Part shown: positions 1 through 64,000 of the stretch, one piece after another
Layout: the number at the start of each line of letters is the position of its first letter
Numbering within the stretch: the stretch's first letter is position 1
DNA from: Elusimicrobia bacterium UBA6262
Lineage (GTDB): Bacteria > CAYTYR01 > UBA6262
NCBI GenBank assembly: GCA_002441095.1
Contig: DJVG01000034.1
Coordinates: 61,072-125,071, forward strand
Direction: 5' to 3'
DNA: 64,000 nt
Position numbers and translations under genes: made by a program
The notes under the pieces: model-generated
Database searches by the model: none
What the model saw: the letters and a program-made list of their open reading frames with translations, nothing else
Told to the model about the DNA's origin: nothing

Positions 1-1029
1 GGCTTCTACCAATATGACCGGGCCAAACTCATTAGGCCATTGTTCAGGGACGATCATAATTTCACTGAAATTGATCATATTCCTGACTTCACTATTTTCC
101 ATCTTAGGGAGAAAGATCACAATTTTATTGAGTTTATTAGCCGCGATAGATTCTTTTATTTTCGCTAAATGCGCCGGTACGGCATCTCCTATTCCTACTA
201 AGAGCCTGACCTGTTGATGCCTAACTGCGATCAGGCGCAGAGCTGAAATCAGCACTTCCAAGCCTTTATGGTAGGATATAGAACCCACGAACAACAGGTA
301 TCGCAAAGCAGGGTCAAGATTGTATTTCCTGGCTATGGCCGCTCGATTTTCTGGTTGGGTGATTTTTGGCACATAGTAATAATTTACCTTGATTTTATCT
401 TCGGCTATACCGTGCTCAATAGCTCTCTTTTTAGAAGCCTCGGTCAAAGCAATATAAAGGTCGATTCTCCTTAAAATAGCTTTAAGCAGCATAGTCCGGT
501 AACAGGCAATTAACTTTAACATTAACTTCAGCAGATTTTTAGCCGGTAAACCGGCAATGATCTGCAGGCTGCATTCAGCACACCATATTCCCTGGTGTTT
601 AGGGCAAATAGAACCGTCATCCCGCAAAAAAGTATTACGATGGCAGAGCAGGAAATAATCCAGGAAAGTATAAGCGGTTTTAATACCCAGCAAGCGAGCG
701 CTGATCATTACCGGTAACAGCAGGTATTTAGAATGGATGTGAATAATATCCGGTTTTATCTTTCTTAGCTTCACATAACAGTCAAGTATGGCCAAGGGAT
801 CTATCAGCGGCTGGAATAATCTGGCTATCTTTCCGTCTAATTTAAAAATAGAACGTACCGGCAGCAGTTTTTCTGAAGTTGTATTGGGAAGCTCAAAAGG
901 GCTGGTCAGGATGCAAGCATCCACATTATTGCTATTCAAGGTTTCATATAGGCGATAGCAGTATATTTCGGCACCGCTCCATTTTCTATGGAATCCGGGA
1001 ATATAATCGGCAACCAGGCATACTTTCAT
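1..1029 (-). CDS. glycosyltransferase, GT-B fold (GT4-like), C-terminus truncated by window edge
   Basis: Minus-strand ORF starting at ATG 1029..1027 (MKVCLVADYIPGFHRKWSG...) and running past position 1 with no stop. Not in the ORF track because it is partial. The N-terminal Glyco_trans_4-like architecture and its position in a polysaccharide locus support the call. Confidence 0.55.
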   Translation of the reverse strand, partial: MKVCLVADYIPGFHRKWSGAEIYCYRLYETLNSNNVDACILTSPFELPNTTSEKLLPVRSIFKLDGKIARLFQPLIDPLAILDCYVKLRKIKPDIIHIHSKYLLLPVMISARLLGIKTAYTFLDYFLLCHRNTFLRDDGSICPKHQGIWCAECSLQIIAGLPAKNLLKLMLKLIACYRTMLLKAILRRIDLYIALTEASKKRAIEHGIAEDKIKVNYYYVPKITQPENRAAIARKYNLDPALRYLLFVGSISYHKGLEVLISALRLIAVRHQQVRLLVGIGDAVPAHLAKIKESIAANKLNKIVIFLPKMENSEVRNMINFSEIMIVPEQWPNEFGPVILVEA

Positions 1030-1039
1030 TTTACCACCG

Positions 1040-1765
1040 TTAATAATGTCTGAAATATGAATTAGCCCGGTCAATTTCCTCAGGCACATTCACATTAATA
1101 TATTCATCGCAAATACTGAATGATTTGACCAGGTGGCCATCATCAATAGCCGCCTGGATCAGATCCGGCAGTTCTTTCTCTCCTCTTATCTGATTGATTG
1201 GAGTTTTTTCTATATAGTCAAATACCTTATGCTTAAAAATGCAATTACCTGTGCCCATAATGTTATTTTTAGGATGGTCTGGTTTCTCAATCAGCCGGCT
1301 GATAACCCCATTCTTATCTTGTGCTAAAGCGTAGGTTTTCTTAATCAGGCTCTTATCTTTTACTTTAACTACCCCGCAAAGCCCGAAAAGATTCTCTTTT
1401 TGGAATTTAGCCATAAATTCTTTATGTCTCGGATTCAGCATCAATTCATCGCCAAGCATCAGCATAAAATCACTTCCACCTAATACCCGCTGGCTGCAAG
1501 CAATAGCATGAACCAGTCCTGCTTGCTCGTTTTGGATAGCATACTTGACCGGTTTGCCCTTATAACTATTCCCATAGCGGTTAATTATATCCTCTGCCCG
1601 ATACCCTACCACCACGACTATTTCTTTTACTTCCGCAGCCAGGGCATTTTCAAAACTGCATTCGATCAGCGGCTGCCCTTTGATATTGACCAGGCATTTG
1701 TTCTGATGAGCTGAATTTTCCTGCAACCGCTTGCCCCGGCCAGCGGCTAAAACAAGCGCTTTCAT
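1040..1765 (-). CDS. sugar-phosphate nucleotidyltransferase
   Basis: N-terminal MKALVLAAGRGKRL matches the G-x-G-x-R-L nucleotidyltransferase motif; 241 aa. Confidence 0.75.
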   Translation of the reverse strand: MKALVLAAGRGKRLQENSAHQNKCLVNIKGQPLIECSFENALAAEVKEIVVVVGYRAEDIINRYGNSYKGKPVKYAIQNEQAGLVHAIACSQRVLGGSDFMLMLGDELMLNPRHKEFMAKFQKENLFGLCGVVKVKDKSLIKKTYALAQDKNGVISRLIEKPDHPKNNIMGTGNCIFKHKVFDYIEKTPINQIRGEKELPDLIQAAIDDGHLVKSFSICDEYINVNVPEEIDRANSYFRHY

Positions 1766-2802
1766 GCTTTTGCTCCCTTTTTAAAAAGGTCGATATTTTC
1801 CTTAACCCAATTTACCAGATTAGTTATTCCTTCTTTGGGCATTACTTTCGCTTCCCATTTTAAATTTTGTTTAACCTTGGCCGTATCGCAGATAAAATAC
1901 CTGAGGTCACCGACCCGGTCAGGACAATAATTTACTGGTATTTTGCGGCCGAGGATTTCCTGCAATACCTCAATGCATTCCAGCAGGGAAATGGCGGTTT
2001 TTGTATTGCCGCCGACATTGTATATCCCCGGTTTTCTATTATTATAAAAGGCATCAAAAGCCGCGCACAGATCAGTAGCATACAGGATGTCCCTTATTTG
2101 CTTACCGGTCCCATAGATATTGATTGGCTCACCCAGTAAGGCCCGGATAGAAAAATTTGCCACCCAGCCATGGTCTTCTCCTCCTAATTGCCTGGGGCCA
2201 TACAATCCAGTCAGACGGAAACTGGCAGCCTCAATTCCATACGTGTCAATATAAGTTTGGATATACAAGTCTGCCGACCGCTTGGAAGCATGCAGCGGAG
2301 TTAATATTCCTTCGACAGTGGGGTGTTCTTCATTTATCGTCTCGGGATCCCTGGTATAGCGGGTTTTTCCCTCTTTTAAAGTCTCGTTAATTTTATTTCC
2401 GTAAACGTGAATGGTGGCGCAGGAAACCATCGGTATTTTATGCCGGCGGGCTATTTCCAGCACATTAAAGGTCCCGATGACGTTTGAAGTAAAATCGAGT
2501 TGGGGATCTTCCACGCTAATGGTGACTGCCGGCTGAGCCGCGGTATGAATGATAAAATCACAGCCTTTAGCTGCTTTTTCCAGCTGATCATAGTCCCGGA
2601 TATCCTGTTTGAGCATTTCTACGCCCATTTTTTTCAATAGTTCCCAATTATAATCCCTGGCTTTCCCCACAGCATATCCCGTGCGCATCAATTCATACTT
2701 AGTCATGTTATCATAAGCTATGACCTGGGCACCCTTCTTAATATAGTATTCACAGACATGAGAGCCAATAAATCCGCATCCTCCAGTCACTAAAACTTTC
2801 AT
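1762..2802 (-). CDS. NAD-dependent epimerase/dehydratase (extended SDR)
   Basis: VLVTGGCGFIGSH Rossmann motif and YxxxK signature; overlaps its neighbours by 4 bp and 1 bp, consistent with an operon. Confidence 0.75.
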   Translation of the reverse strand: MKVLVTGGCGFIGSHVCEYYIKKGAQVIAYDNMTKYELMRTGYAVGKARDYNWELLKKMGVEMLKQDIRDYDQLEKAAKGCDFIIHTAAQPAVTISVEDPQLDFTSNVIGTFNVLEIARRHKIPMVSCATIHVYGNKINETLKEGKTRYTRDPETINEEHPTVEGILTPLHASKRSADLYIQTYIDTYGIEAASFRLTGLYGPRQLGGEDHGWVANFSIRALLGEPINIYGTGKQIRDILYATDLCAAFDAFYNNRKPGIYNVGGNTKTAISLLECIEVLQEILGRKIPVNYCPDRVGDLRYFICDTAKVKQNLKWEAKVMPKEGITNLVNWVKENIDLFKKGAKA

Positions 2803-4016
2803 TAATTTCCCCCTTTATCGTTATTTTTCATATCATCCTGCACCCCATATTGTTTCTCCCTGCTGCTGGTATCATAGCCGCGGCAGCTCTGGCATAGATA
2901 CGGGACTGGCCCGTTTTTCTTATTAACGCTGGCGCGGGTTTTCCTATACCGCGGTTTATTCCAGATCTGCTTAAAATCCTCTTCATATAAATTACCCAAA
3001 GCATCTTCCTTCAATTTTATCCGGTTGTTGGACATGAGCAAAGCGCAGTCCAATAGGGCTGAACCATCGATCATAATGTAAGGCTGCAGCCATTTAGCGC
3101 AATAGTCAATACTGGCGCAATTATTTGAAGTATGCGACCAGATCAGGTTAATATTGTATTTTTTGGCTAACTGGTTTGATGCTTCGATGATCTCGGGCGG
3201 GATACTACTGATATTCAGGTGATCGATCTCCGGAAAACTTAATAAGCCCACCACCTGGACATCAGTAAGCTTCCCTAAATTTACGTCAAGTTCATGCACT
3301 AATTCCAGCAACCTGGGTATTTCTCCAACATTATCTTTCATAGCTATCAGCCGGAAGAAGATATAAGGGAAAGGTGTCTTTTTTTCCTGTTTGATCTTTT
3401 TTAGAGCCCTTAAATTAGTAATGACCCTGTCAAAATTTGCGCCGACTCTTATCTTCTCGTATATCGCCTTAGAGGCAGCATCTAACGAGACCTCTATCCT
3501 TTCCACATTCAGGTCGATTATTTTTTCCACAAAATCTTCCTTGAACAGGTCAAAGCTTTCCACAAACATGGTATTGACATTTTTTTTGTTCAGATAGTCC
3601 AGCATTTTGAAGAATTCCTTGTTCAAAAATCCCGTGCCCTCTCCGGTCACATTAATATACCGTAGTTTGGGGAATTGATCTATTATTTTTTTAAACTGCT
3701 CAAAAGTCATATCCTGGTGACGATATTTTTCGTCCTTCCAATAGGTGTGCTCGCACATAACGCAACGCAAGTAACATTTGGTCGTTATCTCAATTTCCAA
3801 TTCTTTAGGATACGGGGCCAAAGCCGGGAATCTTTTAAAGAGCCAGTCAAACTTACCGCCATCTATATCCCTGACCCAAAGCTGGCTCCAGACCAGGTTA
3901 TAGGCCTTTCTCCATCTTCCTTTTTTCAAAAAATACCAGACCTCATCCCAATGCTTGGTATAAAAATTACGGATTCCCTTAATTTTCCTAAACATTTTAT
4001 TGATCGGATTAGACAT
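2802..4016 (-). CDS. radical SAM domain protein
   Basis: CYLRCVMC carries the CxxxCxxC cluster motif; cysteine-rich C-terminus (CQSCRGYD). Confidence 0.65.
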   Translation of the reverse strand: MSNPINKMFRKIKGIRNFYTKHWDEVWYFLKKGRWRKAYNLVWSQLWVRDIDGGKFDWLFKRFPALAPYPKELEIEITTKCYLRCVMCEHTYWKDEKYRHQDMTFEQFKKIIDQFPKLRYINVTGEGTGFLNKEFFKMLDYLNKKNVNTMFVESFDLFKEDFVEKIIDLNVERIEVSLDAASKAIYEKIRVGANFDRVITNLRALKKIKQEKKTPFPYIFFRLIAMKDNVGEIPRLLELVHELDVNLGKLTDVQVVGLLSFPEIDHLNISSIPPEIIEASNQLAKKYNINLIWSHTSNNCASIDYCAKWLQPYIMIDGSALLDCALLMSNNRIKLKEDALGNLYEEDFKQIWNKPRYRKTRASVNKKNGPVPYLCQSCRGYDTSSREKQYGVQDDMKNNDKGGN

Positions 4017-5904
4017 TATCTACCTCAGCTATTTCGGTTATTAATATGCTTTTTGGTTTAAGCGTGAACCGCTGCAACAACTTGCCTTTATACATAACAA
4101 TTTTCTCCTCCTCTTTAGAAGCATCATTAAGCAATATTAGTTTCTCATCGACATGCATGATATATATTCCCGTTCCCGGCTCGCCATAAAGATATAGCGG
4201 AGCCCAGGGATATTGCTGGTCCTTATTACAAAGGTAAGGCCACAATGTCCGGGCAAATGCTTTAACCTTCAGATAAGGGATACTGATCCGATATCCTTCG
4301 CCATACTGTTCGTAACTTGCAGTCTCTCCGCAAGACAAATAAATTCCGCCAGATTTTACCCAATCCAGTACTAAGTCCTGGGTCAGGCTGTGGCCATAAG
4401 GATGGCTATAGCTGAATATAAACCGGTAGTCATCAAGGATATTATCCTGCACTAAGGTGTCATCGATTATATCTAAATCTATAGAGGACCGTAAATTACT
4501 GGCTAAAGCCAGATTAAGGTTCAAGGACCCCGGTTCCAGGGCTGCGGAATCAGCACTGACCAGCAAAGCGGCTTCCACTCTTCTCGAACCATTGACCAGG
4601 TAAGGGTAATTATTGGCCAGGTTCTTGGCTACCTCGCTTGGCCGCCCAAGAGGGATACAGTTATTGCTTTTCCCGGTGCAAGACACTCTTGTACCATAAT
4701 CTATCCCGAATAATGTTTTAAAATACAAACCCTCTATATCTCCGGAGGCATAATCAAAGACCCTCATAACTACTTCATCAGGCGCGGTTTCTATGGTTTC
4801 TTCAGTCTCTATCGCGGCATGATAATGTTTAGCCGCCGTTGATAACAAGCTCTTATTGGAAAAACTTTCAGCGTAATTACTGCCTAAATTTGTAATCCTC
4901 ACACCGGCATTAAGCTCTCCAGCCAGCTTGGCCTGGCCGGCGAAATCCGCTCCGGTAATCACATCCCCATATCCCCCGGTAACCAGGTAAACAGGTTTCC
5001 CCGGAAAAAATTGTTTGGTCAATATCAGCCATTTTCTGGCATATGCAGTCATAGTTTGCATATACCATCTGACAAAGGTCAGATAATGGTTGCGTCCCGA
5101 GATGTCCTTAAGATCCCTATTCAGTAGCCGGTTTTCATACCATTGCTCTAAATTCCTGGTTACCGGCTGGTCCAGGGCAAATAGCTCATGCCAAATTTTC
5201 CTGAAAACCTTATATAAAAGATCTTGGTGCAGGTTAATCTTCTTTATCGGCCAATCAATATTATCCCAAGACGCATAAGCTGTACCCCAGTCCTTATTCA
5301 AGTTATCCAATATCACATATTTCTGAGTGCAATAATTGACAAAATCCTGCCGGGCATACTGGTCATTGCACCACCACCCGCTATGTTTATGCCCCTGGCG
5401 GTTAATCCCATCTGATGAGGGATAGATGGCTTCACCCCAGACACCGCTAATCCCTATCAGCACGCTTTCTATAACTTCATTCTGGTCATACCGCTCAGCG
5501 ATCATCCTGATGAATTTTTCAATATACTCAGGTAAAAAAGGATTCCAGATGGATTGGATATCGCATTCCTGCCCATGTTCAAGGCACTTGGCAAATACTG
5601 ACTGGGAAGAATCACTGAACCATTCAGGTATTGAATAATTGGGTCCTAAAATTATAAAAGGCACCCATTTTAGTTTATGCGCAATGATTTTTTTTACCAC
5701 TTCATCGTAAGCGCTGAAATCAAGACAGCCTTTTACCGGTTCGATCATTGACCAGTAAACATACGATTGGAGTGAAGTAATGCCATATTTTTTCACTTCT
5801 TCATAAACGCTGTCCGCCAGCAGTTCCGGTTTTACCCTGCCGAACGCCTGCCATTGCTGGATGATATGGGGTTTAGCCGCTATTTTCTGAGATGGAGTTG
5901 ACAT
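4009..5904 (-). CDS. glycoside hydrolase family 42-like protein (beta-galactosidase-like TIM barrel plus trimerisation-type domain)
   Basis: 631 aa; N-terminal YVYWSMIEP...WGEAIYP TIM-barrel-like segments and a GH42M-like central region (ALLVSADSAALEP...DLDIIDD). Assigned by overall resemblance only. Confidence 0.4.
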   Translation of the reverse strand: MSTPSQKIAAKPHIIQQWQAFGRVKPELLADSVYEEVKKYGITSLQSYVYWSMIEPVKGCLDFSAYDEVVKKIIAHKLKWVPFIILGPNYSIPEWFSDSSQSVFAKCLEHGQECDIQSIWNPFLPEYIEKFIRMIAERYDQNEVIESVLIGISGVWGEAIYPSSDGINRQGHKHSGWWCNDQYARQDFVNYCTQKYVILDNLNKDWGTAYASWDNIDWPIKKINLHQDLLYKVFRKIWHELFALDQPVTRNLEQWYENRLLNRDLKDISGRNHYLTFVRWYMQTMTAYARKWLILTKQFFPGKPVYLVTGGYGDVITGADFAGQAKLAGELNAGVRITNLGSNYAESFSNKSLLSTAAKHYHAAIETEETIETAPDEVVMRVFDYASGDIEGLYFKTLFGIDYGTRVSCTGKSNNCIPLGRPSEVAKNLANNYPYLVNGSRRVEAALLVSADSAALEPGSLNLNLALASNLRSSIDLDIIDDTLVQDNILDDYRFIFSYSHPYGHSLTQDLVLDWVKSGGIYLSCGETASYEQYGEGYRISIPYLKVKAFARTLWPYLCNKDQQYPWAPLYLYGEPGTGIYIMHVDEKLILLNDASKEEEKIVMYKGKLLQRFTLKPKSILITEIAEVDNV

Positions 5905-5911
5905 AGCGCGA

Positions 5912-6661
5912 CTATTTTACAGCCTTGATAATAACTCGCCCGTGTACCGGCATATTCCTCCTGAGCAATCCTTTAGCCAGGTCTTTCCAATGTAATGGGG
6001 TTTTATGGAGGACCTCAAATCCCGTAAAGCCAACATCCCGCAGCATCGCTTTTATAGCGCTGATAGTAGGCAGGTGCCAATTAGTGGGATCCTGATTAAA
6101 AGTAGAACCTTGCACATATTCCAGCAATGGCCGGTTATTCATATTTTTCAGGTAAGCTGTTTCTATGATCAGTGTTCTTTTGCAAACCTGGGCAATTTTT
6201 TCCAAGGCCAGGACCGGATACTTCAAATGATATAAAACCCCTAGAAACAAAACCAGATCAAATTCTCCCAGCTTCTTCGGGTCAATATCATATACATCCA
6301 AGTCAACATATTTAACTTTAGACTGCAGGATCTCTTTAGCTACCTGAAATCCCTTAGTGCCCAAACTGGCATATTTTACTTCATCAGCCCTTTGCATGCG
6401 ATACAGGTTATCAATAGCCACAACTTCCCTGGCTCCTCTTTTTTCACATTCGAAGCTGTAGAAACCGTCCCAGGCGCCTATATCCAGGACTCTTTGCCCT
6501 TTTAAATCTCCGGGCAAAGCAAGCCGGTTTATAGTAATGAGATTATCCATTACTTTACCCGGCGTAATAATTCCTTCCCCTAAAGGGATAGAATGCCCCC
6601 AAAAAGGTACTTCTTTGATCTTAGCTAATATCTGTTCCTTGGACATCGTCATTCCCGGCAC
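5912..6661 (-). CDS. class I SAM-dependent methyltransferase
   Basis: VLDIGAWDGFYSF...EVVAIDN matches motif I and the post-I acidic residue. Confidence 0.7.
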   Translation of the reverse strand: MPGMTMSKEQILAKIKEVPFWGHSIPLGEGIITPGKVMDNLITINRLALPGDLKGQRVLDIGAWDGFYSFECEKRGAREVVAIDNLYRMQRADEVKYASLGTKGFQVAKEILQSKVKYVDLDVYDIDPKKLGEFDLVLFLGVLYHLKYPVLALEKIAQVCKRTLIIETAYLKNMNNRPLLEYVQGSTFNQDPTNWHLPTISAIKAMLRDVGFTGFEVLHKTPLHWKDLAKGLLRRNMPVHGRVIIKAVK

Positions 6662-6665
6662 CTCT

Positions 6666-7853
6666 CTATTGAGTTTTTATGTGCTCTAATAAATGCCGCC
6701 ATTTTCCTTTGGCCTGGTCTGCATCCAGTTCATCTTTTAGGGTATCGGCAATCCTAATTTCTTCAGGTTTTGTAACCTTCTTGATAAAACCAGTTGGTTC
6801 GGCGTCAAATAACAAAGCATCCAGATAGTCTGCGTGCCGGTGTTTTAACTGCAGCAGGGGATATAAATAATATGAGGGTATCCCGAGTGCAGCACTGCAA
6901 AAATTAGCCGAAGAAAAAAATGAAAATACCGCCTTTATTCTTCCGGCATTAAAAATGATCACTTTCTCCAGATATTCTTTTTGGTCGATCATCGTGATCC
7001 CGGCCAGAGAAACACCCTGGTAATCGTCCTGGGTGTCATGCGGATGCCATTTCATAAACAGCTGATTAGCGGGATAAGCTGCTCTTATTCTGCCTAAAAC
7101 TTCATTCATGATCGAGCTGAATCGTTCCCTTTCGGGGATATACGTCACGAGATTATGCCCTATAAACAGGATCGTATCTTCAGGCAGGGATAATACTTGC
7201 TCTTGATCACTGAATTTTATCTGGTCCAGGGTCAAAGACATTTTTTCGTATTCTGATTTATATCCTGGCGGACTGGAACGGTTAAAAAATATCTCTTTAG
7301 CAAACATAGCAGTCCCTAACAGCCTGTTGCCGATATTAACACTGCCGGGGACATATTGATACCGGAGCATCCGGCCATAGAATAGCAAAGAATAAAAGGA
7401 AAGCGCCAGGGACCGCCACAGGGATGTTTTTATATTTCCCAGGAGATTGTATTTCAACGGATTTAACTGATAAACCAGGTGATAGGATTTAATCCGGTAA
7501 TGCTTCTTTCTCAGTTCATCGATATGGCGGTAAAGATTCAGGCAAGACAATTCAGAATCATCAAAAAAGAAAAATACCGATTCTTTTGGGATCTCTATCT
7601 TCTTTATTGCCTGCTTATGCCTGATGGCCTGCTTTAATCCTTTAATTACATTCTTCTCATAATTGCAATACGGCAGATGATGCACCCGGTCAAAGTAATC
7701 GCCCAGCCTAAGCTGATCATATTTATAAAGCTGGGGATAATGGGTGATCAGCAGTTCAAACTTGATATCCTTGTCCAGTTCACGCATTAACTGCGTCAGG
7801 CCTAGCGAAATAATGATATCCACCTGCCTGATAGCGTGAAAATAAAAAATCAT
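6666..7853 (-). CDS. hypothetical protein; candidate CMP-sugar-dependent GT-B glycosyltransferase
   Basis: 395 aa with no TM. WHPHD is followed about 43 aa later by FSFFSS, which resembles the HP...SS arrangement of sialyl/Kdo-transferases. Weak inference. Confidence 0.3.
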   Translation of the reverse strand: MIFYFHAIRQVDIIISLGLTQLMRELDKDIKFELLITHYPQLYKYDQLRLGDYFDRVHHLPYCNYEKNVIKGLKQAIRHKQAIKKIEIPKESVFFFFDDSELSCLNLYRHIDELRKKHYRIKSYHLVYQLNPLKYNLLGNIKTSLWRSLALSFYSLLFYGRMLRYQYVPGSVNIGNRLLGTAMFAKEIFFNRSSPPGYKSEYEKMSLTLDQIKFSDQEQVLSLPEDTILFIGHNLVTYIPERERFSSIMNEVLGRIRAAYPANQLFMKWHPHDTQDDYQGVSLAGITMIDQKEYLEKVIIFNAGRIKAVFSFFSSANFCSAALGIPSYYLYPLLQLKHRHADYLDALLFDAEPTGFIKKVTKPEEIRIADTLKDELDADQAKGKWRHLLEHIKTQ

Positions 7854-7895
7854 TTATACCACCATCCCATAATTATAGGAACAATACTTATGAAT

Positions 7896-9365
7896 TTATT
7901 TCGCTCGAAATAAAGCACGTATATAATGCAATTCCTTTTGACTGAACGAGCGCACAGTAAAAAGAAATATTATATACGAAGTGATACCTGCCAGAATGGT
8001 CCAGAGCAGATTATGATAGTACCAGCGTACAAAATGCATTACTATTCCCATTAATATCGAAGACAATATGAATTTACTTATTTCTTTAATACCATAGGTG
8101 AACTTAAAATGGCGTTTTACCGTTGTATTAATAATGTTAAAAGATATAAAAAAACTGACAAAAGAAGTAATTGCCGCTACGAGAATGTTCTTATAAATAC
8201 TAATAAATATCAAATTCAACGCTAAACTGGTTGCCCCTGAAATTATGTTAACATAAAAGAGGATCTTGGTCCTTAATTGTACCAACAAAAGGTTAGTAAG
8301 GATCAAATTAATTCCAAAGAATAAGACTCCTAAAGCAATAAAAGGGATACACCAAAAAGCAGCTTCTGCAACCTGCCAATTAGCCAGCAACACCAGGATA
8401 TCTTTGCCGACGACTAAACTGCCGGTGATAAAAGGGATAGCTACTACTAGAAACAGTTTAATACTATAATGCAGGGTGTTCTTGACTTCATGTTCTTTTT
8501 TCTCATCATTAGCCCTGGCCAGGCTTGGCAGCAAAGACATATTCAGGGCTTTTGGTACCACGCCAATAACCCCACCGACACTATGAGCAGGACTATATAG
8601 TCCTACTGCGCTTGCTGACATTAATCCCCCGATAATATACCGGTCACTGGAATACATAATAAATTCCAAAATATATGATAATATCAGGGGTATGCCAAGC
8701 TTTATATCCTCTACTATTTGTTTCACTTTCAATACTGGGAAACTGAACCCGATCTCCCTTAATAATTTCACAGTGACATAACTGTAGGCGATAAGACTGG
8801 AATAAATCTCCGCCTGCAAGACTACATTAATATTTTTTACTTTGAAAACGAAAAACCCGATCAGCGCAAAAAGAACCAGCAATACTGAATTCACAATAGC
8901 TGAATAAATTAAAATATTGATCCTATGCGTATAACGAAAAAAATGAGCTATCTGCCCGCTCATAAATTTCATCAGGATTACCAGACATATCAAACCCATA
9001 GAAAATGTTATGTCATTATGATAAATGGTACCTTTAACAAATCCGTCTAAGCCCATTAAGAGAGCGAAAATTATCATTAGCACATATAATTGGAAAAAGA
9101 ACTGCGGATAAAATAACTTATTTTGTTCCTGAGGATCTTTTGTAGACGGCACAAATCTCTTATACTTAAATCCTACCCCCAAAGAGGATATAACACACAA
9201 GAATTCTACCCCGGTCTTTAACAGGACATACCCACCGTAAACAGTAATACCAAAGTTTTTGATCAGAACCGGCAATAAGATCAGGCCTTGCAAAGTAGAA
9301 AAAGCATACCATATTATAGTTAGTACATTATTTTTAACAAAATTTGTCTTATAATCATTGGCCAC
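7896..9365 (-). CDS. wzx: polysaccharide flippase (Wzx, MOP superfamily)
   Basis: 489 aa with about 12 predicted TM helices and a typical Wzx hydropathy pattern. Confidence 0.65.
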   Translation of the reverse strand: MANDYKTNFVKNNVLTIIWYAFSTLQGLILLPVLIKNFGITVYGGYVLLKTGVEFLCVISSLGVGFKYKRFVPSTKDPQEQNKLFYPQFFFQLYVLMIIFALLMGLDGFVKGTIYHNDITFSMGLICLVILMKFMSGQIAHFFRYTHRINILIYSAIVNSVLLVLFALIGFFVFKVKNINVVLQAEIYSSLIAYSYVTVKLLREIGFSFPVLKVKQIVEDIKLGIPLILSYILEFIMYSSDRYIIGGLMSASAVGLYSPAHSVGGVIGVVPKALNMSLLPSLARANDEKKEHEVKNTLHYSIKLFLVVAIPFITGSLVVGKDILVLLANWQVAEAAFWCIPFIALGVLFFGINLILTNLLLVQLRTKILFYVNIISGATSLALNLIFISIYKNILVAAITSFVSFFISFNIINTTVKRHFKFTYGIKEISKFILSSILMGIVMHFVRWYYHNLLWTILAGITSYIIFLFTVRSFSQKELHYIRALFRAK

Positions 9366-9392
9366 TAATATGTTCCTGATAAGTGATTTTAA

Positions 9393-10358
9393 TCATCTTA
9401 AACTGTAAATCCTGGTTTCATGATTAGACAAAGGATATGCTTCTTTCTTTACTAGCTCATAGGCACTGGAAATAGGATACTTACTCATCACTACATCGCT
9501 AGGATCTCTTTTCCCTTCCCTATTCACTAAATAAAGTTTCCTAACCTTTAATCTGTCGATTTCAGACAAATAGTATTTTAAGTTGTCCAAGGTCATATGC
9601 TGAAAACTCATAGTATTAATGAACAAGTCTACCTTTCTGCTTAATTTTGGCAGGAGCCAGGGAGCTAACAGGATAACAACTTTTTCTGTTTCAGTAATAT
9701 TTATAGAATCAAGATCCTTTTCCTTAACCGCTACTTTAACTTTCAGGCCGCTATTACTCAGATAATAATAACTCAGGGATAAATTTTCCGGCAGGTCAAT
9801 CAGTATATAAGTTTTTATGGCGAATTCCTTTGATGAAATAAGTTTCTCGCAAAGACCGCCAAATCCGCCACCGATCTCCATAATGGTTTCAATGCTGTCA
9901 GCCGAAAATTCCTGCTTTAATTTTTCATGATAATAGAACATTCTAATACAAAAATCAGTTACTTTCCTATGACCAAGCAAATAGTAACATGGATTACCAA
10001 CCAGATTATCGGTCAGTCCGTTCATTTTTATCTTACACTGTTTATTTACCCTGTACATCTGCATTAATATATCCCTGATACCCCGTACTTTTTGCCAAAA
10101 AGGTATACCTTTTGGCCAGGGCTTAAAACTCGCAATACTTTGCGGTTGTGGTAAATACCATAACGGCCGGTCCGGGAAGGAAATTGTTCCTCCGGAAAGA
10201 GCGGTTCTCCTGAAATTTATCAGATTCGATTCGTTTAAATGGGCAGGGAAATAATCAATCTTGGCATTTTCAACCGGAGAGTGTTTCCAGCCTCCATTAC
10301 TGGTAGCGCTTAAATCCCGCAGGGTCTTGAAAAGTTCTATGGTTTCTTTTTCAAACAT
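9393..10358 (-). CDS. putative sugar O-methyltransferase
   Basis: IMEIGGGFGGLCEKL SAM-binding-like motif; sits in the glycan locus. Confidence 0.5.
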   Translation of the reverse strand: MFEKETIELFKTLRDLSATSNGGWKHSPVENAKIDYFPAHLNESNLINFRRTALSGGTISFPDRPLWYLPQPQSIASFKPWPKGIPFWQKVRGIRDILMQMYRVNKQCKIKMNGLTDNLVGNPCYYLLGHRKVTDFCIRMFYYHEKLKQEFSADSIETIMEIGGGFGGLCEKLISSKEFAIKTYILIDLPENLSLSYYYLSNSGLKVKVAVKEKDLDSINITETEKVVILLAPWLLPKLSRKVDLFINTMSFQHMTLDNLKYYLSEIDRLKVRKLYLVNREGKRDPSDVVMSKYPISSAYELVKKEAYPLSNHETRIYSLR

Positions 10359-10383
10359 TTATTCCTCCTTATTTTTTATAATA

Positions 10384-11103
10384 TTATTGATTAGGCTTAA
10401 TACCATGTTCACTAATAAGTTTTTCCGACAACCATAAATCCAGCTCATCATGTATATCAATAAAAGGTAGTTCTTCGTTATTTATAACAACTTCTACGTT
10501 GTTTCCCAGCCGCCGGCCCTGTTTAATGAACTCTGACCTGGTCGCACAAGCTAATCCAGTATCTTCCCTGTATAATGGTTCTCTTTTCTGCCGGGGCCCA
10601 TACTGCAAATCTGGCGCTAAGCGGACCATTTTCCCATCAACTCGGCGCCAGTAGTTTTTGTGGGTTTTAGTCACTACGAAGACCGAATCCAAGTTTGGGT
10701 CAGAGAGGATCTTTTGCACTGTTTCCTGCAGCATATACCTGGACCGGAATATGTCGGTTAATTGCAGAAATACCACTACATCGGCCTTATACTGCTCATT
10801 TTTCTCCAGCCATTCAACGCCGTGTTTAAGCACTGCTTCCGTAGTTGTGTCATCCTGGGCCAATTCAGCCGGCCTAATAAAAGGGATCTCGGCGCCATAA
10901 TTCCTTGCAATCTGAGCTATTTCCTGGTCATCGGTTGAAACGATGACACGATCGATCAAAGCGCATTGTTTAGCAGCTTCGATAGTGTAGGCGATCAGCG
11001 GCTTGCCGGCTAACAGCTTAATATTTTTTCTGGGTAATCCTTTCGACCCGCCCCGGGCCGGGATTATAGCTACTACTTGAAGCTTATTTTTCTCATTTGT
11101 CAT
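10384..11103 (-). CDS. CMP-sugar (acylneuraminate/Kdo-type) cytidylyltransferase
   Basis: VAIIPARGGSKGLPRKNIKLLAGKPLI is the canonical NeuA/PseF/KdsB-family P-loop. Confidence 0.8.
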   Translation of the reverse strand: MTNEKNKLQVVAIIPARGGSKGLPRKNIKLLAGKPLIAYTIEAAKQCALIDRVIVSTDDQEIAQIARNYGAEIPFIRPAELAQDDTTTEAVLKHGVEWLEKNEQYKADVVVFLQLTDIFRSRYMLQETVQKILSDPNLDSVFVVTKTHKNYWRRVDGKMVRLAPDLQYGPRQKREPLYREDTGLACATRSEFIKQGRRLGNNVEVVINNEELPFIDIHDELDLWLSEKLISEHGIKPNQ

Positions 11104-12448
11104 TGTTTTTCCACCAGTCAGAGATCAATTGTTCAGCTACCTGGAAATCGTTTGCTTTACTGACATTAAGCATATGGATCAGCCCTTCGATCTCCAGCAT
11201 TCCTACTTTGGGCCCTAATCTTTCACCTCTGCGGATAAATTCGCTGTAGGTAGCCGTGCACAAGCCCGAAATCCCGATATGCAAAGGGTTTTTGTATTTA
11301 CTCGGGACAAAACCTTCATCCAGCCGTACCAGCTTGCCTTCTTCTTCGCGCCAGCAGGATTTATATTCCGGAATAGCCGGTAAAACACTGTCAAAGCCTT
11401 CTTCTACCAGCATCCTGATGGTTTGATCGATGATATTTTTTGGCCGGAAAGGATAGGTACTGCTTAAGTATACGACCACATCAGGGATGATCGCCTGCTG
11501 CTCTAAAACCTCCACCGTATATTTCAGTATTTCCTCTATTTCAATATAATCCTGTGAAAATTCCGGCGGCCTTTTCAGGCAGATTATTTTCTTATGTTTC
11601 TTGGCCAGATTGATATATTCATCATTATCGCAGGTTAAAACTATCTGCTTTATATAACGGGAAGCCAAAGCCCGTTCAATGGTATAATCCAATAGCGGCC
11701 GTCCGCCTAAACTAGCGATCTCCCCTTTCAACGGGATAACTGCCACACAATTTAGCTTCTCCGGATCAAGATTTTTATTTAGATGTCCATTTTCAAAAGT
11801 TTCCAGTATCCCCACTATTTTGCGGCATCTTTCCTCATCGGAGCTTTGATGTATCCCATGATAGTGGTAGACACTGGCTTCGGGTTCATAGATTATTTTA
11901 TAACCCTGGGTTAAGACCTGCTTCCCCCAAACCCGGTCTTCAATATTTGTAACTTGCTCATCAAACGGTATTTTTTCCCATACTGACCGCTTGATCAAAC
12001 TATTGGCATTATGAAAAAACGGATCCTTGATCTGCACCTTGCGGTCAAGTCCAAAAGTAATAAGCAGGTCCCGTTTATCAAAATCACTGCTATATGATAA
12101 GGGTTCTTGCCGGCCATATACCCCGGCAACATCAGGAGGAATAATACTATTAACAAGGTTAGATAACCATTTGTTATTAGTAGGAATGCAATGCCCGGAA
12201 AGACAGCAAATATATTCCCCTTTTGACTGCTTAATACCGTAATTGATAGCTTTACCTGGCTTAAAATCGTTTAGCGAAACAATATTTACATTATACAGTT
12301 TAGCCTTATCAATAGTCTTATCTGTGCTCTGATTATCAACCAGGATCACTTCGAAATCCTGGAAATCCTGCTTAAAAACAGCTGCCAGGCAGGAAGAGAT
12401 CCATCTTTCTTCATTTTTGGTCCTGATAATAATAGAAACTTTTGGCAT
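11093..12448 (-). CDS. fusion protein: N-terminal GT2 glycosyltransferase plus C-terminal cytidylyltransferase-like domain with a degenerate P-loop
   Basis: N-terminus VSIIIRTKNEER...FEVILVDNQSTD (GT2). The C-terminal half (VAVIPLKGEIASLGGRPLLDYTIERA...) is paralogous to the downstream cytidylyltransferase but lacks RGGSKG..KN. Confidence 0.7.
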   Translation of the reverse strand: MPKVSIIIRTKNEERWISSCLAAVFKQDFQDFEVILVDNQSTDKTIDKAKLYNVNIVSLNDFKPGKAINYGIKQSKGEYICCLSGHCIPTNNKWLSNLVNSIIPPDVAGVYGRQEPLSYSSDFDKRDLLITFGLDRKVQIKDPFFHNANSLIKRSVWEKIPFDEQVTNIEDRVWGKQVLTQGYKIIYEPEASVYHYHGIHQSSDEERCRKIVGILETFENGHLNKNLDPEKLNCVAVIPLKGEIASLGGRPLLDYTIERALASRYIKQIVLTCDNDEYINLAKKHKKIICLKRPPEFSQDYIEIEEILKYTVEVLEQQAIIPDVVVYLSSTYPFRPKNIIDQTIRMLVEEGFDSVLPAIPEYKSCWREEEGKLVRLDEGFVPSKYKNPLHIGISGLCTATYSEFIRRGERLGPKVGMLEIEGLIHMLNVSKANDFQVAEQLISDWWKNNDK

Positions 12449-12464
12449 AACCTACCTCTATTGG

Positions 12465-13388
12465 CTAACGGTTAGATATGATTTTCGATATTGCTTCCAA
12501 CTGTTTAGCTAGTATGGCAAAATCCTTAAAATTAAGCGCCTGTAAAGGGTCAACCCAGGCTTTTTCAGGGTTCGGGTGAACCTCGATCAATAATCCATTG
12601 GCCCCAGCGGCAATAGCCGCCCGGGAAATAGCCGCGACATAGGCCCGTTTGAAGGTGGCGTGACTGGGATCCACAAAGACTGGGACCGAAGGTGCATATT
12701 CCTTGAGCGCGGGAATCGCCTGGATATCGATAATGGCCCTGGATTCAACATTATGGGTATGAGGCGCCACTATTCCCCGTTCACAAAAGACGAAATTATG
12801 CTTTCCCCTGGCTTCAAAATGTTCCCCTACCCCCAGCAGGGAGCGCAGGCTTTCTCCATAGTGACGCTTGATCATCACTGGCTTATCTGTAGTACACAAA
12901 GCCTCGATCAGGTCCATATTAAACATATGCCGGTACCCGATCTGGAACATATCAACATATTTGGACATTATGGGCAATGAGTCAGCATAGACGATCTCTG
13001 AAATGATTGGTAACCCGTATTTTTCCCCGGCTTCTTTGAAATAGGCAAAACGTTTCTCCGCCCTTTGGAACAGTTCATTCTTGGGCATTATTTCCTTGCG
13101 TTCCTTGCTTTTTTCATTAGTATCCGAGTCAGCCACGCCAATAGGATCGCCATAAGGGAAAGTCAGCGGCTTAAAAATACCGCCGCGCAGCATGGTAGCC
13201 CCGGCCTCTTTTACCGCCTTAGCCACCTCGAATATTTGCGTCTTGCTTTCTACCGTGCAGGGGCCGGCCATCAGGACGATCTTATCTCCGCCCAGGTCAA
13301 TATCCTTAACTTTAATTTCCCGCCGGTAGTCTTTTCTGCTTACCAACGGGATATTATTCTGTAAATCATTTTGTGAAATATCTTTCAT
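12465..13388 (-). CDS. DAHP synthase / Kdo8P synthase family (type I-beta) PEP-aldolase, DAHPS-like
   Basis: [16 protein letters not shown] and EVHPNPEKA motifs of the I-beta family. The loop reads KPLTFPY rather than the DAHPS KPRTSPY. Confidence 0.7.
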
Positions 13389-13397
13389 CTCTGCTCC

Positions 13398-14186
13398 TTA
13401 TGGTTTTTTTATCCAATTATGCTGCGGATCTTCGGCCCCGACCAGTTTTTTACCCTCTCCCGAAAGGAAAAAAAGATAATGCAGGTTATATCCCGGCCCG
13501 GCGGCGATCTGGTGATAACCCCAAGGCATAAAAGTGATTGAATTCTGCTCCAGGAATATCAATTCATTAATACCTCTTTCCGGTGAATAAAAACGTTCCA
13601 AACCCCAGCCCTGCGGCTTATCAGTACTAAAATAATATAATTCCTCGTGTAAGGATTCCTGCGGCAAGTTACTAACCTCATGCCTGTGAGGCGGAGTCCC
13701 GGACCAGTTCCCGGGAAAATTAATGGTCTCACCCACTAACATATTGACTGCCGGCGATTCAGGACCGATGATCATTCTCACTTCGCGCGACCAGTTATCC
13801 TTGCCCACGATAATCGGTTTTATTTTATCCGGGGTAAAGATGGCAGTTTCAGTCTGGACTTGGCAGTGTGACCGGCAAACCGCGACTAAAGCCTGTTTTC
13901 CCTTCAATATGAATGCAGTTTGCGCAGGGATGTATATCCCGGTCGGCAACCCGCTGAACACATCCTTACGCTGGCCAAGATCCGCATATTCCTTGCCCTT
14001 TATGCTTAGGGAACATGATCCTGCCAGGACCACCAGCCCGGTCTCAGCATCTTCCTCCTTAAACTCCAGTTCTTGCGCAGTAGTTATGTTAACTATTGCG
14101 AATCCTTTGATATATTTAAATAGCCCCCCCGGATCAACCTCATTAAGGCCCGGTTTTAGGGTCAACCGCTGATCAAATTTTCCCAT
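13398..14186 (-). CDS. IolB/KduI-family cupin ketol-isomerase
   Basis: 262 aa; NWSGTPPHRHE...ESLHEELYYF resembles 5-deoxy-glucuronate isomerase (IolB). Confidence 0.55.
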   Translation of the reverse strand: MGKFDQRLTLKPGLNEVDPGGLFKYIKGFAIVNITTAQELEFKEEDAETGLVVLAGSCSLSIKGKEYADLGQRKDVFSGLPTGIYIPAQTAFILKGKQALVAVCRSHCQVQTETAIFTPDKIKPIIVGKDNWSREVRMIIGPESPAVNMLVGETINFPGNWSGTPPHRHEVSNLPQESLHEELYYFSTDKPQGWGLERFYSPERGINELIFLEQNSITFMPWGYHQIAAGPGYNLHYLFFLSGEGKKLVGAEDPQHNWIKKP

Positions 14187-14187
14187 A

Positions 14188-16977
<2,790 letters not shown>

Positions 16978-17083
16978 AAATTACTCCTGGAGAAAAAATG
17001 CATATTTTTTATTTTCTCATAATACTTATTAGAAGTCAATATAATATCAATGTACACCCAAGGTGCTTCCAAGTAAACAGCTA

Positions 17084-18010
17084 TTAATGTTTCGTAAACC
17101 ATTGAATGGTTTTCTTTAAACCTTCCTTTACCGGGACTTGAGGCTCCCACTGCAATAATTTTTTAGCCAGGGCAATATCCGGCTGACGGACCTTGGGATC
17201 ATCCACCGGCAGGTCTTTGAAGACGATCTGGCTTTTGGTTTTGGTCATTTTCTTGATGATCCTGGCAAATTCCAGCACTGTCATCTCTTCCTGGTTGCCG
17301 ATATTGATCGGCTCATGGGTATTACTGAGTACTAACCGGTATATTCCCTCTGCCAGGTCGCTGACATAGCAGAAACTGCGGGTCTGCGAGCCGTCCCCGA
17401 ACACGGTTAAAGGTTCACCTTTTAACGCCTGGTCAATAAAACTCGGCACTACCCGGCCGTCATTTTTGCGCATGCGCGGGCCGAAAGTATTGAATATCCG
17501 CACTATTTTCACATCTACCCCGTGGAACCGATGATACGCCATGGTCAGAGCTTCAGCAAAACGCTTGGCTTCATCATATACACCGCGCGGGCCGATAGGA
17601 TTGACATTCCCCCAGTAGGTCTCTTTCTGCGGATGCACCAGCGGGTCACCGTATACCTCCGAGGTTGAAGCCAGCAGGAAGATGGCTTTCTTTTCTTTTG
17701 CCAGGCCCAGGGCTTTATGCGTGCCTAATGATCCGACTTTCAGGGTTTGTATGGGAAAATTCAGATAATCTATGGGACTGGCCGGCGAAGCAAAATGGAG
17801 TATGGCATCCAGCTTACCCGGCACAAATATGAATTCAGTCACATCATGATGGATGAACCGGAATTTCTTGTTCCCGATCAAATGGGCGATATTTTCCATA
17901 TTGCCGGTGAGCAGATTATCCATGGCGATAACAGTATGTCCTTTTTTAACGAATAGATCGCACAAATGAGAGCCCAGGAAACCCGCTCCGCCAGTGATCA
18001 AAACTTTCAT
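17084..18010 (-). CDS. uxs: UDP-glucuronate decarboxylase (UDP-xylose synthase)
   Basis: Near-collinear with UXS1: [24 protein letters not shown]...[10 protein letters not shown]. Confidence 0.85.
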
Positions 18011-18030
18011 CCCGTCAGACCTCCTCTTAT

Positions 18031-19323
18031 TTATTTTCGGCCGATACTTTTGTATATAAAACCATGCTTTTTCATTTTAGCCGGATCATAGATATTGCGG
18101 CCATCAACGATAGCCGGAGTTTTCAACAGTTTTTTGATCCGGCCGAGATCCAGTTCTTTAAATTCATTCCAATCAGTAATTATTACCAGCAGGTCACTGC
18201 CTCTGGCTACTTCATAAGCATTCCGGCCATATTTTACTCCGGTCAGGATCTTCCGGGCTTTGGCCATAGCGATAGGATCGTAAGCCTTGATCTTAGCTCC
18301 CTCAGACTGCAGCGATTTAATAATATCAATAGCCGGGGCAAAACGCAGGTCATCGGTTTCCGGCTTAAAAGCCAGGCCCAGGATACCGATAGTCTTGTTT
18401 TTTAACACCCACAGCGACTCTTCAATTTTTTGCAGTAAAAGCTTTTTTTGCTGTTCGTTTATCTTCTGTACGGCTTTTAATAATTCAAAATCATAGCCGC
18501 TTTTTTTAGCAATATAAATAAAGGCCGCCAGGTCCTTGGGAAAACATGAACCACCAAAGCCAACCCCGGCATTCAAGAATTCTCGGCCGATCCTTTTGTC
18601 ATAACCCATGCCTTCCGCCACTTTTTCTACATCCGCTCCCACCCGGTCACAGATATTGGCGACCGCATTAGCAAAGGATATTTTCGTAGCCAAGAAAGAA
18701 TTGGAAGCATGCTTGATTATCTCTGAGCTTTTAATATCCGTGACAATGACCGGCGCTTTCAGCGGACGATAAAGCTCCCGCATGATCTTTTCCGCCCTCT
18801 TACTCGATACGCCCAGCACTATCCGGTCAGGATGCATGGTATCTTTGATGGCCGATCCCTCTCTCAGGAATTCCGGGTTGGATACCACATCAAAATCAGT
18901 TTTATGGGTATTATATAATTTAATGGTTTGCATTATTCTTTCGCCGGTTTCCACGGGTACGGTACTTTTTTCCACGATAATTTTATATTCCCGCATATGC
19001 ACGGCAATTTCTGCCGTCACTGTTTCCACAAAAGACAGGTCAGCTTCGCCATCCTGTTTAGGGGGAGTGTTGACTGAAATAAATATGATCTGGCTCTGTT
19101 CCACGCCTTCCTTGATCTTAGTTGTAAATTTAAGCCTTTTCTCTCTTGTATTTTTAACCACCAGCTCAGCCAGGCCTGGCTCATAGATAGGCATTTTGCC
19201 CCTCTTAAGCATGTTGATCTTTTCCTGGTTGTTATCAACACAGATCACCTGATTGCCCAGATCCGCCAGGCAGGTCCCGGTGACCAATCCTACATAACCT
19301 GTGCCGATTACGCAAATCCTCAT
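18031..19323 (-). CDS. ugd: UDP-glucose 6-dehydrogenase
   Basis: [16 protein letters not shown]...GGSCFPKD catalytic Cys motif. Confidence 0.9.
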
Positions 19324-19361
19324 GTTTGCTCCTTTAATTTAATAAGCTATCCTGCCGCTGC

Positions 19362-20135
19362 CTATTTCCATACCTTCCAGGGAGCCTGGCCCGACTGCCA
19401 GAGCTGTTCCAGTTCATTTTTATCCCTGAGGGTATCAGTAGGACGCCAGAATCCATTATGCCGGTATGCTGCTAACTGTCCTTCTTGAGCGAGCTTGGCC
19501 ATTGGTTCTTTCTCCCAGGCTGTGCCATCACCTTCAATATATTTGAATACTTCCGGCTGCAGGACAAAGTATCCGGCAGTGATCCAGGCATTATCGCCTT
19601 TGGGTTTTTCCAGGAAGGAAGCTACCTTATCCTCTCCTCCTATATCCATAGTGCCAAACCGTCCCAGAGGCTGTACTGCGGTCACTGTAGCCAGTGTTTT
19701 ATGCTCCTGGTGAAATTTTACCAGCGCCGCAATATCGATATTGCCTATCCCATTGCCATAGGACATCATGAACGGGTTATTGCCGATATATTTCTCTATC
19801 TTTTTCAAGCGCCCGCCAGTCATAGTTTCCGGACCGGTATCCACCATGGTTACCTTCCAAGGCTCAGAAGCGCCGGTATGAATGCTCATGCTGTTCTTGG
19901 CCAGGTCAAAGGTGACATCGCTCAGGTGCAAGAAATAATGGGAAAAAAATTCCTTTACCGCATAGCCATGATTTCCCAGGCAGATCACAAACTCATTGAA
20001 TCCAAAATGGGAATATGTTTTCATGATGTGCCATAATACCGGCTTGCCGTCGATCTCGATCATCGGTTTAGGTATGGTTTGTGTTTCCTCGCTTATCCTG
20101 ATTCCTTGGCCGCCTGCTAAAATCACTACTTTCAT
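19362..20135 (-). CDS. rfbF: glucose-1-phosphate cytidylyltransferase
   Basis: MKVVILAGGQGIRISEET..IPKPMIEI and a C-terminal WKVW typical of RfbF/DdhA. Confidence 0.85.
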   Translation of the reverse strand: MKVVILAGGQGIRISEETQTIPKPMIEIDGKPVLWHIMKTYSHFGFNEFVICLGNHGYAVKEFFSHYFLHLSDVTFDLAKNSMSIHTGASEPWKVTMVDTGPETMTGGRLKKIEKYIGNNPFMMSYGNGIGNIDIAALVKFHQEHKTLATVTAVQPLGRFGTMDIGGEDKVASFLEKPKGDNAWITAGYFVLQPEVFKYIEGDGTAWEKEPMAKLAQEGQLAAYRHNGFWRPTDTLRDKNELEQLWQSGQAPWKVWK

Positions 20136-20149
20136 CCTGCTCCGCCTCC

Positions 20150-21115
20150 TTAAAGCTCTTTATCCAATATCGCTTTGAAATTCCTGGCTGTAAAATCAAG
20201 GATGACTTTGTTACCCTGTACCGATACAGTATGGTTATAAACCAGTTGGGAATAAGCATACTTTCGCTTGATCACTTCACCCAGGAACTGGGCATCATTC
20301 TGCATTAACTTTACCTTTGCCGGATCACTGCATTTAAAGAAGAGCTTCCCCTTGACCTCATCATCAGTCACCAGGCTGAAGGTCAGTAATAATGATTCCA
20401 GCCACTGGCCAGACAGCAGTACTACCATCTTATTATCAGTTTCCCATTTTTTCAATTCTTGCGAAAACCGGCGGCTCTGGTTGTTTATAAATATATAACC
20501 TTCATAGCCTTTGGGTATCGCGCTTGACAACTCTTTAAAAGCCGCCGTCTGTACAACATTGCTGCCGGTTCGTGCTGCTGCCAGGCAGGTGGAAACAAGT
20601 CCGCTATTACTGGCGAGTATGACCCGCCCTTCCTGTACAGAAAAAGCCGTCAGGCGGTCATTGCGCTCAGCTTCGCTGTCAAAATATATCTCCTGCTGGT
20701 TGCTTTCCTTCTTGCTCCAGCCAGGATTAATACTGACGAAATTCCCTAAATTATCGATCAGGAACTTATTAAATCTTTCCTTTTCCCCTTCCAGGTCAGG
20801 GAACACCACTAATATATTTTTCCAGCCTGCCTCAGCCGGGAAGCTCCCTCCGGCAACCTGTTTAAAAGTGAATTGCTTGAACAAGTATGACAGCAGCAGG
20901 TAATTTGGGTCATCCTGATGCTGCGCTATTTTCCCCTGGTAAGTCTTGATCAGTGAGCGCCAGGCGCTGCTGGTGTTCAGGTTCTTTAAGCTGAACACTA
21001 CTTCCGCATTCTTGGGCAAATAATTGACCAGCTCCGCGGCCAGTCCGGCAGCAGCGCTAAATAAGCAATATAAAACTAATAACCAGACGCTCTTTTTCAT
21101 TGTATTTGCCGCCAT
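20150..21115 (-). CDS. hypothetical secreted protein
   Basis: Signal peptide MKKSVWLLVLYCLFSAAAGLAAE; no recognisable domain. Confidence 0.45.
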   Translation of the reverse strand: MAANTMKKSVWLLVLYCLFSAAAGLAAELVNYLPKNAEVVFSLKNLNTSSAWRSLIKTYQGKIAQHQDDPNYLLLSYLFKQFTFKQVAGGSFPAEAGWKNILVVFPDLEGEKERFNKFLIDNLGNFVSINPGWSKKESNQQEIYFDSEAERNDRLTAFSVQEGRVILASNSGLVSTCLAAARTGSNVVQTAAFKELSSAIPKGYEGYIFINNQSRRFSQELKKWETDNKMVVLLSGQWLESLLLTFSLVTDDEVKGKLFFKCSDPAKVKLMQNDAQFLGEVIKRKYAYSQLVYNHTVSVQGNKVILDFTARNFKAILDKEL

Positions 21116-21996
21116 ATATTATGCAAATCCTTTACCTGGTAATTGATCTCTACGAAATTAGCCAATGAACTTACTTCTCCTTCATAAGCCAAGCCCTCCC
21201 CCAGGAGCAACCTCATCAGCAGGTTATTCAGGAAAAAAGCATCCAGGCTTATTTTATCGACATCAGCAATGTACCTGGCAGTAAATGACATCTTTCCTCT
21301 GACCTGGTCGGCGCTGACCAAATTGCCGTTTACCTGGACATATTCGACTGAATCAATGGCCGGGAAAAAAGCAAAACTGTTCTTCTGCTCAAAATACTTG
21401 ATCAGAACGCTTAACTCCCTTTGCCTGTTAGGAATATAGATATTCAGTTCTTCCCTGGCATACGGTTTAAAAATAGCCCTCAAACCGGCTAGCTCAATTG
21501 CCGGCAATGATTCCTGATGAATATTGGCCGCATTCAGGATCATCAGGTTGTTCATTATTTTGAATTGCTTATCCTCTCCGCAGTTAAAACCCCGGGCAGA
21601 AGCTATTTTACAGCCGAGATTAACTAACCGCGTCTTTTTGCCAAGATCAATAATAATATCATAATCAGGCTGTTTGTTTAAACGCGCATAATCCTGGTCA
21701 TACTTCAGGCTGAATAAAATATCCCTGGGCAGTATGGAAATTACTAATTTTTTTACCAGGGCATTATTTAATTGGGGATTAACCGCGGTCATTTTTTGCC
21801 AGAACACATCGAAAAGCTGGGCCGGCCCCGGCTGCTGCCAATCAATGCTCAGCTGGCCGTAAGCCAGGGAATTACCCGGCAAAAACATGAATTTATCTAC
21901 CTGCTTTTGCGGCCAGTTATACCAGACCAAAGCTACTAATAAGAAGCTGGCTGATACAATGCTGATAAAAAAGAAAAGTTTTCTGATGATTTTCAT
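21097..21996 (-). CDS. hypothetical membrane-anchored protein
   Basis: N-terminal TM FFFISIVSASFLLVALVWY; overlaps the downstream ORF by 19 nt. Confidence 0.45.
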   Translation of the reverse strand: MKIIRKLFFFISIVSASFLLVALVWYNWPQKQVDKFMFLPGNSLAYGQLSIDWQQPGPAQLFDVFWQKMTAVNPQLNNALVKKLVISILPRDILFSLKYDQDYARLNKQPDYDIIIDLGKKTRLVNLGCKIASARGFNCGEDKQFKIMNNLMILNAANIHQESLPAIELAGLRAIFKPYAREELNIYIPNRQRELSVLIKYFEQKNSFAFFPAIDSVEYVQVNGNLVSADQVRGKMSFTARYIADVDKISLDAFFLNNLLMRLLLGEGLAYEGEVSSLANFVEINYQVKDLHNIWRQIQ

Positions 21997-22880
21997 TATC
22001 CTAAATACCTTTTAAGCGCATCCTGCCAGGTAGGCAGTACAGGCAAATTGTGTAATTTCCAGTTAAAATTATCCAATACCGAGTTTCCGGGTCGCGGAGC
22101 CGGCCGGTTTATCTGTTGGGTACTGACCGGCGCTATATTATCTTTGGCTCCGCTTTGTCTTACTATTTCCCTGGCAAAATCAAACCAGGAACAGGACCCG
22201 CTGTTAGTGATATGCCAAATACCATACAAGCCAGTTGATAGTTGATTGTTGATAGTTAATAGCTGCTTGATAGCTTCGGCCAGATCATCTGTATAGGTTG
22301 GAGAACCAAATTGGTCATTGATTACTTTTAGCTCATGTTTATTCTGTATTTGCGATTGGATTGCCGTCACAAAGTTTTGGCCATGCCGGCCAAAGAGCCA
22401 GCTGGAGCGGATAATCATAAACCTGTTGACCAGCCATTGGGTATATAATTCCCCCCAATATTTACTTTTAGCGTAGGTGCCCAGGGGTTCTGGCTGGTCT
22501 ATTTCCAGGTAAGGTTCTTTTTTCTGCCCGTTAAATACATAATCAGTGCTGATGTAAATCAAAGCTGAATCAAACCGCTGGCAGGCTAAGGCTACATTCC
22601 TGGTACCCAGGGAATTGACCTGGTATGCTTGTTCCTGGGAGCTTTCCGCCCCATCTACATTGGTGTAAGCAGCCGCGTGTATTACTAATTCAGGATTAAT
22701 TTTGGTAATAATTTCATAGGTTGCTTTAGCCTCGGTAATATCTATCAGCTGATATTTAGCACTCGGCATTTCTATGGTTGGCTTCCTGTTATCCAACCCA
22801 TAAAGCTCATGTTCTCCTGCCAGTGCCTGCATTAAATCAGTTCCCAACATGCCACTGGCCCCGGTTATCGCGATCCTCAT
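21996..22880 (-). CDS. rfbD: dTDP-4-dehydrorhamnose reductase
   Basis: MRIAITGASGMLG... RmlD-type SDR of 294 aa. Confidence 0.8.
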   Translation of the reverse strand: MRIAITGASGMLGTDLMQALAGEHELYGLDNRKPTIEMPSAKYQLIDITEAKATYEIITKINPELVIHAAAYTNVDGAESSQEQAYQVNSLGTRNVALACQRFDSALIYISTDYVFNGQKKEPYLEIDQPEPLGTYAKSKYWGELYTQWLVNRFMIIRSSWLFGRHGQNFVTAIQSQIQNKHELKVINDQFGSPTYTDDLAEAIKQLLTINNQLSTGLYGIWHITNSGSCSWFDFAREIVRQSGAKDNIAPVSTQQINRPAPRPGNSVLDNFNWKLHNLPVLPTWQDALKRYLG

Positions 22881-23004
22881 AACTACTCCTAAGAGAAAAA
22901 TAAGTCCTATCTTTAAAAGCAGTTTTAAGTTTAAAGTTGAAAGTGTTAAGTTTCGGTAATATTATTGATATAATAACCTTAACTTAAAACTTTACACTTT
23001 TAAC
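22881..23004. repeat. family-D AT-rich palindromic element (AAGTTTAAAGT / ACTTTAAACTT-like arms)
   Basis: aagtttaaagttgaaagtgttaagttt...cttaacttaaaactttacacttttaacttataactt between rfbD and rfbB. Confidence 0.6.
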
Positions 23005-23973
23005 TTATAACTTTTTTTCTTTTAACTTCTTCCACCATTGCTGATTTTCTTTATACCAATCAATGGTTTCTTTTAATGCCTGGTTGAAATCATGCTGGGG
23101 TTTCCAACCCATTTCGCTCCTCAGCTTGAAACAATCCAAGGCATAACGGCGGTCATGACCCAGCCGGTCAGTAACTGGCTGAATAAATTCATCATTTTTG
23201 CCTAACAGCTCCAGGATCTTTTTGGTTAGCTCAATATTAGCCAGCTCATTGCTGCCGCCAATATTATAAATTTCTCCAGCCTTACCCTTGTGCATCACCT
23301 GGTCGATAGCTTCGCAGTTATCCAGTACATAAACCCAATCCCGCACATTCTGGCCGTCGCCATATAGGGGCACCGGCTTTTCTTCCAAAATATTAGTGAT
23401 AAAAAGAGGTATTACTTTTTCCGGAAACTGGTACGGCCCGAAATTATTACTGGAACGGGTGATTATGACCGGCAATTGATAGGTAGCGAGATAGGATAAA
23501 GCCAGCAGGTCAGCACTCGCCTTAGAAGCTGAATACGGGCTTGAAGGCTTCAGGTTGTCTGCTTCTTTGAACGCTCCTTTTTCGATAGACCCATAAACTT
23601 CATCTGTCGAGATCTGGATGAATTTGCTGATATTATTCTTTTTAGCTGCTTCCAATAAGGTATAAGTCCCGAACACATTGGTTTTAATAAAATCACCGGC
23701 ACTGACAATAGAGCGGTCAACATGGGTTTCCGCTGCAAAATTAACGATAACCTGGGTTTCTTTTACCCATTTAGCGACTATTTTAGGATCAGCAATATCA
23801 CCTTTGACAAATCTATAGCGCTTATTTTTCTTCAGGTCTGCTAAATTTTCCAAATTACCCGCATAGGTTAATTTATCCAAATTAATAATTTCATAATCAG
23901 GATATTTCTTCAGTATATGCCTGATAAAGTTAGACCCTATGAATCCTGCCCCACCCGTAATTAATAGCCTCAT
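23005..23973 (-). CDS. rfbB: dTDP-glucose 4,6-dehydratase
   Basis: [16 protein letters not shown]...; RmlB length and motifs. Confidence 0.85.
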   Translation of the reverse strand: MRLLITGGAGFIGSNFIRHILKKYPDYEIINLDKLTYAGNLENLADLKKNKRYRFVKGDIADPKIVAKWVKETQVIVNFAAETHVDRSIVSAGDFIKTNVFGTYTLLEAAKKNNISKFIQISTDEVYGSIEKGAFKEADNLKPSSPYSASKASADLLALSYLATYQLPVIITRSSNNFGPYQFPEKVIPLFITNILEEKPVPLYGDGQNVRDWVYVLDNCEAIDQVMHKGKAGEIYNIGGSNELANIELTKKILELLGKNDEFIQPVTDRLGHDRRYALDCFKLRSEMGWKPQHDFNQALKETIDWYKENQQWWKKLKEKKL

Positions 23974-23994
23974 GGAAGTACACTCCTGTTTTGT

Positions 23995-24135
23995 TGTCGC
24001 TAGTCTCTAGTCGCTGGTCGCTAGTCTAAATACAGTCTCTGGTTACTAGTTTCTGGTCGCTAGTTCTTATGGTATTATTATTTGCTCTAATGCTTTTACT
24101 AGCAACTAGATACCAGCGACTAGCGACTGTCTTTA
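23995..24135. repeat. family-E palindromic element (GTCGCTAGTC / GACTAGCGAC arms)
   Basis: gtcgctagtctctagtcgctggtcgctagtc...ctggtcgctagttc / ctagcaactagataccagcgactagcgactg. Confidence 0.7.
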
Positions 24136-24152
24136 AACCAGCTACTGTTTCA

Positions 24153-24614
24153 CTACCATCCTTTTTTGTCCTGCCAAGGTTCGTACGGCACTTCTTTAGA
24201 ATCCAGGGTGATACGATGCTCATCCGGCTGCTTATAATTATACAATTGGTTGGGCACATTCATGATCCAGGCTTCATCCGCTGAAAGACACTCAAATCCA
24301 TGGACCACCCCCTCTGGGATGACCAAAGCCTGTGGTTTTTCAGAACTCAATTCAAACTCGTTGATCTCGTTTTTTGTCGCTGAGCCTGCTCTCCTGTCAA
24401 ACAGGACAATTTTAGCTTTGCCGCGCAGGGCACAAAAATAATCCTGCTGTTGCAAGTGGTAATGCCACCCTTTGACCCATCCTGGTTTGCAGATAGTGAT
24501 ATACGTCTGGCCGAAAGCCTTGAATTCAGGATAATCGTTACGCAATATTTCAAACAAAGCTCCCCGCTCATCCTGATGCACCACCAGGTCCTTCAGCACC
24601 ACTCCATTTATCAT
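24153..24614 (-). CDS. rfbC: dTDP-4-dehydrorhamnose 3,5-epimerase (short form)
   Basis: RmlC cupin: HQDERG..FE..R......F.Q...S....V.RG.H. Confidence 0.75.
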   Translation of the reverse strand: MINGVVLKDLVVHQDERGALFEILRNDYPEFKAFGQTYITICKPGWVKGWHYHLQQQDYFCALRGKAKIVLFDRRAGSATKNEINEFELSSEKPQALVIPEGVVHGFECLSADEAWIMNVPNQLYNYKQPDEHRITLDSKEVPYEPWQDKKGW

Positions 24615-24671
24615 ATACAGAACCTCTTCTTTTTTCCTATACGCTAAACGCTACCCGCTATACGCCGCCTT

Positions 24672-25733
24672 CTAAAGCACTTCAATCTTCGAACTATCCC
24701 CGACCATGAGGCGGTAGGCCTGCGGCCGGGAATGGGACTTCTTGACTTCCACATTCTGTCCGATCAGGCTGTCTTCAATTCTCTTGATATCAATAATGTG
24801 GCTGTTTTCCAGGACAATGCTATGCTCTATCTCGCTTGATTCAATACAGGCACCGAAATAGATTGCCGAGTACGGGCCCACATAAGAGTTAATCACCTTG
24901 GCATTTTCGCCGATTATGGCCGGCCCCCGGATCACGCTATTTTCAATGACCGCTCCCTTTTCAATAACCACTTTGCCTTCTATTTTTGATTTAGCATCGA
25001 CCCGGCCATCGTTCTTGAAAGTAAATGTATCCAATATAATGCTGTTTGCTTCCAGCATGTCTTCCAGTTTGCCTGTGTCTTTCCACCAGCCGGTAATAAC
25101 ATGCGGATGTACCTTCATCTTGGTATCAATGAGGTATTGGATGGCATCCGTGATTTCCAATTCATTTCGGATGCTTGGCTTAATATTGTCAACCGCCTCG
25201 AAAATCGACTGGTCGAACATATAAACGCCGCACAAAGCCAGGTCACTGCGGGGATGTTTTGGTTTTTCTTCCAATCGTACTATCCGGCCTTCGAGCAATT
25301 CAGCCACTCCGAACTGCTCCGGATGCGGCACATGGGCCAGTAAGATCTGGGCGTTTGGCTTTTTAGCTTCAAATTCTTCGACCAGGGACTTTATCCCGTC
25401 TTTGATCAGGTTATCTCCCAGATACATGACAAAACTGTCCTGCCCGATAAATTTCCGGGAGATCTTGACGGCATGAGCTAATCCTAAAGGCTCATCTTGT
25501 TCAATATAGGTGATCTTTACGCCCCACTTACTGCCGTCGCCGACCGCCTGCCTGATCTCATCTTTTGTCTCACCTATCACAATACCAATATCAACGATGC
25601 CTGCTTCCTTGATCGCTTCAATACCATAAAACAGTATCGGTTTATTAGCGATCGGGATCAATTGCTTGGCATTGGTATGGGTAATGGGCCGGAGCCTGGT
25701 CCCTTTGCCCCCGCTGAGTATTAACGCCTTCAT
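24672..25733 (-). CDS. rfbA: glucose-1-phosphate thymidylyltransferase (long form with C-terminal LbH domain)
   Basis: MKALILSGGKGTRLRPITHTNAKQLIPIANKPI; 353 aa. Confidence 0.75.
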   Translation of the reverse strand: MKALILSGGKGTRLRPITHTNAKQLIPIANKPILFYGIEAIKEAGIVDIGIVIGETKDEIRQAVGDGSKWGVKITYIEQDEPLGLAHAVKISRKFIGQDSFVMYLGDNLIKDGIKSLVEEFEAKKPNAQILLAHVPHPEQFGVAELLEGRIVRLEEKPKHPRSDLALCGVYMFDQSIFEAVDNIKPSIRNELEITDAIQYLIDTKMKVHPHVITGWWKDTGKLEDMLEANSIILDTFTFKNDGRVDAKSKIEGKVVIEKGAVIENSVIRGPAIIGENAKVINSYVGPYSAIYFGACIESSEIEHSIVLENSHIIDIKRIEDSLIGQNVEVKKSHSRPQAYRLMVGDSSKIEVL

Positions 25734-25750
25734 TGAAATACCTCTACATA

Positions 25751-25842
25751 GTTGCGAGTTTCCAGTTGCGAGTTGCGAGTTAAAAAACCTGACCTTGATC
25801 TTTTATTGTTTAACCGCGAACTGCGAACTGCCAACCGCGAAC
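25751..25842. repeat. family-A element variant (3x AGTTGCGAGTT then GCGAACT repeats)
   Basis: agttgcgagtttccagttgcgagttgcgagtt...aaccgcgaactgcgaactgccaaccgcgaacc. Confidence 0.65.
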
Positions 25843-25847
25843 CGTTT

Positions 25848-26807
25848 TTATATTTTCTCGCGCCAGTAATTCAGCAAGTCTTCCATCGTCTGCTTGAACG
25901 GGATCTCTGGTTTCCACCCGGTTTGTTTCCTGAACTTAGAGTTGTCGCCATAGAGTATCATTACATCGCTCGGCCGTAGCCTGGTTGGATCCTCTTTTAC
26001 TTTGATCTGATCCTTCATTTTGGAAAAACCGATCAAAGTGCTGAGCATATCTTTAATGCTGATGGTGGTATTGGAGCAAATATTATAGACTTCCCCAGGC
26101 TCGCATTTTTCTGTGGCCAACCAGTAGCCGCGGACTATGTCGCGCACATCAGTGAAGTCCCGCTTGGCATCCAGGTTGCCGACAGAAATGACCGGCTCAC
26201 GCTTGCCCTTCTCTATTTCCGCGATCTGTTTGGCAAAATTACTGGTCACAAAATTCTCGCCGCGGCGCGGGCCGGTATGGTTAAAAGCCCGGGTACGCAC
26301 GGTCTTCAGTTTATAGCTCTGGCAGTACTGGTATCCTAACAGGTCCTGGGCTACCTTACTCACTGCATACGGGGAAAGAGGCCGTAATTGATTGGTCTCT
26401 TTGATCGGCACTTCATCAGGATAGACCATCCCGTATTCCTCACTGGAACAGGCTAATTGTATCCAGGGATCAAGCTTTAGTTGCCGGACTGCCTCAAAAA
26501 TATTTAATTGTCCGAGAATATTGGTATTAAGTGTCTCGGCCGGAGCATTCCAGCTGGTGGGGACAAAACTTTGGGCAGCCAGGTGAAATATTTTTTCAGG
26601 CCTGGTCTTGTCCAGCACTTTCATCACCGAACTAAAATCAGTCATATCAAATTCCAGGTATTCAAACTGGCCCAGTAAATGATTAAGATTATCTTTCTTG
26701 GTATACCAGCGGTCCACCCCGACTATCTCTACATTCTTCTGTTTTAACAAAAATTCAACCAGATGGCTGCCGACAAATCCTGCTACTCCTGTAATTAAGC
26801 ATTTCAT
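25848..26807 (-). CDS. NDP-sugar dehydratase/reductase SDR (Gmd/Rmd-like)
   Basis: CLITGVAGFVGSHLVEFLL; 319 aa; adjacent to the GDP-fucose and dTDP-rhamnose genes. Confidence 0.55.
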   Translation of the reverse strand: MKCLITGVAGFVGSHLVEFLLKQKNVEIVGVDRWYTKKDNLNHLLGQFEYLEFDMTDFSSVMKVLDKTRPEKIFHLAAQSFVPTSWNAPAETLNTNILGQLNIFEAVRQLKLDPWIQLACSSEEYGMVYPDEVPIKETNQLRPLSPYAVSKVAQDLLGYQYCQSYKLKTVRTRAFNHTGPRRGENFVTSNFAKQIAEIEKGKREPVISVGNLDAKRDFTDVRDIVRGYWLATEKCEPGEVYNICSNTTISIKDMLSTLIGFSKMKDQIKVKEDPTRLRPSDVMILYGDNSKFRKQTGWKPEIPFKQTMEDLLNYWREKI

Positions 26808-26827
26808 ACTGCTCTACTCCTCCTCTT

Positions 26828-29116
26828 CTATTTTCTCCTGATATTCCATTCTTCTTCCATCACATTGCCGGTGACGCGCTGGGAGTGGATAAAACTCATT
26901 TTCCGTTCCGGGAACACTTTCAGGTTAAACCGCACCCAAAATTCTTCTTCCAGCTGGTATTTAGTCCAGGATAACAGCATTTCCCAGCAATGCAGGTCAC
27001 GGAACAACTGCACACTGCGTTCAGTGATCCTCGTCCCGGTTATTCTGAGCTGGTCATTGCTCAGCTGGTACTTGGTATGGACATTCAGTTTCCAGTTCTC
27101 GGAGAGCCAGAAACCAACATCATTTTGGACATCCAGGCTGCCTGGCACACTTTTTAAATAGCTGGTCAGGAGACCTACACTCCACCGGTTCCTGGCCAAA
27201 CGCAGGTCTGTACTTACCCGCTGGGTATTATGAGCTATTATATTATATTCCTCTGTTCCGCTAAGAGTGATCCAGTCATTAGGAGTAAGGGTTAATGTGT
27301 TCACCAGGTTACTGAACCGTTCCTTCCGGTTGACCGGGAAATAACCATTATGAATCAAGTTATAGCTGACGCTGGTGCGGAACCTGAGCAACTGCTTCCG
27401 CGTATATACGATCACCGGATCAGCCGTCGAATATTTTTGCAGTATTAAATCTACATTGTAACCAGGCGCATACCGGCTTAATTCCCGGCTCAAGACGTCC
27501 AGCTGCGGGACCGTCATCGTGACTGGCCGCGCCTTTCTGGGACCTAAGTTTGAATCTTGGATTTGCCAGGGATATTTTTCCGATATCTCCGGTAAAGCTT
27601 TGGCTGTTTTAATTTTCCGGGCAAACCTGAATTCAAAAGCAGTAGAAGCCAGATTGGAGATCACGCCCCTGACCTCATTCGGCCTGGCCTTAAATTCCTC
27701 GGCATAACTATGACCCAAGTCCCAATCAAGATTATCAGTCACCCGGGTACGCAGGTTCAAGTTGGTAAAATACTGGGTGCGCAAAACATTCCTGGTATCC
27801 TGCAGGTCAATCCTGTCCTGCCACAGTTCACGCAAACCGATTTGCGGTGTCAAAGACATGTTGCGGGTAAGGCCCAGCCTATTGGTCAGTGTAACATTGG
27901 TATTTCCATCCCAGAGATAATATCCCTGGCTTTGGGTATACCCTCTTTTAGTCTCCAGGTTATACGTAAAATATAACGGCGCTCTGCGCGAATAGCTCCA
28001 GGGCAGGCGCAGCTGGTTGGTACTAAAGCTTACCCGCGGCGCATAGACATAGTCTGGCTTATATTTTTGTTCTGCTTCGTTCCAAAGTTCGCGTCTTTCT
28101 CCTAGGATCCTGAAGGTATAGGTTTTTTCCAGCTTGCTCAAGGCTAAAAATGAAGTAATATCATTATTTACCTGGCGCCAGGCTTCTTCCTCATAACGCT
28201 TCTGGAAGGTCTGGTCACTTTGCACCTTCACATTAGCCTGGGCAATCCAGGTCGGGTCCAGCCGCTGCCAGTGGGATATCACGGCATTCCAGCGGGATGC
28301 TTCCGGCAAGACCGGCGGTTCCAGCCGCTCTCGCTGGCGAATATGGTAATAGTACCAGGAGCCATTCATCCGGTCAGGATAATTATATTCAACCTGCGCG
28401 CCCTTGCCCCAGCCCAGATATTCCATATAATCAAGGTATAGTTTCCCGTATATATTATCAGTTAAAGGATAACCATATACTATCTTGGCAAAATCACCTT
28501 CCGTGCTATTGTGGCCGACATAAATATTCAAGGTGTATTTCTTTTTTTTCAATGACTGGTAATAGACCGGGAAATACAATACCGGGAGGTCCCCGATGTA
28601 GAACCGGGCATGATGACAGATCAAATATTTCTTTGGGTACACCGCGATCCGGCTGGCCCTGATCTGAAAGTGCGGATTTTCCAGGTCACAGGTAGTCATA
28701 TAGCCTGTGGGCAGGTACATTTTTTCCGCTCCCTGGCGTTCCATTTTCGGCCCGGTGATGTACCATTTATAGGCATATAATTTCCCGTAAGAAAGAACAC
28801 CCTGTTTGGTTTTCAGGTTATAGGTTACTTCATGCCCGCTTAAATCCTGGTCTTTATCTTTGCCTACAACGTGCCCGACCGCAGTCACAGTTTCTTCTTT
28901 TACATTGTAAAAGATCTCATCTGCCTCTAAATACATATCCCCGGAGGTTACCTGGACATGGCCGGCACCGTACACCAGGTCTTGTTGTTTCTGGTATTCG
29001 AGGTAATCAGCTTTGATATCAACAGTGTCTTCTGCTTCTTCAGCAGCTGCCTCTACTAAAAAAAAAGAACTGAGGATTATTAAAAAGGCAATTATGCCTC
29101 TTACTTTATTAGCCAT
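26828..29116 (-). CDS. lptD: LptD-like outer-membrane LPS-assembly protein
   Basis: Signal peptide, an N-terminal OstA/LptA-like domain (ADYLEYQKQQDLVYGAGHVQV...EADEIFYN) and a large C-terminal beta-rich region of 762 aa. Confidence 0.55.
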   Translation of the reverse strand: MANKVRGIIAFLIILSSFFLVEAAAEEAEDTVDIKADYLEYQKQQDLVYGAGHVQVTSGDMYLEADEIFYNVKEETVTAVGHVVGKDKDQDLSGHEVTYNLKTKQGVLSYGKLYAYKWYITGPKMERQGAEKMYLPTGYMTTCDLENPHFQIRASRIAVYPKKYLICHHARFYIGDLPVLYFPVYYQSLKKKKYTLNIYVGHNSTEGDFAKIVYGYPLTDNIYGKLYLDYMEYLGWGKGAQVEYNYPDRMNGSWYYYHIRQRERLEPPVLPEASRWNAVISHWQRLDPTWIAQANVKVQSDQTFQKRYEEEAWRQVNNDITSFLALSKLEKTYTFRILGERRELWNEAEQKYKPDYVYAPRVSFSTNQLRLPWSYSRRAPLYFTYNLETKRGYTQSQGYYLWDGNTNVTLTNRLGLTRNMSLTPQIGLRELWQDRIDLQDTRNVLRTQYFTNLNLRTRVTDNLDWDLGHSYAEEFKARPNEVRGVISNLASTAFEFRFARKIKTAKALPEISEKYPWQIQDSNLGPRKARPVTMTVPQLDVLSRELSRYAPGYNVDLILQKYSTADPVIVYTRKQLLRFRTSVSYNLIHNGYFPVNRKERFSNLVNTLTLTPNDWITLSGTEEYNIIAHNTQRVSTDLRLARNRWSVGLLTSYLKSVPGSLDVQNDVGFWLSENWKLNVHTKYQLSNDQLRITGTRITERSVQLFRDLHCWEMLLSWTKYQLEEEFWVRFNLKVFPERKMSFIHSQRVTGNVMEEEWNIRRK

Positions 29117-29119
29117 TGC

Positions 29120-30082
29120 TCATTCGCTTAACGCCAGCATTGCCGCCCCGATCACCCCAGCCTCTTCACCCAGTTTCGCCCGCACGATCTTGACATCATG
29201 CAGTGATACTGCCAGAGCCCGCTCTTTAATGGTTTTCATCATAGGATCTGAGATCAACTTGCCGGCGTTGGCTACTCCTCCTCCGATAATGATCTTTTCC
29301 GGATTAAAAATATTGATCAAACTGGCCAAACCTATCCCCAGATACATTCCTGTTTCCTGCCATAGTTCCAACGCTAATTCGTCTTTATAGAACGCTGCTT
29401 CTTCCAGGACTTTAGGAGTGATTTTAGAAAGGCTTCCGTCTACGATCTTCGTAATAATGCTTTTCCGGCCGGTTTTTAGTTTTTCAATACAACGGTCCCT
29501 GATATGTAGGGCTCCGACATAGGCTTCCATGCAGCCATGATTGCCGCAATTACACTTCCGGCCTTTGGATTCAACCGTAATATGGCCGATCTCCCCGGCT
29601 CCGCCGCCGGCACCGCGGTAGATCTTCCCGTCAATGATTATGCCCCCGCCCACGCCCGTACCCAGGGTCACACAGATGATACTTTTAGTACCCTTACCGG
29701 CGCCGAATAAATATTCGCCGTAGCAAGCAACATTAGCGTCATTATCGATCAAAACCGGCACATGGCATTCTTTTTTGAGTTCTTTCACAATCGCGATGTT
29801 GCGCCAGTGCAGATTGGGCGAAAACTGGATCACCCCTTTGACATGATCGATCTGTCCGGCCGCGCCGATACCAGCCCCCGCAATTTGGCTGCAGCTTATA
29901 TTCCTGACCAGCACCTTGATGTTCTCGATGATCGTCTTAATAACAAAATTAGCATCCCTGTCTGCCTGCGTAGAGATCTTTATTTTTTCCTTGATCTTGC
30001 CTTTAAGGTCAACCAGGGCAATAGTGATGTTCGTCCCGCCCAGGTCAACTCCGATGCAATATTTAGACATCAGCCACCCCAA
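29120..30082 (-). CDS. ROK-family glucokinase
   Basis: CIGVDLGGTNITIALVD and a C-x-C-G-x-x-G-C zinc motif (CNCGNHGC). Confidence 0.8.
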   Translation of the reverse strand: MGWLMSKYCIGVDLGGTNITIALVDLKGKIKEKIKISTQADRDANFVIKTIIENIKVLVRNISCSQIAGAGIGAAGQIDHVKGVIQFSPNLHWRNIAIVKELKKECHVPVLIDNDANVACYGEYLFGAGKGTKSIICVTLGTGVGGGIIIDGKIYRGAGGGAGEIGHITVESKGRKCNCGNHGCMEAYVGALHIRDRCIEKLKTGRKSIITKIVDGSLSKITPKVLEEAAFYKDELALELWQETGMYLGIGLASLINIFNPEKIIIGGGVANAGKLISDPMMKTIKERALAVSLHDVKIVRAKLGEEAGVIGAAMLALSE

Positions 30083-30122
30083 TGAAATACAAATTCAAAA
30101 TTCTAATATCGAAATTCTAAAT

Positions 30123-31241
30123 CTAAATAATAGTTTTTTCTGTTTCCGCGTCAAAAATATGGATCTTGTTCATATTAAAAACAACTTCCAGGTCTTTCTC
30201 TACTTCTGCTTTCACATGCGAGTCAAGTTTCGCCAGGAAAAGTTTATTGCCAGAAGATAAATGGACATAGATCTCACTGCCCATCGGTTCGATCACATCG
30301 ACTTTCATCTTGACCGGGCAGCACCCGGGTATACTGCGGGCAAAGAACTTATCATATATATCTTCCGGGCGGATCCCGAATACAATTTTCTTATCCACGC
30401 AATTAGCCAGCAGGTCTGAGATCGGACTATTGATCTTCAAGGTTAGTTTGCCTTCCTCCAGGTACAATCCGTCACTCTTCTTAACTACGGTGCATTCGAT
30501 GAAGTTCATCGGCGGACTGCCGATAAACCCGGCTACGAATTTATTCACCGGTTTATCATAGAGAGTCAGCGGATCAGCTATCTGCTGGATCAAACCATCC
30601 TTCATGACTACGATCTTATCACCCATAGTCATGGCCTCGATCTGGTCATGGGTCACATAAATGATCGTGGCTTCCAATTTCCTGTGTATTTTCTTAATTT
30701 CCGTCCGCATCTGCACCCGCAGTTTGGCGTCCAGGTTGCTGAGCGGTTCATCAAACAAGAACACTTTCGGCCTTCTGACAATAGCCCGTCCGACAGCCAC
30801 TCTCTGTCTTTGTCCCCCGGACAGCGCTTTCGGTTTCCGGTTCAAAAGATGGGTAATGCTCAATATTTCGGCCGCTTCTTCTACTCTTTCCTTGATCTCT
30901 TTTTTAGGCAATTTACGCAGTTTTAGGCCAAAAGCCATATTATTAAAAACAGTCATGTGCGGATACAGGGCATAATTCTGGAAAACCATAGCGATATTCC
31001 TGTCCTTTGGCTGCATATTATTGACCATAGTGTCACCGATCCAGATCTCTCCTTCGGTAGACTCTTCCAGGCCCGCTACCATGCGCAGGGTCGTGGTTTT
31101 GCCGCAGCCTGAGGGACCGACAAAGATGCAAAACTCCTTATCCTTGATCTCCAGGTTAAAATCTTTTACTGCCCAGACATCCTCGCCGCTTTTCTTGCTT
31201 TTAAATAGCTTGCCCACATGTTTTAACACCACATCAGCCAT
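30123..31241 (-). CDS. sugar ABC transporter ATP-binding protein (MalK/UgpC-like)
   Basis: Walker [18 protein letters not shown] signature, and a C-terminal TOBE-like domain. Confidence 0.8.
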
Positions 31242-31313
31242 TTTACTCTCCTTTTTAAATACGATTACACAGATTATAAATACAGATTACACAGATTCAA
31301 GATGGAGTTAATT

Positions 31314-32600
31314 CTATTCTTTACTATGGTCTAATAAAAGTATTTTACGGACTTCACCTACGGTATATAATGAACCGGTGACAGTCACCAGGTCTTTTCT
31401 TCCGGCCAGTTTCAGCGCCTGCCTTATAGCTTGTGGGATAGAATTGGCTACTAATACCTGCGCATTGTCCGGCCATAACTTCCTGATTTTTTGCGGATCT
31501 AAAGCCCTATCCGAACCAGGCCGCACCAATATAGCCTGGTCAACCAGTGGAGCTATGATCTTAACCATCCGGCGATAATCCTTATCCTTTAAAACGCCAA
31601 AAACAAGAATAAGTTTGTGCCCGCTGGATTTCCTGTTTTCAAGTTCTCTTACCAGCGAGTTCATACCGGCTGGGTTATGCGCACCATCTAAAAGAACGGT
31701 TCGTGGTTCGTGGTTCGTGGTAAAAACCTTAAAGAGCTCCAGGCGGCCGGGCCAGAAAGCTTTTGCCAAACCCTGCTTGACTGCCTTTTCTGATATTTTG
31801 AAGCCTTGACGCTGTAATTGTTTAATAGCGCCTACAGCACAAGCGGCATTTATTTTTTGATGGGATCCTTTAAGGCTGATACTCCATCCTGCCGGGATCT
31901 TGATAATTTTATCTGCCCTTACCAGCCTGGCGTGTTTCTTCCGGCATTGTTCCCGGAAGACTGCCAACACTTCAGGTTGGGTGGCTGCAGTCACTACGAA
32001 ACTGTTCTTTTTGATGATCGCCGCTTTTTCGCGGGCAATTTTCCTTAAAGTGTTGCCCAGATATTCGGTGTGGTCATAATCCACATTCGTGATCACTGCT
32101 ACCAGTGGGTTCTCTACCACATTGGTAGCATCAAGCCTGCCGCCCATACCTGTTTCAATTACAGCCAGGTCAACTTTTTCCCGTGCAAAATAAATATAAG
32201 CAACCGCGGTAAGCATTTCAAAATAGGTCAGTTTTAGCCGCAGGGAATCACAGACTGCTTTTACTGTGCAGATCAAGCCGGCAAATACGGTCCGGTCAAT
32301 ATCCTGCCGGTTTATCTGTAGGCGTTCAGTCACCTCTGCTAAATGCGGAGAGGTATAAAGTCCTACCCTGTATCCGCCAGCCTGCAGGATACTGGACAGG
32401 AAAGCGCAAACTGAGCCTTTGCCGTTTGTCCCAGCTACGTGTATTACCGGTATCCGGCCTTGGGGATAGTTAAAAACTGCCAGCACTTTTCCTATCCTTT
32501 GCAGGTCAAATTTCACCCCGAGCAAAGCTAAGCTTTCCAGATAGCGGATAGCATCTTTAAAAGAACTAATTTTTTTATTATAACACATCGAACTGCTCAA
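31314..32600 (-). CDS. folC: bifunctional folylpolyglutamate synthase / dihydrofolate synthase
   Basis: VIHVAGTNGKGSV P-loop; Mur-ligase architecture. Confidence 0.85.
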   Translation of the reverse strand: MSSSMCYNKKISSFKDAIRYLESLALLGVKFDLQRIGKVLAVFNYPQGRIPVIHVAGTNGKGSVCAFLSSILQAGGYRVGLYTSPHLAEVTERLQINRQDIDRTVFAGLICTVKAVCDSLRLKLTYFEMLTAVAYIYFAREKVDLAVIETGMGGRLDATNVVENPLVAVITNVDYDHTEYLGNTLRKIAREKAAIIKKNSFVVTAATQPEVLAVFREQCRKKHARLVRADKIIKIPAGWSISLKGSHQKINAACAVGAIKQLQRQGFKISEKAVKQGLAKAFWPGRLELFKVFTTNHEPRTVLLDGAHNPAGMNSLVRELENRKSSGHKLILVFGVLKDKDYRRMVKIIAPLVDQAILVRPGSDRALDPQKIRKLWPDNAQVLVANSIPQAIRQALKLAGRKDLVTVTGSLYTVGEVRKILLLDHSKE

Positions 32601-32810
32601 CTACGATCCCTTTATAACTTCGGTTATCAGTTTATCAGGCTATCAGGAAGTGGTTATCAGGTTAATAAAGCTTCAGGATAACAGGCTATCAGAAGATCAG
32701 GACATCAGGAAATGCTTGATACTATGACTTTCTGATTCCCTGTTAACCTGATTCCCTGATACACTGGTTCCCACTTCCTGGTCTCCTGATTACCTGATCT
32801 CCTTTACTGT
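32601..32810. repeat. 210-bp imperfect palindrome built from about 9 ATCAGG and about 6 CCTGAT hexamer copies
   Basis: Seen directly: ggttatcag/tttatcagg/ctatcagg/...gatcagg/acatcagg on the left arm, mirrored by tccctgat/acctgat/ctcctgat on the right; ggaagtgg (32647) pairs with ccacttcc (32779). Confidence 0.7.
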
Positions 32811-33638
32811 CTACCCTTTGTATAAGTAGTCCAAAAGCTTATCGATAGTATCCTTCAGGTTCCTTCGTTCTACCACCATATCTACCATGCCATGAGTCAC
32901 CAGGAATTCAGAACGCTGGAATCCCGCCGGCAATTGCTGGCGGATAGTCTGCTCAATAACCCGGGGGCCGGCAAAACCGATCAAAGCTTTTGGTTCAGCC
33001 AAATTCACATCTCCCATCATGGAAAAACTGGCAGTTACCCCGCCGGTAGTCGGGTTAGCCATGATTGATATATAGGGCAGTTTATTCTCTCCCAGCTTGG
33101 CCAGGGCGGCGCACGTTTTAGCCATCTGCATCAGCGATAAAATGCTTTCCTGCATCCTGGCTCCGCCGCTTACAGAGACAATGATCACCGGCAGTCTCTT
33201 GGCGATCGCTTTTTCCACCATCCTGGCGATCTTTTCCCCTACTACCGAACCCATACTGCCGCCCAAAAAACTAAAATCCAGCAATCCTACCCCGACCCGG
33301 TGGCGGCCAATATCGCCGATACCGGTAATGATCGCTTCATTAAGCCCGCTTTTCCTGGTATTATCCTTAAGCCGGTCTTTATATTTTTTCAGGTCATTGA
33401 ATTCCAGCGGATCGCAGGGCTTCATGTGGGCATCTAATTCAACAAAAGTCTTCTTGAGGCATAATTGCGCCAACCGTTCCCTGGCTGACAAGGTAAAATG
33501 ATAATCGCACTTAGGGCAAACTTTCAGGTTTTTTTCCAAGTCTTTGTTAAAAATGATCTGGGTGCAGCCTGGGCACTTGGTCCACAAGCCTTCAGGCACA
33601 TTTTTCTTTTTCTTTGGATTCTTGACCGCCATGTTCAC
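32811..33638 (-). CDS. accD: acetyl-CoA carboxylase carboxyltransferase beta subunit
   Basis: N-terminal Zn ribbon CPGC...CPKC and a carboxyltransferase domain. Confidence 0.9.
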   Translation of the reverse strand: MNMAVKNPKKKKNVPEGLWTKCPGCTQIIFNKDLEKNLKVCPKCDYHFTLSARERLAQLCLKKTFVELDAHMKPCDPLEFNDLKKYKDRLKDNTRKSGLNEAIITGIGDIGRHRVGVGLLDFSFLGGSMGSVVGEKIARMVEKAIAKRLPVIIVSVSGGARMQESILSLMQMAKTCAALAKLGENKLPYISIMANPTTGGVTASFSMMGDVNLAEPKALIGFAGPRVIEQTIRQQLPAGFQRSEFLVTHGMVDMVVERRNLKDTIDKLLDYLYKG

Positions 33639-33738
33639 CTCTAAATACAGTTGCGAGTTCCCGGTTTCAGGTTACGAGTTTTGATATATGCCTTGAATAA
33701 AAACCTTAACTCGCAACCCGCAACTCGAAACTTGTCAA
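33639..33738. repeat. family-A palindromic element (GTTGCGAGTT / AACTCGCAAC arms)
   Basis: agttgcgagttcccggtttcaggttacgagtttt ... aactcgcaacccgcaactcgaaac; near-identical architecture to 35816-35921. Confidence 0.75.
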
Positions 33739-34530
33739 CTATTTTTTCGCCATTAGACTTCTGACAAACCTGCCTACTTTTGCGACCAGGTCCTTTTTCC
33801 CGATATTTTTTTCGATGATGCTGACTATTGCACTGCCGACTATTACCCCGTCAAACCAGGCAGACAGTTGTTTCACCTGCCGGGCATTGGAAACGCCAAA
33901 TCCGACAGCAACAGGCTGGTTAATATAGCGTCTTAATGACTGGGCATGCCTGCCGATATCCTGCGGCAGGCTGGTCCTGGCCCCGGTGATACCGGTAACT
34001 GATACATAATACACAAATCCGGCAGACTCTTTGTTGATCAGCGCTAACCTTTTCCCGCTGGTGAGCGGTGATACTAAATAAACCGGAGCGAGCTTGTGCT
34101 TTTTTAGTATCCTGCTGGCTGCCCGGCCGCTTTCCGGCAACAGGTCAGGAATTATAAAGCCATCTACTCCTGATTTCACTGCCGCCTGAGCCAGCTTTTC
34201 CAGGCCAAACTGGTATACAGGATTAAAATAAGTCATCAATAATATCGGGATCTGGCTTTTCTCCCTGAGCTGGCGCACCAGGCCAAGAATATCCGCCAGG
34301 GAAGTATTATTTTTTAATGAACGCAAAGCAGCCCGCTGGATAGTCGGGCCATCAGCGATCGGATCACTAAAAGGGACACCCAGCTCAATGATATCTGCCC
34401 CATTCTTTTCCAGCTCCAGGACCAATTCGCCGGTAGTACGCAGGTTCGGGTCTCCGGCGCAAATATACGTTATCAGCGCTTTTTTATGCTTCTTTTTTAA
34501 CTCTTTAAATTTTGCATCTATGCGATTCAT
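33739..34530 (-). CDS. trpA: tryptophan synthase alpha chain
   Basis: 263 aa TrpA; ...ELGVPFSDPIADGP. Confidence 0.9.
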   Translation of the reverse strand: MNRIDAKFKELKKKHKKALITYICAGDPNLRTTGELVLELEKNGADIIELGVPFSDPIADGPTIQRAALRSLKNNTSLADILGLVRQLREKSQIPILLMTYFNPVYQFGLEKLAQAAVKSGVDGFIIPDLLPESGRAASRILKKHKLAPVYLVSPLTSGKRLALINKESAGFVYYVSVTGITGARTSLPQDIGRHAQSLRRYINQPVAVGFGVSNARQVKQLSAWFDGVIVGSAIVSIIEKNIGKKDLVAKVGRFVRSLMAKK

Positions 34531-34630
34531 ATTTAACCCTAGCTCTTAAGCTGTAGAAGTACAACAAGAAGTTCAGCAAGCTGTACAGCTGTAGAGAAGC
34601 AAACTTCTTTACAGCTTTATAGCTCTACAC
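34531..34630. repeat. family-C palindromic element (GCTGTAGAAG / CTTCTTTACAGC)
   Basis: aagctgtagaagt...agctgtacagctgtagagaag...cttctttacagct; a second copy lies at 45957-46065. Confidence 0.65.
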
Positions 34631-35815
34631 CTATAAACTTTCTTCTCTCTTCATTATCTGTTCCATATCTTTATCCCCGCGCCCGGAAAGGCAAACAATG
34701 ATTATTTTGTTCTTATCCAGCTTGGGGGCGATCTTTTTCAAATAAGCCAGGGCATGAGAACTCTCTAAAGCCGGTAAAATACCTTCCTGCCTGGCCAGCA
34801 AGTCAAAAGCAACCAGCGCTTCCTGGTCCGTAGCATTGACATACTCTGCCCGTCCAGTGTATTTATAATAGCTGTGCTCCGGCCCCACTCCGGGATAATC
34901 CAGCCCGGCAGCGATAGAATGCGTCGGCGAAACCTGCCCATTCTTATCCTGTAACAAATATGATTTAGAGCCATGCAGGATACCAATAGTGCCTTTAGCC
35001 ATGGTCGCGGCAGTATGCGGTTTGTTCACTCCTGCCCCGGCAGCTTCCACACCGATAAATTTGACTTTTTTATCATTATAAAACGGATAAAACAGGCCGA
35101 TAGCATTACTGCCGCCATTAACACAGGCCAGTAAATAATCAGGTAACCGTTTTTCCGCTTTTAAGATCTGCTTTTTCGCTTCCCGGCCGATCACTGTCTG
35201 GAAATCCCTGACGATCAGCGGGAACGGATGCGGCCCGGCGCAGGATCCCAGCATATAATGCGTAGAACGGACATTAGTCACCCAGTCTCTCAGGGCTTCG
35301 TTCATCGCGTCTTTCAGGGTCTGGCTACCGCTGGTCACAGGGATCACTTTGGTGCCCAGTTTCTGCATCCGATACACATTCAGTTTCTGCCGCTCGATAT
35401 CTTCTGCTCCCATATAAACTTCGCATTGCAGTTTAAACAATGCTGCGACAGTAGCCACAGCTACGCCATGCTGACCAGCGCCGGTCTCGGCGATTATTCT
35501 TTTCTTCCCCATGCGTAAGGCCAACAAGGCTTGCCCTATTGTATTATTAATTTTATGGGCGCCGGTATGGGCCAGGTCTTCCCTTTTTAAATAAATTTTA
35601 GCGCCGCCATACAAGCTGGTCAGGTTCCTGGCAAAATATAATGGCGTAGGACGGCCGGCATATTCAGCCAGATAATAAGCCAGTTCTTTTTTAAAAGCGG
35701 CATTATTCTTCACCTGGCAGTATATTGTTTCCAGTTCTGCCAGTGCCGGCATCAATGTTTCCGGCACGTACTTTCCGCCGAAAGGGCCAAAATATCCATT
35801 CCTGTCTGGTAACAT
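34631..35815 (-). CDS. trpB: tryptophan synthase beta chain (TrpB1)
   Basis: GRPTPLY...[18 protein letters not shown]-lysine motif. Confidence 0.9.
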
Positions 35816-35921
35816 CTAAACCTCAAAAGAAGTTGCGAGTTTCCAGTTTCAAGTTGCGAGTTTTGGATAAATGCTTTTTAAATAATAAACCTTAACTCGC
35901 AAACTCGTAATCCGCAACCTG
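35816..35921. repeat. family-A palindromic element
   Basis: agttgcgagtttccagtttcaagttgcgagtttt...ccttaactcgcaaactcgtaatccgcaacctgtcaact. Confidence 0.75.
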
Positions 35922-36602
35922 TCAACTGTTTTTAGCTTTGGTAATAAAGTCTTTCATTTTGTCGTAATCTTTGCGCTTGGGCGAACGCTCTATCCCGCTG
36001 GCCACATCAGCAGCAAAAGGTTTTACTTTGTCCATTGCTTCCTGCACATTTTCCGGGGTCAGCCCGCCAGCCAGGAATACCGGTTTTCCCAATTCCTTGG
36101 CTTTCACTGCCAGGTCCCAGTTGAAAATCGCCCCGGTTCCGCCGGCTACATCTTCCACATACGCATCCAGCAAGAAATAATCAGCTATTTCCAGGTATGG
36201 TCTCAGCGCGTCAAGTATTGTTTCATCCTTGACCCTGAAAGCCTTGATTATTTTTATTCCGGGTATTGCCTCTTTTAATTGCCGGCAATATTCTACGGTT
36301 TCATCTCCATGCAGCTGGACCAGTGCCAAATTTAATTTCTTGACCAGCTTAATTATGTTCTTGCTGTCTTCATTGACAAAAACACCGACGCTGGAAACAA
36401 AAGGAGGTATCTCCTTCAGTATCTCTAAAGCATTTTGGGGCGAAATCTTTCTTGGACTATCTTTATAAAAGTTTAATCCAATGAAATCCGCCCCTAAATT
36501 AGCCGCCCAGGTCGCATCCTGCGCACAGGTTATGCCGCAAATTTTAGTTTTTACCAATATACCTTCCCAATGTTTATTTTTAATCTGTGCTGCGCCCGCC
36601 AA
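35922..36602 (-). CDS. trpF: phosphoribosylanthranilate isomerase
   Basis: KICGIT...GADFIGLNFY..SPR. Confidence 0.85.
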   Translation of the reverse strand: MAGAAQIKNKHWEGILVKTKICGITCAQDATWAANLGADFIGLNFYKDSPRKISPQNALEILKEIPPFVSSVGVFVNEDSKNIIKLVKKLNLALVQLHGDETVEYCRQLKEAIPGIKIIKAFRVKDETILDALRPYLEIADYFLLDAYVEDVAGGTGAIFNWDLAVKAKELGKPVFLAGGLTPENVQEAMDKVKPFAADVASGIERSPKRKDYDKMKDFITKAKNS

Positions 36603-36625
36603 CGCATTAGTGGCGGGTAATCGTT

Positions 36626-37999
36626 TTACTCTACTTTTGGGAGGTGTTTTAACGCCTCTTTCACTTTTTCCGTAGGATACTCATAGTCTTCCAGCTGCTT
36701 GCTGAAATACTTATCATAGCTGGTCATGTCAAAGTGTCCATGTCCGCTCAGGTTGAAGACGATGCACTTGGCTTCATTGTTCTTTTTGCACTGCAAAGCC
36801 TCATCGATCGCTACCCTGATCGCATGGGATGATTCCGGAGCCGGGATAATGCCTTCGGTCCGGGCAAACTGTACCGCAGCTTCAAAGCATGGGTTCTGGT
36901 GCACAGCCCTGGCTTCGACCAAACCTGTCTTCACAGCCAAGCTTACTAATGGGGAGCACCCATGATATCTCAGTCCTCCGGCATGGATTCCCGGCGGCAT
37001 GAAAGTGTGGCCAAGCGTATACATTTTCAGTAACGGGGTTAACCCGACAGTATCACCGAAATCATAGGTGAACGGCCCTTTGGTCAGGGTCGGGCAGCTA
37101 TGCGGCTCCACAGCGATCATCTTGATATCCTGGCCTTTTTTCTTATCCGGCACGAACGGGAAAACAAACCCGGCAAAATTACTGCCACCACCGACACAAC
37201 CTATTAGTATATCGGCTTTATCGCCGGCTTTTTTCAGTTGCTCCCTGGTTTCCAATCCGATAATGGTCTGATGCAGCATTACGTGGTTCAGTACACTACC
37301 CAGGGCATATTTAGCATCATCATGCGTGGCTGCATCTTCCACTGCTTCACTGATAGCCATCCCCAGTGAACCATTAGAATTCGGATCCTCTTTTAAAAAC
37401 GCTCTTCCGGAATTAGTCTTATCAGAGGGTGAGGCAAAAGCTTCTCCACCCCAAGCCTGCATCATAAATTTACGGTAAGGCTTCTGGTCAAAACTGACTC
37501 TTACCATATAAACAGTGCATTTAAGATCAAACAAAGCAGTAGCAAAAGATAACGCACTGCCCCATTGGCCGGCGCCAGTCTCTGTGCAGAGTCTCTTGAC
37601 TCCTTCTTTTTTGTTGTAATAAGCCTGGGCAACGGCTGTGTTCGGTTTATGACTGCCAGGGGGGCTCACGCTTTCATTTTTGTAATATATCCTGGCCGGT
37701 GTTCCCAATGCTTTTTCCAGGCGGTGCGCCCGGACCAGGGGAGTCGGACGCCATATTTTCAAAATATCAGCAACTTCCTGAGGTATTTCTATCCATGGTT
37801 CCTGGGACATTTCCTGTTTAATCAACTCCATCGGGAAGATTGGCGTAAAATCAGCGGCTTCAGCCGGTTTTCCGGTTTTCGGGTTCAGAGGCGGTGCCAG
37901 CTGTTCCGGCAGGTCCGGCGCCACGTTATACCAGGCTTTGGGCATTTCGCTCTCATTGAGCAAGATCTTGGTATCAGTCATAGACGATACTCCTCTCAA
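36626..37999 (-). CDS. trpB2: TrpB2-type tryptophan synthase beta-like protein
   Basis: 457 aa; WRPTPLVRA...SHKPNTA is the TrpB2 signature and is distinct from the TrpB1 at 34631. Confidence 0.8.
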
Positions 38000-38011
38000 A
38001 AAATAGTTTTT

Positions 38012-38800
38012 CTACTTACTCATCAGCTCTTTTAAAGCCTTGCCAATATTGTCTTTTTTCTCCAACAGATAATGTCCAATTAGTATAGCATTTATATCCA
38101 TTTCTTTCAACAGTTTTATGTCTGCTTTTGACCGTATCCCGCTCTCGCTGACTACGACCTTCCCTTTGGGTATTTTAGGCCGTAATTTCACGGTATTATT
38201 AATATCCACTTTCAGGGTAGCCAGGCTCCGGTTATTAATACCAATGATCTGGGCATCTGTATCCAGGACTTTCTTGAGATCATGTTCAGTATGCACCTCA
38301 ACCAGGCAATGTAATCCCAGGCCTTTGGCTATATCGAGGAACTTCTGCAGCTCGCTGGTAAATAAAAGGCTGGCGATAAGCAGGACCGCGTCAGCGCCGT
38401 AAAACCGGGATTCATAGATCTGGTATTCATCAATAATAAAATCCTTGCGCAAAACCGGCAGGGTAGTGACTTCCTTGACTACTGAAAGATGATAAATATC
38501 CCCTTGAAAATAGTTTTCCTCGGTCAAGACGGAAATAGCATCAGCGTCATATGTTTCATAGGTCCGGGCTATCTTGCCGGGATTATAGTTCTCCACTATC
38601 AGGCCGGCACTGGGAGAAGCTTTTTTAGCTTCAGCTATCACATGCAAGGTATCCTTGGGCACGGAAATGGCAGTCTTAAAATTCCTGATCGGGGTGTGCT
38701 TATTGATCAGTTTGCCTTGCAACTCCCAAAGCGAAATCGACTGTTTAGCTAAAGCGACGGATTTCTTTTTCGAATCGATGAATTTCTGCATTATACCCAT
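38012..38800 (-). CDS. trpC: indole-3-glycerol phosphate synthase
   Basis: LPVLRKDFIIDEYQIYESRFYGADAVLLI. Confidence 0.85.
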   Translation of the reverse strand: MGIMQKFIDSKKKSVALAKQSISLWELQGKLINKHTPIRNFKTAISVPKDTLHVIAEAKKASPSAGLIVENYNPGKIARTYETYDADAISVLTEENYFQGDIYHLSVVKEVTTLPVLRKDFIIDEYQIYESRFYGADAVLLIASLLFTSELQKFLDIAKGLGLHCLVEVHTEHDLKKVLDTDAQIIGINNRSLATLKVDINNTVKLRPKIPKGKVVVSESGIRSKADIKLLKEMDINAILIGHYLLEKKDNIGKALKELMSK

Positions 38801-38911
38801 AAGTTAAACCTAATCTCCAAATCTAAATAACAAAATCCAAATAAAGTCCAAAATCCCAATCTTAAATATTTTTTAATGATTATTGGGTTTTTATTTGTCA
38901 TTTGACATTTG

Positions 38912-39991
38912 TCATTGGTCATTTTTTTTATTCGTATATTTCTTTAAAAGTTCCAGCTTTCCCATGGCTTTCCCTGAATCAATACTCTCGCTGGCAATTT
39001 TTATACCGCTTTCCATCGTCGGAGCCTTATCGCCCACATAGATGGCTGCTGCTGCGTTCAAAAGAACAATATCCCGTTTGGGTCCTTTTTCACCTTTGAG
39101 GACATTGAGGATGATCTGGGCGTTTTCCTGGGCATTACCGCCGCGAATATCAGCTAAAGTAACGGCTTTCATACCGAACTGTTCCGGGGTGATATCATAG
39201 CTCTTGACCTGGCCATCCTTCAGCTCTGCTATCCTGGTCGGCCCGGTTATTGAAATTTCATCAATAGCATCTTTGCCATGTACCACCATCGCCCTTTTCA
39301 CTCCCAGGTTCCCGAGGACTTTTGCCATTATCTCGCAGAGATGTTCGCTATATACACCCAACACCTGGGCAGTAGCTTTGGCTGGATTTGATAGCGGCCC
39401 CAGGATATTGAAAATAGTGCGGATACCGATCTGTTTGCGCGGGCCGGCCGCAAATTTCATCGCCCCGTGCAGTAAAGGCGCAAAAAGAAAACCAATACCT
39501 ACTTCATTCAGGCATTTTTCCACTTCCGCCGGAGATATATTAAGATTTACACCAAGGGTCTCAATCACATCAGCGCTGCCGCACAAGGAAGAAACTGAAC
39601 GATTACCATGTTTGGCCACTTTCAAACCTGCCCCGGCAACCACAAAAGCGCTGGCTGTGGAAATATTGAAAGTATTGGTCTTGTCGCCGCCAGTGCCACA
39701 GGTGTCAATGATCGTTTCCCGGTCAATATTGATATCATCACGGTCCAGGTCTACTACACCGTTACCGGCGATCCTGATCGGAGTAGCGTGCTCACGCATG
39801 ACTTTGGCGCAACCGGTGATCTCTGCCACGCTTTCGCCCTTCAGGCGCAAAGCAGTGATAAAAGCGCCAATCTGCGCTTCAGTCGCCTCGCCGTTCATGA
39901 TCTCATCCATCACGGCCATTGCTTCCTGCTCGGTCAGATCCTGCTTTTCCACGATTTTCCCGATCGCTTCTTTAATCATAGTTTTTTTCAC
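38912..39991 (-). CDS. trpD: anthranilate phosphoribosyltransferase
   Basis: [10 protein letters not shown]...LNAAAAI. Confidence 0.9.
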
Positions 39992-40037
39992 CTTTGATTT
40001 TAACTGCTATCCGCCGACTGCGAACTGCCAACGGCCC

Positions 40038-40193
40038 TTACTTTTCCGCTTCTTCTACCAGCATGACGGGGATGCCGTCCTTAATCGGATATTTCTTGCC
40101 GCATTTCTGGCAGATGATCTTATTATCTTTTTCTACGACATTACCTTTGCAATCAGGGCAAGCCATAATTTCCAGTAAACTTTTTTCAACCAT
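40038..40193 (-). CDS. Trm112/UPF0434-family small zinc-ribbon protein
   Basis: 51-aa ORF MVEKSLLEIMACPDCKGNVVEKDNKIICQKCGKKYPIKDGIPVMLVEEAEK, found by hand translation; too short for the ORF track. The CPxC...CxxC plus IP.ML motif is typical of the family. Confidence 0.55.
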   Translation of the reverse strand: MVEKSLLEIMACPDCKGNVVEKDNKIICQKCGKKYPIKDGIPVMLVEEAEK

Positions 40194-40202
40194 GATTCCC
40201 CC

Positions 40203-40766
40203 CTATAACTTAATAAAATTATCCAGTATATTTTTGCCTTCTTTGGTCAAAATGGATTCCGGGTGGAACTGCACTCCATACACGGCATATTTCTTATGCC
40301 GCAGGCCCATGATCTCTTTTTCTTTGGTCTCAGCCGTGATCTCCAGGCACGCTGGCAGGCTTTTGCGTTCTACTATCAGCGAATGATACCGGGTGGCTTC
40401 AAAAGGATTAGTTAATCCGTTGAATATTTCCTTGCCCTTGTGGTAAATCAATGAGGTTTTGCCATGCATCAACCGGCCAGCCCTGACGATCTTACCGCCA
40501 AAAGCATACCCGATCGCCTGATGTCCAAGGCACACGCCTAAGATTGGGATCTTACCGGCATATTCCCGTATAACTCCTACGGAAATACCAGCTTCTGCCG
40601 GCGACCCAGGGCCGGGAGAAACTACTATACGGCGCGGTTTGTATTTTTTTACTTCAGCAACTGTAATTTCGTCATTACGGACGACTTTAAGTTCCTGGCC
40701 CAACTCCCCCAGGTACTGCACCAGGTTATAAGTAAATGAATCATAATTATCGATCATTAGTATCAC
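40203..40766 (-). CDS. trpG: anthranilate synthase component II (glutamine amidotransferase)
   Basis: [15 protein letters not shown]...GVCLGHQ. Confidence 0.85.
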
Positions 40767-40827
40767 TTTACACCTCTACACCTTTACACCTGACATTCAG
40801 CTTTCAGCATTTAGCATTCAGCTGTTC

Positions 40828-42318
40828 CTACTCCAGTCCTTCTTCTGCCATTTCCACTGCCTTCACCATTGCCCTGGCCTTATTCACTGTCTCCTGGTAC
40901 TCCTTAGCTGGGTCACTGTCTGCGACAATACCAGCCCCAGCCTGCACATAAGCATTATCACCCTTGATGATTATCGTCCGAATAGTAATACAGGCATCCA
41001 GGTTACCGCTGAAGGAAAAATAGCCCACACATCCGGCATAAGGCCCGCGTTTGACTGGTTCCAGTTCATCAATGATCTCCATCGCCCGTATCTTCGGCGC
41101 CCCGGATACAGTCCCAGCCGGGAAACAAGCCCGTAAGACGTCAAAAGAGTTTTTTCCGCGGCTCAATTTGCCGACCACATCTGAGACTATATGCTGAACA
41201 TGGGAATATTTCTCGATCACCATTAACTCCGGCACCTTAACTGTATGAAAATCGCAAACCCGGCCGATATCATTGCGCCCCAGGTCAACCAGCATAATAT
41301 GCTCAGCCCGTTCTTTCGGGTCAGCCAGCAGCTGCTTTTCCAATAAAATATCTTCTTCGTCTGTTTTGCCCCGCGGCCGCGTACCAGCAATTGGCCGGAC
41401 TTCCACTGTGCCCTCTTCTTCACGCACCAGGATCTCGGGAGATGTACCGACGAGATATTCCCCATTGCATTTCAGGAAATACATATAGCTGGACGGGTTA
41501 ATCCTCCGCAAGGAGCGGTAAATATCAAAAGGACTGGATTTGATCTTCATTTTAAAGCGCTGTGACAACACCACCTGAATAATATCTCCGGCCTTGATAT
41601 ATTCTTTGGCTTTAACGATCATTTTTTTGAAAGCTGCTAAGGTAAAATTAGATTCCATTTTTAAAGCTGGTTTAAGGTGTGGTTTGTGCAGCGGGATCTC
41701 TGCCGGCTTACGCAGTAGGGCGATCAGCTTATCTATCTTGGCGCAGGCTTCTTTATATACTTTCTGTTCATTTTTTTCCACATGAGCGCAGGATACTACC
41801 TTGATCGTATGGTTCACATGGTCAAAGATGAGGATAGTATCCGTGAACATAAAGACACTGTCAGCCAGTTTCAGGTCATCCGGGTTCTGGTCAGTTTTTT
41901 TGAGACACGGCTCAAAGAAGCGCACCATATCATAACCCATATAACCGACTGCCCCGCCATAAAAACGCGGCAAGCCCCGGTGATGCACCGGCCGGTAGTC
42001 TTTCATCAATTGCTGCAGGATATAGAGCGGATCATTGCCTTTCAGATCAATATTTATGTTTATACCTTTACAGATAATCCTGGCCTGGCCGCCTTTGGAT
42101 TCCAGAATAATGGAAGGACTGGCAGAAATAAAGGAATAGCGCCCTAATTTCTCGCCCCCTTCCACGCTTTCCAGCAGATAAGCATACTTGGCGTCCTGGG
42201 ATATCTTGTAAAACGCAGATACCGGTGTTTCCATATCTGCCAGGATCTCTTTGTAAACCGGTATTAAATTATATTTTTTCGCTAATTTCTTAAATTCTTT
42301 AAATTCTGGGTAAAACAT
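40828..42318 (-). CDS. trpE: anthranilate synthase component I
   Basis: LLESVEGGEKLGRYSFI and C-terminal chorismate-binding motifs. Confidence 0.9.
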   Translation of the reverse strand: MFYPEFKEFKKLAKKYNLIPVYKEILADMETPVSAFYKISQDAKYAYLLESVEGGEKLGRYSFISASPSIILESKGGQARIICKGININIDLKGNDPLYILQQLMKDYRPVHHRGLPRFYGGAVGYMGYDMVRFFEPCLKKTDQNPDDLKLADSVFMFTDTILIFDHVNHTIKVVSCAHVEKNEQKVYKEACAKIDKLIALLRKPAEIPLHKPHLKPALKMESNFTLAAFKKMIVKAKEYIKAGDIIQVVLSQRFKMKIKSSPFDIYRSLRRINPSSYMYFLKCNGEYLVGTSPEILVREEEGTVEVRPIAGTRPRGKTDEEDILLEKQLLADPKERAEHIMLVDLGRNDIGRVCDFHTVKVPELMVIEKYSHVQHIVSDVVGKLSRGKNSFDVLRACFPAGTVSGAPKIRAMEIIDELEPVKRGPYAGCVGYFSFSGNLDACITIRTIIIKGDNAYVQAGAGIVADSDPAKEYQETVNKARAMVKAVEMAEEGLE

Positions 42319-42671
42319 CTTAACCTCATATTATTTAATTAGTATTTTCCGTGTATCAGGTAACTGTCACTATTTGTTCGCTCCAGTGTCGATTTTTAGC
42401 GTCAAAGGTCTTGCGTCAACTCGGTGCCGAGAAACTCGCCCCTTGGGCTCAGACAATCTCGGCATCCAGCAGCCAAAGATACCCTCGTTGCTTGCAAGCA
42501 TGCTTTGACTAAAATCGACAAGCTCGCTCAAAATAATGACAAGTTCCCTGATCTGTATGGTTGCCGTTATCATCAGAGTAACTGGGGGTGGCGAGGGTTT
42601 GATTTTTGCCAGGGTTATTGATGCTTTTGTCCCGATATAGTTATATCGGGAAGACAGGACCCCAAGTAAAC
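42319..42671 (-). ncRNA. 353-nt trpE 5' leader containing blocks conserved with the polA leader (family F); function unknown
   Basis: Blocks gtatcaggtaactgtcactatttgtt (42353-42378), caaaggtctt (42403-42412) and cgacaagctcgctcaaaataatgacaagttccctgatctgta (42516-42557) recur at 60220-60405. A perfect hairpin cccgatata..tatatcggg sits at 42631-42650. Confidence 0.4.
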
Positions 42672-43061
42672 CTATTTCTTATATACTTTCTCAGGATCAA
42701 AGACCCTTTTACCTTTTACTTTCAATTTTCCTTTTTCCAGTACCCGGTAAAAACAACTCTTAAACCCGGTGTGGCAGGCTGCCCCGCCTACTTGTTCTAT
42801 CTTTATCACCAGCGCATCACCGTCGCAATCAAGGCAAACTTGCTTTACCTTCTGGATATTGCCGCTGGTCTCGCCTTTCAACCAGTATTTGTGACGTGAG
42901 CGTGACCAGTACCAGCATTGCTTATCGCGCAGGGTGCGCTTGAGCGCTTCCTTATCCATATAAGCCAGCATCAGGATATCACCTGTTTTGTAATCCTGTA
43001 ATACTGCCGGCACTAAACCATTCTTGTCAAACTTCACTTGCCTTAAAATAACCTGGGTCAT
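42672..43061 (-). CDS. hisI: phosphoribosyl-AMP cyclohydrolase (monofunctional, no HisE fusion)
   Basis: 129 aa; ...[10 protein letters not shown]...C.GD. Confidence 0.85.
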
Positions 43062-43813
43062 ATTCTTACCGTCACTTTCTTTTTCTTCAGATATTTTTTC
43101 ACTTGTTTGATCGTCAGCTCTTTAAAGTGGAACAACGACGCAGCCAGTGCGGCATCAGCTTTACCCGTGGCAAAAGCCTCGTAAAAATGCTCCAGCTTTC
43201 CTGCGCCGCCTGAGGCGATCACGGGAATATTTACTGATTCGGAAATTGCCCTGGTCAAGGCCAGGTCATAACCATCCTTGGTCCCGTCGCAGTCCATGCT
43301 GGTCAGCAGTATCTCCCCGGCACCGAGCCTCTCTACGGTTTTAGCCCATTCTATCGCATCAAGGTCTATGGGTGTCCTGCCCCCATGCGTATATACCTGC
43401 CACCCGGGATCTTTACGTTTGGCGTCGATCGCTACGACGATGCACTGGCTGCCAAACCGGTCGCTGGCTTCTTTGACCAGTTTCGGATTCTCCACTGCCG
43501 CGGTATTCATGGAGACCTTGTCTGCCCCGCTCTTGAGCAAAATCCTAATATCATCAATATTCCTAATGCCGCCTCCTACAGTCAGCGGCATAAAGACCTG
43601 CTCCGCTGTTTTCTTGACCACTTCCAGCATGATATTACGTTTCTGGTAGCTGGCAGTAATATCCAGGAAAACGATCTCGTCGGCGCCTTCGGCATCATAG
43701 CGCTTGGCTACTTCTACCGGGTCGCCGGCATCGCGGATATTTATAAATTTTGTACCCTTGACCACGCGTCCTGCGTCAACGTCGAGGCAAGGGATGATTC
43801 TTTTGGTTAACAT
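43058..43813 (-). CDS. hisF: imidazole glycerol phosphate synthase cyclase subunit
   Basis: IIPCLDV..GRVVKG... Confidence 0.9.
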
Positions 43814-43828
43814 GGCAACCTCAAAGCA

Positions 43829-43902
43829 AGCGTTAAGCGGGTAGCGTTTAGCGTATAGAAAATCTTTTAAAACTATCCGCTATACGCCATACGCTATACG
43901 CC
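43829..43902. repeat. family-B palindromic element (TATACGC / GCGTATA heptad arms)
   Basis: gcgttaagcgggtagcgtttagcgtatag-aaaatcttttaaaa-ctatccgctatacgccatacgctatacgcc. Confidence 0.75.
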
Positions 43903-43905
43903 GAT

Positions 43906-44322
43906 TTAATTATGCATCTTTTCACCCAGGTAACCTCCCAGGGTGCTGAACACTACCATCAGAAACCAGTGCAGGTAATCAAAGCTTTGGTTCTTCAGAT
44001 AAGGAATTATCCGGTCTAAATTGTTAAAAATATTTTCCCCGGCTTTGAGCGTCTGGGCAAAGCTGGAATATTCCCCCCAAAAAATAAAGGCCAGGCCTAC
44101 TAATAATCCCATCAAGATCCCTTTTTCATTGGCAATGTAACCGACAAAAAGCCCGCCCAGGAAATAAGCTACTATGCCTGGCATGATCTTGTAATATTTC
44201 AGGATCGTTGATCTTTGCTTACTGAACAATTCAAACATAAACCCATTCAGGAGGTATACAACAAAAACGCCCAAACAAATTAAAAAAAGAATACGCAGGA
44301 ACCCGCTTTTCTTTTTCGCCAT
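43906..44322 (-). CDS. hypothetical small membrane protein (about 4 TM)
   Basis: 138 aa and hydrophobic; inserted between hisF and hisA. Confidence 0.45.
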   Translation of the reverse strand: MAKKKSGFLRILFLICLGVFVVYLLNGFMFELFSKQRSTILKYYKIMPGIVAYFLGGLFVGYIANEKGILMGLLVGLAFIFWGEYSSFAQTLKAGENIFNNLDRIIPYLKNQSFDYLHWFLMVVFSTLGGYLGEKMHN

Positions 44323-44494
44323 GCTTTACCCCTTTGAAGCTCAACTTCATCCCGATAGGATAATTATAATTCCTATCGGGGAATGAACTATATTTTTTCA
44401 ATTTTCTATTTCTCAAAATTCTCTGTGAATTAATCCCCGCGTTTAGATTCGCAAAGCGAATCTGCTGGGGATATAAACCTTAAATTATTTTTAT

Positions 44495-45223
44495 TTAACC
44501 TGCTAATTTTACCGCATCTTCCAATTTTAAAGTGTCCGTATATAAGGCCTTGCCGATAACCATTCCCTCTACTCCATACTTTTCAATTTCAATGATCTTT
44601 TCCACATCTTTGATCGTAGAGATCCCGCCAGCAGCAATGACTGCTATCCCGCCTTTTTGGGCCATCGATTTAATACCTTTAATATTCGGCCCTTCCATCA
44701 TTCCGTCACGGCTAATATCGGTATAAAGGATCTCCTTGACCCCGGCTGCTTTCATCTTTTTAGCCAGGTCAGCGGCATTTACTTCGGTATCATCTTTCCA
44801 GCCGCCGATAGATATTTTGCCTTTCTTGGCGTCTATAGCGACAATGATCTTATCACCATATTTTTTCAGGGCCTCATCCAGTAATGGCTGATTGGTAATA
44901 GCGATAGTTCCCAGGATCACTTTACTGGCCCCGGCAGAAATTACCTTATCGATCATTTCCATTTTTCGCATCCCGCCGCCTACCTGGACCGGCATGTTCA
45001 CTTCCTTACAGATCTTCTCGATGATTTCCAGGTTTTGGACCACTCCGGCAAAAGCGCCATCCAAATCTATGATATGCAGCCGTTTTGCCCCTTTAGCCTG
45101 AAACAACTTAGCGATAAATAGCGGGTCCTTGGAATAGATTGTTTCCTGTTCAAGCTTGCCCTGTTCCAACCTGACACACTGGCCGCCGCGCAAGTCTATA
45201 GCCGGAATTATCATCATTTTCAT
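44495..45223 (-). CDS. hisA: ProFAR isomerase
   Basis: MIIPAIDLRGGQCVRL. Confidence 0.9.
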   Translation of the reverse strand: MKMMIIPAIDLRGGQCVRLEQGKLEQETIYSKDPLFIAKLFQAKGAKRLHIIDLDGAFAGVVQNLEIIEKICKEVNMPVQVGGGMRKMEMIDKVISAGASKVILGTIAITNQPLLDEALKKYGDKIIVAIDAKKGKISIGGWKDDTEVNAADLAKKMKAAGVKEILYTDISRDGMMEGPNIKGIKSMAQKGGIAVIAAGGISTIKDVEKIIEIEKYGVEGMVIGKALYTDTLKLEDAVKLAG

Positions 45224-45284
45224 ACTCCTAAAGATTACACAGATTATTAAAAGATCCGCCAGAGGCGGACAGGGATTACACAGA
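45224..45284. repeat. family-K element: two GATTACACAGATTA copies flanking a ccgccagaggcgg hairpin
   Basis: GATTACACAGATTA at 45233-45246 and 45274-45287; the second copy supplies the hisH stop codon. The same 14-mer occurs twice at 31261-31296. Confidence 0.7.
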
Positions 45285-45956
45285 TTACTTACATAATCTC
45301 ACAAAATTACGCAGGATCTGTAAGCCTATTTTTTGGCTCTTCTCCGGGTGGAACTGGCAGGCAAAAAGATTCCCTTTGGCAATTGAAGAACAAAATTCAA
45401 CGCCATAATCCGTAGTCGTAGCGATAATATTTTTATCTTTGGGCCTCACATAATACGAATGCACGAAATATACATAAGCATTATTTGGAATATTTTGTAA
45501 TATTTTTAGATTTTTACTTCCTGCACGCTGTACGCTATACGCTATACGCTGATTTATTTGATTCCACCCCATGTGGGGGATCTTTAAACCTGTCACGGGT
45601 TGCGGGTCGCGAGTCGCGAGTTTAGAGAAATTGAAGCGGGGGACAGTGCCTTTAACAATACCAAGGCCTTTACAGCCGCCGCCTTCTTCACTGGTCTCAA
45701 ACAGCAGTTGCAATCCCAGGCAGATACCCAGAAAAGGCTTATCCGCAGCAATAGTTTTCTTGATACTGCTGATCACTTTGGCCTTTTGCAGGGCTTGCAT
45801 GGCATCCGGCATCGCTCCTACGCCAGGCAGGACCACGCCAGAAGCTTTATTTATTATATCGGGGCTGGCTGTGATCTTAACTTCGGCCCCCAAACTTTCC
45901 AGGGCTTTGGCGACACTGCGCAGATTCCCCATCCCGTAATCGATTATGGCAATCAT
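45285..45956 (-). CDS. hisH: imidazole glycerol phosphate synthase glutaminase subunit
   Basis: GMGNLRSV...GICLGLQLLF...HMGWNQ...FVHSYY. 223 aa against about 196 typical, with two repeat-derived in-frame segments. Confidence 0.85.
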   Translation of the reverse strand: MIAIIDYGMGNLRSVAKALESLGAEVKITASPDIINKASGVVLPGVGAMPDAMQALQKAKVISSIKKTIAADKPFLGICLGLQLLFETSEEGGGCKGLGIVKGTVPRFNFSKLATRDPQPVTGLKIPHMGWNQINQRIAYSVQRAGSKNLKILQNIPNNAYVYFVHSYYVRPKDKNIIATTTDYGVEFCSSIAKGNLFACQFHPEKSQKIGLQILRNFVRLCK

Positions 45957-46065
45957 TGCTTATTCCTTAGCTGTAAAGCTGTAGAAGTTCTGCCTCGAAG
46001 TCCGGCAAGATGTAAAGATATAGAGAGGCATGCTTCTTTACAGCTGTACATCTCTACAGCTGCTC
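45957..46065. repeat. family-C palindromic element
   Basis: gctgtaaagctgtagaagtt...cttctttacagctgtacatctctacagctg. Confidence 0.65.
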
Positions 46066-46668
46066 TTAGATTCTACCTTTTGTAGACGGTATTCCTTTAA
46101 TTCTCGGGTCTACTTTGGTGGCCGTATCCAGCGCCCGGGCCAGGGCCTTGAACAGCGCTTCCAAAATATGGTGCAGGTCCTCGCCGGCTAAAATATCAAT
46201 ATGGGCATTGATACCGGCATGCTGGCAGAACGAACGCAAAAAATGCTTGGCATCTTCAAAACTGTATCCTTTTTTATCGCGCACAGGCAAGGTAACATTC
46301 TTATCTACGGTAATATAGAGTGACGGGCGTCCGCTGACATCCATGGTGATCCTGGCTAAAGCTTCATCCATCGGCACTCCTGCCCCGGCAAACCGCTTGA
46401 TGCCTTTTTTATCTCCCAGGGCCCGGTCAAAGGCCTGGCCCAGGCAAATCCCCACGTCTTCATTGGTGTGATGTATATCCACATCCAGGTCTCCTTTGGC
46501 TTTGATCTCCAGGTCAAACAAACCATGTTTGGCAAATAAGCCCAGCATATGATCCAGGAAAGCGATGCCGGTTTTAATATTATAATCCCCACGGCCATCA
46601 ATATTCAGGTTAAGCTGGATCTTGGTTTCCCTGGTATCGCGCTTTATTGCCGCTGTGCGTTTAATCAT
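46066..46668 (-). CDS. hisB: imidazoleglycerol-phosphate dehydratase
   Basis: ...DxHHxxE motifs (VDIHHTNED). Confidence 0.85.
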   Translation of the reverse strand: MIKRTAAIKRDTRETKIQLNLNIDGRGDYNIKTGIAFLDHMLGLFAKHGLFDLEIKAKGDLDVDIHHTNEDVGICLGQAFDRALGDKKGIKRFAGAGVPMDEALARITMDVSGRPSLYITVDKNVTLPVRDKKGYSFEDAKHFLRSFCQHAGINAHIDILAGEDLHHILEALFKALARALDTATKVDPRIKGIPSTKGRI

Positions 46669-47720
46669 TTTTTCCCTCTCATAAAGTTTTTTACTTCCGC
46701 CATGAATTTTTTATTTTCCGGAGGAGTGCCCACAGTCACCCTTAAATAATCCCGCAGGTAGCTTTCGCTAAAGACTTTGACCAGGATTTTCTTTTTCAGC
46801 AGGTATTTATATAGTTCCTGCGCCTGGTTGCAGGAGAATAGGATGAAATTGGTTTCACTGGGGTACGGGGAAACCATTTTTTTCAACTCTTCCATCATGG
46901 CAGCCCGTTCTGCCTTGATAATATCCACGGTTTTACTGATCCTCTTGCTGTTCTTTACGATGATTTCAGCTGCTGCCTGACTTAGGGCATTTACATTATA
47001 AGGCAGTTTTACCTTGGCCACTTCTTTAATTACTTCCTGGCTGCCTACCATATACCCCACCCGCAGGCCGGCCAGGCCAAAAGCTTTTGATAAAGTCCTG
47101 AGCACGATAATATTCTCATATTCTGCTATCTGGTTAATAAAAGAACGATTAGAAAATTCAAAATAGGCTTCATCTATCACTACGATGCCCCTGGATTTTT
47201 CAGCTATCTCCAGGATCTCATCCTTGTTAAAGCAGTTACTGGTAGGATTATTGGGATTGGCAATAAACACGACATCCGGATATTCTTTCAGGATCTTCCG
47301 CGCATTCAGCTGGAAGTCCTCTTCCAGGAATACTTCCCTCTTGATGCCGCCGGTTATCTGCGCCAGAATGCCATAAACAGCAAAGGTTGGGACCGGATAC
47401 ACTATCCGCTTGCCCCAACCCCCGAACGTCAACAATATCGCCAGGATCAATTCATCCGAACCATTGCCCAGCAGCACTTCATCCGGCGAGACTTTCAAGT
47501 ACCCGGCAATAGCTTTGCGCAAGGCCATACCTTTGGCATCCGGATACCGGTTAAAAGATATTTGCTTGATCCTTTGCAAAATTTTCTTTTTCAGGTCTCC
47601 CGGCAAATCATAGGGATTTTCCATGGCATCGAGTTTTAGATCATAGCTCACTTCCGGCACAAAATACGGTTCGAGTGTCCTGATCTCCGGCCGCACTAAT
47701 CCCTGGATATTAATTTTCAC
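46665..47720 (-). CDS. hisC: histidinol-phosphate aminotransferase
   Basis: Class-II aminotransferase; ...LSKAFGLAGLRVGY. Confidence 0.85.
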   Translation of the reverse strand: MKINIQGLVRPEIRTLEPYFVPEVSYDLKLDAMENPYDLPGDLKKKILQRIKQISFNRYPDAKGMALRKAIAGYLKVSPDEVLLGNGSDELILAILLTFGGWGKRIVYPVPTFAVYGILAQITGGIKREVFLEEDFQLNARKILKEYPDVVFIANPNNPTSNCFNKDEILEIAEKSRGIVVIDEAYFEFSNRSFINQIAEYENIIVLRTLSKAFGLAGLRVGYMVGSQEVIKEVAKVKLPYNVNALSQAAAEIIVKNSKRISKTVDIIKAERAAMMEELKKMVSPYPSETNFILFSCNQAQELYKYLLKKKILVKVFSESYLRDYLRVTVGTPPENKKFMAEVKNFMRGKK

Positions 47721-48877
47721 TTTTTACCTCTTTGGATCACGCTGGAAGCATGGAACTTAAGACCCTCTCTTTCAGCCAGGGCAATAATACTCTGGGCCGC
47801 CTTCCCCAATGCTTTCTGCGTATATTCGATAATACTGGAACGCTTCATAAAATCAGCGCTGGATAAGCCGCTGGAAAAACGGGCTGTGCCGCCGGTCGGC
47901 AGTACATGGCTCGGACCGGCATAATAATCGCCCACTGCTGTCGGGGAATAATAACCGACAAAAATAGCGCCGGCATGGATGATCTTCTTGCTCAAAGTCC
48001 GCGCATCCCGGGTCAGCAGTTCCACATGTTCGGGAGCCCGGGCATTGGTAAAGGAGATTATTTCCTCCATGGTCTTAAATACCTGGATTTTCACATTAGG
48101 GAACTTGCCGATCTTGAGCTTGACCACATCAGCCAGTTTTTTAGAACTGGTAAGCAGCAAGGCTTCTGCGCCGCTGGCATGCTCTGCCTGGGCCATCAGG
48201 TCAGAAACCACATACTCTGACCGGACCGAATCATCAGCAATAATGATCACTTCGCTCGGACCGGCAATAGAATCAATGCCCACGGTACCGAATACCAGTT
48301 TCTTGGCCATAGCCACATATGAATTTCCTGGCCCAACGATCATATCAACCATGGGAATAGTTTCTGTGCCATAAGCTAAGGCAGCTATAGCTTGCGCACC
48401 GCCGATTGAATAGACTTCCTTGATCCCGCACATGGCTGCGGTAGCCAGGACATCATGGGTCACATTACCGGGCGGGGTGACCATGGCTATCCGTTTCACT
48501 CCCGCTACCTGTGCCGGCACCGCGGTCATTAAAACAGTAGAAGGATACGGAAATTTACCGCCGGGGATATACATGCCAACGCTATCCATAGGTGTGTATT
48601 TTTCACCCAGTGTCACTCCCCTACGGGTGGCTGACCAGGATTTAGGCAATACTTTGCGTTGGAAAGTCTCAATATTCTTTTTTATCTTAATGACCGCCTG
48701 TTTGAACTCAACGGAAACCCGGTTCAGGCTTTCTTCCAAGGCCTCTTCAGGTATCCGCAGTGTTTTTGGGGTCAGGGAAAATCCGTCAAAAACCCTGGTA
48801 AATTTCAACAGGGCTTTATCCCCATCCTTCTGCACTTCATCCAGTATGGCTTTCACCATTTTTTCAACGTTTTCCAT
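47717..48877 (-). CDS. hisD: histidinol dehydrogenase
   Basis: ...SQAEH...GPSHVLPT...; 386 aa with a short N-terminus. Confidence 0.8.
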   Translation of the reverse strand: MENVEKMVKAILDEVQKDGDKALLKFTRVFDGFSLTPKTLRIPEEALEESLNRVSVEFKQAVIKIKKNIETFQRKVLPKSWSATRRGVTLGEKYTPMDSVGMYIPGGKFPYPSTVLMTAVPAQVAGVKRIAMVTPPGNVTHDVLATAAMCGIKEVYSIGGAQAIAALAYGTETIPMVDMIVGPGNSYVAMAKKLVFGTVGIDSIAGPSEVIIIADDSVRSEYVVSDLMAQAEHASGAEALLLTSSKKLADVVKLKIGKFPNVKIQVFKTMEEIISFTNARAPEHVELLTRDARTLSKKIIHAGAIFVGYYSPTAVGDYYAGPSHVLPTGGTARFSSGLSSADFMKRSSIIEYTQKALGKAAQSIIALAEREGLKFHASSVIQRGKK

Positions 48878-48897
48878 AGTAACTCCATAAAAAATTA

Positions 48898-48935
48898 TGT
48901 TTAGTTATTATACCATAAAATAGGTAAAATTGCGT
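48898..48935 (-). promoter_or_regulatory. putative his operon promoter (extended -10 TGgTATAAT)
   Basis: Minus strand reads cgcaattttacctattttaTGgTATAATaactaaac, about 30 nt upstream of the hisD ATG; the -35 is weak. Confidence 0.4.
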
Positions 48936-49098
48936 AGTTTCTGCTGAAAAAGTGCTTTCGTAGCGAAATTTTTAGTATCGAGCCGAAATAGAAGCTTATG
49001 AAGCGAGCATATCTATGGCAGTGATATGTAAGCTGAATAAACTTTTATTGCAGGCCGATAATGAAAATTGCAGCAGAAATCGACTTTTTCTGTAGAAA

Positions 49099-50364
49099 CT
49101 ACTCCCCTATTCTCTTTATTTTTGCTCCTAATTTAGCTAATTTTACTTCGATCCGCTCATAACCGCGGTCTAAATGGTAGATACGGGATATTTCTGTTTC
49201 CCCCTTGGCAACCAAACCAGCCAGGATCAAGGCCGCGCTGGCTCTCAAGTCTGTCGCCATAACCTGGGCTCCGCTTAAGGATTTCACTCCATTGACAAAG
49301 GCAATATTGCCCTTAAGAACAATGTCTGCTCCCATCCTTTGCAGTTCGCCGACATGCATAAAACGGTTCTCAAAGATCGTTTCGGTAAAGATACTCGTGC
49401 CAGGAGTAATACACATCAGGCTCATCATTTGCGCTTGCATATCTGTCGGGAATCCAGGATAGGGCATGGTCTCTACTTCCACTGGCTTAATTTTCGGCGA
49501 CCCGTCCACCAGGATATCGCCGTCCTGTTCCTTTATCTCCACTCCGGTGCTCCTCAGTTTATCGGCCAAAGCAGTCAAATGGTCAAGACGGGCATTCTTG
49601 ATCCTGATATCTCCCCCGGTAATAGCGCTGGCCACCATGAATGTGCCAGTCTCGATCCGGTCAGGGATGACGGCATGTGTACCGCTGCCCAGTTCTTTTA
49701 CCCCTTTGATGGTGATCATGCCGGTACCTGCCCCGCTGATCTGCGCGCCCAGGGTATTCAGGAAATCAGCCAGGTCTACTATCTCCGGTTCCCGGGCAGC
49801 ATTGTCGATCACGGTTTTGCCTTCAGCCAGGACAGCTGCCATCATCAGGTTCTCGGTTGCTCCGACACTGGGAAAATCCAGGGTAATCCGGTTGCCGACA
49901 AGTTTTTTCGCTTTTAAATTAACATAGCCTTTCCTGATCTCTACTTTAGCGCCTAATTTTTTGAAACCATCCAGGTGAATATTGATCGGCCGCAGGCCGA
50001 TAGCGCAGCCGCCTGGCAAAGCTACCTTGGCTTCACCCAGCCTGGCCAGCAACGGGCCAACTACCAGGACAGAAGCGCGCATGGTTTTGACCAGGTCATA
50101 CGGTGCCATATTTTTCAACGCGCCTTTAGCCTGGTAAACAAAATTATCTTTTTTCCCTTTAATATTCATACCAATGGCCCTGAGCACATCATTCATAGTA
50201 TTGATGTCCCGGAGCTGTGGTACATTGAGCAAAGTACATTCAGCATCAGTCAGTAAAGTCGCTACCTGTATCGGCAACGTGGCATTTTTACTGCCGCTGA
50301 TAGTCACTTCGCCCTTCAGTTTTTTCCCACCGGTGATGATTATTTTATCCATAATTAACCCCAA
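49099..50364 (-). CDS. murA: UDP-N-acetylglucosamine 1-carboxyvinyltransferase
   Basis: ...active-site Cys loop LPGGCAIG; 421 aa. Confidence 0.9.
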   Translation of the reverse strand: MGLIMDKIIITGGKKLKGEVTISGSKNATLPIQVATLLTDAECTLLNVPQLRDINTMNDVLRAIGMNIKGKKDNFVYQAKGALKNMAPYDLVKTMRASVLVVGPLLARLGEAKVALPGGCAIGLRPINIHLDGFKKLGAKVEIRKGYVNLKAKKLVGNRITLDFPSVGATENLMMAAVLAEGKTVIDNAAREPEIVDLADFLNTLGAQISGAGTGMITIKGVKELGSGTHAVIPDRIETGTFMVASAITGGDIRIKNARLDHLTALADKLRSTGVEIKEQDGDILVDGSPKIKPVEVETMPYPGFPTDMQAQMMSLMCITPGTSIFTETIFENRFMHVGELQRMGADIVLKGNIAFVNGVKSLSGAQVMATDLRASAALILAGLVAKGETEISRIYHLDRGYERIEVKLAKLGAKIKRIGE

Positions 50365-50469
50365 GTTCTAATTTCTAATTTCTAAACTCTAAACAATTTC
50401 AAAATTCTAATATTCAAAACGTTTTGAATTTTGGTAATTTAATATTGTTTAGGATTTCGAATTTAGTAT

Positions 50470-51348
50470 TTAGGATTTGTTCTTTGCTATTATTATTCTT
50501 TCAATTCCAGCATAATCTTTTTTAATCTCAATATTACTGAAAAGCTGCTCTTTTTCCAATAATTGCTTTATTTTCCCGGCTTGCCCATACCCTATCTCAA
50601 ACGCCAGTAAGCCTCCCGGCTGCAGGTAGTACCTGGCCTGGGGAATGATCTTGCGATAAAAATCCAGGCCGTCCTTCCCGCCATAAAGAGCGGCTTTTGG
50701 TTCATATCCGACTTCTGGCTGTAACGCAGCAAAATCTTTCTCAGTGACATACGGCGGATTAGACACGATAAAATCGAACTTTTCCTTCAGCCTGGCAAAC
50801 AAACTGCCCCTGATCAGTTTAACCTGTGTTTCTACCCGGTGTTTCTTAATATTTTTCCTGGCGATTCTGAGCGCTTTTGCCGAGGTATCTGTCCCTAGTA
50901 TGCTGGCCTGGTTCAAATTTTTAGCCAGGGCCACGACAATCGCCCCGCTCCCCACCCCAATCTCCAATATCTTTAGTTTACCAGCGACTAGCGACCAGCG
51001 ACTAGCGACTGCTTTTATTATTTCTTCTACCAGCAGCTCCGTCTCCGGCCGGGGAATGAGTACTCCTTTATTAATGAACAGGTCCAAGCCATAGAATTGC
51101 GCATTCTTTAAAATATAGCTAGCTGGTATCCTCTGGCGACGCAATACAATATATTTTTTGAAACACGTTAAGTCTTTTTTGGCTATTTCTTTTTCTTTTT
51201 TCAGGAACAGGTCCAGTTTTTTCATTCTCAGTGCCTGGGAAAGCAGCAACTGCGCTTCCAAAGCCGGCTCAGGCACCCTGGCTTGGGTTAATTGTTCAAT
51301 CCCCCATTCTAATAATGTGCTAATCCGAGAGCCATTTATAATACTCAT
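50470..51348 (-). CDS. prmC: peptide chain release factor N5-glutamine methyltransferase
   Basis: LIPRPETE...[11 protein letters not shown]...IVSNPPYV. Confidence 0.85.
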
Positions 51349-52418
51349 TTGTCTTTGCGTTCCCGCAATTGTTTTAGTTTCGCTTCTTCTTCCGCCGCCA
51401 TCATTCCGTTGACCAGTTCATCGATCTCGCCTTCCATTATGGTTGGAAGATTATGGCAGGATAATCCGATCCTGTGGTCCGTGATCCGGTCCTGGGGAAA
51501 ATTATAGGTCCGTATTTTCTCGCTGCGGTCACCAGAACCGATCTGTGACTTGCGATTCACTGATAAAGCTTTATCCTTTTCTTCCCGTTCCCGTTCCAAC
51601 AACCTGGCCATCAGCACTTTCATGGCTTTGGCCCGGTTTTTGATCTGGGAACGTTCATCCTGACATTGCACGATCAACCCAGTAGGTAAATGAATAATAC
51701 GCACCGCTGAATATGTGGTGTTTACGCACTGGCCGCCTGGCCCGCCGGCGCAATAGGTATCTATCCGCAAATCTTCAGGATTTATTTTGATATCCACGTC
51801 TTCAGCTTCCGGCAATACAGCTACCGTCACGGTAGAAGTATGTACCCGGCCGCTGGCTTCAGTCTCCGGCACCCGCTGCACCCGGTGCACGCCGCTCTCA
51901 AATTTGAGATGCTTAAATACATCCGTGCCGCTGATATTGAAGATCACTTCCTTGAAACCATTCTTGTCCGTGGCATGTGAATCAAGGACATCCACTTTCC
52001 AGCCCATTTTCCCCGCATATTTTGTGTACATGCGGTATAATTCAGCCGCAAACAAGGCTGCCTCTTCCCCTCCGGCGCCAGCCCGTATTTCCATGATTAT
52101 ATCTTTGGGGTCATCCGGGTCAGGAGGTATGAGCATGGTCGTGAGCTCTTTTTCCAGGATCTCTTTTTGCCGGCTGAGTTCGGGTAATTCTTCCTGCGCC
52201 AGGGCTTTCATCTCTTCATCCTGCCCGCTCAGCATTTCTTGCACATGCTTTAGCTCTGCCAGGACTTTCGTATATTCGGTATACTTGACTACGGTTTTCT
52301 GCAGTCCGGCATGTTCTTTGGCTAATTTCTGAAAATCCTGCCCGCTCACTGTCCCATTGGAAAGCAATTGGCTCAATTCTTCATATCTTTGTTTTATTTT
52401 TTCTAATTTCTCCAACAT
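51345..52418 (-). CDS. prfA: peptide chain release factor 1
   Basis: GGQCVNTT (GGQ), RVQRVPETE tripeptide region; 4-bp overlap with prmC. Confidence 0.85.
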
Positions 52419-52537
52419 TTGAAACCTTTCTGTTGCGAATTACGCGAATTAAAAGACGCGAATTACACGAATGTTCTTATTCGAGGTATTCGCTGTCCTG
52501 CCTACCGGCAGGCAGGCATTCGAGTTATTCGTATTAT

Positions 52538-53473
52538 CTAGGGACAAACTTCCAGCGTATTATCGGTTCCTTGCGCTCTGGTTGATTCTAAACGCAGTAC
52601 TTCCTTCAGCGCCGCGATAGCTACTTCCAGCTGCTTATCATCCGGCTCCTTGGTAGTCATGTTTTGCAGCCACAATCCGGGAGCGATCAGCAAGTTAGTG
52701 AACATGTTTCTCTTCCGGTCCGCCCACTTGATGATCTCATAGCTCAAGCCGGCGATCAGCGGGATAAAAATAATACGGATGCCTATTTTAACCAGGGTTT
52801 GGTATAATTTTGGCCATTCTTTACTGATCGGTATCATGGAAAACATGATGATCGCTACAACCATAACCACCATTAAAAAAGCCGTGCCGCAGCGCGGATG
52901 CAGCGGGGAATACTTACGGGTATTTTCCACGGTCAACTCTTCTTTGGCTTCATGGGTAAATACGGCTTTATGTTCTGCCCCATGATATTGGAAGACCCGC
53001 CTGATATCTGCCATCATGCTGATGATATAGATATAGCTGATAAAGAATAATATCCTGATCAACCCATCTATCACGTTGAACAAGAATCCATAGCTCACCA
53101 GCCTGGCGGTAAGGAAATAAGGGAGGACCACGAACAGGCCGATGCCAAAAGCAAAGGCAAAAGCAAAGGTGCCGACCCACATCCAGGTATTGTCTTTCTT
53201 TTTATCTTCCTGCAGGTCCACCATCTGGACATCAGCGGAATAATTCAGGGCTTTGACTCCCAGCACCAGGCTTTCTATTAAAACCACTATGCCCCGTAAA
53301 ATAAATTTCTTGAATACAGGATATTTTCTCGCGATAGACCTGACTTTATCAGTCTTCATGACGATCTCGCCCTGCGGATTTCGCACCGCTACAGCATAGT
53401 AATGCGGCGAACGCATCATCACGCCTTCTAAGACAGCCTGCCCGCCTATTTTGATCTCTTTAATATCAGTCAC
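52538..53473 (-). CDS. DUF1385 (YqhQ-like) membrane protein
   Basis: HGAEHK motif and multi-TM C-terminus; a common neighbour of rpmE/prfA. Confidence 0.6.
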   Translation of the reverse strand: MTDIKEIKIGGQAVLEGVMMRSPHYYAVAVRNPQGEIVMKTDKVRSIARKYPVFKKFILRGIVVLIESLVLGVKALNYSADVQMVDLQEDKKKDNTWMWVGTFAFAFAFGIGLFVVLPYFLTARLVSYGFLFNVIDGLIRILFFISYIYIISMMADIRRVFQYHGAEHKAVFTHEAKEELTVENTRKYSPLHPRCGTAFLMVVMVVAIIMFSMIPISKEWPKLYQTLVKIGIRIIFIPLIAGLSYEIIKWADRKRNMFTNLLIAPGLWLQNMTTKEPDDKQLEVAIAALKEVLRLESTRAQGTDNTLEVCP

Positions 53474-53525
53474 TATTTACTCCTCTACCCAAGTACCAAT
53501 ATCGGTTCCAGGGTATGTAATTAAA

Positions 53526-53556
53526 CAACAAGGACAGAGTTCATCTGTCCTTGTTG
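53526..53556 (-). terminator. putative rho-independent terminator downstream of rpmE
   Basis: Perfect 13-bp stem caacaaggacaga / tctgtccttgttg with loop gttca. On the minus strand it is followed by TTTAATT. Confidence 0.4.
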
Positions 53557-53576
53557 TTGGTACATATATGGATTAG

Positions 53577-53894
53577 CTAAGAGTTCTGTTTTTCGGTCTC
53601 AGCAGCCGGCATTTCTTTTTTTACTTTTTTAATGCTGGCTTTTTCTTTGGCCGCGGCTTTCGCCTTTTTCCCTTTTGCTCTCTTTACTTCGCCGGTCTTC
53701 TTAGCCATTTTCTTCTGGAATCTTTCCACCATGCCGGCGGTGTCTACCAGCTTCTGCTTGCCGGTATAAAACGGATGGCAAGCGGAACAGATTTCTACGT
53801 GAATGTTTTGCTTGGTTGACCGTGTCGGGTAGGTGGCTCCGCAGGCGCACTTGATCACAGTCTCCTTATACTCTGGATGTATTCCCTCTTTCAT
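53577..53894 (-). CDS. rpmE: 50S ribosomal protein L31 with a Lys-rich C-terminal extension
   Basis: MKEGIHPEY...CxC...[13 protein letters not shown]. Confidence 0.85.
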
Positions 53895-53915
53895 GAACGT
53901 CTTCCTCCTCTTTTT

Positions 53916-53993
53916 AGCGGGTAGCGTTTAGCGGGTAGCGTATAGAAAATCAATATTCTTTTCCTATACGCTATACGCCATACGCTATACGCT
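53916..53993. repeat. family-B palindromic element
   Basis: gcgggtagcgtttagcgggtagcgtatag-aaaatcaatattctttt-cctatacgctatacgccatacgctatacgc. Confidence 0.75.
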
Positions 53994-54001
53994 GTTTTAT
54001 T

Positions 54002-55276
54002 TTATTTACCATTAAACTCCATCGATTTCAGGAATTCTTTATTGGACTTGGTTTTACGCGTCTTCTCCGAGACCAGCTCCATTGCTTCCACAACATTGAG
54101 CGGGCTCAGCACTTTACGCAGGATCCAGACCTTGTTCAATTCATCTTCGCTGAGCAGTAATTCCTCGCGCCGCGTACCAGATTTATTAATGTCCAGGGCC
54201 GGGAACACGCGCTTGTCCACCAACCGGCGATCCAGGATCATTTCCATATTGCCGGTACCCTTAAACTCTTCAAAAATGACTTCATCCATCCGGGAGCCGG
54301 TTTCTACCAGCGCCGTGGCCATGATAGTCAGGCTGCCACCCTCTTCAATATTACGAGCGGCGCCAAAAAACCGCTTGGGCCGTTGCAAAGCATTGGAATC
54401 CACACCGCCGCTGAGTACTTTACCGCTGGGTGGTACCGTGGCATTATAGGCCCGGGCCAGCCTGGTTATACTATCTAATAATATTACCACATCCTTCTTC
54501 TGTTCGACAAGTCTTTTCGCCTTCTCAATGACCATTTCCGCTACCTGGATATGCCGTTCGCTCGGTTCGTCAAACGTAGAAGATATTACTTCTCCTTTTA
54601 CGGACCGCTGCATATCTGTCACTTCTTCCGGCCGCTCATCGATCAACAGTACGATCAGCGCTACTTCCGGATGATTGGTGCTGATAGCATTGGCTAGCTT
54701 CTGCAGCAGGATGGTCTTTCCGGCACGGGGCGGCGAGACGATCAATCCTCTTTGCCCTTTGCCGATCGGGGTAAACATATCCATGATGCGCATAGATATC
54801 TCTTCCTGCTTGGTTTCCAGTGTGAGCTTCTGCTGCGGATAGAGCGGGGTCAGGTTGTCAAATAATATTCTTTTCTTAATATCATCAGGATTAGCGCTAT
54901 TGACGGCTTCGATCTTTAAGAGAGCAAAATATCGCTCTCCTTCCTTGGGCGGGCGCACCTGGCCGCTGATAGTATCGCCTTTGCGCAGGTCAAACCTGCG
55001 GATCTGGCTGGGAGAGACATAGATATCATCCGGCCCAGACAGGTAGTTATACTGGGGAGAACGTAAAAAACCGAAGCCATCCGGCAATATCTCCAGGGTG
55101 CCTTCGTCAAAAACCAGGCCGTTTTTCTCGGTCTGCGCCTGCAGGATCTTGAAGATGATCTCCTGCTTTTTCAACCCGCTGACTGATTCCAGCTTCAATT
55201 CTTTGGCTATGTCCGTCAGATCGGATATAGTCTTCTTGCCTAAGGCAGCCATATCTAAAGCGGCGCCATTTTCCAT
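54002..55276 (-). CDS. rho: transcription termination factor Rho
   Basis: N-terminal RNA-binding domain plus Walker A PPRAGKT. Confidence 0.9.
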
Positions 55277-55432
55277 AAATCCTTCCTCCTGGTAAAAATA
55301 AGATGTGCTAAAATCTATACTTACTGCAATAGACTGTTGGTTAACGATTTTTTAGGGGTTTTGAGAATTGCTTGCAAATGGAGAGAACTCCTGTAGGTAA
55401 AAAAAGCAGTATTGCCATTTGTATTTGTATAA

Positions 55433-55462
55433 AGTATACCTGAAAACCCTTGATTCGTCAAG
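55433..55462 (-). promoter_or_regulatory. putative rho promoter (TTGACG-17-TATACT) with a 150-nt leader
   Basis: Minus strand reads TTGACGaatcaagggttttcaggTATACT; the -35 overlaps the coaE stop. The leader contains the gcaaatgg...ccatttgc hairpin. Confidence 0.45.
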
Positions 55463-56039
55463 CAAATTTTTGAAATAAAGATTGGGAGGCGGTTTTGAAG
55501 GCAGCCAGTGGCTGGTCGCCATCAATCATATAATCGCAGGCTGATATTTTTTCACCATGAAATGACATGGAATTGATCCGGGCCATGGCCTGCTCCCGGG
55601 TGAGATTGCGCTCTTCAGTCAGCCGCTTGAGTTGGTTATACTGTGATACCCGCACCACCACGATCTTATCAAACAATTTCTCTGCCTTGGCCTCAAACAA
55701 TACAGCCATATCAGCTACCACTACTTTAGTTTTAGCAGCGGCCAGTTGTTTTTCCAGCTCTTTTACTATGGCTGGATACATTATTCTGTCCAGTTTTGCC
55801 AGTTTTTTATTATCCGCAAAAACTTTTGACCCTAATGCTGCCCGGGAGATAGTATTATTATCATTCAATATATCTTTTCCAAAAACTTTTACTACCTGCT
55901 GCCAGATCCTGGTCTTGGGCTGGTACAGATCATGGGCCAATTCATCCACATCAATGACTTTCGCTCCCATTTTCTGCCAAACCTTCGCCACTGTTGATTT
56001 TCCCGAAGCAATATTTCCCGTCAGTCCAATCTTGATCAT
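55458..56039 (-). CDS. coaE: dephospho-CoA kinase
   Basis: IGLTGNIASGKST. Confidence 0.85.
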   Translation of the reverse strand: MIKIGLTGNIASGKSTVAKVWQKMGAKVIDVDELAHDLYQPKTRIWQQVVKVFGKDILNDNNTISRAALGSKVFADNKKLAKLDRIMYPAIVKELEKQLAAAKTKVVVADMAVLFEAKAEKLFDKIVVVRVSQYNQLKRLTEERNLTREQAMARINSMSFHGEKISACDYMIDGDQPLAAFKTASQSLFQKFA

Positions 56040-56056
56040 GGCAAACCTTTCCCGGC

Positions 56057-56136
56057 GGCGTAAAGCGTATGGCGTATAGCGGATAGTAAGAAGAAATTGT
56101 TTTCTATACGCTACCCGCTAAACGCTATCCGCTATC
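56057..56136. repeat. family-B palindromic element
   Basis: gcgtaaagcgtatggcgtatagcggatag-taagaagaaattgttttc-tatacgctacccgctaaacgctatccgc. Confidence 0.75.
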
Positions 56137-56137
56137 T

Positions 56138-56959
56138 TTATTTCTGGCAGTTGGGGCAATAGTGGGTACCGCGGCCGGCGACAACTATCCTTTTGATCTC
56201 CCCTTGGCACCGCGGGCACTTATTCCCCTTTTTCCCATACACCTTCAAATGCTTCTGGAAATCCCCGCCTTTGCCTTCCGGAGTGGTAAAGTTCACTACT
56301 GTGGTCCCTTTATATTTGATCGCTTTGGCCAGGATATTCTTAATCGCATCAAAGATTAGCTTTTTTCCCGTTACTGTCAACCGATTCGCTGGCCTTGATG
56401 GCTTAACTCCGGCTCTATACAATACTTCATCTACATATATATTACCCAGCCCTGCCACAATCTGCTGGTTCAGGAGTAATACTTTTATCTTTCCTTTATT
56501 CTTCGCTAAAGACTGGCTGAATTCCTCAAAGACAAACTCATTTCCCAGTGGTTCAGGCCCCAGCTTTAATACTGGTTCAAACTTTCCCAAGTCCCTAGAG
56601 CTAATCAGCCATACTCTCCCGAATTTCCTGATATCAGAATAGGCCATGGTTTGGCCGCCAGAGAGCTGGAAGATAAGATGCATGAATTTATCTTTTTTGA
56701 TCTCCGGTCCTACCAGCCAATGACCAGTCATGCGCAGATGAGATACCATTATTTTGCTGCCGCTTAAATGAAAGAGCAGGAATTTGCCCCGCCGGGAGAG
56801 AGATTCTATTGTTTTCCCGGTAATAATTTTCTCAAATGCCTTAAAATCCGGCTGGGCAACTATTTTTTCAAAGTTGCTTTCAACTTTTAGTATAACCTTA
56901 CCTAATATTTTCTTGGAAAGGGCTCTTTTTATTGTTTCCACTTCTGGCAGTTCAGGCAT
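56138..56959 (-). CDS. mutM: formamidopyrimidine-DNA glycosylase
   Basis: MPELPEVE N-terminus and a C-terminal zinc finger CPRCQ..C. Confidence 0.85.
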   Translation of the reverse strand: MPELPEVETIKRALSKKILGKVILKVESNFEKIVAQPDFKAFEKIITGKTIESLSRRGKFLLFHLSGSKIMVSHLRMTGHWLVGPEIKKDKFMHLIFQLSGGQTMAYSDIRKFGRVWLISSRDLGKFEPVLKLGPEPLGNEFVFEEFSQSLAKNKGKIKVLLLNQQIVAGLGNIYVDEVLYRAGVKPSRPANRLTVTGKKLIFDAIKNILAKAIKYKGTTVVNFTTPEGKGGDFQKHLKVYGKKGNKCPRCQGEIKRIVVAGRGTHYCPNCQK

Positions 56960-57007
56960 ATAACCTCAAAAGAAGTTGCGGGTTTCGAGTTGCGTGTTGC
57001 GAGTTAT

Positions 57008-57397
57008 CTAAACATTAACTTTATAACTGTTCTCCTGTTCTTTTGGTATTTCTAAAGGTGTTGTTTCCTCATATCCGCGTTGGGAAAACAGGAATAATAA
57101 AGCAATCAGCATCGGCACTAGTCCGTTAAATAAATTAATGCTGGATAGCCTGCCCAAACGGTAGCAATATACGACAAATACAAATCCCTCGGCAAAAAGC
57201 CAGGCTCCTCCTGCTACTGGTTTGCGCAAAGCAATCATTACCGTAAGCGTAAGTATCAAGCCGCCAGCCAAGTCAGCCAGATAATACCAAGAACTGATAT
57301 ACTCTTCGTTCACAAACTGCCCGGTAATGACAACTAGCCATAAAATAGCTATGAACAAGCCGGCAAAACTAGCTAACCAATAGATTAGTTTACGCAC
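57008..57397 (-). CDS. hypothetical small membrane protein
   Basis: 129 aa with 3-4 TM. Confidence 0.4.
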   Translation of the reverse strand: MRKLIYWLASFAGLFIAILWLVVITGQFVNEEYISSWYYLADLAGGLILTLTVMIALRKPVAGGAWLFAEGFVFVVYCYRLGRLSSINLFNGLVPMLIALLFLFSQRGYEETTPLEIPKEQENSYKVNV

Positions 57398-57531
57398 AAT
57401 TACTCCTATATCACGATGATCGGTGTACGGTTACGACGCCCGATTAAAGATTTTGTTTCGGGTTTCGTATCCGTTTACCGTGAGCCGAGCATTTAATTCG
57501 GGTTTCGTATCCGTATATCGTATACCGAGTT

Positions 57532-60192
57532 TCATTCCAGGTCTCTCCAATTGGTGCCGACGCTGACATTGGCCTCTAAAGGTACATCCAGTTTTAAGGC
57601 TGTTTCCATTTCCTGCTTGATCATCTTGGTTAACTGCTTCTCTTCTGCTTTTGGCACTTCAAATATCAGTTCATCGTGAACCTGCAGCAGCATTTTCGCC
57701 TGGAAGGTTTCCTGCTTCAGTTTTTTAGCTATATTGATCATCGCAATCTTGATAATATCCGCGGCTGTCCCCTGGATCGGCATATTGATCGCTACCCGCT
57801 CGGCAAAAGAGCGGATGTTCCTGTCCTTGGCATTAATTTCCGGCAGGTATCTCCGGCGGTTCAGCAGGGTCGTGACAAAACCGTCATGCCGGGCTTTTTC
57901 CACTATCTTTTCCATATATTCTTTTACGCCACTGAAACGGGCAAAGTATTTATCAATATAATCCTTGGCTGTTGCTGCGTCTATACCCAAGGCCTGGGAT
58001 AGTCCATACGGGCTCATGCCATAGGAAAGGCCAAAGTTAACTGTTTTGGCTATGCGTCTTTTTTCATCATCTACTTCCTCTGGTTTCAAGCCGAATATCT
58101 CACACGCGGTATGGCTATGGATATCTTCATGGTTATGGAATGCCTGCTTCATATGTTCATCGCCAGACATATGCGCCAATACCCGCAGGTCGATCTGCGA
58201 GTAGTCGGCAGACACAAATATACATCCTTCTTTGGGAATGAACGAGCGCCTGATGGACCGCCCGATCTCGGTCCGGATCGGGATATTCTGCAGGTTCGGC
58301 TCGCTGGAGGATAATCTCCCGGTATTGGTCACGGTCTGGTTAAATGAAGTGTGCAACCGGCCGGTTTTGGGATTGATCATTTCCGGTATCGGATCAATAT
58401 AGGTTGATTTAAGCTTGGCCAGCTCCCGGTATTCAATTATTCTCTTCGGCAGATCATGCATAGCCTGCAGTTGGCGCAGGACTGATTCATTGGTTGACGC
58501 GCCGGTTTTGGTTTTTTCTATGATCGGCAGTCCCAGTTTTTCAAAAAGGATCTTGGATAATTGCTGGGGTGAGTTAATATTAAACTCAGTATCAGCTATT
58601 TTGTAGATCACCTGTTCCAAAGCAACAATTTTCCCATCGATCTCTTTGGATAATTCTTTCAGGTATGGCAGGTCCACCAGTATCCCCGCGTATTCCATCC
58701 CTGCCAGGATCTCCAGCACCGGCATTTCTACGTCATAGAATAACTTATCCAGTCCTTTTTCTTTGAGCAAGAATGATAGTTTCTGTTTTAACCGCCAGAC
58801 CATATCCACCTGGGCACAGGCATATTCGCTAACTCTTTCCACCTGCACCTGGTCCATAGTGATCTGTTTGGCCCCTTTGCCGATCAGGTCTGTGATCGGG
58901 ATCATTTTATATTGCATATATTCAGCAGAGATATCCCCCAGACTGTGGTTAAGTTTGGATGGATTGATGAGATAAGAAGCGATCATAGTATCAAAAGATA
59001 TACCATTCAGTTTCAGGCCTTCATTTTTCAGGACCAGCAGGTCATATTTCAGGTTTTGCCCGTATTTCTTTATCTGCTCATCTTCAATAATGGATTTAAG
59101 CAGGTCCAGGGTTTTCTTTTTATCTTGAGCTGGGGCACCCAGGTAGTTGTGAGCCACGGGTAGGTAATATGCTTTTTTTTCTTCAAAACATAATACCAGG
59201 CCAACTATTTCCGCCAACATGGGCTCGCTGCTATTGGTTTCCAGGTCAATAGAAACTTCATTTTTCTGCTTTATTTGGGAGGCGATCTTTTCCATCTCGG
59301 CTGATGTAGTAATAACTTCATAGCACGCGTCTTTTTCCGTGCTCTGATCGATCAATTCAGTAGTCAAGGACTTGAATTCATATTTATGGAACAAAGCCAT
59401 GGCTTTTTCCTGGTCCAAAGGGACTGGTTTCAGGTCTTCCAAGGTCATATTGAGCGGCACATTTTCTACCAAGGTCACCAACTCTTTTGATTTAAAAGCC
59501 AGTTCCTTGCCTGCCTCCATTTTATTCTTTACTTTAGCCGGCATTTTGTCCAGGTTCTGATACATATTCTCAATAGTCCCGAATTCTTTTACCAGCTGCA
59601 AAGCGGTTTTTTCCCCTATGCCTGGTACTCCAGGAATATTGTCGCTGGAGTCGCCGCATAAGCCTAAATAGTCTTTGATCTTATCAGCGTCAAACCCAAA
59701 TTTTTCCTGCACTTCCTTTTCAGTGAAAAGTACTCCCTTGGGCTCGCTCAGTACTTTGATATGTTCATCTACCAGCTGGAGTATATCTTTATCCCCGCTG
59801 ACCACAACCACATCCACATCCTGCTTTTCTGCTTGCCGGGCAATAGTAGCGATCAGGTCATCAGCTTCATAGCCAGGCATCCGGAAAACCGGTATCTTGA
59901 ATGCTTCTACCATTTCCTGGACCATGGGTATCTGCGTTTTTAGTTCAGCAGGAGTTTCCTTGCGGGTAGCTTTATACTGTTCGAAGGCTTTGTGCCGGAA
60001 AGTCGGATGCGGGGAATCAAAGCAAACTGCCAGGTAATCAGGCTGTTCACGCTTAATTATCTTGAGAAGCATGCGGGTAAAACCATAGACGGCATTGATC
60101 ACCAGGCCTTGGGAATTGGTGAGCATCGGGAGGGCATGGAACGCGCGGTGGATATAGGCATGTCCATCTATGATATAGAGTTTCTTTTTCAA
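57532..60192 (-). CDS. polA: DNA polymerase I
   Basis: 5' nuclease, 3'-5' exo-like and Pol A motifs (RRxAKxxNFGxxYG -> RRIAKTVNFGLSYG); TTG start preceded by GAGG. Confidence 0.9.
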   Translation of the reverse strand: MKKKLYIIDGHAYIHRAFHALPMLTNSQGLVINAVYGFTRMLLKIIKREQPDYLAVCFDSPHPTFRHKAFEQYKATRKETPAELKTQIPMVQEMVEAFKIPVFRMPGYEADDLIATIARQAEKQDVDVVVVSGDKDILQLVDEHIKVLSEPKGVLFTEKEVQEKFGFDADKIKDYLGLCGDSSDNIPGVPGIGEKTALQLVKEFGTIENMYQNLDKMPAKVKNKMEAGKELAFKSKELVTLVENVPLNMTLEDLKPVPLDQEKAMALFHKYEFKSLTTELIDQSTEKDACYEVITTSAEMEKIASQIKQKNEVSIDLETNSSEPMLAEIVGLVLCFEEKKAYYLPVAHNYLGAPAQDKKKTLDLLKSIIEDEQIKKYGQNLKYDLLVLKNEGLKLNGISFDTMIASYLINPSKLNHSLGDISAEYMQYKMIPITDLIGKGAKQITMDQVQVERVSEYACAQVDMVWRLKQKLSFLLKEKGLDKLFYDVEMPVLEILAGMEYAGILVDLPYLKELSKEIDGKIVALEQVIYKIADTEFNINSPQQLSKILFEKLGLPIIEKTKTGASTNESVLRQLQAMHDLPKRIIEYRELAKLKSTYIDPIPEMINPKTGRLHTSFNQTVTNTGRLSSSEPNLQNIPIRTEIGRSIRRSFIPKEGCIFVSADYSQIDLRVLAHMSGDEHMKQAFHNHEDIHSHTACEIFGLKPEEVDDEKRRIAKTVNFGLSYGMSPYGLSQALGIDAATAKDYIDKYFARFSGVKEYMEKIVEKARHDGFVTTLLNRRRYLPEINAKDRNIRSFAERVAINMPIQGTAADIIKIAMINIAKKLKQETFQAKMLLQVHDELIFEVPKAEEKQLTKMIKQEMETALKLDVPLEANVSVGTNWRDLE

Positions 60193-60618
60193 GGTAAAAA
60201 CCTCATTGTCTGGCTCTGCGTATCAGTGAACTGTCACTATTTGTTTCCGCCAAAGAGACTGGCGGACTCCCTCTGGTCGCGCTTGCCAAAGGTCTTTAAA
60301 CTCAATAATTGCTTCAGCCGCAGGCTGATCCGCCGATCTTTTTGGAGGATTTGGGCTGAAACACGACAAGCTCGCTCAAAATAATGACCAGTTCCCTGAT
60401 CTATACAGTGTATAAGAGGCGAGCGCGGCCGCTGATGTCGTGTAGAAAACCCTGCCTGCCGGCAGGCAGGGTTCGAGAGTCTTGAGTTGGCATGGACTCT
60501 TCATCCCCGTACTTTGGGGAACTCAAGCGAGAATTGAGTGCGTTTTCCTCGCAGGGGAAAACGACACGCTTTTCGGAACGACGCAGCGTGACAGCGAGCC
60601 CTATTATATCTTAATAAA
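60193..60618 (-). ncRNA. 426-nt polA leader / suhB trailer with blocks conserved with the trpE leader, plus several perfect hairpins; function unknown
   Basis: Blocks at 60220-60245, 60286-60296 and 60364-60405 match the trpE leader. Hairpins: ccgccaaagagactggcgg, ccctgcctgccggcaggcaggg, cgttttcctcgcaggggaaaacg. Confidence 0.4.
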
Positions 60619-61431
60619 TTAGTATTTATCAAAAACGACCCGGCAGTGGAAGTCTTTCAGCCGACGGACCAGTATTTTGCTCATCTGCGCATGGAGTAAC
60701 CCATTTGTGGCCAGGATCTCCTGGTCATAATGGGAATATTTACTGCCATTAAATTTGGACAGCTTCCCGCCGGCTTCTTTCACTACCAGGATAGCTGCCG
60801 CCGTATCCCAGGGCTTGAGACCGATTTCCCAGAATCCGTCAAAACGCCCGCAGGCCACATAGCACAGATCCAGCGCTGCAGACCCCATCCGGCGTATCGC
60901 CTGGGACGTCATCAAGAAATCAACAAAATGTTCGACATTGGAATCCCGGGCATCTTTAATTTCATAGGCAAACCCGGTACAGAGCAGGGATTTTTTCATG
61001 TCTTTGGTCTTGGAAACTTTTATTTTCTTTTTGTTTAGATAAGCGCCGCCGCCCTTGGTAGCATAAAAAAGTTCATTATGCATGGGGTCATAAACAACTC
61101 CGACTGCCGGCTGGCAGTTGATCTCCAGTGCGATCGAAACGCTGAAATACGGAAAGCCATGGGCAAAATTAGTTGTACCGTCTATCGGGTCAACGATCCA
61201 CCGGTAACCTTTTTTTTCCCTCTCGCCACCGCTTTCCTCACCTAAGAAGAGATGTTTGGGGAACTTTCTGAGGAGATGCTCTTTGATCAACCGTTCAGAT
61301 GCCTTGTCCACATCAGTGACCAGGTCAATCGCGCCTTTATAATTAATCGTTTTTATTTTCCCGACGCGCCGGCGGATCAATTCTCCGCTTTTCTTCGCCG
61401 CCGCAATCGCTTCTCCAAGAAATTTGTTCAA
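60619..61431 (-). CDS. suhB: inositol monophosphatase family protein
   Basis: WIVDPIDGTTNF metal-binding motif. Confidence 0.8.
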   Translation of the reverse strand: MNKFLGEAIAAAKKSGELIRRRVGKIKTINYKGAIDLVTDVDKASERLIKEHLLRKFPKHLFLGEESGGEREKKGYRWIVDPIDGTTNFAHGFPYFSVSIALEINCQPAVGVVYDPMHNELFYATKGGGAYLNKKKIKVSKTKDMKKSLLCTGFAYEIKDARDSNVEHFVDFLMTSQAIRRMGSAALDLCYVACGRFDGFWEIGLKPWDTAAAILVVKEAGGKLSKFNGSKYSHYDQEILATNGLLHAQMSKILVRRLKDFHCRVVFDKY

Positions 61432-61572
61432 ATTATGTCTCCTAAAAACAGTTTCGGGTTACGAGTTCCAGGTTGCGAGTTAAGGCTATACAACTATTGC
61501 TATTATAAAAATTATCAAAACTCGAAACGGGAAACCCGCAGACTGCCGAAGGCAGACAACTCGCAACTGTAT
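61432..61572. repeat. family-A palindromic element (long copy)
   Basis: cagtttcgggttacgagttccaggttgcgagtt ... aactcgaaacgggaaacccgcagactgccgaaggcagacaactcgcaactg. Confidence 0.7.
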
Positions 61573-62106
61573 TTACAAATTCATCCAGTTCCAGACATGG
61601 CTCTCTTCTTCCGTGAACCAGTCACTGGTCTGGGTCAGGTACAAATGGATATTGGCTAAAGCCTCATAATGGGCGTTTTCCTGCTTGAGCAATTCCTTAT
61701 AGAACAATTTTTCATTATTGTCAGTCGCTTTGGCCAGAAATTTTTCATACATGACATAGCCCTTTTTTTCTACCTGCATGGCCAGTTCCAACCCCTTGAT
61801 ATTATCAGACAATTGCACTGCCGGATCTTTTTTGACGGAATGGAAATATTCTTTAATGATATATTCCAGTTTTTCGCCTTCTTCCACAGTCCAGCGGGGC
61901 CATTTGTTTTCGCGTTTTAGTTTTTCATAGATATCCTCAAACATAATGATATGCTGGATCTCCTGCTGGGCCAACTGGTAAAAAAGCCGGCGGGCCAGGG
62001 GGTTTTTTGTTTTGGCGGCCAGCTGCAGGTATAAGCCCACGCCTCTCCGCTCAAAATCAATACTGATCTTCAATGCGCTTGGTATCTTAGCCATACTTTC
62101 CTCCAT
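61573..62106 (-). CDS. ferritin-like diiron protein (rubrerythrin family)
   Basis: Two ExxH motifs (QQEIQH, KQENAH) in a 177-aa helical protein. Confidence 0.55.
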   Translation of the reverse strand: MEESMAKIPSALKISIDFERRGVGLYLQLAAKTKNPLARRLFYQLAQQEIQHIIMFEDIYEKLKRENKWPRWTVEEGEKLEYIIKEYFHSVKKDPAVQLSDNIKGLELAMQVEKKGYVMYEKFLAKATDNNEKLFYKELLKQENAHYEALANIHLYLTQTSDWFTEEESHVWNWMNL

Positions 62107-62110
62107 CTCC

Positions 62111-62305
62111 CTATTGCTTTAATAGTTTAAGCATTTCCTGGGCGATCTGGATATGCTTGATCTCATCCTGCTTGATCTGCCCTAAACGGGCAATAATAAA
62201 TTCATCATGTATTTGGCTGATTATCTGGGTATACAGTTTTAGCGCAATTTTTTCCCGCTCTAGTATATCTTCAAACTTTTTAATGATATTTTCGCTAATA
62301 GTCAT
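62111..62305 (-). CDS. small ferritin-like half-domain protein
   Basis: 64 aa. ILEREKIALKLYTQII...KQDEIKHIQIAQEML parallels the first helix pair of the downstream gene, with a single ExxH. Confidence 0.35.
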   Translation of the reverse strand: MTISENIIKKFEDILEREKIALKLYTQIISQIHDEFIIARLGQIKQDEIKHIQIAQEMLKLLKQ

Positions 62306-62627
62306 TTTTTTGTCCCTGCCTGATCTGTTCCATGAGCTCCTGGACCATAGCTTTATGCTTGAGGCTATCCTGTTCCAAGACCTTCAAGGAGGCATCGATC
62401 TTTTTCAGGGAAGCCGGCTCCAAAGGGAGATTATCCACTACGTTTTGGAAAAAATAGCTCATCAGGGAGACAAATTCTTCCTCAATGGTATTACCGCTCT
62501 GCAGTTGTTTCAGGAGTTCATTCTTGTTCAAGCCAGGTACCTGCTCTTTCTGTTCAGGTTGGTTATCTAGGCAAGACCACTTTTGGCGGGTGTCCAAATT
62601 CTTGTTCAAATATTTTAGGGAATTCAT
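62295..62627 (-). CDS. hypothetical protein
   Basis: 110-aa ORF. It overlaps the thyX 3' end by 65 nt and the next ORF by 11 nt; the real start may be an internal Met. Confidence 0.3.
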   Translation of the reverse strand: MNSLKYLNKNLDTRQKWSCLDNQPEQKEQVPGLNKNELLKQLQSGNTIEEEFVSLMSYFFQNVVDNLPLEPASLKKIDASLKVLEQDSLKHKAMVQELMEQIRQGQKNDY

Positions 62628-64000
62628 CTTTGGCGCCGATGAAGGTCATGGTCAACGGCATGGCGCGTTTGGCCTGGTCGCACATCTTGGCGGTTTTTTT
62701 CCTGATCTCCCACTGGGCATGCTCATCTTCCCTCAGCCGGGAGATATGGTACAGCTCGCGGGCATTCACTTTCATCAGCACCCGGCGCTTGTGGGCATTG
62801 GTCAGGATATACGGAGCCGCCAACGGGAAGTCAGTGACTATCCGGCGGTAGACCTGGTTAGTCTTATCGATCACTTCCTTAAATTCTTTGTCCAGGCCGG
62901 CTTCTACGATAGCATCGGGGATCACTACTCCCAGATCAGGATCATAATCCTGCGTGGTCAGGGTTGCCATCCTGTGTCTTTTCAGCTGGGCAAAACAGCT
63001 GGCTGAAATAAATAATTCATAGGTCAACGCAGGATACTCAAATTCGCGTAAAGCAGCATCATAAAATTGCATATGTTGGCAGGCAGTTTTAATAATATCC
63101 TTTTTCTGGTCCGGTTTCATCAGCCTGACCGATTGGAGACACTGGCGGTAATTAACTTTGGAGGAGGAATGGACCAGCGCGGCCAGCAATGAATCATCGG
63201 CATGCAGGCTGTATTCCACCAGGTTGACATCACCGGGATAGGCCTCCGGCACGATCTGCTGGGAGCTTAAGATAGCATGGCTCAGGTTCCTTAAGGCCGG
63301 GTAAGTCTTCTGGTCATATTCATTGATATCCGTGAAAATAATTATAGACGGGGCAACGGTATTGACCAGGTTGAACATTTTCCGGCCCAGTTCCTGGACT
63401 TCCTTGAGCGGGTGGCTGGCAAAACGGCGGATGACCAGCTCCAGGTTGCGGGCATTCAGTGTCTCTCCTACCTGGCCGCAGGCAGCCAGCGGTGTAATAT
63501 AGCGGGCATCTTCCTTAGCCCAGCCATCCAGCAGGCTTTCCTTCTTGGGGTCAGCCGCTTCCTGGGGATGTTTTTCTTTGACCTGTTGTTTCAGGGTTTC
63601 ATAGCATTTTTTATAGAAAGCAAACTGCAGCCGCACCGTTTCTGAAAATTCCCGGATATGCGTGCTCATCTTCAGCTCTACCGGGATAATAAAATCATTC
63701 TCCAGGGTAATATAACGCTGGGATTTCTCGGTAAAGGAACACAGCCGGAATTTCTCGATCTCTTCCAGCGCCAGCCGGGAAACACCGATAATATCAAAAT
63801 TGAATATCGCGTGTTCAGCCACTGAATGGTGGCCCATCTTAAAAATAATAGCTTTATTGGACTTGCGGGAGTTTTCCACTTCCTGGCGGGCTACCTGCCG
63901 CAGCTCATCAATGGACCTGGGATCGCGGCTGATCCTGGCATAAGCAGCAGATAAGGTTTCGGGAGTGACATCGGCTCTGGCTGGATTGCTTTTGGTAAGA
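62563..64000 (-). CDS. thyX: flavin-dependent thymidylate synthase, long tandem-domain form (5' end beyond the window)
   Basis: HHSVAEHAIFNFDIIGVSR...EKSQRY and RHRMATLTTQ ThyX motifs in two halves. The reading frame stays open upstream of the listed Met through position 64000. Confidence 0.7.
   Translation of the reverse strand, partial: LTKSNPARADVTPETLSAAYARISRDPRSIDELRQVARQEVENSRKSNKAIIFKMGHHSVAEHAIFNFDIIGVSRLALEEIEKFRLCSFTEKSQRYITLENDFIIPVELKMSTHIREFSETVRLQFAFYKKCYETLKQQVKEKHPQEAADPKKESLLDGWAKEDARYITPLAACGQVGETLNARNLELVIRRFASHPLKEVQELGRKMFNLVNTVAPSIIIFTDINEYDQKTYPALRNLSHAILSSQQIVPEAYPGDVNLVEYSLHADDSLLAALVHSSSKVNYRQCLQSVRLMKPDQKKDIIKTACQHMQFYDAALREFEYPALTYELFISASCFAQLKRHRMATLTTQDYDPDLGVVIPDAIVEAGLDKEFKEVIDKTNQVYRRIVTDFPLAAPYILTNAHKRRVLMKVNARELYHISRLREDEHAQWEIRKKTAKMCDQAKRAMPLTMTFIGAKDEFPKIFEQEFGHPPKVVLPR

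Follow-up and report, generated by a model that had tools for sequence, protein, structure and literature searches.

Cyanobacterial genomes are said to carry tandem heptamer arrays (STRR), with several families per genome, and 21–27-nt hairpin-forming small dispersed repeats (SDR) are reportedly nested within these arrays. The Rickettsia palindromic elements (RPE), which are said to be palindromes of 100–150 bp found in one genus, reportedly behave as selfish sequences that lie in frame in housekeeping genes, where they add a surface peptide to proteins that keep their function.

Heptamer arrays within genes have also been documented in Geobacter (PMC2700814) and in Beggiatoaceae and cyanobacteria (PMC4679880). 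The GGGACCG family of Geobacter metallireducens consists of four tandem 7-nt copies at dozens of loci (Aklujkar et al., 2009; PMC2700814). The TAACTGA direct repeats of Beggiatoaceae, cyanobacteria and Bacteroidetes occur as sets of 2–6 heptamers, mostly in intergenic positions inside operons (MacGregor, 2015; PMC4679880). Ten TAACTGA sets lie within ORFs, always in the orientation without stops, and one set encodes LSVINYQLS, a variable surface loop of an RNA polymerase β′-like protein; a cold-shock-type protein has been proposed to bind the Beggiatoaceae repeats (PMC4679880). Short dispersed hairpin-forming repeats of the REP/REPIN type are extragenic and depend on a RAYT transposase (PMC3116915).

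In-gene heptamer arrays are therefore already known elsewhere; at the hisH gene described here, their turnover is visible between close relatives. The gene lies within a 64,000-nucleotide stretch of DNA (the window). In our judgment, its two in-frame repeat segments are best explained, with good likelihood, as single arms of dispersed heptamer families that have been filtered as passengers and turn over fast.

The two in-frame arrays of hisH

The product of the hisH ORF (45285–45956, minus strand), the glutamine amidotransferase subunit of imidazole glycerol phosphate synthase, is 223 aa long. It has the GATase fold (Pfam match, 7.5e-25; Foldseek comparison of the model with HisH structures, E 4.5e-20, TM 0.91), a Cys-His-Glu triad and a his operon context, with hisB (46066–46668) and hisA (44495–45223) as neighbors. 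In an alignment with homologues, the catalytic triad of Cys79, His203 and Glu205 is invariant and the PGVG strand is kept. The claim of a preliminary description that the segments leave the reading frame unbroken holds. More than 8000 HisH homologues were found in a protein search; among those with named labels, the nearest are labeled 'bacterium' or 'Elusimicrobia bacterium' and more distant ones Omnitrophota.

Both arrays, which were delimited by TRF, reading of the sense strand, a period scan and structure alignment, are in frame and contain no stop codons. Site 1 (45595–45622, minus strand) encodes (K)LATRDPQPV in the loop just before the PHMGWN strand; its sense strand, from 45622 to 45595, reads AACTCGC GACTCGC GACCCGC AACCCGT inside KLATRDPQPVTG (aa 112–123), and the peptide KLATRDPQPV occupies codons 112–121. 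Site 2 (45521–45551, minus strand) encodes QRIAYSVQRAG (aa 136–146) in the loop just after the same strand; from 45551 to 45521, its sense strand reads CAGCGTA TAGCGTA TAGCGTA CAGCGTG CAG. TRF assigns period 7 to both arrays, with 3.7 and 2.9 copies, and the sense reading gives four units each. At site 2, the unit TAGCGTA would place an in-frame TAG in two of the four units, and exactly those two read CAG. Judging from frame and stop avoidance, both arrays would be translated. Translational bypassing or removal of the inserts was considered and set aside as unnecessary, because every in-gene array and nested hairpin that we saw keeps the frame and is free of stops. Two other assemblies are 100% identical over 1.0–1.6 kb.

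The preliminary description also noted that this HisH is longer than the roughly 196 residues of its orthologues and placed both segments in loops, and the structural comparisons bear this out. E. coli HisH (196 aa) and T. maritima HisH (201 aa) lack both segments, and T. thermophilus HisH (1ka9_H), when aligned, has gaps of 13 and 14 residues exactly where the two arrays lie. In an AlphaFold2 model of HisH built on 120 homologues (mean pLDDT 88.3), residues 111–128 and 137–147 are the sole low-confidence parts and have no secondary structure; the array segments themselves have pLDDT values of 46–55. With the arrays come 10–14 additional residues of low complexity, for which disorder is predicted. 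When the model is compared with solved HisH chains, TM scores are 0.84–0.91 normalized to the target and 0.76–0.81 normalized to the query, and the lower query-normalized scores fit the presence of about 25 extra unmatched residues in the window HisH. Since site 1 lies four residues before the strand bearing the Trp that contacts HisF in T. maritima, its array may conceivably affect the HisH–HisF interface.

Because the hisH segment folds no better than expected by chance when compared with shuffled RNA (z −0.29), the in-gene copies are read as single arms. We also asked whether the two hisH arrays might pair, either mutually or with arms in the vicinity, and rejected this, as the units are not complementary and the same z score applies. 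In one relative only (L093), sites 1 and 2 are complementary, which could be chance. A search of Rfam gave no match anywhere in the window.

Heptamer families in the window

The families to which the two segments belong are abundant in the window. Dimers of TATACGC (TATACGCTATACGC, with at most 2 mismatches), the family to which the QRIAYSVQRAG segment had been assigned, give 18 matches versus 0.24 expected, and dimers of the GTTGCGAG type (GTTGCGAGTTGCGAG, with at most 3 mismatches), which the site 1 segment had been said to resemble, give 20 matches versus 0.95 expected. The earlier statement that the segments are identical to intergenic repeats holds for the families, but the in-gene copies correspond to single arms of hairpins (four-unit heptamer arrays) and not to whole elements.

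The genes of the window all share one strand, and from about 22.9 kb onward approximately half of the spacers of at least 25 nt carry arrays. At lag 7 and at least 14 of 18 self-matches, arrays are present in 14 of 34 spacers, and three more spacers reach that level at lag 8 only. Typically, a stop codon is followed by about four units, a loop rich in A/T, some four reverse-complement units and the ribosome-binding site of the next gene. These inverted pairs fold into long hairpins (z −2.7 to −8.5 versus shuffles), and small GC-rich hairpins such as CCTGCCTGCCGGTAGGCAGG are nested within some spacer arrays. Such nested hairpins lie at 52497–52516 and 45255–45269; the hisH arrays of the window have none.

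Both spacers that flank hisH carry repeats. The hisB–hisH spacer (45957–46065, minus strand), as judged by sequence reading and spacer comparison, holds a hairpin formed by an inverted short-period (8-nt) array, with a further hairpin nested in it. The hisH–hisA spacer (45224–45284, minus strand) contains two TAATCTGTGTAATC copies around the small GC hairpin at 45255–45269, the first of which overlaps the hisH stop. As the preliminary description claimed, the stop codon TAA (45285–45287) is part of a repeat, forming the last three bases of a GATTACACAGATTA copy at 45274–45287. However, since the spacer repeats of this genome generally begin at or on the upstream stop codon, the overlap is ordinary and carries no special meaning.

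The best match to hisH site 2 is the 5′ arm of an intergenic GCGTATA/TATACGC hairpin (53961–54006, minus strand). Within the window, site 2 and its flanks align with this arm over 46 nt at 87% identity (E 1e-10). Site 1 matches intergenic arms weakly, over 16–27 nt (E 0.06–0.2).

To count arrays in coding DNA, the 58 window genes were searched for 28-nt stretches in which 17 or more of 21 positions gave a self-match at the lag in question. At lag 7, five arrays were found (two in hisH and one each in RmlD, FolC and PrmC) versus 0.0 in 50 codon shuffles. Lags 4–6, 8–12 and 14 gave zero arrays in these genes by the same criterion. Period-7 arrays are concentrated outside genes, with 10 in 6.3 kb of non-coding DNA versus 5 in 57.7 kb of coding DNA. 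The three other in-frame arrays, all located by the period scan on the minus strand, lie in RmlD (22233–22262; ATCAACT family, encoding LLTINNQLST), FolC (31698–31721; ACCACGA, encoding TTNHEPRT) and PrmC (50980–51010; AGTCGCT family, encoding 11 residues) and coincide with gaps of 6, 5 and 5 residues, respectively, relative to solved homologues. The idea that repeats entered an essential gene is borne out insofar as the segments are lineage-specific additions, but hisH is not peculiar in this respect: RmlD, FolC and PrmC, the PrmC and hisH genes of relatives, and hisH in other phyla are affected as well.

Turnover at the array sites among relatives

Close relatives were obtained by exact-protein look-ups, giving ten syntenic loci whose hisH genes were aligned codon by codon. 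A scan of a genome collection with HisH returned distant orthologues of at most 56% identity and no close relative, and these were kept as a cross-phylum sample. The close HisH homologues (70–84% protein identity) are 207–243 aa long, with the variation concentrated at the two sites.

At site 1, the unit family is ACTCGCG in the window, ACCCGCG in L083, ACTAGCG/ACCAGCG in L085, L089 and L093, ACTATCA/ACAATCA in L092 and L090, and ACGAACG in L087 and L088; L091 and L094 have no array. At site 2, it is TAGCGTA in the window, GGACGGC in L085 and L092, GCAGATG in L087, AAATCAA in L088, AGTCGCY in L093 and CAGATAC in L094, while L090 contains a complete inverted pair (TGCTGAA...GCATYCA), L089 a short remnant and L091 no clear array. 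The homologues P0002 and P0012/13 also lack array peptides. The same insert sequences, which would be expected in relatives if the intergenic copies derived from the gene, were not found there; in the relatives, these sites are occupied by different heptamer families or are empty.

The distribution of array families at both sites does not follow a neighbor-joining tree of the hisH core and hisB (1131 nt, 69–90% identity) from eleven syntenic hisH loci. Site 1 takes three states in L089, L091 and L092 despite their identity of about 88–90%, ACTAGCG is present at site 1 in two separate clades of the tree, and two site 1 families occur with two site 2 families in all four combinations.

The sizes of the inserts are restricted. 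Four unit families (ACTCGCG, ACTAGCG, ACTATCA and ACGAACG) give site 1 the same length of exactly 33 nt, and all keep A-C at the same phase. Among the 20 closest homologues, its length is 10, 17 or 26 aa, and the shortest versions have 6–7. Lengths of 10 and 17 aa differ by 21 nt, or three heptamers, which is the sole slippage step that preserves the frame; P0002 equals the window sequence minus exactly ATRDPQP, and for L091/P0012 the difference from relatives with an array is likewise exactly 7 aa (21 nt). Between 17 and 26 aa, the difference is 27 nt and consists of a GC-rich hairpin, CCTGCCCGCCAACG(C/T)TTGCCGGGAGGG, that lies within the array. Since this hairpin lies in different arrays and different reading frames in L083 and L090 (RLPANACREGF versus NACPPTFAGREL), the two insertions are independent. 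Site 2 of L085 contains a related hairpin in reverse orientation, and a further one lies within the L088 PrmC array. When a metagenome collection was scanned for the exact 27-nt hairpin, it was found on one contig only, at the same locus as L090, and the scan thus gives no evidence of wide dispersal for this exact sequence.

Turnover is not confined to hisH. The PrmC array site changes among relatives in the same manner, and the hisB–hisH spacer is empty in four relatives and holds different families in the remainder. The element in this spacer is 98–100% identical between the window and L090, versus about 85% for the flanking coding DNA. Two relatives whose spacers, in the stretch examined, are compact and array-free still keep the hisH and prmC arrays.

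Length differences between relatives at the array sites are multiples of 3, and the affected genes are housekeeping genes. Clusters at 90% identity show no array length variation among their members; length variants in these clusters, which were considered as possible array polymorphisms, are N-terminal truncations due to the choice of start site. Copy numbers that switch the reading frame among close isolates, as in phase-variable contingency repeats (SSR), were not seen. Because the 90% clusters lack length variation and the two other assemblies are identical, the arrays are not phase-variable on short time scales.

Sequence is also shared between loci. The RmlD array of the window and site 1 of L092 hisH have 26 identical nucleotides in common, including the alternation of unit variants. 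ACTAGCG and ACCAGCG units likewise alternate in PrmC, in a spacer of the window and, in three relatives, at site 1 of hisH. In L085, GGACGGC is found in both hisH site 2 and PrmC, and within one genome the same few unit families recur at many loci.

Origin of the arrays and comparison with known systems

How might such arrays have come to lie in hisH? The segments would be single arms, of about four units, of dispersed heptanucleotide families that form inverted pairs in operon spacers, and the surviving arrays would be what remains of a genome-wide process after filtering for a length that is a multiple of 3, the absence of stops and a permissive surface loop. A resident array would turn over fast, contracting or expanding by three units (21 nt), being replaced by or converted to other heptamer families, and attracting 27-nt GC-rich hairpin mini-elements. 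At least site 2 was probably copied from an intergenic arm or shares a source with one. Both processes probably act, with seeding or conversion from other arrays followed by slippage in 21-nt quanta; no transposase or other candidate mobilizing gene was identified. We think it likely that the hisH arrays are tolerated passengers and not adaptations, and we infer their neutrality from their variability and predicted disorder.

An origin by local events only, in which a proto-repeat expands by slippage in situ and contraction, point mutation and re-expansion change the units together, would limit in-gene survivors to changes of ±21 nt and ascribe their likeness to intergenic families to a shared mutational or compositional bias. 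The constant length and A-C phase of site 1 in four families fit change in place better than repeated independent insertion, and the exact 7-aa differences of P0002 and L091/P0012 from array-bearing relatives, the weak matches of site 1 to intergenic arms, and the persistence of hisH and prmC arrays where neighboring spacers have none all agree with this account; site 1 itself may have had a purely local slippage origin. As an explanation of the arrays as a whole, however, local origin is unlikely, as the similarity between site 2 and an intergenic arm extends into non-repeat flanks, 26-nt strings with the same variant alternation are common to different genes of different genomes, the same few families (such as GGACGGC in L085) occupy many loci of one genome, and the families are not distributed as the gene tree would predict. 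It is also conceivable that the arrays are a selected cis-acting RNA or DNA signal, either bound by a heptamer-binding factor, perhaps of the cold-shock type, or acting as a translational pause that tunes expression or co-assembly with HisF. A deep clade has retained arrays at both sites, hisH genes of other phyla contain arrays as well, the near-identity of the hisB–hisH spacer element amid more divergent flanks hints at constraint or recent spread, and regulatory roles have been proposed for the heptamer arrays of Geobacter and Beggiatoaceae (PMC2700814; PMC4679880). Nonetheless, close relatives lack arrays (L091, P0002 and P0012/13 at large, L094 at site 1), the unit sequence varies at a given site, which implies that no sequence-specific binding site is maintained, and neither RNA structure beyond chance in the hisH segment nor an Rfam match in the window was found. 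A selected signal of this kind therefore seems distinctly improbable, although the hisH arrays may have some role at the RNA level.

The preliminary description suggested, as one possibility, that the repeats are being domesticated within the gene, a proposal that found no support. If the loops served HisH, for example at the HisF interface or in allostery, it would make sense that both inserts flank the strand with the interface Trp (PHMGWN) and that nearly all close relatives carry some insert at both sites. Yet the peptides differ wholly between relatives that are 80–90% identical elsewhere and are absent from L091, P0002 and P0012/13; the low-confidence segments have no secondary structure; the heptamer dictates the residues, giving a 7-aa periodicity, and not vice versa; and inserts of the same kind occur in unrelated enzymes. 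We regard adaptation at the protein level as very improbable. Because the peptides are hypervariable, follow a periodicity set by the DNA, are predicted to be disordered and are missing in some close relatives, both a protein-level role and a sequence-specific cis element are disfavored. Short repeats are prone to mis-assembly in metagenomes, but the identical sequence in two other assemblies and the presence of arrays at the same sites in many independent assemblies leave an assembly or sequencing artefact with a negligible chance, and the same is true of a pseudogene, given the intact ORF, the full set of catalytic residues and the intact his operon.

A further and more tentative possibility is that arrays and nested 27-nt hairpins form one actively dispersing system of an uncultured clade, and perhaps of several phyla, in which a trans-acting factor drives the copying of whole arms between loci, where they replace residents at fixed 'landing' sites in spacers and permissive loops. 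The incongruence between families and tree, the shared 26-nt strings, and a spacer element that is 98–100% identical amid genes of about 85% identity hint at such a system. If it exists, many housekeeping enzymes would carry rapidly evolving in-frame peptide cassettes.

Breadth was assessed in the 120 best HisH homologues and in a set of hisH loci that spans many phyla and totals 1.15 Mb. Among the 120 homologues, the two loops hold peptides with a 7-aa periodicity, such as TPNSELRTPN, RSTVYGLRSTV, GKWKVESGKWKK and NIKNTNQKPNI, in many lineages that are 53–66% identical to the HisH of the window. The 1.15 Mb of hisH loci contain 32 period-7 arrays, versus 2, 6 and 6 at periods 6, 8 and 9; several of the cross-phylum period-7 arrays form inverted pairs, and the hisH gene itself contains arrays in two Omnitrophota MAGs and one Deltaproteobacteria MAG. 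Since period 7 far outnumbers periods 6, 8 and 9 across phyla, the phenomenon is broader than the literature suggests. Short non-coding repeat families can lengthen the loops of essential enzymes in uncultured bacteria, and such low-complexity inserts make proteins look more divergent than they are and can lead alignments and structure predictions astray. With eleven syntenic orthologues in which arrays have been gained, lost or replaced, have changed in steps of 21 nt or have received nested insertions of 27 nt, all at the same pair of codon positions, the hisH loci are a good natural experiment on the evolution of tandem heptamers under reading-frame constraint. We found no description in the literature of turnover at orthologous sites, quantization in steps of 21 and 27 nt, or frame-shifted hairpin insertions.

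How does this locus compare with the systems described above? Like the Rickettsia elements, the hisH segments are in-frame insertions that add a surface segment to a functional protein; unlike these palindromes of a reported 100–150 bp, they are single tandem arms of 28–33 nt whose segment folds no better than chance. REP/REPIN sequences resemble the spacer copies as hairpin repeats in operons that are targets for other insertions, but they are extragenic, depend on RAYT, for which no gene was seen here, and do not consist of tandem heptamers.

The cyanobacterial STRR/SDR combination, as reportedly described, is likewise matched by the hairpins of about 27 nt inside heptamer arrays (hisH of L083, L090 and L085, PrmC of L088 and window spacers). 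Nested 21–27-nt hairpins of the Nostoc SDR type, present or absent between orthologues, thus occur in the relatives and in the window spacers; the system here differs in belonging to another phylum and in that the window's own hisH arrays have no nested hairpin.

The arrays have the features of dispersed heptanucleotide arrays, namely tandem 7-nt units at many, mainly non-coding, loci and stop-free copies in ORFs (five arrays in four genes). Because the described units TAACTGA, GGGACCG, CCCCAGT, TTGGTCA, CAACAGT and GGGAATC form no tandem doublet in the window, its unit families are different from those described. The TAACTGA system is similar in having heptamer sets that are mostly intergenic within operons, with some stop-free sets inside ORFs, but it has a single dominant unit, lies just upstream of start codons and lacks inverted pairs, and its doublets do not occur here. 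The Geobacter metallireducens elements are also dispersed sets of four tandem heptamers, as are the two arrays within the single hisH gene of the window, although their unit, GGGACCG, has no doublet in the window and the window derives from a different, uncultured lineage. Compared with Geobacter, many families coexist here, most intergenic copies are inverted-pair hairpins, and turnover at orthologous sites is documented.

Hairpin arrays between genes

Between positions 22881 and 61572 of the window, about half of the spacers of at least 25 nt contain inverted pairs of four-unit heptamer arrays, and units of 8 or 11 nt are present in a few; no spacer arrays occur in the first 22 kb (1-22000). 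The paired arrays fold into long hairpins, each preceded by a stop codon and followed by the ribosome-binding site of the next gene. In many of these hairpins, every unit of the 5′ arm contains TAG or TAA, as in the window spacers at 43814-43905, 53910-54001 and 56040-56137 and in the hisB-hisH spacers of three syntenic relatives (L085, L088 and L092). Since each unit carries a stop, a run of three units puts one in every reading frame directly downstream of the gene's stop codon.

Two apparent spacers, 39992-40202 and 53474-54001, contain small genes that were missed by our ORF filter of 110 aa. One encodes a Trm112-like zinc-ribbon protein of ~51 aa and the other encodes ribosomal protein L31 with a long, lysine-rich C-terminal tail.

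Arrays in and around hisH

The 109-nt hairpin in the hisB-hisH spacer (45957-46065) is 98-100% identical to its counterpart in the syntenic relative L090 (4706-4814), whereas the flanking coding DNA of the two genomes is only ~85% identical. In genomes more closely related to L090, this spacer contains another family or is empty. That non-coding DNA is conserved above the level of the adjacent genes suggests that it has spread recently, has recombined or is constrained.

Within hisH of another relative, L093, the site 1 and site 2 arrays are reverse complements of one another (2309-2336 and 2373-2409), and therefore could pair around the segment encoding PHMGWN, the conserved HisH strand between the two sites. 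Complementary arrays lie on either side of the entire hisH gene (116-151 and 927-966) in L025, a Nitrospirae MAG. Across our sample of hisH loci from many phyla (L001-L080; 1.15 Mb), we counted 32 arrays of period 7, several of them in inverted pairs, versus 2, 6 and 6 arrays of periods 6, 8 and 9, respectively. Arrays internal to hisH were present in two Omnitrophota (L041 and L055) and a deltaproteobacterial MAG (L051).

Other repeated elements

Small GC-rich hairpins (CCTGCCTGCCGGyAGGCAGG, TCCGCCAGAGGCGGA and CTGCCTTCGGCAG) lie within or beside window spacer arrays (52497-52516, 60451-60470, 45255-45269 and 61432-61572) and are similar to the 27-nt hairpins that relatives carry within their hisH and PrmC arrays. 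A hairpin of the form CCCGCC-N11-GGCGGG in the trpB-trpF spacer is conserved in three genomes (window 36591-36617; L083 19899-19925; L085 15467-15493). Its sequence is related to that of the 27-nt element nested within hisH of L085.

The window also contains two minus-strand copies of a MITE-like element (~42353-42553 and ~60220-60403), with 42 nt in common at the 5′ end (AGATCAGGGAACTnGTCATTATTTTGAGCGAGCTTGTCG) and 27 nt at the 3′ end (AACAAATAGTGACAGTTnnCTGATAC). These ends are approximate inverted repeats of one another, and the interiors of the two copies have diverged.

Follow-up and report, generated by a model that had tools for sequence, protein, structure and literature searches.

In-Frame Heptanucleotide Repeats in prmC of an Elusimicrobia Bacterium and Turnover of Their Units at the Same Slot among Its Relatives

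Introduction

Repeats of a 7-nt unit are the most over-represented long simple sequence repeats (SSRs) in many bacteria, and their origin and role are unexplained (PMC4692102, PMC4679880). Slippage or conversion was proposed for such heptameric repeats, as far as the work of Mrazek 2007 is summarized in PMC4679880. In Nostoc and Xanthomonas, GGGNATC repeats consist of tandem 7-nt units that are in genome-wide excess and mostly intergenic, often lie less than 50 bp from stop codons between co-directional genes, occur as inverted pairs and most often have a copy number close to four (Rehm 2015, PMC4692102). The stretch of 64,000 nucleotides from Elusimicrobia bacterium UBA6262 that we analyzed here (hereafter, the window) is alike in all of these respects, including the preferred copy number: the 26 arrays identified by Tandem Repeats Finder (TRF) have a median of 4.35 units, and 21 of the 26 round to 4 or 5. 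However, the window has many related unit families rather than one, and some of its arrays are in frame in conserved housekeeping enzymes, at slots common to orthologues. Since the units of the window are not G-rich, G-quadruplexes are no explanation of its four-unit preference.

The TAACTGA repeats of Beggiatoaceae, cyanobacteria and Bacteroidetes (PMC4679880) are similar to those of the window in having two to six direct copies, in being mostly intergenic, with some copies in open reading frames (ORFs) in the stop-free orientation, and in their strain-specific turnover with indels in steps of 7 nt. They differ in two ways. Copies within ORFs of Beggiatoaceae are in hypothetical proteins or at the ends of proteins, but those of the window are in internal loops of PrmC, HisH, FolC and RmlD, and the TAACTGA repeats are single arrays before start codons, whereas most arrays of the window are hairpin arms after genes. 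A tandem run of three copies of TAACTGA, GGGAATC or GGGGAYT with two or fewer mismatches was found on neither strand of the window.

Heterocystous cyanobacteria are said to harbor another kind of tandem heptamers, STRR, with structured elements of 21–27 nt, the small dispersed repeats (SDR), inserted within them. As with STRR, the tandem heptamers of the window form a class that is dispersed over the genome, and look-alikes of SDR, namely GC-rich mini-hairpins of 16–36 nt, are nested in the arrays of its relatives (L024, 5177–5204; L026, 1294–1320; L003, 15602–15628 and 10983–11018; L001, 4373–4408), where they are in frame in prmC (L024 and L026) and hisH (L003). The likeness is one of form, and a generic scan for GC-rich hairpins was too noisy to delimit the mini-hairpin family. 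The prmC array of the window has no nested insert, and no three-copy tandem run of STRR1 (CCCCAGT), STRR2 (TTGGTCA) or STRR3 (CAACAGT) was found on either strand of the window at up to two mismatches. Unlike the STRR and SDR carriers, the host is not a cyanobacterium; it belongs to a clade that is labelled "bacterium" or "Elusimicrobia bacterium" by NCBI, with the nearest HisH outgroups labelled Omnitrophica.

The usual form of the repeats in the window, a dispersed intergenic hairpin after genes, is also reminiscent of REP, BIME and REPIN elements. By contrast to these, the arms consist of 7-nt units in tandem and are mismatched at about every seventh nucleotide, and the array in prmC that is our main subject is a single arm without a hairpin. 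Heptameric repeats as a class are already known, but in the literature searched we did not find a description of in-frame slots for them in housekeeping enzymes with turnover of the units.

The prmC Array and Its Position in the Protein

The array resides in prmC (hemK; 50470..51348, minus strand), a gene of 292 codons whose product, judging from its sequence, is the release-factor N5-glutamine methyltransferase PrmC/HemK. Both the ILEIGVGSG (GxGxG) and SNPPY (NPPY) motifs are present in the translation, a 100%-identical database protein carries the Pfam domains PF17827 (PrmC_N) and PF05175 (MTS), and the HemK structures 1NV8, 1SG9 and 1T43 are matched at E-values of 1e-38 to 1e-29 (about 1e-38 for the structures from T. 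maritima and 1e-29 for E. coli HemK). Positions 50981–51012 of the window read ccagcgactagcgaccagcgactagcgactgc, exactly as given in the preliminary description, and include a heptanucleotide tandem array of four units (50983..51010, minus strand) that corresponds to residues 113–122. On the coding strand, two AGTCGCT units are followed by one GGTCGCT and another AGTCGCT unit, with GC before and GG after the array. TRF reports a period of 7 with 4.0 copies and 90% matches for 50983–51010, and a period of 14 with 2.1 copies and 100% matches for 50980–51009. With at least three head-to-tail copies of a 7-nt unit by TRF, the array is a heptanucleotide SSR; it also scores 15 in a separate period scan, in which shuffled sequences give about zero arrays. 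The 11-residue peptide previously read from this segment was reproduced by translation, and it directly precedes the ILEIG stretch with the SAM-binding GxGxG motif. A perfect AGTCGCT array would be translated as AVASR*SLV, while the actual array gives AVASRWSLV, because the G in the third unit changes TAG to TGG at codon 118 (Trp118; 50995..50997, minus strand).

In the HMMER alignment, E. coli HemK (1T43/2B3T) has a gap of 6 residues exactly opposite the array, in agreement with the shorter E. coli segment that had been noted earlier, and T. maritima HemK has a gap of 5 residues at the same place. On this alignment, the array appears to lengthen PrmC by about 5–6 residues relative to the two homologues. 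[quoted passage not shown] Residues 111–130 are the region of lowest confidence in the model apart from the N-terminus, and among 27 homologues the array segment is the sole internal stretch of PrmC that varies freely in both length and sequence. A check for conservation at the protein level did not overturn the view of this segment as a repeat: no other part of PrmC varies as much among relatives with 55–84% identity, and the segment is missing or shorter in distant orthologues.

The array has no inverted partner within prmC, and its predicted RNA fold is not significant (z −1.7; 10–13 of 200 shuffles fold equally well). The palindromic structure that characterizes REP and REPIN elements is therefore lacking here, although it is found in the intergenic relatives of the array. 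Pairing of the prmC array with a partner in its vicinity to form a hairpin was considered and rejected, as the partner is absent. An assembly artefact was likewise rejected, since the arrays are shorter than the read length, keep the reading frame and reappear in assemblies that different projects produced independently.

Heptamer Arrays and Hairpins in the Window

In the 64 kb, the period scan detected 17 period-7 arrays and TRF 26, compared with 0–1 in shuffled sequences. Other periods gave 0–3 arrays (periods 4–6, 8–13 and 15), apart from 12 arrays at period 14, which is the double unit. Loci of the clade have 2.35 period-7 arrays per 10 kb, whereas prmC loci from elsewhere, about 0.9 Mb in total, have 0.43 per 10 kb. 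The long ORFs of the window, all of them in minus-strand orientation, take up about 93% of its length, yet just 6 of the 26 TRF arrays are within ORFs (P ~ 1e-18). Most arrays form inverted intergenic pairs, whose predicted folds are long hairpins mismatched at about every seventh nucleotide (z −2.7 to −6.6). These hairpins are usually 80–150 nt in length, located after genes and dispersed, with some copies nearly identical. Solo arrays between genes favor neither strand, three being sense and three antisense. No Rfam family was matched anywhere in the window.

One of the intergenic hairpins is composed of the same AGTCGCT unit as the prmC array. Its 5′ arm in the transcript sense (24098..24128, minus strand) was delineated by sequence, TRF and RNA folding, and its 3′ arm (23996..24026, minus strand) reads GTCGCTA × 4.4 on the plus strand; the RNA fold of 23985–24134 has −43.3 kcal/mol (z −5.6). 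The reverse complement of the prmC segment has the exact 20-mer ctagtcgctggtcgctagtc in common with 24007–24026. The proposed kinship of the prmC repeat to the array at 24 kb is thus supported, while the range originally assigned to the latter, 24009–24031, extends a few bases too far to the right, into a part where the two are no longer alike. With the 24098..24128 arm, the prmC array shares CAGTCGCTAGTCGCTGGT, 18 nt that include flanking bases. Allowing one mismatch, GTCGCTAGTC occurs 10 times in the window, compared with 1.3 times expected, and this number was reached in none of 100 shuffles.

Another hairpin, in the prmC–murA intergenic region (50366..50478, minus strand; TRF and RNA fold), is formed by inverted arrays of AAATCCT and TTAGAAA, with −22.7 kcal/mol, a z of −5.25 and a mismatch every 7 nt; its orthologues are present in L003, L024 and L025. 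The unit families are related to one another and shared among genomes. In a set of 56 arrays from the window and its relatives, 163 pairs of units are no more than one mismatch apart (36 expected, maximum 58), and the AGCGTAT, AGTTGCG, AGTCGCT, TAGTTGA, GGCAGAT and TTTAGAA families recur across genomes in both intergenic and intragenic positions.

The prmC Slot in Related Genomes

Ten further assemblies yielded loci that are syntenic with the window (polA ... rho-rpmE-DUF1385-prfA-prmC-murA-hisD ...), comprising seven distinct prmC sequences. Within species (L001/L002/L006 and L003/L004), the array is identical and only runs of N differ. By PrfA and MurA identity, L001 is the closest to the window (97 and 95%), followed by L005, L025 and L003 (94–96% for PrfA and 92–93% for MurA where present), then by L026, L024 and L110 (86–93%), and finally by L027, L108 and L109 (71–79%).

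A period-7, decayed or interrupted array occupies the same slot of prmC, from the invariant Val114 codon to the Lys codons before ILEIG, in 10 of the 10 loci. The comparison with related genomes that had been proposed for the window therefore found the slot filled in every other orthologous locus recovered, mostly by units other than that of the window. The arrays begin at the Val114 codon and mostly have four units. In this register, the window reads GTCGCTA, GTCGCTG, GTCGCTA and GTCGCTG; L001 reads GTTGGCG, GACGGCG, GACGGCA and GAAGGCA; L110 has GTTAACC followed by three copies of GTTGGCC; L108 has GTTAACA, GATATCA, GATGACA and GATGACT; and L027 has three copies of GTTCATC followed by GTTGATA. 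The units of other lineages can thus be given as GGCGGAC, GTTGGCC, GTTCATC and GATGACA. The array is weaker in L109 and decayed in L003, L005 and L025. In L024, the AGTCGCT unit of the window is interrupted by a GC-rich insert of 28 nt, and in L026 GGCAGAT is interrupted similarly. Unit identity is 0.64–0.90 within arrays of six lineages but only about 0.35–0.40 between lineages at equal positions, and the peptides encoded by the slot are wholly different between lineages.

The slot array was specific to the clade among the genes compared: a period-7 run of at least 10 at this position was found in 0 of 62 prmC genes from outside the clade, where the PrmC linker has a median length of 22 aa, vs. 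26–38 aa in the clade. A metagenome scan with generic PrmC motifs returned only distant genes with no more than 47% identity, and these served as negative controls. Within the clade, the slot persists down to relatives with 58% PrmC identity. In L027, only two period-7 arrays are present in 20 kb, and these are in the prmC and hisH slots. One clade member by protein, P0017, appears to have an empty or short prmC slot, and the linker of another, P0018, is short as well.

The sequence shared with the 24-kb hairpin could suggest that the prmC array is a recent copy of a mobile element, pasted into the gene from one of the hairpin arms. The exact 20-mer with one arm and the 18-mer, with its flanking bases, in the other are in line with such copying, as are the dispersal of unit families within and between genomes and the existence of whole-hairpin copies, for example about 78 nt with about 95% identity between the rho-rpmE hairpin of L001 and the fpg-coaE hairpin of L003. 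However, every relative recovered has an occupied slot, target-site duplications and terminal features are absent, and no transposase was linked to the array. Moreover, L024, with about 88–90% PrfA/MurA identity to the window, has the same unit at the same slot together with the same downstream GKLK codons, and therefore the prmC allele is older than the genome of the window. We thus consider a recent insertion improbable.

The units are not distributed as the species tree would predict. AGTCGCT with GKLK downstream is common to the window and L024, and GGCAGA with KN[IL]K is common to L001 and L026, even though L001 is the closest relative of the window. This pattern is more suggestive of recombination or templated replacement than of simple drift in place. 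A sliding-window identity test around the slot gave a weak hint of local mosaicism, confined to one window of the test.

Since a unit length of 7 nt is not divisible by three and the array is inside the prmC coding sequence (CDS), gain or loss of one unit might also act as a phase-variation switch that toggles prmC, and likewise hisH, folC and rmlD, which carry such arrays as well (see below). Heptamer repeats are known substrates of slippage, according to the account of Mrazek 2007 given in PMC4679880. However, the reading frame is maintained in 11 of 11 prmC loci, 18 of 18 PrmC proteins and about 21 HisH proteins recovered from the clade, all of which are full length. In addition, the arrays have only about four copies, and the four genes are housekeeping genes instead of surface, virulence or restriction-modification genes. 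It is thus very unlikely that these arrays serve as switches.

Other In-Frame Arrays

The prmC array, which the preliminary description had noted as an in-frame copy of the repeat, is real but not unique. Apart from its counterparts in all recovered loci, four further heptamer arrays are in frame within CDS of the window. Two of them are in hisH, where slot 1 (45602..45621, minus strand) has ACTCGCG/ACCCGCA and encodes KLATRDPQPV, and slot 2 (45525..45550, minus strand) has AGCGTAT × 3.7 and encodes QRIAYSVQRAG. The folC array (31698..31721, minus strand) consists of ACCACGA × 3.4 with 100% matches and encodes TTNHEPRT, and the array in rmlD, encoding dTDP-4-dehydrorhamnose reductase (22233..22262, minus strand), consists of CTATCAA × 4.3 and encodes LLTINNQLST. 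In the closest homologues of solved structure, a gap of 5 residues in T. maritima FolC (1O5Z) is opposite the folC array, and a gap of 6 residues in the RmlD structure 3SC6 is opposite the rmlD array. A hairpin between the two hisH arrays was rejected, because their units are not complementary.

The hisH slots follow PRFNFSK and HMGWNQI, and both are hypervariable, including in length, in an alignment of 32 HisH proteins. Period-7 arrays occupy the hisH slots in the window, L003, L024 and L027, with one array decayed and one common to two loci, and the units in these four are ACTCGCG/AGCGTAT, ACCCGCG, ACGACCA/AAAAATC and CAGATAG. The HisH outgroups (those labelled Omnitrophica and others) have repeats with a period of 7 aa (21 nt) at the hisH slots. 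In the HisH protein P0128, slot 2 reads SPVASRQSLV, which is the prmC unit of the window in another gene of another genome.

Could the segment be retained for its peptide, as a lineage-specific extension of the PrmC helix or loop, with the DNA period being incidental? In the P0003 sublineage, where the decayed prmC array by now changes in the way of any protein-coding stretch, conservation of the segment as protein (SELKVTNWRVEN and variants) over 77–90% identity would fit this explanation. However, selection on amino acids cannot create a 7-nt period, the peptides are completely different from lineage to lineage, and the same DNA unit yields VASRQSLV in the HisH of P0128. Selection for the peptide is therefore largely refuted already, and we give it hardly any credence as the origin of the prmC segment.

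Origin and Maintenance of the Arrays

Taken together, we consider it probable, though by no means certain, that the segment in prmC represents a heptanucleotide SSR that is in frame and nearly neutral, sits in a permissive loop and is renewed throughout the lineage, with selection acting only as a filter. The segment would be a solo array of 4 × 7 nt from a lineage-wide class that normally forms the arms of intergenic hairpins. A mutational process characteristic of the lineage may create such arrays and renew them time and again. Replication slippage or conversion of 7-nt units within an array are candidate processes, possibly with copying from arrays of the same unit family. Since slippage of a single unit shifts the reading frame, homogenization in place within a CDS needs either length-neutral conversion or jumps of three units. 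Selection would then require a total length that is a multiple of three, remove in-frame stops (as TAG to TGG at codon 118) and leave arrays only in loops where a few additional residues are tolerated, while the encoded peptide itself probably has no specific function. The decay of the array in the P0003 sublineage is as expected if there is no requirement for the periodicity itself. On the other hand, the persistence of the slot with about four units down to 58% PrmC identity, L027 included, exceeds a purely neutral expectation. The frame shift that slippage of one unit would cause, and the sharing of units in conflict with the species tree, are likewise hard to reconcile with this explanation.

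Alternatively, the arrays might be nucleic-acid elements, in which periodic [U/C][A/G]G-N4 motifs are bound by an oligomeric RNA- or single-stranded DNA-binding protein. Such a protein would control the hairpins, and the slots within CDS would be kept, for example, for control of translation or decay in the prfA-prmC-murA operon. Models for proteins of this kind are TRAP, cold-shock proteins, ribosomal protein S1 and HutP, the last of which recognizes UAG-N4 repeats. For the TAACTGA repeats, binding of S1, Csp or CsrA was proposed (MacGregor 2015, PMC4679880). Conservation of slot position, period and a length of about four units, but not of sequence, would be consistent with such elements in the window. 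The same can be said of the single architecture common to different unit families, CAG-N4-TAG-N4-TGG-N4-TAG, which is also that of the 5′ arm of the rho-rpmE hairpin, of the rho-rpmE hairpin spacer, which is identical at 104 of 104 positions between L001 and L003 while the flanking genes are 92–94% identical, and of the retention of arrays in L027 in the prmC and hisH slots only. However, in about half of the in-CDS arrays (hisH slot 1, folC and rmlD) no register of the sense strand contains AG, the solo intergenic arrays occur on both strands equally, and the prmC array was allowed to decay in the P0003 sublineage. It is therefore doubtful that the arrays are recognized in this way.

More speculatively, and with a slightly smaller chance of being correct, the arrays may be something other than passive SSRs, namely the product or target of a dedicated system of the clade, either for templated writing or conversion that would renew arrays of four units at fixed slots, essential genes included, or in the form of a global regulator that, in the manner of HutP or TRAP, binds [U/C][A/G]G-N4 motifs of RNA and opens the intercistronic hairpins. 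If so, the in-CDS slots of prmC and hisH would be functional and selected across deep divergence.

The slots are informative in that they keep their position and their 7-base period although the sequence changes, so that retention of position and period can be told apart from retention of sequence. They are defined at the codon level (one in prmC and two in hisH), with the flanking protein as an exact positional reference, and constitute an unusually clean natural experiment, in which population metagenomics can test directly whether short arrays undergo concerted evolution or are renewed from a template. In practice, repeat-derived, non-homologous loop segments enter the alignments and gene trees of these lineages, and gene callers may encounter stop codons or frameshifts carried by the arrays.

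The avoidance of stop codons takes several forms. The order of units in prmC, A-A-G-A with respect to their first base, is also found in intergenic arms such as that of the rho-rpmE hairpin and thus may reflect the architecture of the family instead of the repair of a stop codon; the G-variant third unit in prmC may have been inherited from the family and merely happen to be open in the prmC frame. In hisH slot 2 of the window, a T to C change in the third unit converts TAG to CAG, and in the same slot of L027 TAG is changed to TGG. The HisH of P0128 avoids the stop by CAG, where prmC of the window has TGG. The rmlD array has a unit with stops on one strand and is oriented so that it is read without stops.

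Slot alleles in prmC and hisH

At the prmC slot, the fixed in-frame position of a heptamer array (tandem 7-nt units) in this gene, the distribution of the alleles AGTCGCT...GKLK and GGCAGA...KN[IL]K contradicts the species tree. In the DNA alignment around this slot, the window (50925-51020) is nearer to the loci L024, L026, and L110 from related assemblies than to L001, its closest relative. Local recombination or templated replacement may lie behind this pattern.

GC-rich mini-hairpins of 16-36 nt were found embedded within heptamer arrays of the relatives L001 (4373-4408), L003 (15602-15628 and 10983-11018), L024 (5177-5204 and 10253-10268), and L026 (1294-1320), with stems such as CCCGCC...GGCGGG, CCCTCCC...GGGAGG, and TCCCGA...TCGGGA. 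Three of the mini-hairpins lie in frame in coding sequence, namely in prmC of L024, where RPADVLVAG is encoded, in prmC of L026 (LPANVGGQ), and in hisH of L003 (LPANACREG). These nested mini-hairpins look like the SDR elements of Nostoc, which have likewise been reported within heptamer repeats.

For hisH, the alignment of HisH proteins (A3) revealed 7-aa-periodic peptides, namely IAYSVERIAYSER, GKWKVESGKWKK, and SFQLSAFSFQQ, at both of the same slots in proteins from outside the clade, some of which are labelled Omnitrophica (entries P0141, P0143, P0150, P0151, P0186, and P0222). The periodicity of these peptides suggests that in-frame heptamer arrays in hisH may be spread far wider than this clade.

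Hairpins of arrays and a shared repeat architecture

The spacer between rho and rpmE holds a hairpin of AGCGTAT arrays in the window (53895-54001), L001 (7376-7479), L003 (7321-7424), and L024 (1984-2087). Between L001 and L003 this spacer is identical at 104 of 104 positions, whereas the 300 nt of rho and rpmE flanking it are merely 92-94% identical. In L005, L025, and L108, the spacer carries a hairpin of another, GATTACAC-type, and in L027 and L109 it is without a hairpin. Compared across these loci, the spacer hairpin looks like an element under constraint yet replaceable. The GATTACAC motif that it bears in L005, L025, and L108 is also included in a 22-nt direct repeat of the window (31256-31297; TAAATACGATTACACAGATTA twice).

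Downstream arrays of a different period face each other in the spacer that separates folC from its neighbour (window 32622-32772): here two inverted period-8 arrays set TATCAGG-type units opposite CCTGAT-type units, and therefore the hairpin-of-arrays design extends beyond period 7.

Differing unit families share one architecture, [C/T]AG-N4 repeats in which unit three or unit two bears TGG or CAG; CAG-N4-TAG-N4-TGG-N4-TAG is one such form. The architecture is seen in the window at 53895-54001, 50975-51020, and 45521-45550 and in L027 at 15376-15406. By plain count, six of the seven window hairpins have the AG-bearing arm as their 5' arm in the transcript. This architecture recalls the UAG-N4 repeats that are read by HutP.

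Strand layout and an element upstream of polA

The minus strand carries every long ORF of the window (1-64000), and the GC skew stays below zero along its whole length, flattening only beyond about 60 kb; together these are consistent with a single long co-directional, leading-strand-type stretch. An element of ~350 nt upstream of polA (L001 810-1154) recurs at two further sites on contigs of the same species with 90-97% identity (L006 9487-9829 and 11398-11557).

Follow-up and report, generated by a model that had tools for sequence, protein, structure and literature searches.

The 426-nt gap between suhB and polA (60193-60618) in the window, by which we mean the whole 64,000-nt stretch of DNA that was analysed, is probably a nested composite of modular, non-coding, hairpin-forming intergenic repeats, restricted to a single lineage (a genus-level, uncultured, Omnitrophota-like group). 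The composite is an insertion into a suhB-polA junction that overlaps, or is very short, in relatives; the same modules turn up in many intergenic regions unrelated to one another, variously combined and facing either way; and pairing within the modules has been preserved via compensatory substitutions. As such, a novel lineage-restricted repeat family, comparable in kind to MITEs and to BOX, Correia, ERIC and BIME elements, is the best-supported interpretation. A preliminary description of the gap had offered two possibilities, a candidate structured ncRNA or a ‘repeat composite’. The latter is borne out: the entire gap is built of modules that we also find at numerous unrelated intergenic positions, both in three other MAGs and on metagenome contigs. 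With the former, ‘structured’ is right as a property of the repeat family, because the modules keep their secondary structure through compensatory changes, but the idea that the locus houses its own RNA gene or leader finds no support, given the lack of a matching Rfam family, an empty junction in relatives with 72-90% identical SuhB, and copies that sit in either orientation beside unrelated genes.

Both of the genes flanking the gap are on the minus strand, according to the ORF list (Table 1), with the suhB-like stop codon, at 60619, lying 18 nt upstream of the first module, L. Homologues of this SuhB are annotated as inositol monophosphatases, mostly from Candidatus Omnitrophota, the nearest named ones being ~55-60% identical; the polA product of the window shares 92% amino-acid identity with that of relative L013, and DNA_pol_A and 5'-3' exonuclease Pfam domains are present in polA orthologues. 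Within the gap itself, ORFs are of 33-48 aa only, none of them conserved, and the sequence folds far beyond its shuffled counterparts (z = -4.1 for the minus strand, -5.6 for the plus strand). Scanning the whole window against Rfam 15 at gathering thresholds gave no matches, in agreement with the absence of RNase P, tmRNA and SRP RNA reported previously; permissive scans of 60100-60700 and 42250-42720 produced best E-values of 3.9 to 7.3, the 3.9 falling inside the suhB-polA region, at 10-21 bits against thresholds of 45-115. A blastn comparison with plasmids and phages likewise found no similarity to the elements. A sigma-70-like promoter match, directed into module L, spans the suhB stop, with a spacing that is not kept in relatives L013 and L022 (sequences compared by eye); weak promoter-like pattern matches are also seen at or within the elements.

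Table 1. Features of the suhB-polA and trpE-proximal regions, in positions of the window.
Feature	Position	Strand	Remarks
suhB-like inositol monophosphatase gene	60619..61431	-	ORF list; exact protein carries PF00459
Sigma-70-like promoter match TTGATA-18-TATAAT	60603..60632	-	11/12; pattern match only
Module L (‘LEFT’)	60402..60600	-	nhmmer E = 6e-54 over full model; ~180-200 nt
Hairpin cgttttcc-tcgcagg-ggaaaacg, module L	60541..60563		
Stem cttgagtt/aactcaag, module L	60481..60488 with 60520..60527		
Stem ccccgtactttgggg, module L	60505..60519		
22-nt perfect GC-rich palindrome	60450..60471	.	Insertion private to the window's L; absent from all other aligned L copies
Core, interior subtype 2 (179 nt)	60222..60400	-	nhmmer E = 8e-40; fold z = -4.5, ends paired
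Core 5' conserved block	60356..60400	-	5' arm of closing stem plus invariant GAGCGAGCTTGTCG
Hairpin ccgcca-aagagac-tggcgg	60247..60265	.	Subtype-2 interior; conserved in all subtype-2 copies
Core 3' conserved block	60222..60252	-	3' arm of closing stem (AAATAGTGACAGTTCACTGAT)
Tail after core	60203..60221	-	ACGCAGAGCCAGACAATGA, a degenerate copy of outer inverted repeat GACAGCGAGCC; runs into polA GAGG
polA	57532..60192	-	TTG start at 60192, 8 nt after Shine-Dalgarno GAGG; ORF list
Module M	42553..42671	-	Partner on 5' side of trpE-proximal core; outer end TTTACTTGGGGTCCTGTCTTCCC
Second core, subtype 1 short form	42355..42552	-	nhmmer E = 2e-56; fold z = -5.0

The polA-proximal core extends, on the minus strand, from ATCAGGGAACTGGTCATTATTTTGAGCGAGCTTGTCG to GGCGGAAACAAATAGTGACAGTTCACTGAT, and is 94% identical to a subtype-2 copy at an unrelated locus of another genome (L009). 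Cores range in length from 167 to 263 nt, with conserved ends either side of a variable interior composed of small hairpins. The ends are inverted repeats that close an imperfect stem of ~35 pairs, in which GATCAGGGAACTGGTCATTATTT pairs with AAATAGTGACAGTTCACTGATAC; as expected for the terminal inverted repeats of a MITE, ATCAGGGAACTnGTCATTATTT and AAATAGTGACAGTTnnCTGAT are complementary in all full core copies. The predicted pairs of 2-44 with 204-245 form in 98% of cells, the bulge and internal loops are conserved, and the internal-loop bases GAGCGAGC/GGAGCGAAC are invariant among cores. The 5' block is identical, or nearly so, in all copies (a level of conservation exaggerated by most copies having come from an exact-word search) and is found alone in L003, L014 and L015.

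The polA and trpE copies do not have the same interior within this stem. The commoner form, subtype 1, accounts for 16 of 22 distinct full-length cores, including the trpE copy, with subtype 2 found in the polA copy, L004a, L009, L010, L027 and L035; the first of the stems listed previously, ccgccaaagagactggcgg at 60247-60265, is present as claimed and lies in the subtype-2 interior. Beyond the core, the tail is better preserved in L004b, L011 and L016 than in the window, and its outer repeat, GACAGCGAGCC, mirrors the GGCTCGCTGTC that starts module L, with a fold of the whole region pairing GGCUCGCUG... with ...GCAGAGCC. The inverted-repeat sequences of the elements comprise ATCAGGGAAC..., GGCTCGCTGTC... 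and TTTACCGGGGTCCTGTCTCGGG.... A conserved small ORF within the core was considered and rejected, as the 46-aa frame of some subtype-1 copies is, by inspection, broken by stops or frameshifts in others.

Module L begins, again on the minus strand, with GGCTCGCTGTCACGCTGCG and ends with ...CATCAGCGGCCGCGCTCGCCTCTTATACACTGTATAG. Its hairpins (cgttttcc/ggaaaacg, cttgagtt/aactcaag and ccccgtactttgggg) had all been picked out beforehand and are indeed present (Table 1); the first of them exists as three compensatory variants, seen by eye in the alignment: GTGTCGTTTTCC/GGAAAACGCAC, GCGTCGTTTTCC/GGAAAACGCGC and GAGTCGATTTCC/GGAAATCGCTC. Other full copies of L are found in L002, L003, L005, L015, L026, L031 and L035, with two more in L038, and partial copies in L012, L013 and L022-24. 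We also asked if L might have diverged from an inverted copy of the core, in which case the composite would amount to a giant palindrome, but rejected this: the local alignment score falls within the range of shuffled sequences, with only short motifs in common.

The 22-nt perfect palindrome that interrupts the window's L, ccctgcctgccggcaggcaggg, exists as described, save that its coordinates were one base off (60450-60471, and not 60449-60470), and its second copy at 52497-52516 was recovered, at 95% identity; a search of 266 kb of sequence turned up just three related palindromes. TTTTCT comes next to it on the minus strand, where a terminator scan scored a stem of six pairs, ~150 nt after the suhB stop; examined by eye, the perfect palindrome lengthens this stem. 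The palindrome therefore looks like an intrinsic terminator downstream of suhB, as far as a pattern match can suggest.

The second core of the window sits 36 nt upstream of trpE and corresponds to the blocks that the preliminary description had recognised as common to the suhB-polA gap and a ‘trpE leader’: 60359-60405 matches 42511-42557 at 91%, and 60215-60252 matches 42348-42385 at 82%. The exact cores of these two blocks occur at just these two places in the window, against a chance expectation of 0-0.18 matches. At 93%, this copy is closer to the core at the same junction of L038 than the trpE genes are to each other (87%). Its partner, module M, also precedes cores in L006, L017 and L028. 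The outer end of M, TTTACTTGGGGTCCTGTCTTCCC, corresponds to a tail that follows other cores, but inverted; a terminal motif, ATCAACCCGAGACAGGACCCC..GTAAA, comes after some cores, and M bears it, inverted, at its outer end. A nested second element of ~270 nt, with inverted repeats of its own, interrupts the cores of L002 and L031.

A search of GTDB (one genome per species) for an exact 25-mer taken from the core 5' block found it 17 times, in three MAGs (STB_132, STB_115 and binchicken_co220_96), a 20-mer search matched 10 metagenome contigs, and profile searches brought the tally to ~30 copies of the core and 12 of L, truncated and interrupted examples included, across the three other MAGs and two metagenomes. 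In the manner of MITEs, the units are short (167-263 nt), non-coding, with no conserved ORF, and dispersed (~30 cores in at least four genomes); no copy falls within an ORF of 100 aa or more. Coding DNA is 82-93% identical between the carrier genomes, which are congeners; cores are 93-94% identical between genomes, a figure that the exact-word search behind most copies inflates for the 5' block. The genes downstream of the copies are functionally unrelated, and the 5' flanks differ from copy to copy.

For 20 sites with co-directional flanking genes (GTDB loci plus the window), the core is sense at 10 and antisense at 10, and orientation with respect to local GC skew is similarly about even, with no bias. 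The 3' end of the core usually falls near to a gene boundary, with the other modules on its 5' side. For sense cores, this end is 14-36 nt from a start codon in eight of 10 cases, and 71-74 nt away in L004a and L002; for one further sense core, that of L016, the next called gene is 841 nt away. For antisense cores, it is a stop codon that lies 9-56 nt from the 3' end.

We saw no transposase or other mobilising gene beside any copy, and no autonomous relative with the same repeats, in ~300 kb of related sequence; this is a weak negative because of the limited amount of sequence covered. An additional gene, inserted beside the solo 5' block in L014, was considered as a possible autonomous parent element, but by eye it looks to encode a YhcG/DUF1016-type protein and not a transposase.

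The suhB-polA junction was compared across relatives. In L018 (SuhB 72% identical to that of the window) the suhB stop overlaps the polA start (TAATG); L021 (74%) has a 62-nt gap containing one simple hairpin, and the P0008 relative (77%) a 16-nt gap. In L036 (90%) a gap of ~43-55 nt consists of four heptamer repeats, and in L025 (88%) a PhdYeFM/YoeB toxin-antitoxin pair lies between the two genes. By contrast, L013 (90%) carries a shortened L plus a subtype-1 core at the same site as in the window; L022-L024 (90%) have L directly after suhB, with contigs that end within L, as does that of L001 (100%); and in L012 (91%) L plus core lie beside suhB, inverted. The presence/absence polymorphism typical of MITEs is seen at this junction, with the window and L013 filled (L022 having L), and L018, L021, L025 and L036 empty, and again at hisI-trpE, where the window and L038 are filled and L039 and L040 empty. 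The polA start codon is ATG in all genomes without the element, and TTG, 8 nt after GAGG, in the window and L013.

Filled sites are themselves in flux. The core ends of L013 are 100% identical to those of the window, and yet they enclose a subtype-1 interior as opposed to subtype 2; an interior swap of the same kind distinguishes L007 from L009. Between hisI and trpE, the window has M plus core, whilst L038 has L plus a core of the same rare subtype with a different closing-stem variant; L039 has 142 nt, the start of which resembles the end of module M, and L040 has 23 nt, with neither core nor L in either case. After trpE, L038 has L alone, unaccompanied by a core, the window has heptamer arrays, and L039 just 5 nt. 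At shared sites, interior subtype, stem variant, partner module or orientation varies between congeners. No consistent target-site duplication was found, either in the flanks or in three filled-versus-empty comparisons, and one cannot be defined here because the filled and empty junctions are too divergent for base-by-base alignment; one L plus core copy (L005) is flanked on both sides by TAATT, which could be chance.

The secondary structure of the core is kept through compensatory changes. A consensus fold derived from 14 subtype-1 cores has 70 pairs and is paired in 97.4% of cells, as compared to ~38% (36-40%) when the partners are slid; double changes are seen in six pairs of this consensus, a number reached by one in 500 shuffles. 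The clearest example is provided by the two trpE-proximal cores at the same junction, whose interiors are ~97% identical by inspection but whose inner closing stem has been replaced on both arms: GTCATTATTT/AAATAGTGAC in the window versus GGTTGTTTTT/AAAAATAACC in L038, i.e. five consecutive compensatory pair changes. Both variants fold into the same architecture and keep a wobble at the same position (T.G becoming G.T).

The question of RNA versus DNA was approached through strand asymmetry. In 20 of 22 cores the sense strand folds better than the antisense one, by ~10 kcal/mol, but we discounted this as evidence for RNA, as shuffled controls identify it as an effect of the G-richness of the sense strand, with z-scores that are about equal for both. 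G-U is the commonest pair at five positions on the sense strand and at one on the antisense, an asymmetry that gives a weak hint in favour of RNA. Saying this, a role as RNA is putative, given that copies show no orientation bias and have no conserved external promoter.

Synthesising these findings, we propose a model in which the modules would spread, or swap between copies, as DNA, in the manner of miniature inverted-repeat or BOX/Correia/ERIC-type elements, with gene conversion between copies perhaps serving to homogenise them, and with selection possibly acting on their ability to fold when single-stranded. At the locus described here, read-through from suhB would generate a long, structured 5' leader ahead of polA; it would contain the terminator-like hairpin, along with a duplex of 20 bp or more that might plausibly serve as a substrate for RNase III. 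As the composite is inserted between the two genes, we suggest that polA has been uncoupled from suhB; in the window and L013, the two element-bearing genomes in which the polA start is readable, the gene has its own Shine-Dalgarno sequence and TTG start. It should be said that the high level of conservation, the compensatory changes and the invariant internal-loop bases would also fit a functional RNA.

We have considered a number of other explanations. One, which we judge unlikely, is that the working form of the core is a folded single strand (RNA or ssDNA) belonging to a previously undescribed class, and not a passive MITE. The ~35-pair stem that co-varies as a block, the wobble held at one position, the invariant purine-rich loops, the interchangeable hairpin ‘cassettes’, and conservation exceeding that of coding DNA would all fit such a description. 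This could be either a structure-recognised mobile or recombining element (like, but unrelated to, REPIN/RAYT or attC/IntI), or a multi-copy structured RNA restricted to this lineage of Omnitrophota.

The more specific RNA version holds that the core, and perhaps L, is a multi-copy structured RNA gene, trans-acting or itself mobile, with the stem and loops representing a functional fold or protein-binding site; it would have its own internal promoter, and genomic orientation would therefore be irrelevant. This we think rather unlikely. A structure held by compensatory changes, copies that are more alike between genomes than is coding DNA, the invariant GAGCGAGC/GGAGCGAAC bases, the bias in G-U pairs (five on the sense strand to one on the other) and the weak promoter-like matches at or in the elements all speak for it; but no Rfam family matches, the 5' flanks differ between copies, so that there is no conserved external promoter, and the folding advantage of the sense strand is due to G-richness, with z-scores about equal. 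Moreover, many copies are truncated, interrupted or mosaic, which is atypical of RNA genes, and the interior subtypes are exchangeable at a single site.

The corresponding DNA version, in which the core serves as an ssDNA-folding recombination substrate (attC- or REP/REPIN-like) that is moved by a recombinase or HUH enzyme encoded elsewhere, strikes us as improbable. Its ends do co-vary so as to keep the stem, with the wobble at the same position in both variants, the bulge and internal loops are conserved, a variable interior lies between conserved ends, an entire L plus core unit is inverted at one site, and the lack of an adjacent transposase is as expected for elements mobilised in trans. 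Set against this, the attC motifs RYYYAAC and GTTRRRY are absent by inspection, there are no arrays of cassettes in the same orientation, the ends are unlike self-palindromic REP units of 20-40 nt, orientation shows no GC-skew bias, and we saw no candidate for the enzyme gene in ~300 kb of related sequence.

It is very improbable that the composite is a cis-regulatory leader, attenuator or riboswitch of polA, with a related one for trpE, a reading largely refuted by the orientation and distribution of the copies. Both copies in the window are sense, 29-36 nt upstream of a start codon, and an alternative pairing is possible between the 3' part of L and GAGCGAGCTTGTCGTG of the core; but one copy in two runs antisense to the adjacent genes, and many of these face a stop codon 9-56 nt away, the downstream genes are functionally unrelated, the orthologous polA and trpE genes of close relatives lack the element, and no cis-regulatory Rfam family matches. 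Finally, an ordinary spacer, made up of a suhB terminator and chance stems, can scarcely be credited: on the coding strand, the palindrome and the TTTTCT after it do resemble a terminator, but fold z-scores of -4 to -6, blocks that recur at many loci in several genomes, and the status of the palindrome as a private insertion in an otherwise repeated module refute the idea that these are chance hairpins.

Turning to known systems, the BOX elements of Streptococcus pneumoniae are modular (boxA-boxB(n)-boxC), intergenic, multi-copy, found in both orientations, and have no transposase of their own. The repeats described here are, like BOX, non-coding, intergenic and multi-copy, with terminal modules that pair around a variable middle to give a predicted stable structure, and occur close to genes in both orientations without their own transposase. 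They differ in having no sequence similarity and in coming from a different phylum, in having a middle made of alternative hairpin sets (subtypes 1 and 2, plus variants) as opposed to a variable number of identical boxB units, and in combining with L, M and tails that bear their own inverted repeats.

The Correia elements (NEMIS/CREE) of Neisseria carry a TA target duplication and an IHF site. In common with our repeats, they measure 100-200 nt, have imperfect terminal inverted repeats that exceed 20 nt, come in subtypes with different interiors, lie close to the starts or ends of genes, form a duplex (in our case predicted) long enough for RNase III when co-transcribed, and have ends that can create promoter or terminator signals; but our elements have no definable target duplication, no sequence similarity, and an interior that folds into conserved hairpins with covariation. 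ERIC/IRU sequences of enterobacteria are imperfect palindromes of ~127 nt in transcribed intergenic regions, with size variants generated by internal indels. They likewise occur in either orientation, differ in presence or absence at one junction between related species, and have no identified mobilising agent; they share no sequence similarity with our composites, which are longer, at up to ~400 nt, and contain several sets of inverted repeats in a nested arrangement.

With REP/BIME/REPIN sequences, our elements have in common a mosaic of palindromic units in intergenic regions and, probably, selection on hairpin formation. Those units are mobilised by a RAYT encoded elsewhere by a single-copy gene, none of which was seen in ~300 kb of related sequence, and are self-palindromic, 20-40 nt in length, with a conserved 5' tetranucleotide; the core ends are not self-palindromic but pair across 130-220 nt, which sets them apart from this class. 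Integron attC sites are also similar, in terms of their conserved, imperfect inverted ends, variable centre, conserved bulges and covariation that keeps a folded single strand. However, the attC core sites are absent, the ends being AGGGAAC and GTTCACT or GTTACCT by inspection; our elements are 167-263 nt as compared to 57-141 nt for attC, and lie in mixed orientation between housekeeping genes and not in cassettes.

The Omnitrophota concerned are uncultured and, to our knowledge, their non-coding DNA is essentially undescribed; a limited search of the literature on intergenic repeats in this group found nothing relevant. What had been a candidate ‘novel ncRNA’ is now replaced by a family of modular repeats, for which the modules, their boundaries and subtypes, and the empty sites have been defined. 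These repeats mark differences in gene order between congeners, and have separated genes that are otherwise tightly coupled, as with suhB and polA, which overlap in one relative. They also break short-read assemblies of the lineage, the contigs of close relatives ending within module L. A conservation that exceeds that of coding DNA, combined with a compensated fold, makes them a reasonable place in which to seek a new mobilising enzyme, or a role at the level of RNA (processing, termination or stabilisation).

As a minor observation, the heptamer GCTCGCT occurs in 12 copies as against the 5.7 expected; we rejected it as a genome-wide signal, with the excess coming largely from the elements themselves.

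Throughout positions 22000-57100 of the window, most of the intergenic regions that separate co-directional minus-strand genes carry short tandem arrays, in which a unit of period 7 or 8 is repeated 4-5 times (units including AGTTGCG, CTATACG, GTCGCTA and AACCGCG); arrays of the same kind are present in related loci, as listed with the other features in the table. Each array has an inverted ‘partner’ array 10-80 nt away, and the two together produce a hairpin of 25-35 bp in which mismatches recur at intervals of about 7 bases; z-scores of these folds range from -2.6 to -6.7. As arrays of one unit family turn up in different intergenic regions, regions that are distant from each other become mutually complementary, for example 53915-53949 and 56100-56134 (97%). 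We know of no described equivalent for paired, inverted period-7/8 arrays of this type. The start of module L (GCTCGCTGTCACGCTGCG), which together with the core fills the gap between suhB and polA, is similar to the array units.

The GC-rich palindrome, a private insertion within the window's copy of module L, has a second copy (CCTGCCTACCGGCAGGCAGG) lying among arrayed repeats of the ATTCGAG/GCGAATTAC type, and a third, looser copy in a related locus; the palindrome may be mobile, as a small unit, or may serve as the stem of a terminator.

Insertion is also seen within the core itself. In L002, an element of ~270 nt is nested in a loop of a core of subtype 1 (one of two interior types), bringing its own inverted repeats of ~24 nt (CAGTGTAGTACTTCTATCATTTCTT / AAGAAATGATAGAAGCACTACACT), with the same arrangement found in L031; another hairpin of the L002 core holds a further insertion of ~40 nt, common to L028. 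Module M, which sits on the 5′ side of the trpE-proximal core, is likewise a repeat with its own hairpins (e.g. CCCGATATAACTATATCGGG), and its terminal motif, TTTAC..GGGGTCCTGTCTCGGGTTGAT, is found again, inverted, after other cores; there may thus be a third set of inverted repeats lying outside the other two.

At the suhB-polA junction of L025, a close relative (SuhB 88% identical), there is a PhdYeFM antitoxin / YoeB-ParE toxin pair and no repeat composite. Two conserved genes (364 aa and 348 aa), which in L002 and L003 have only module L and core sequence between them, are separated in L014 by three extra genes, and these adjoin a 5′ block of the core that stands alone. One of the three encodes a 377-aa protein that, by eye, looks to be of YhcG/DUF1016-type.

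In short-read assemblies of this lineage, contigs break off time and again inside module L or the core, or a short way before either (L001, L022-L024, L012 and L037); the repeats therefore fragment assemblies, and their copy numbers in MAGs are underestimates.

Coordinates of arrays, repeats, inserted genes and start or promoter regions
Feature	Locus	Position	Strand
Period-7/8 arrays (examples)	window	23996-24128; 25750-25844; 43829-43902; 53915-53993; 56058-56134; 56974-57005	
Period-7/8 array	L036	1412-1460	
Period-7/8 array	L025	5814-5840	
Palindrome, second copy	window	52497-52516	
Palindrome, third copy	L010	2168-2187	
Nested element	L002	1681-1948	
Module M	window	42553-42671	minus
Module M	L006	1000-1211	
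Module M	L017	6735-6947	
Antitoxin/toxin pair	L025	5902-6404	
Three extra genes	L014	1488-3513	
polA start region	window	60190-60205	
polA start region	L018	5810-5816	
polA start region	L036	1455-1470	
Sigma-70-type match (TTGATA-18-TATAAT)	window	60603-60632	minus

In genomes that are without the element polA starts with ATG, which in L018 overlaps the suhB stop (TAATG). Among the element-bearing genomes the polA start can be read in two, the window and L013, and is TTG in both. The TTG is overlapped by the end of a 5-codon mini-ORF (ATGAGG...CCTTGA), which may be no more than the SD sequence GAGG. At the other end of the gap, a near-consensus pattern match to a sigma-70-type promoter lies over the last suhB codons and is directed into module L; several other copies of module L and core have -10-like hexamers immediately upstream.
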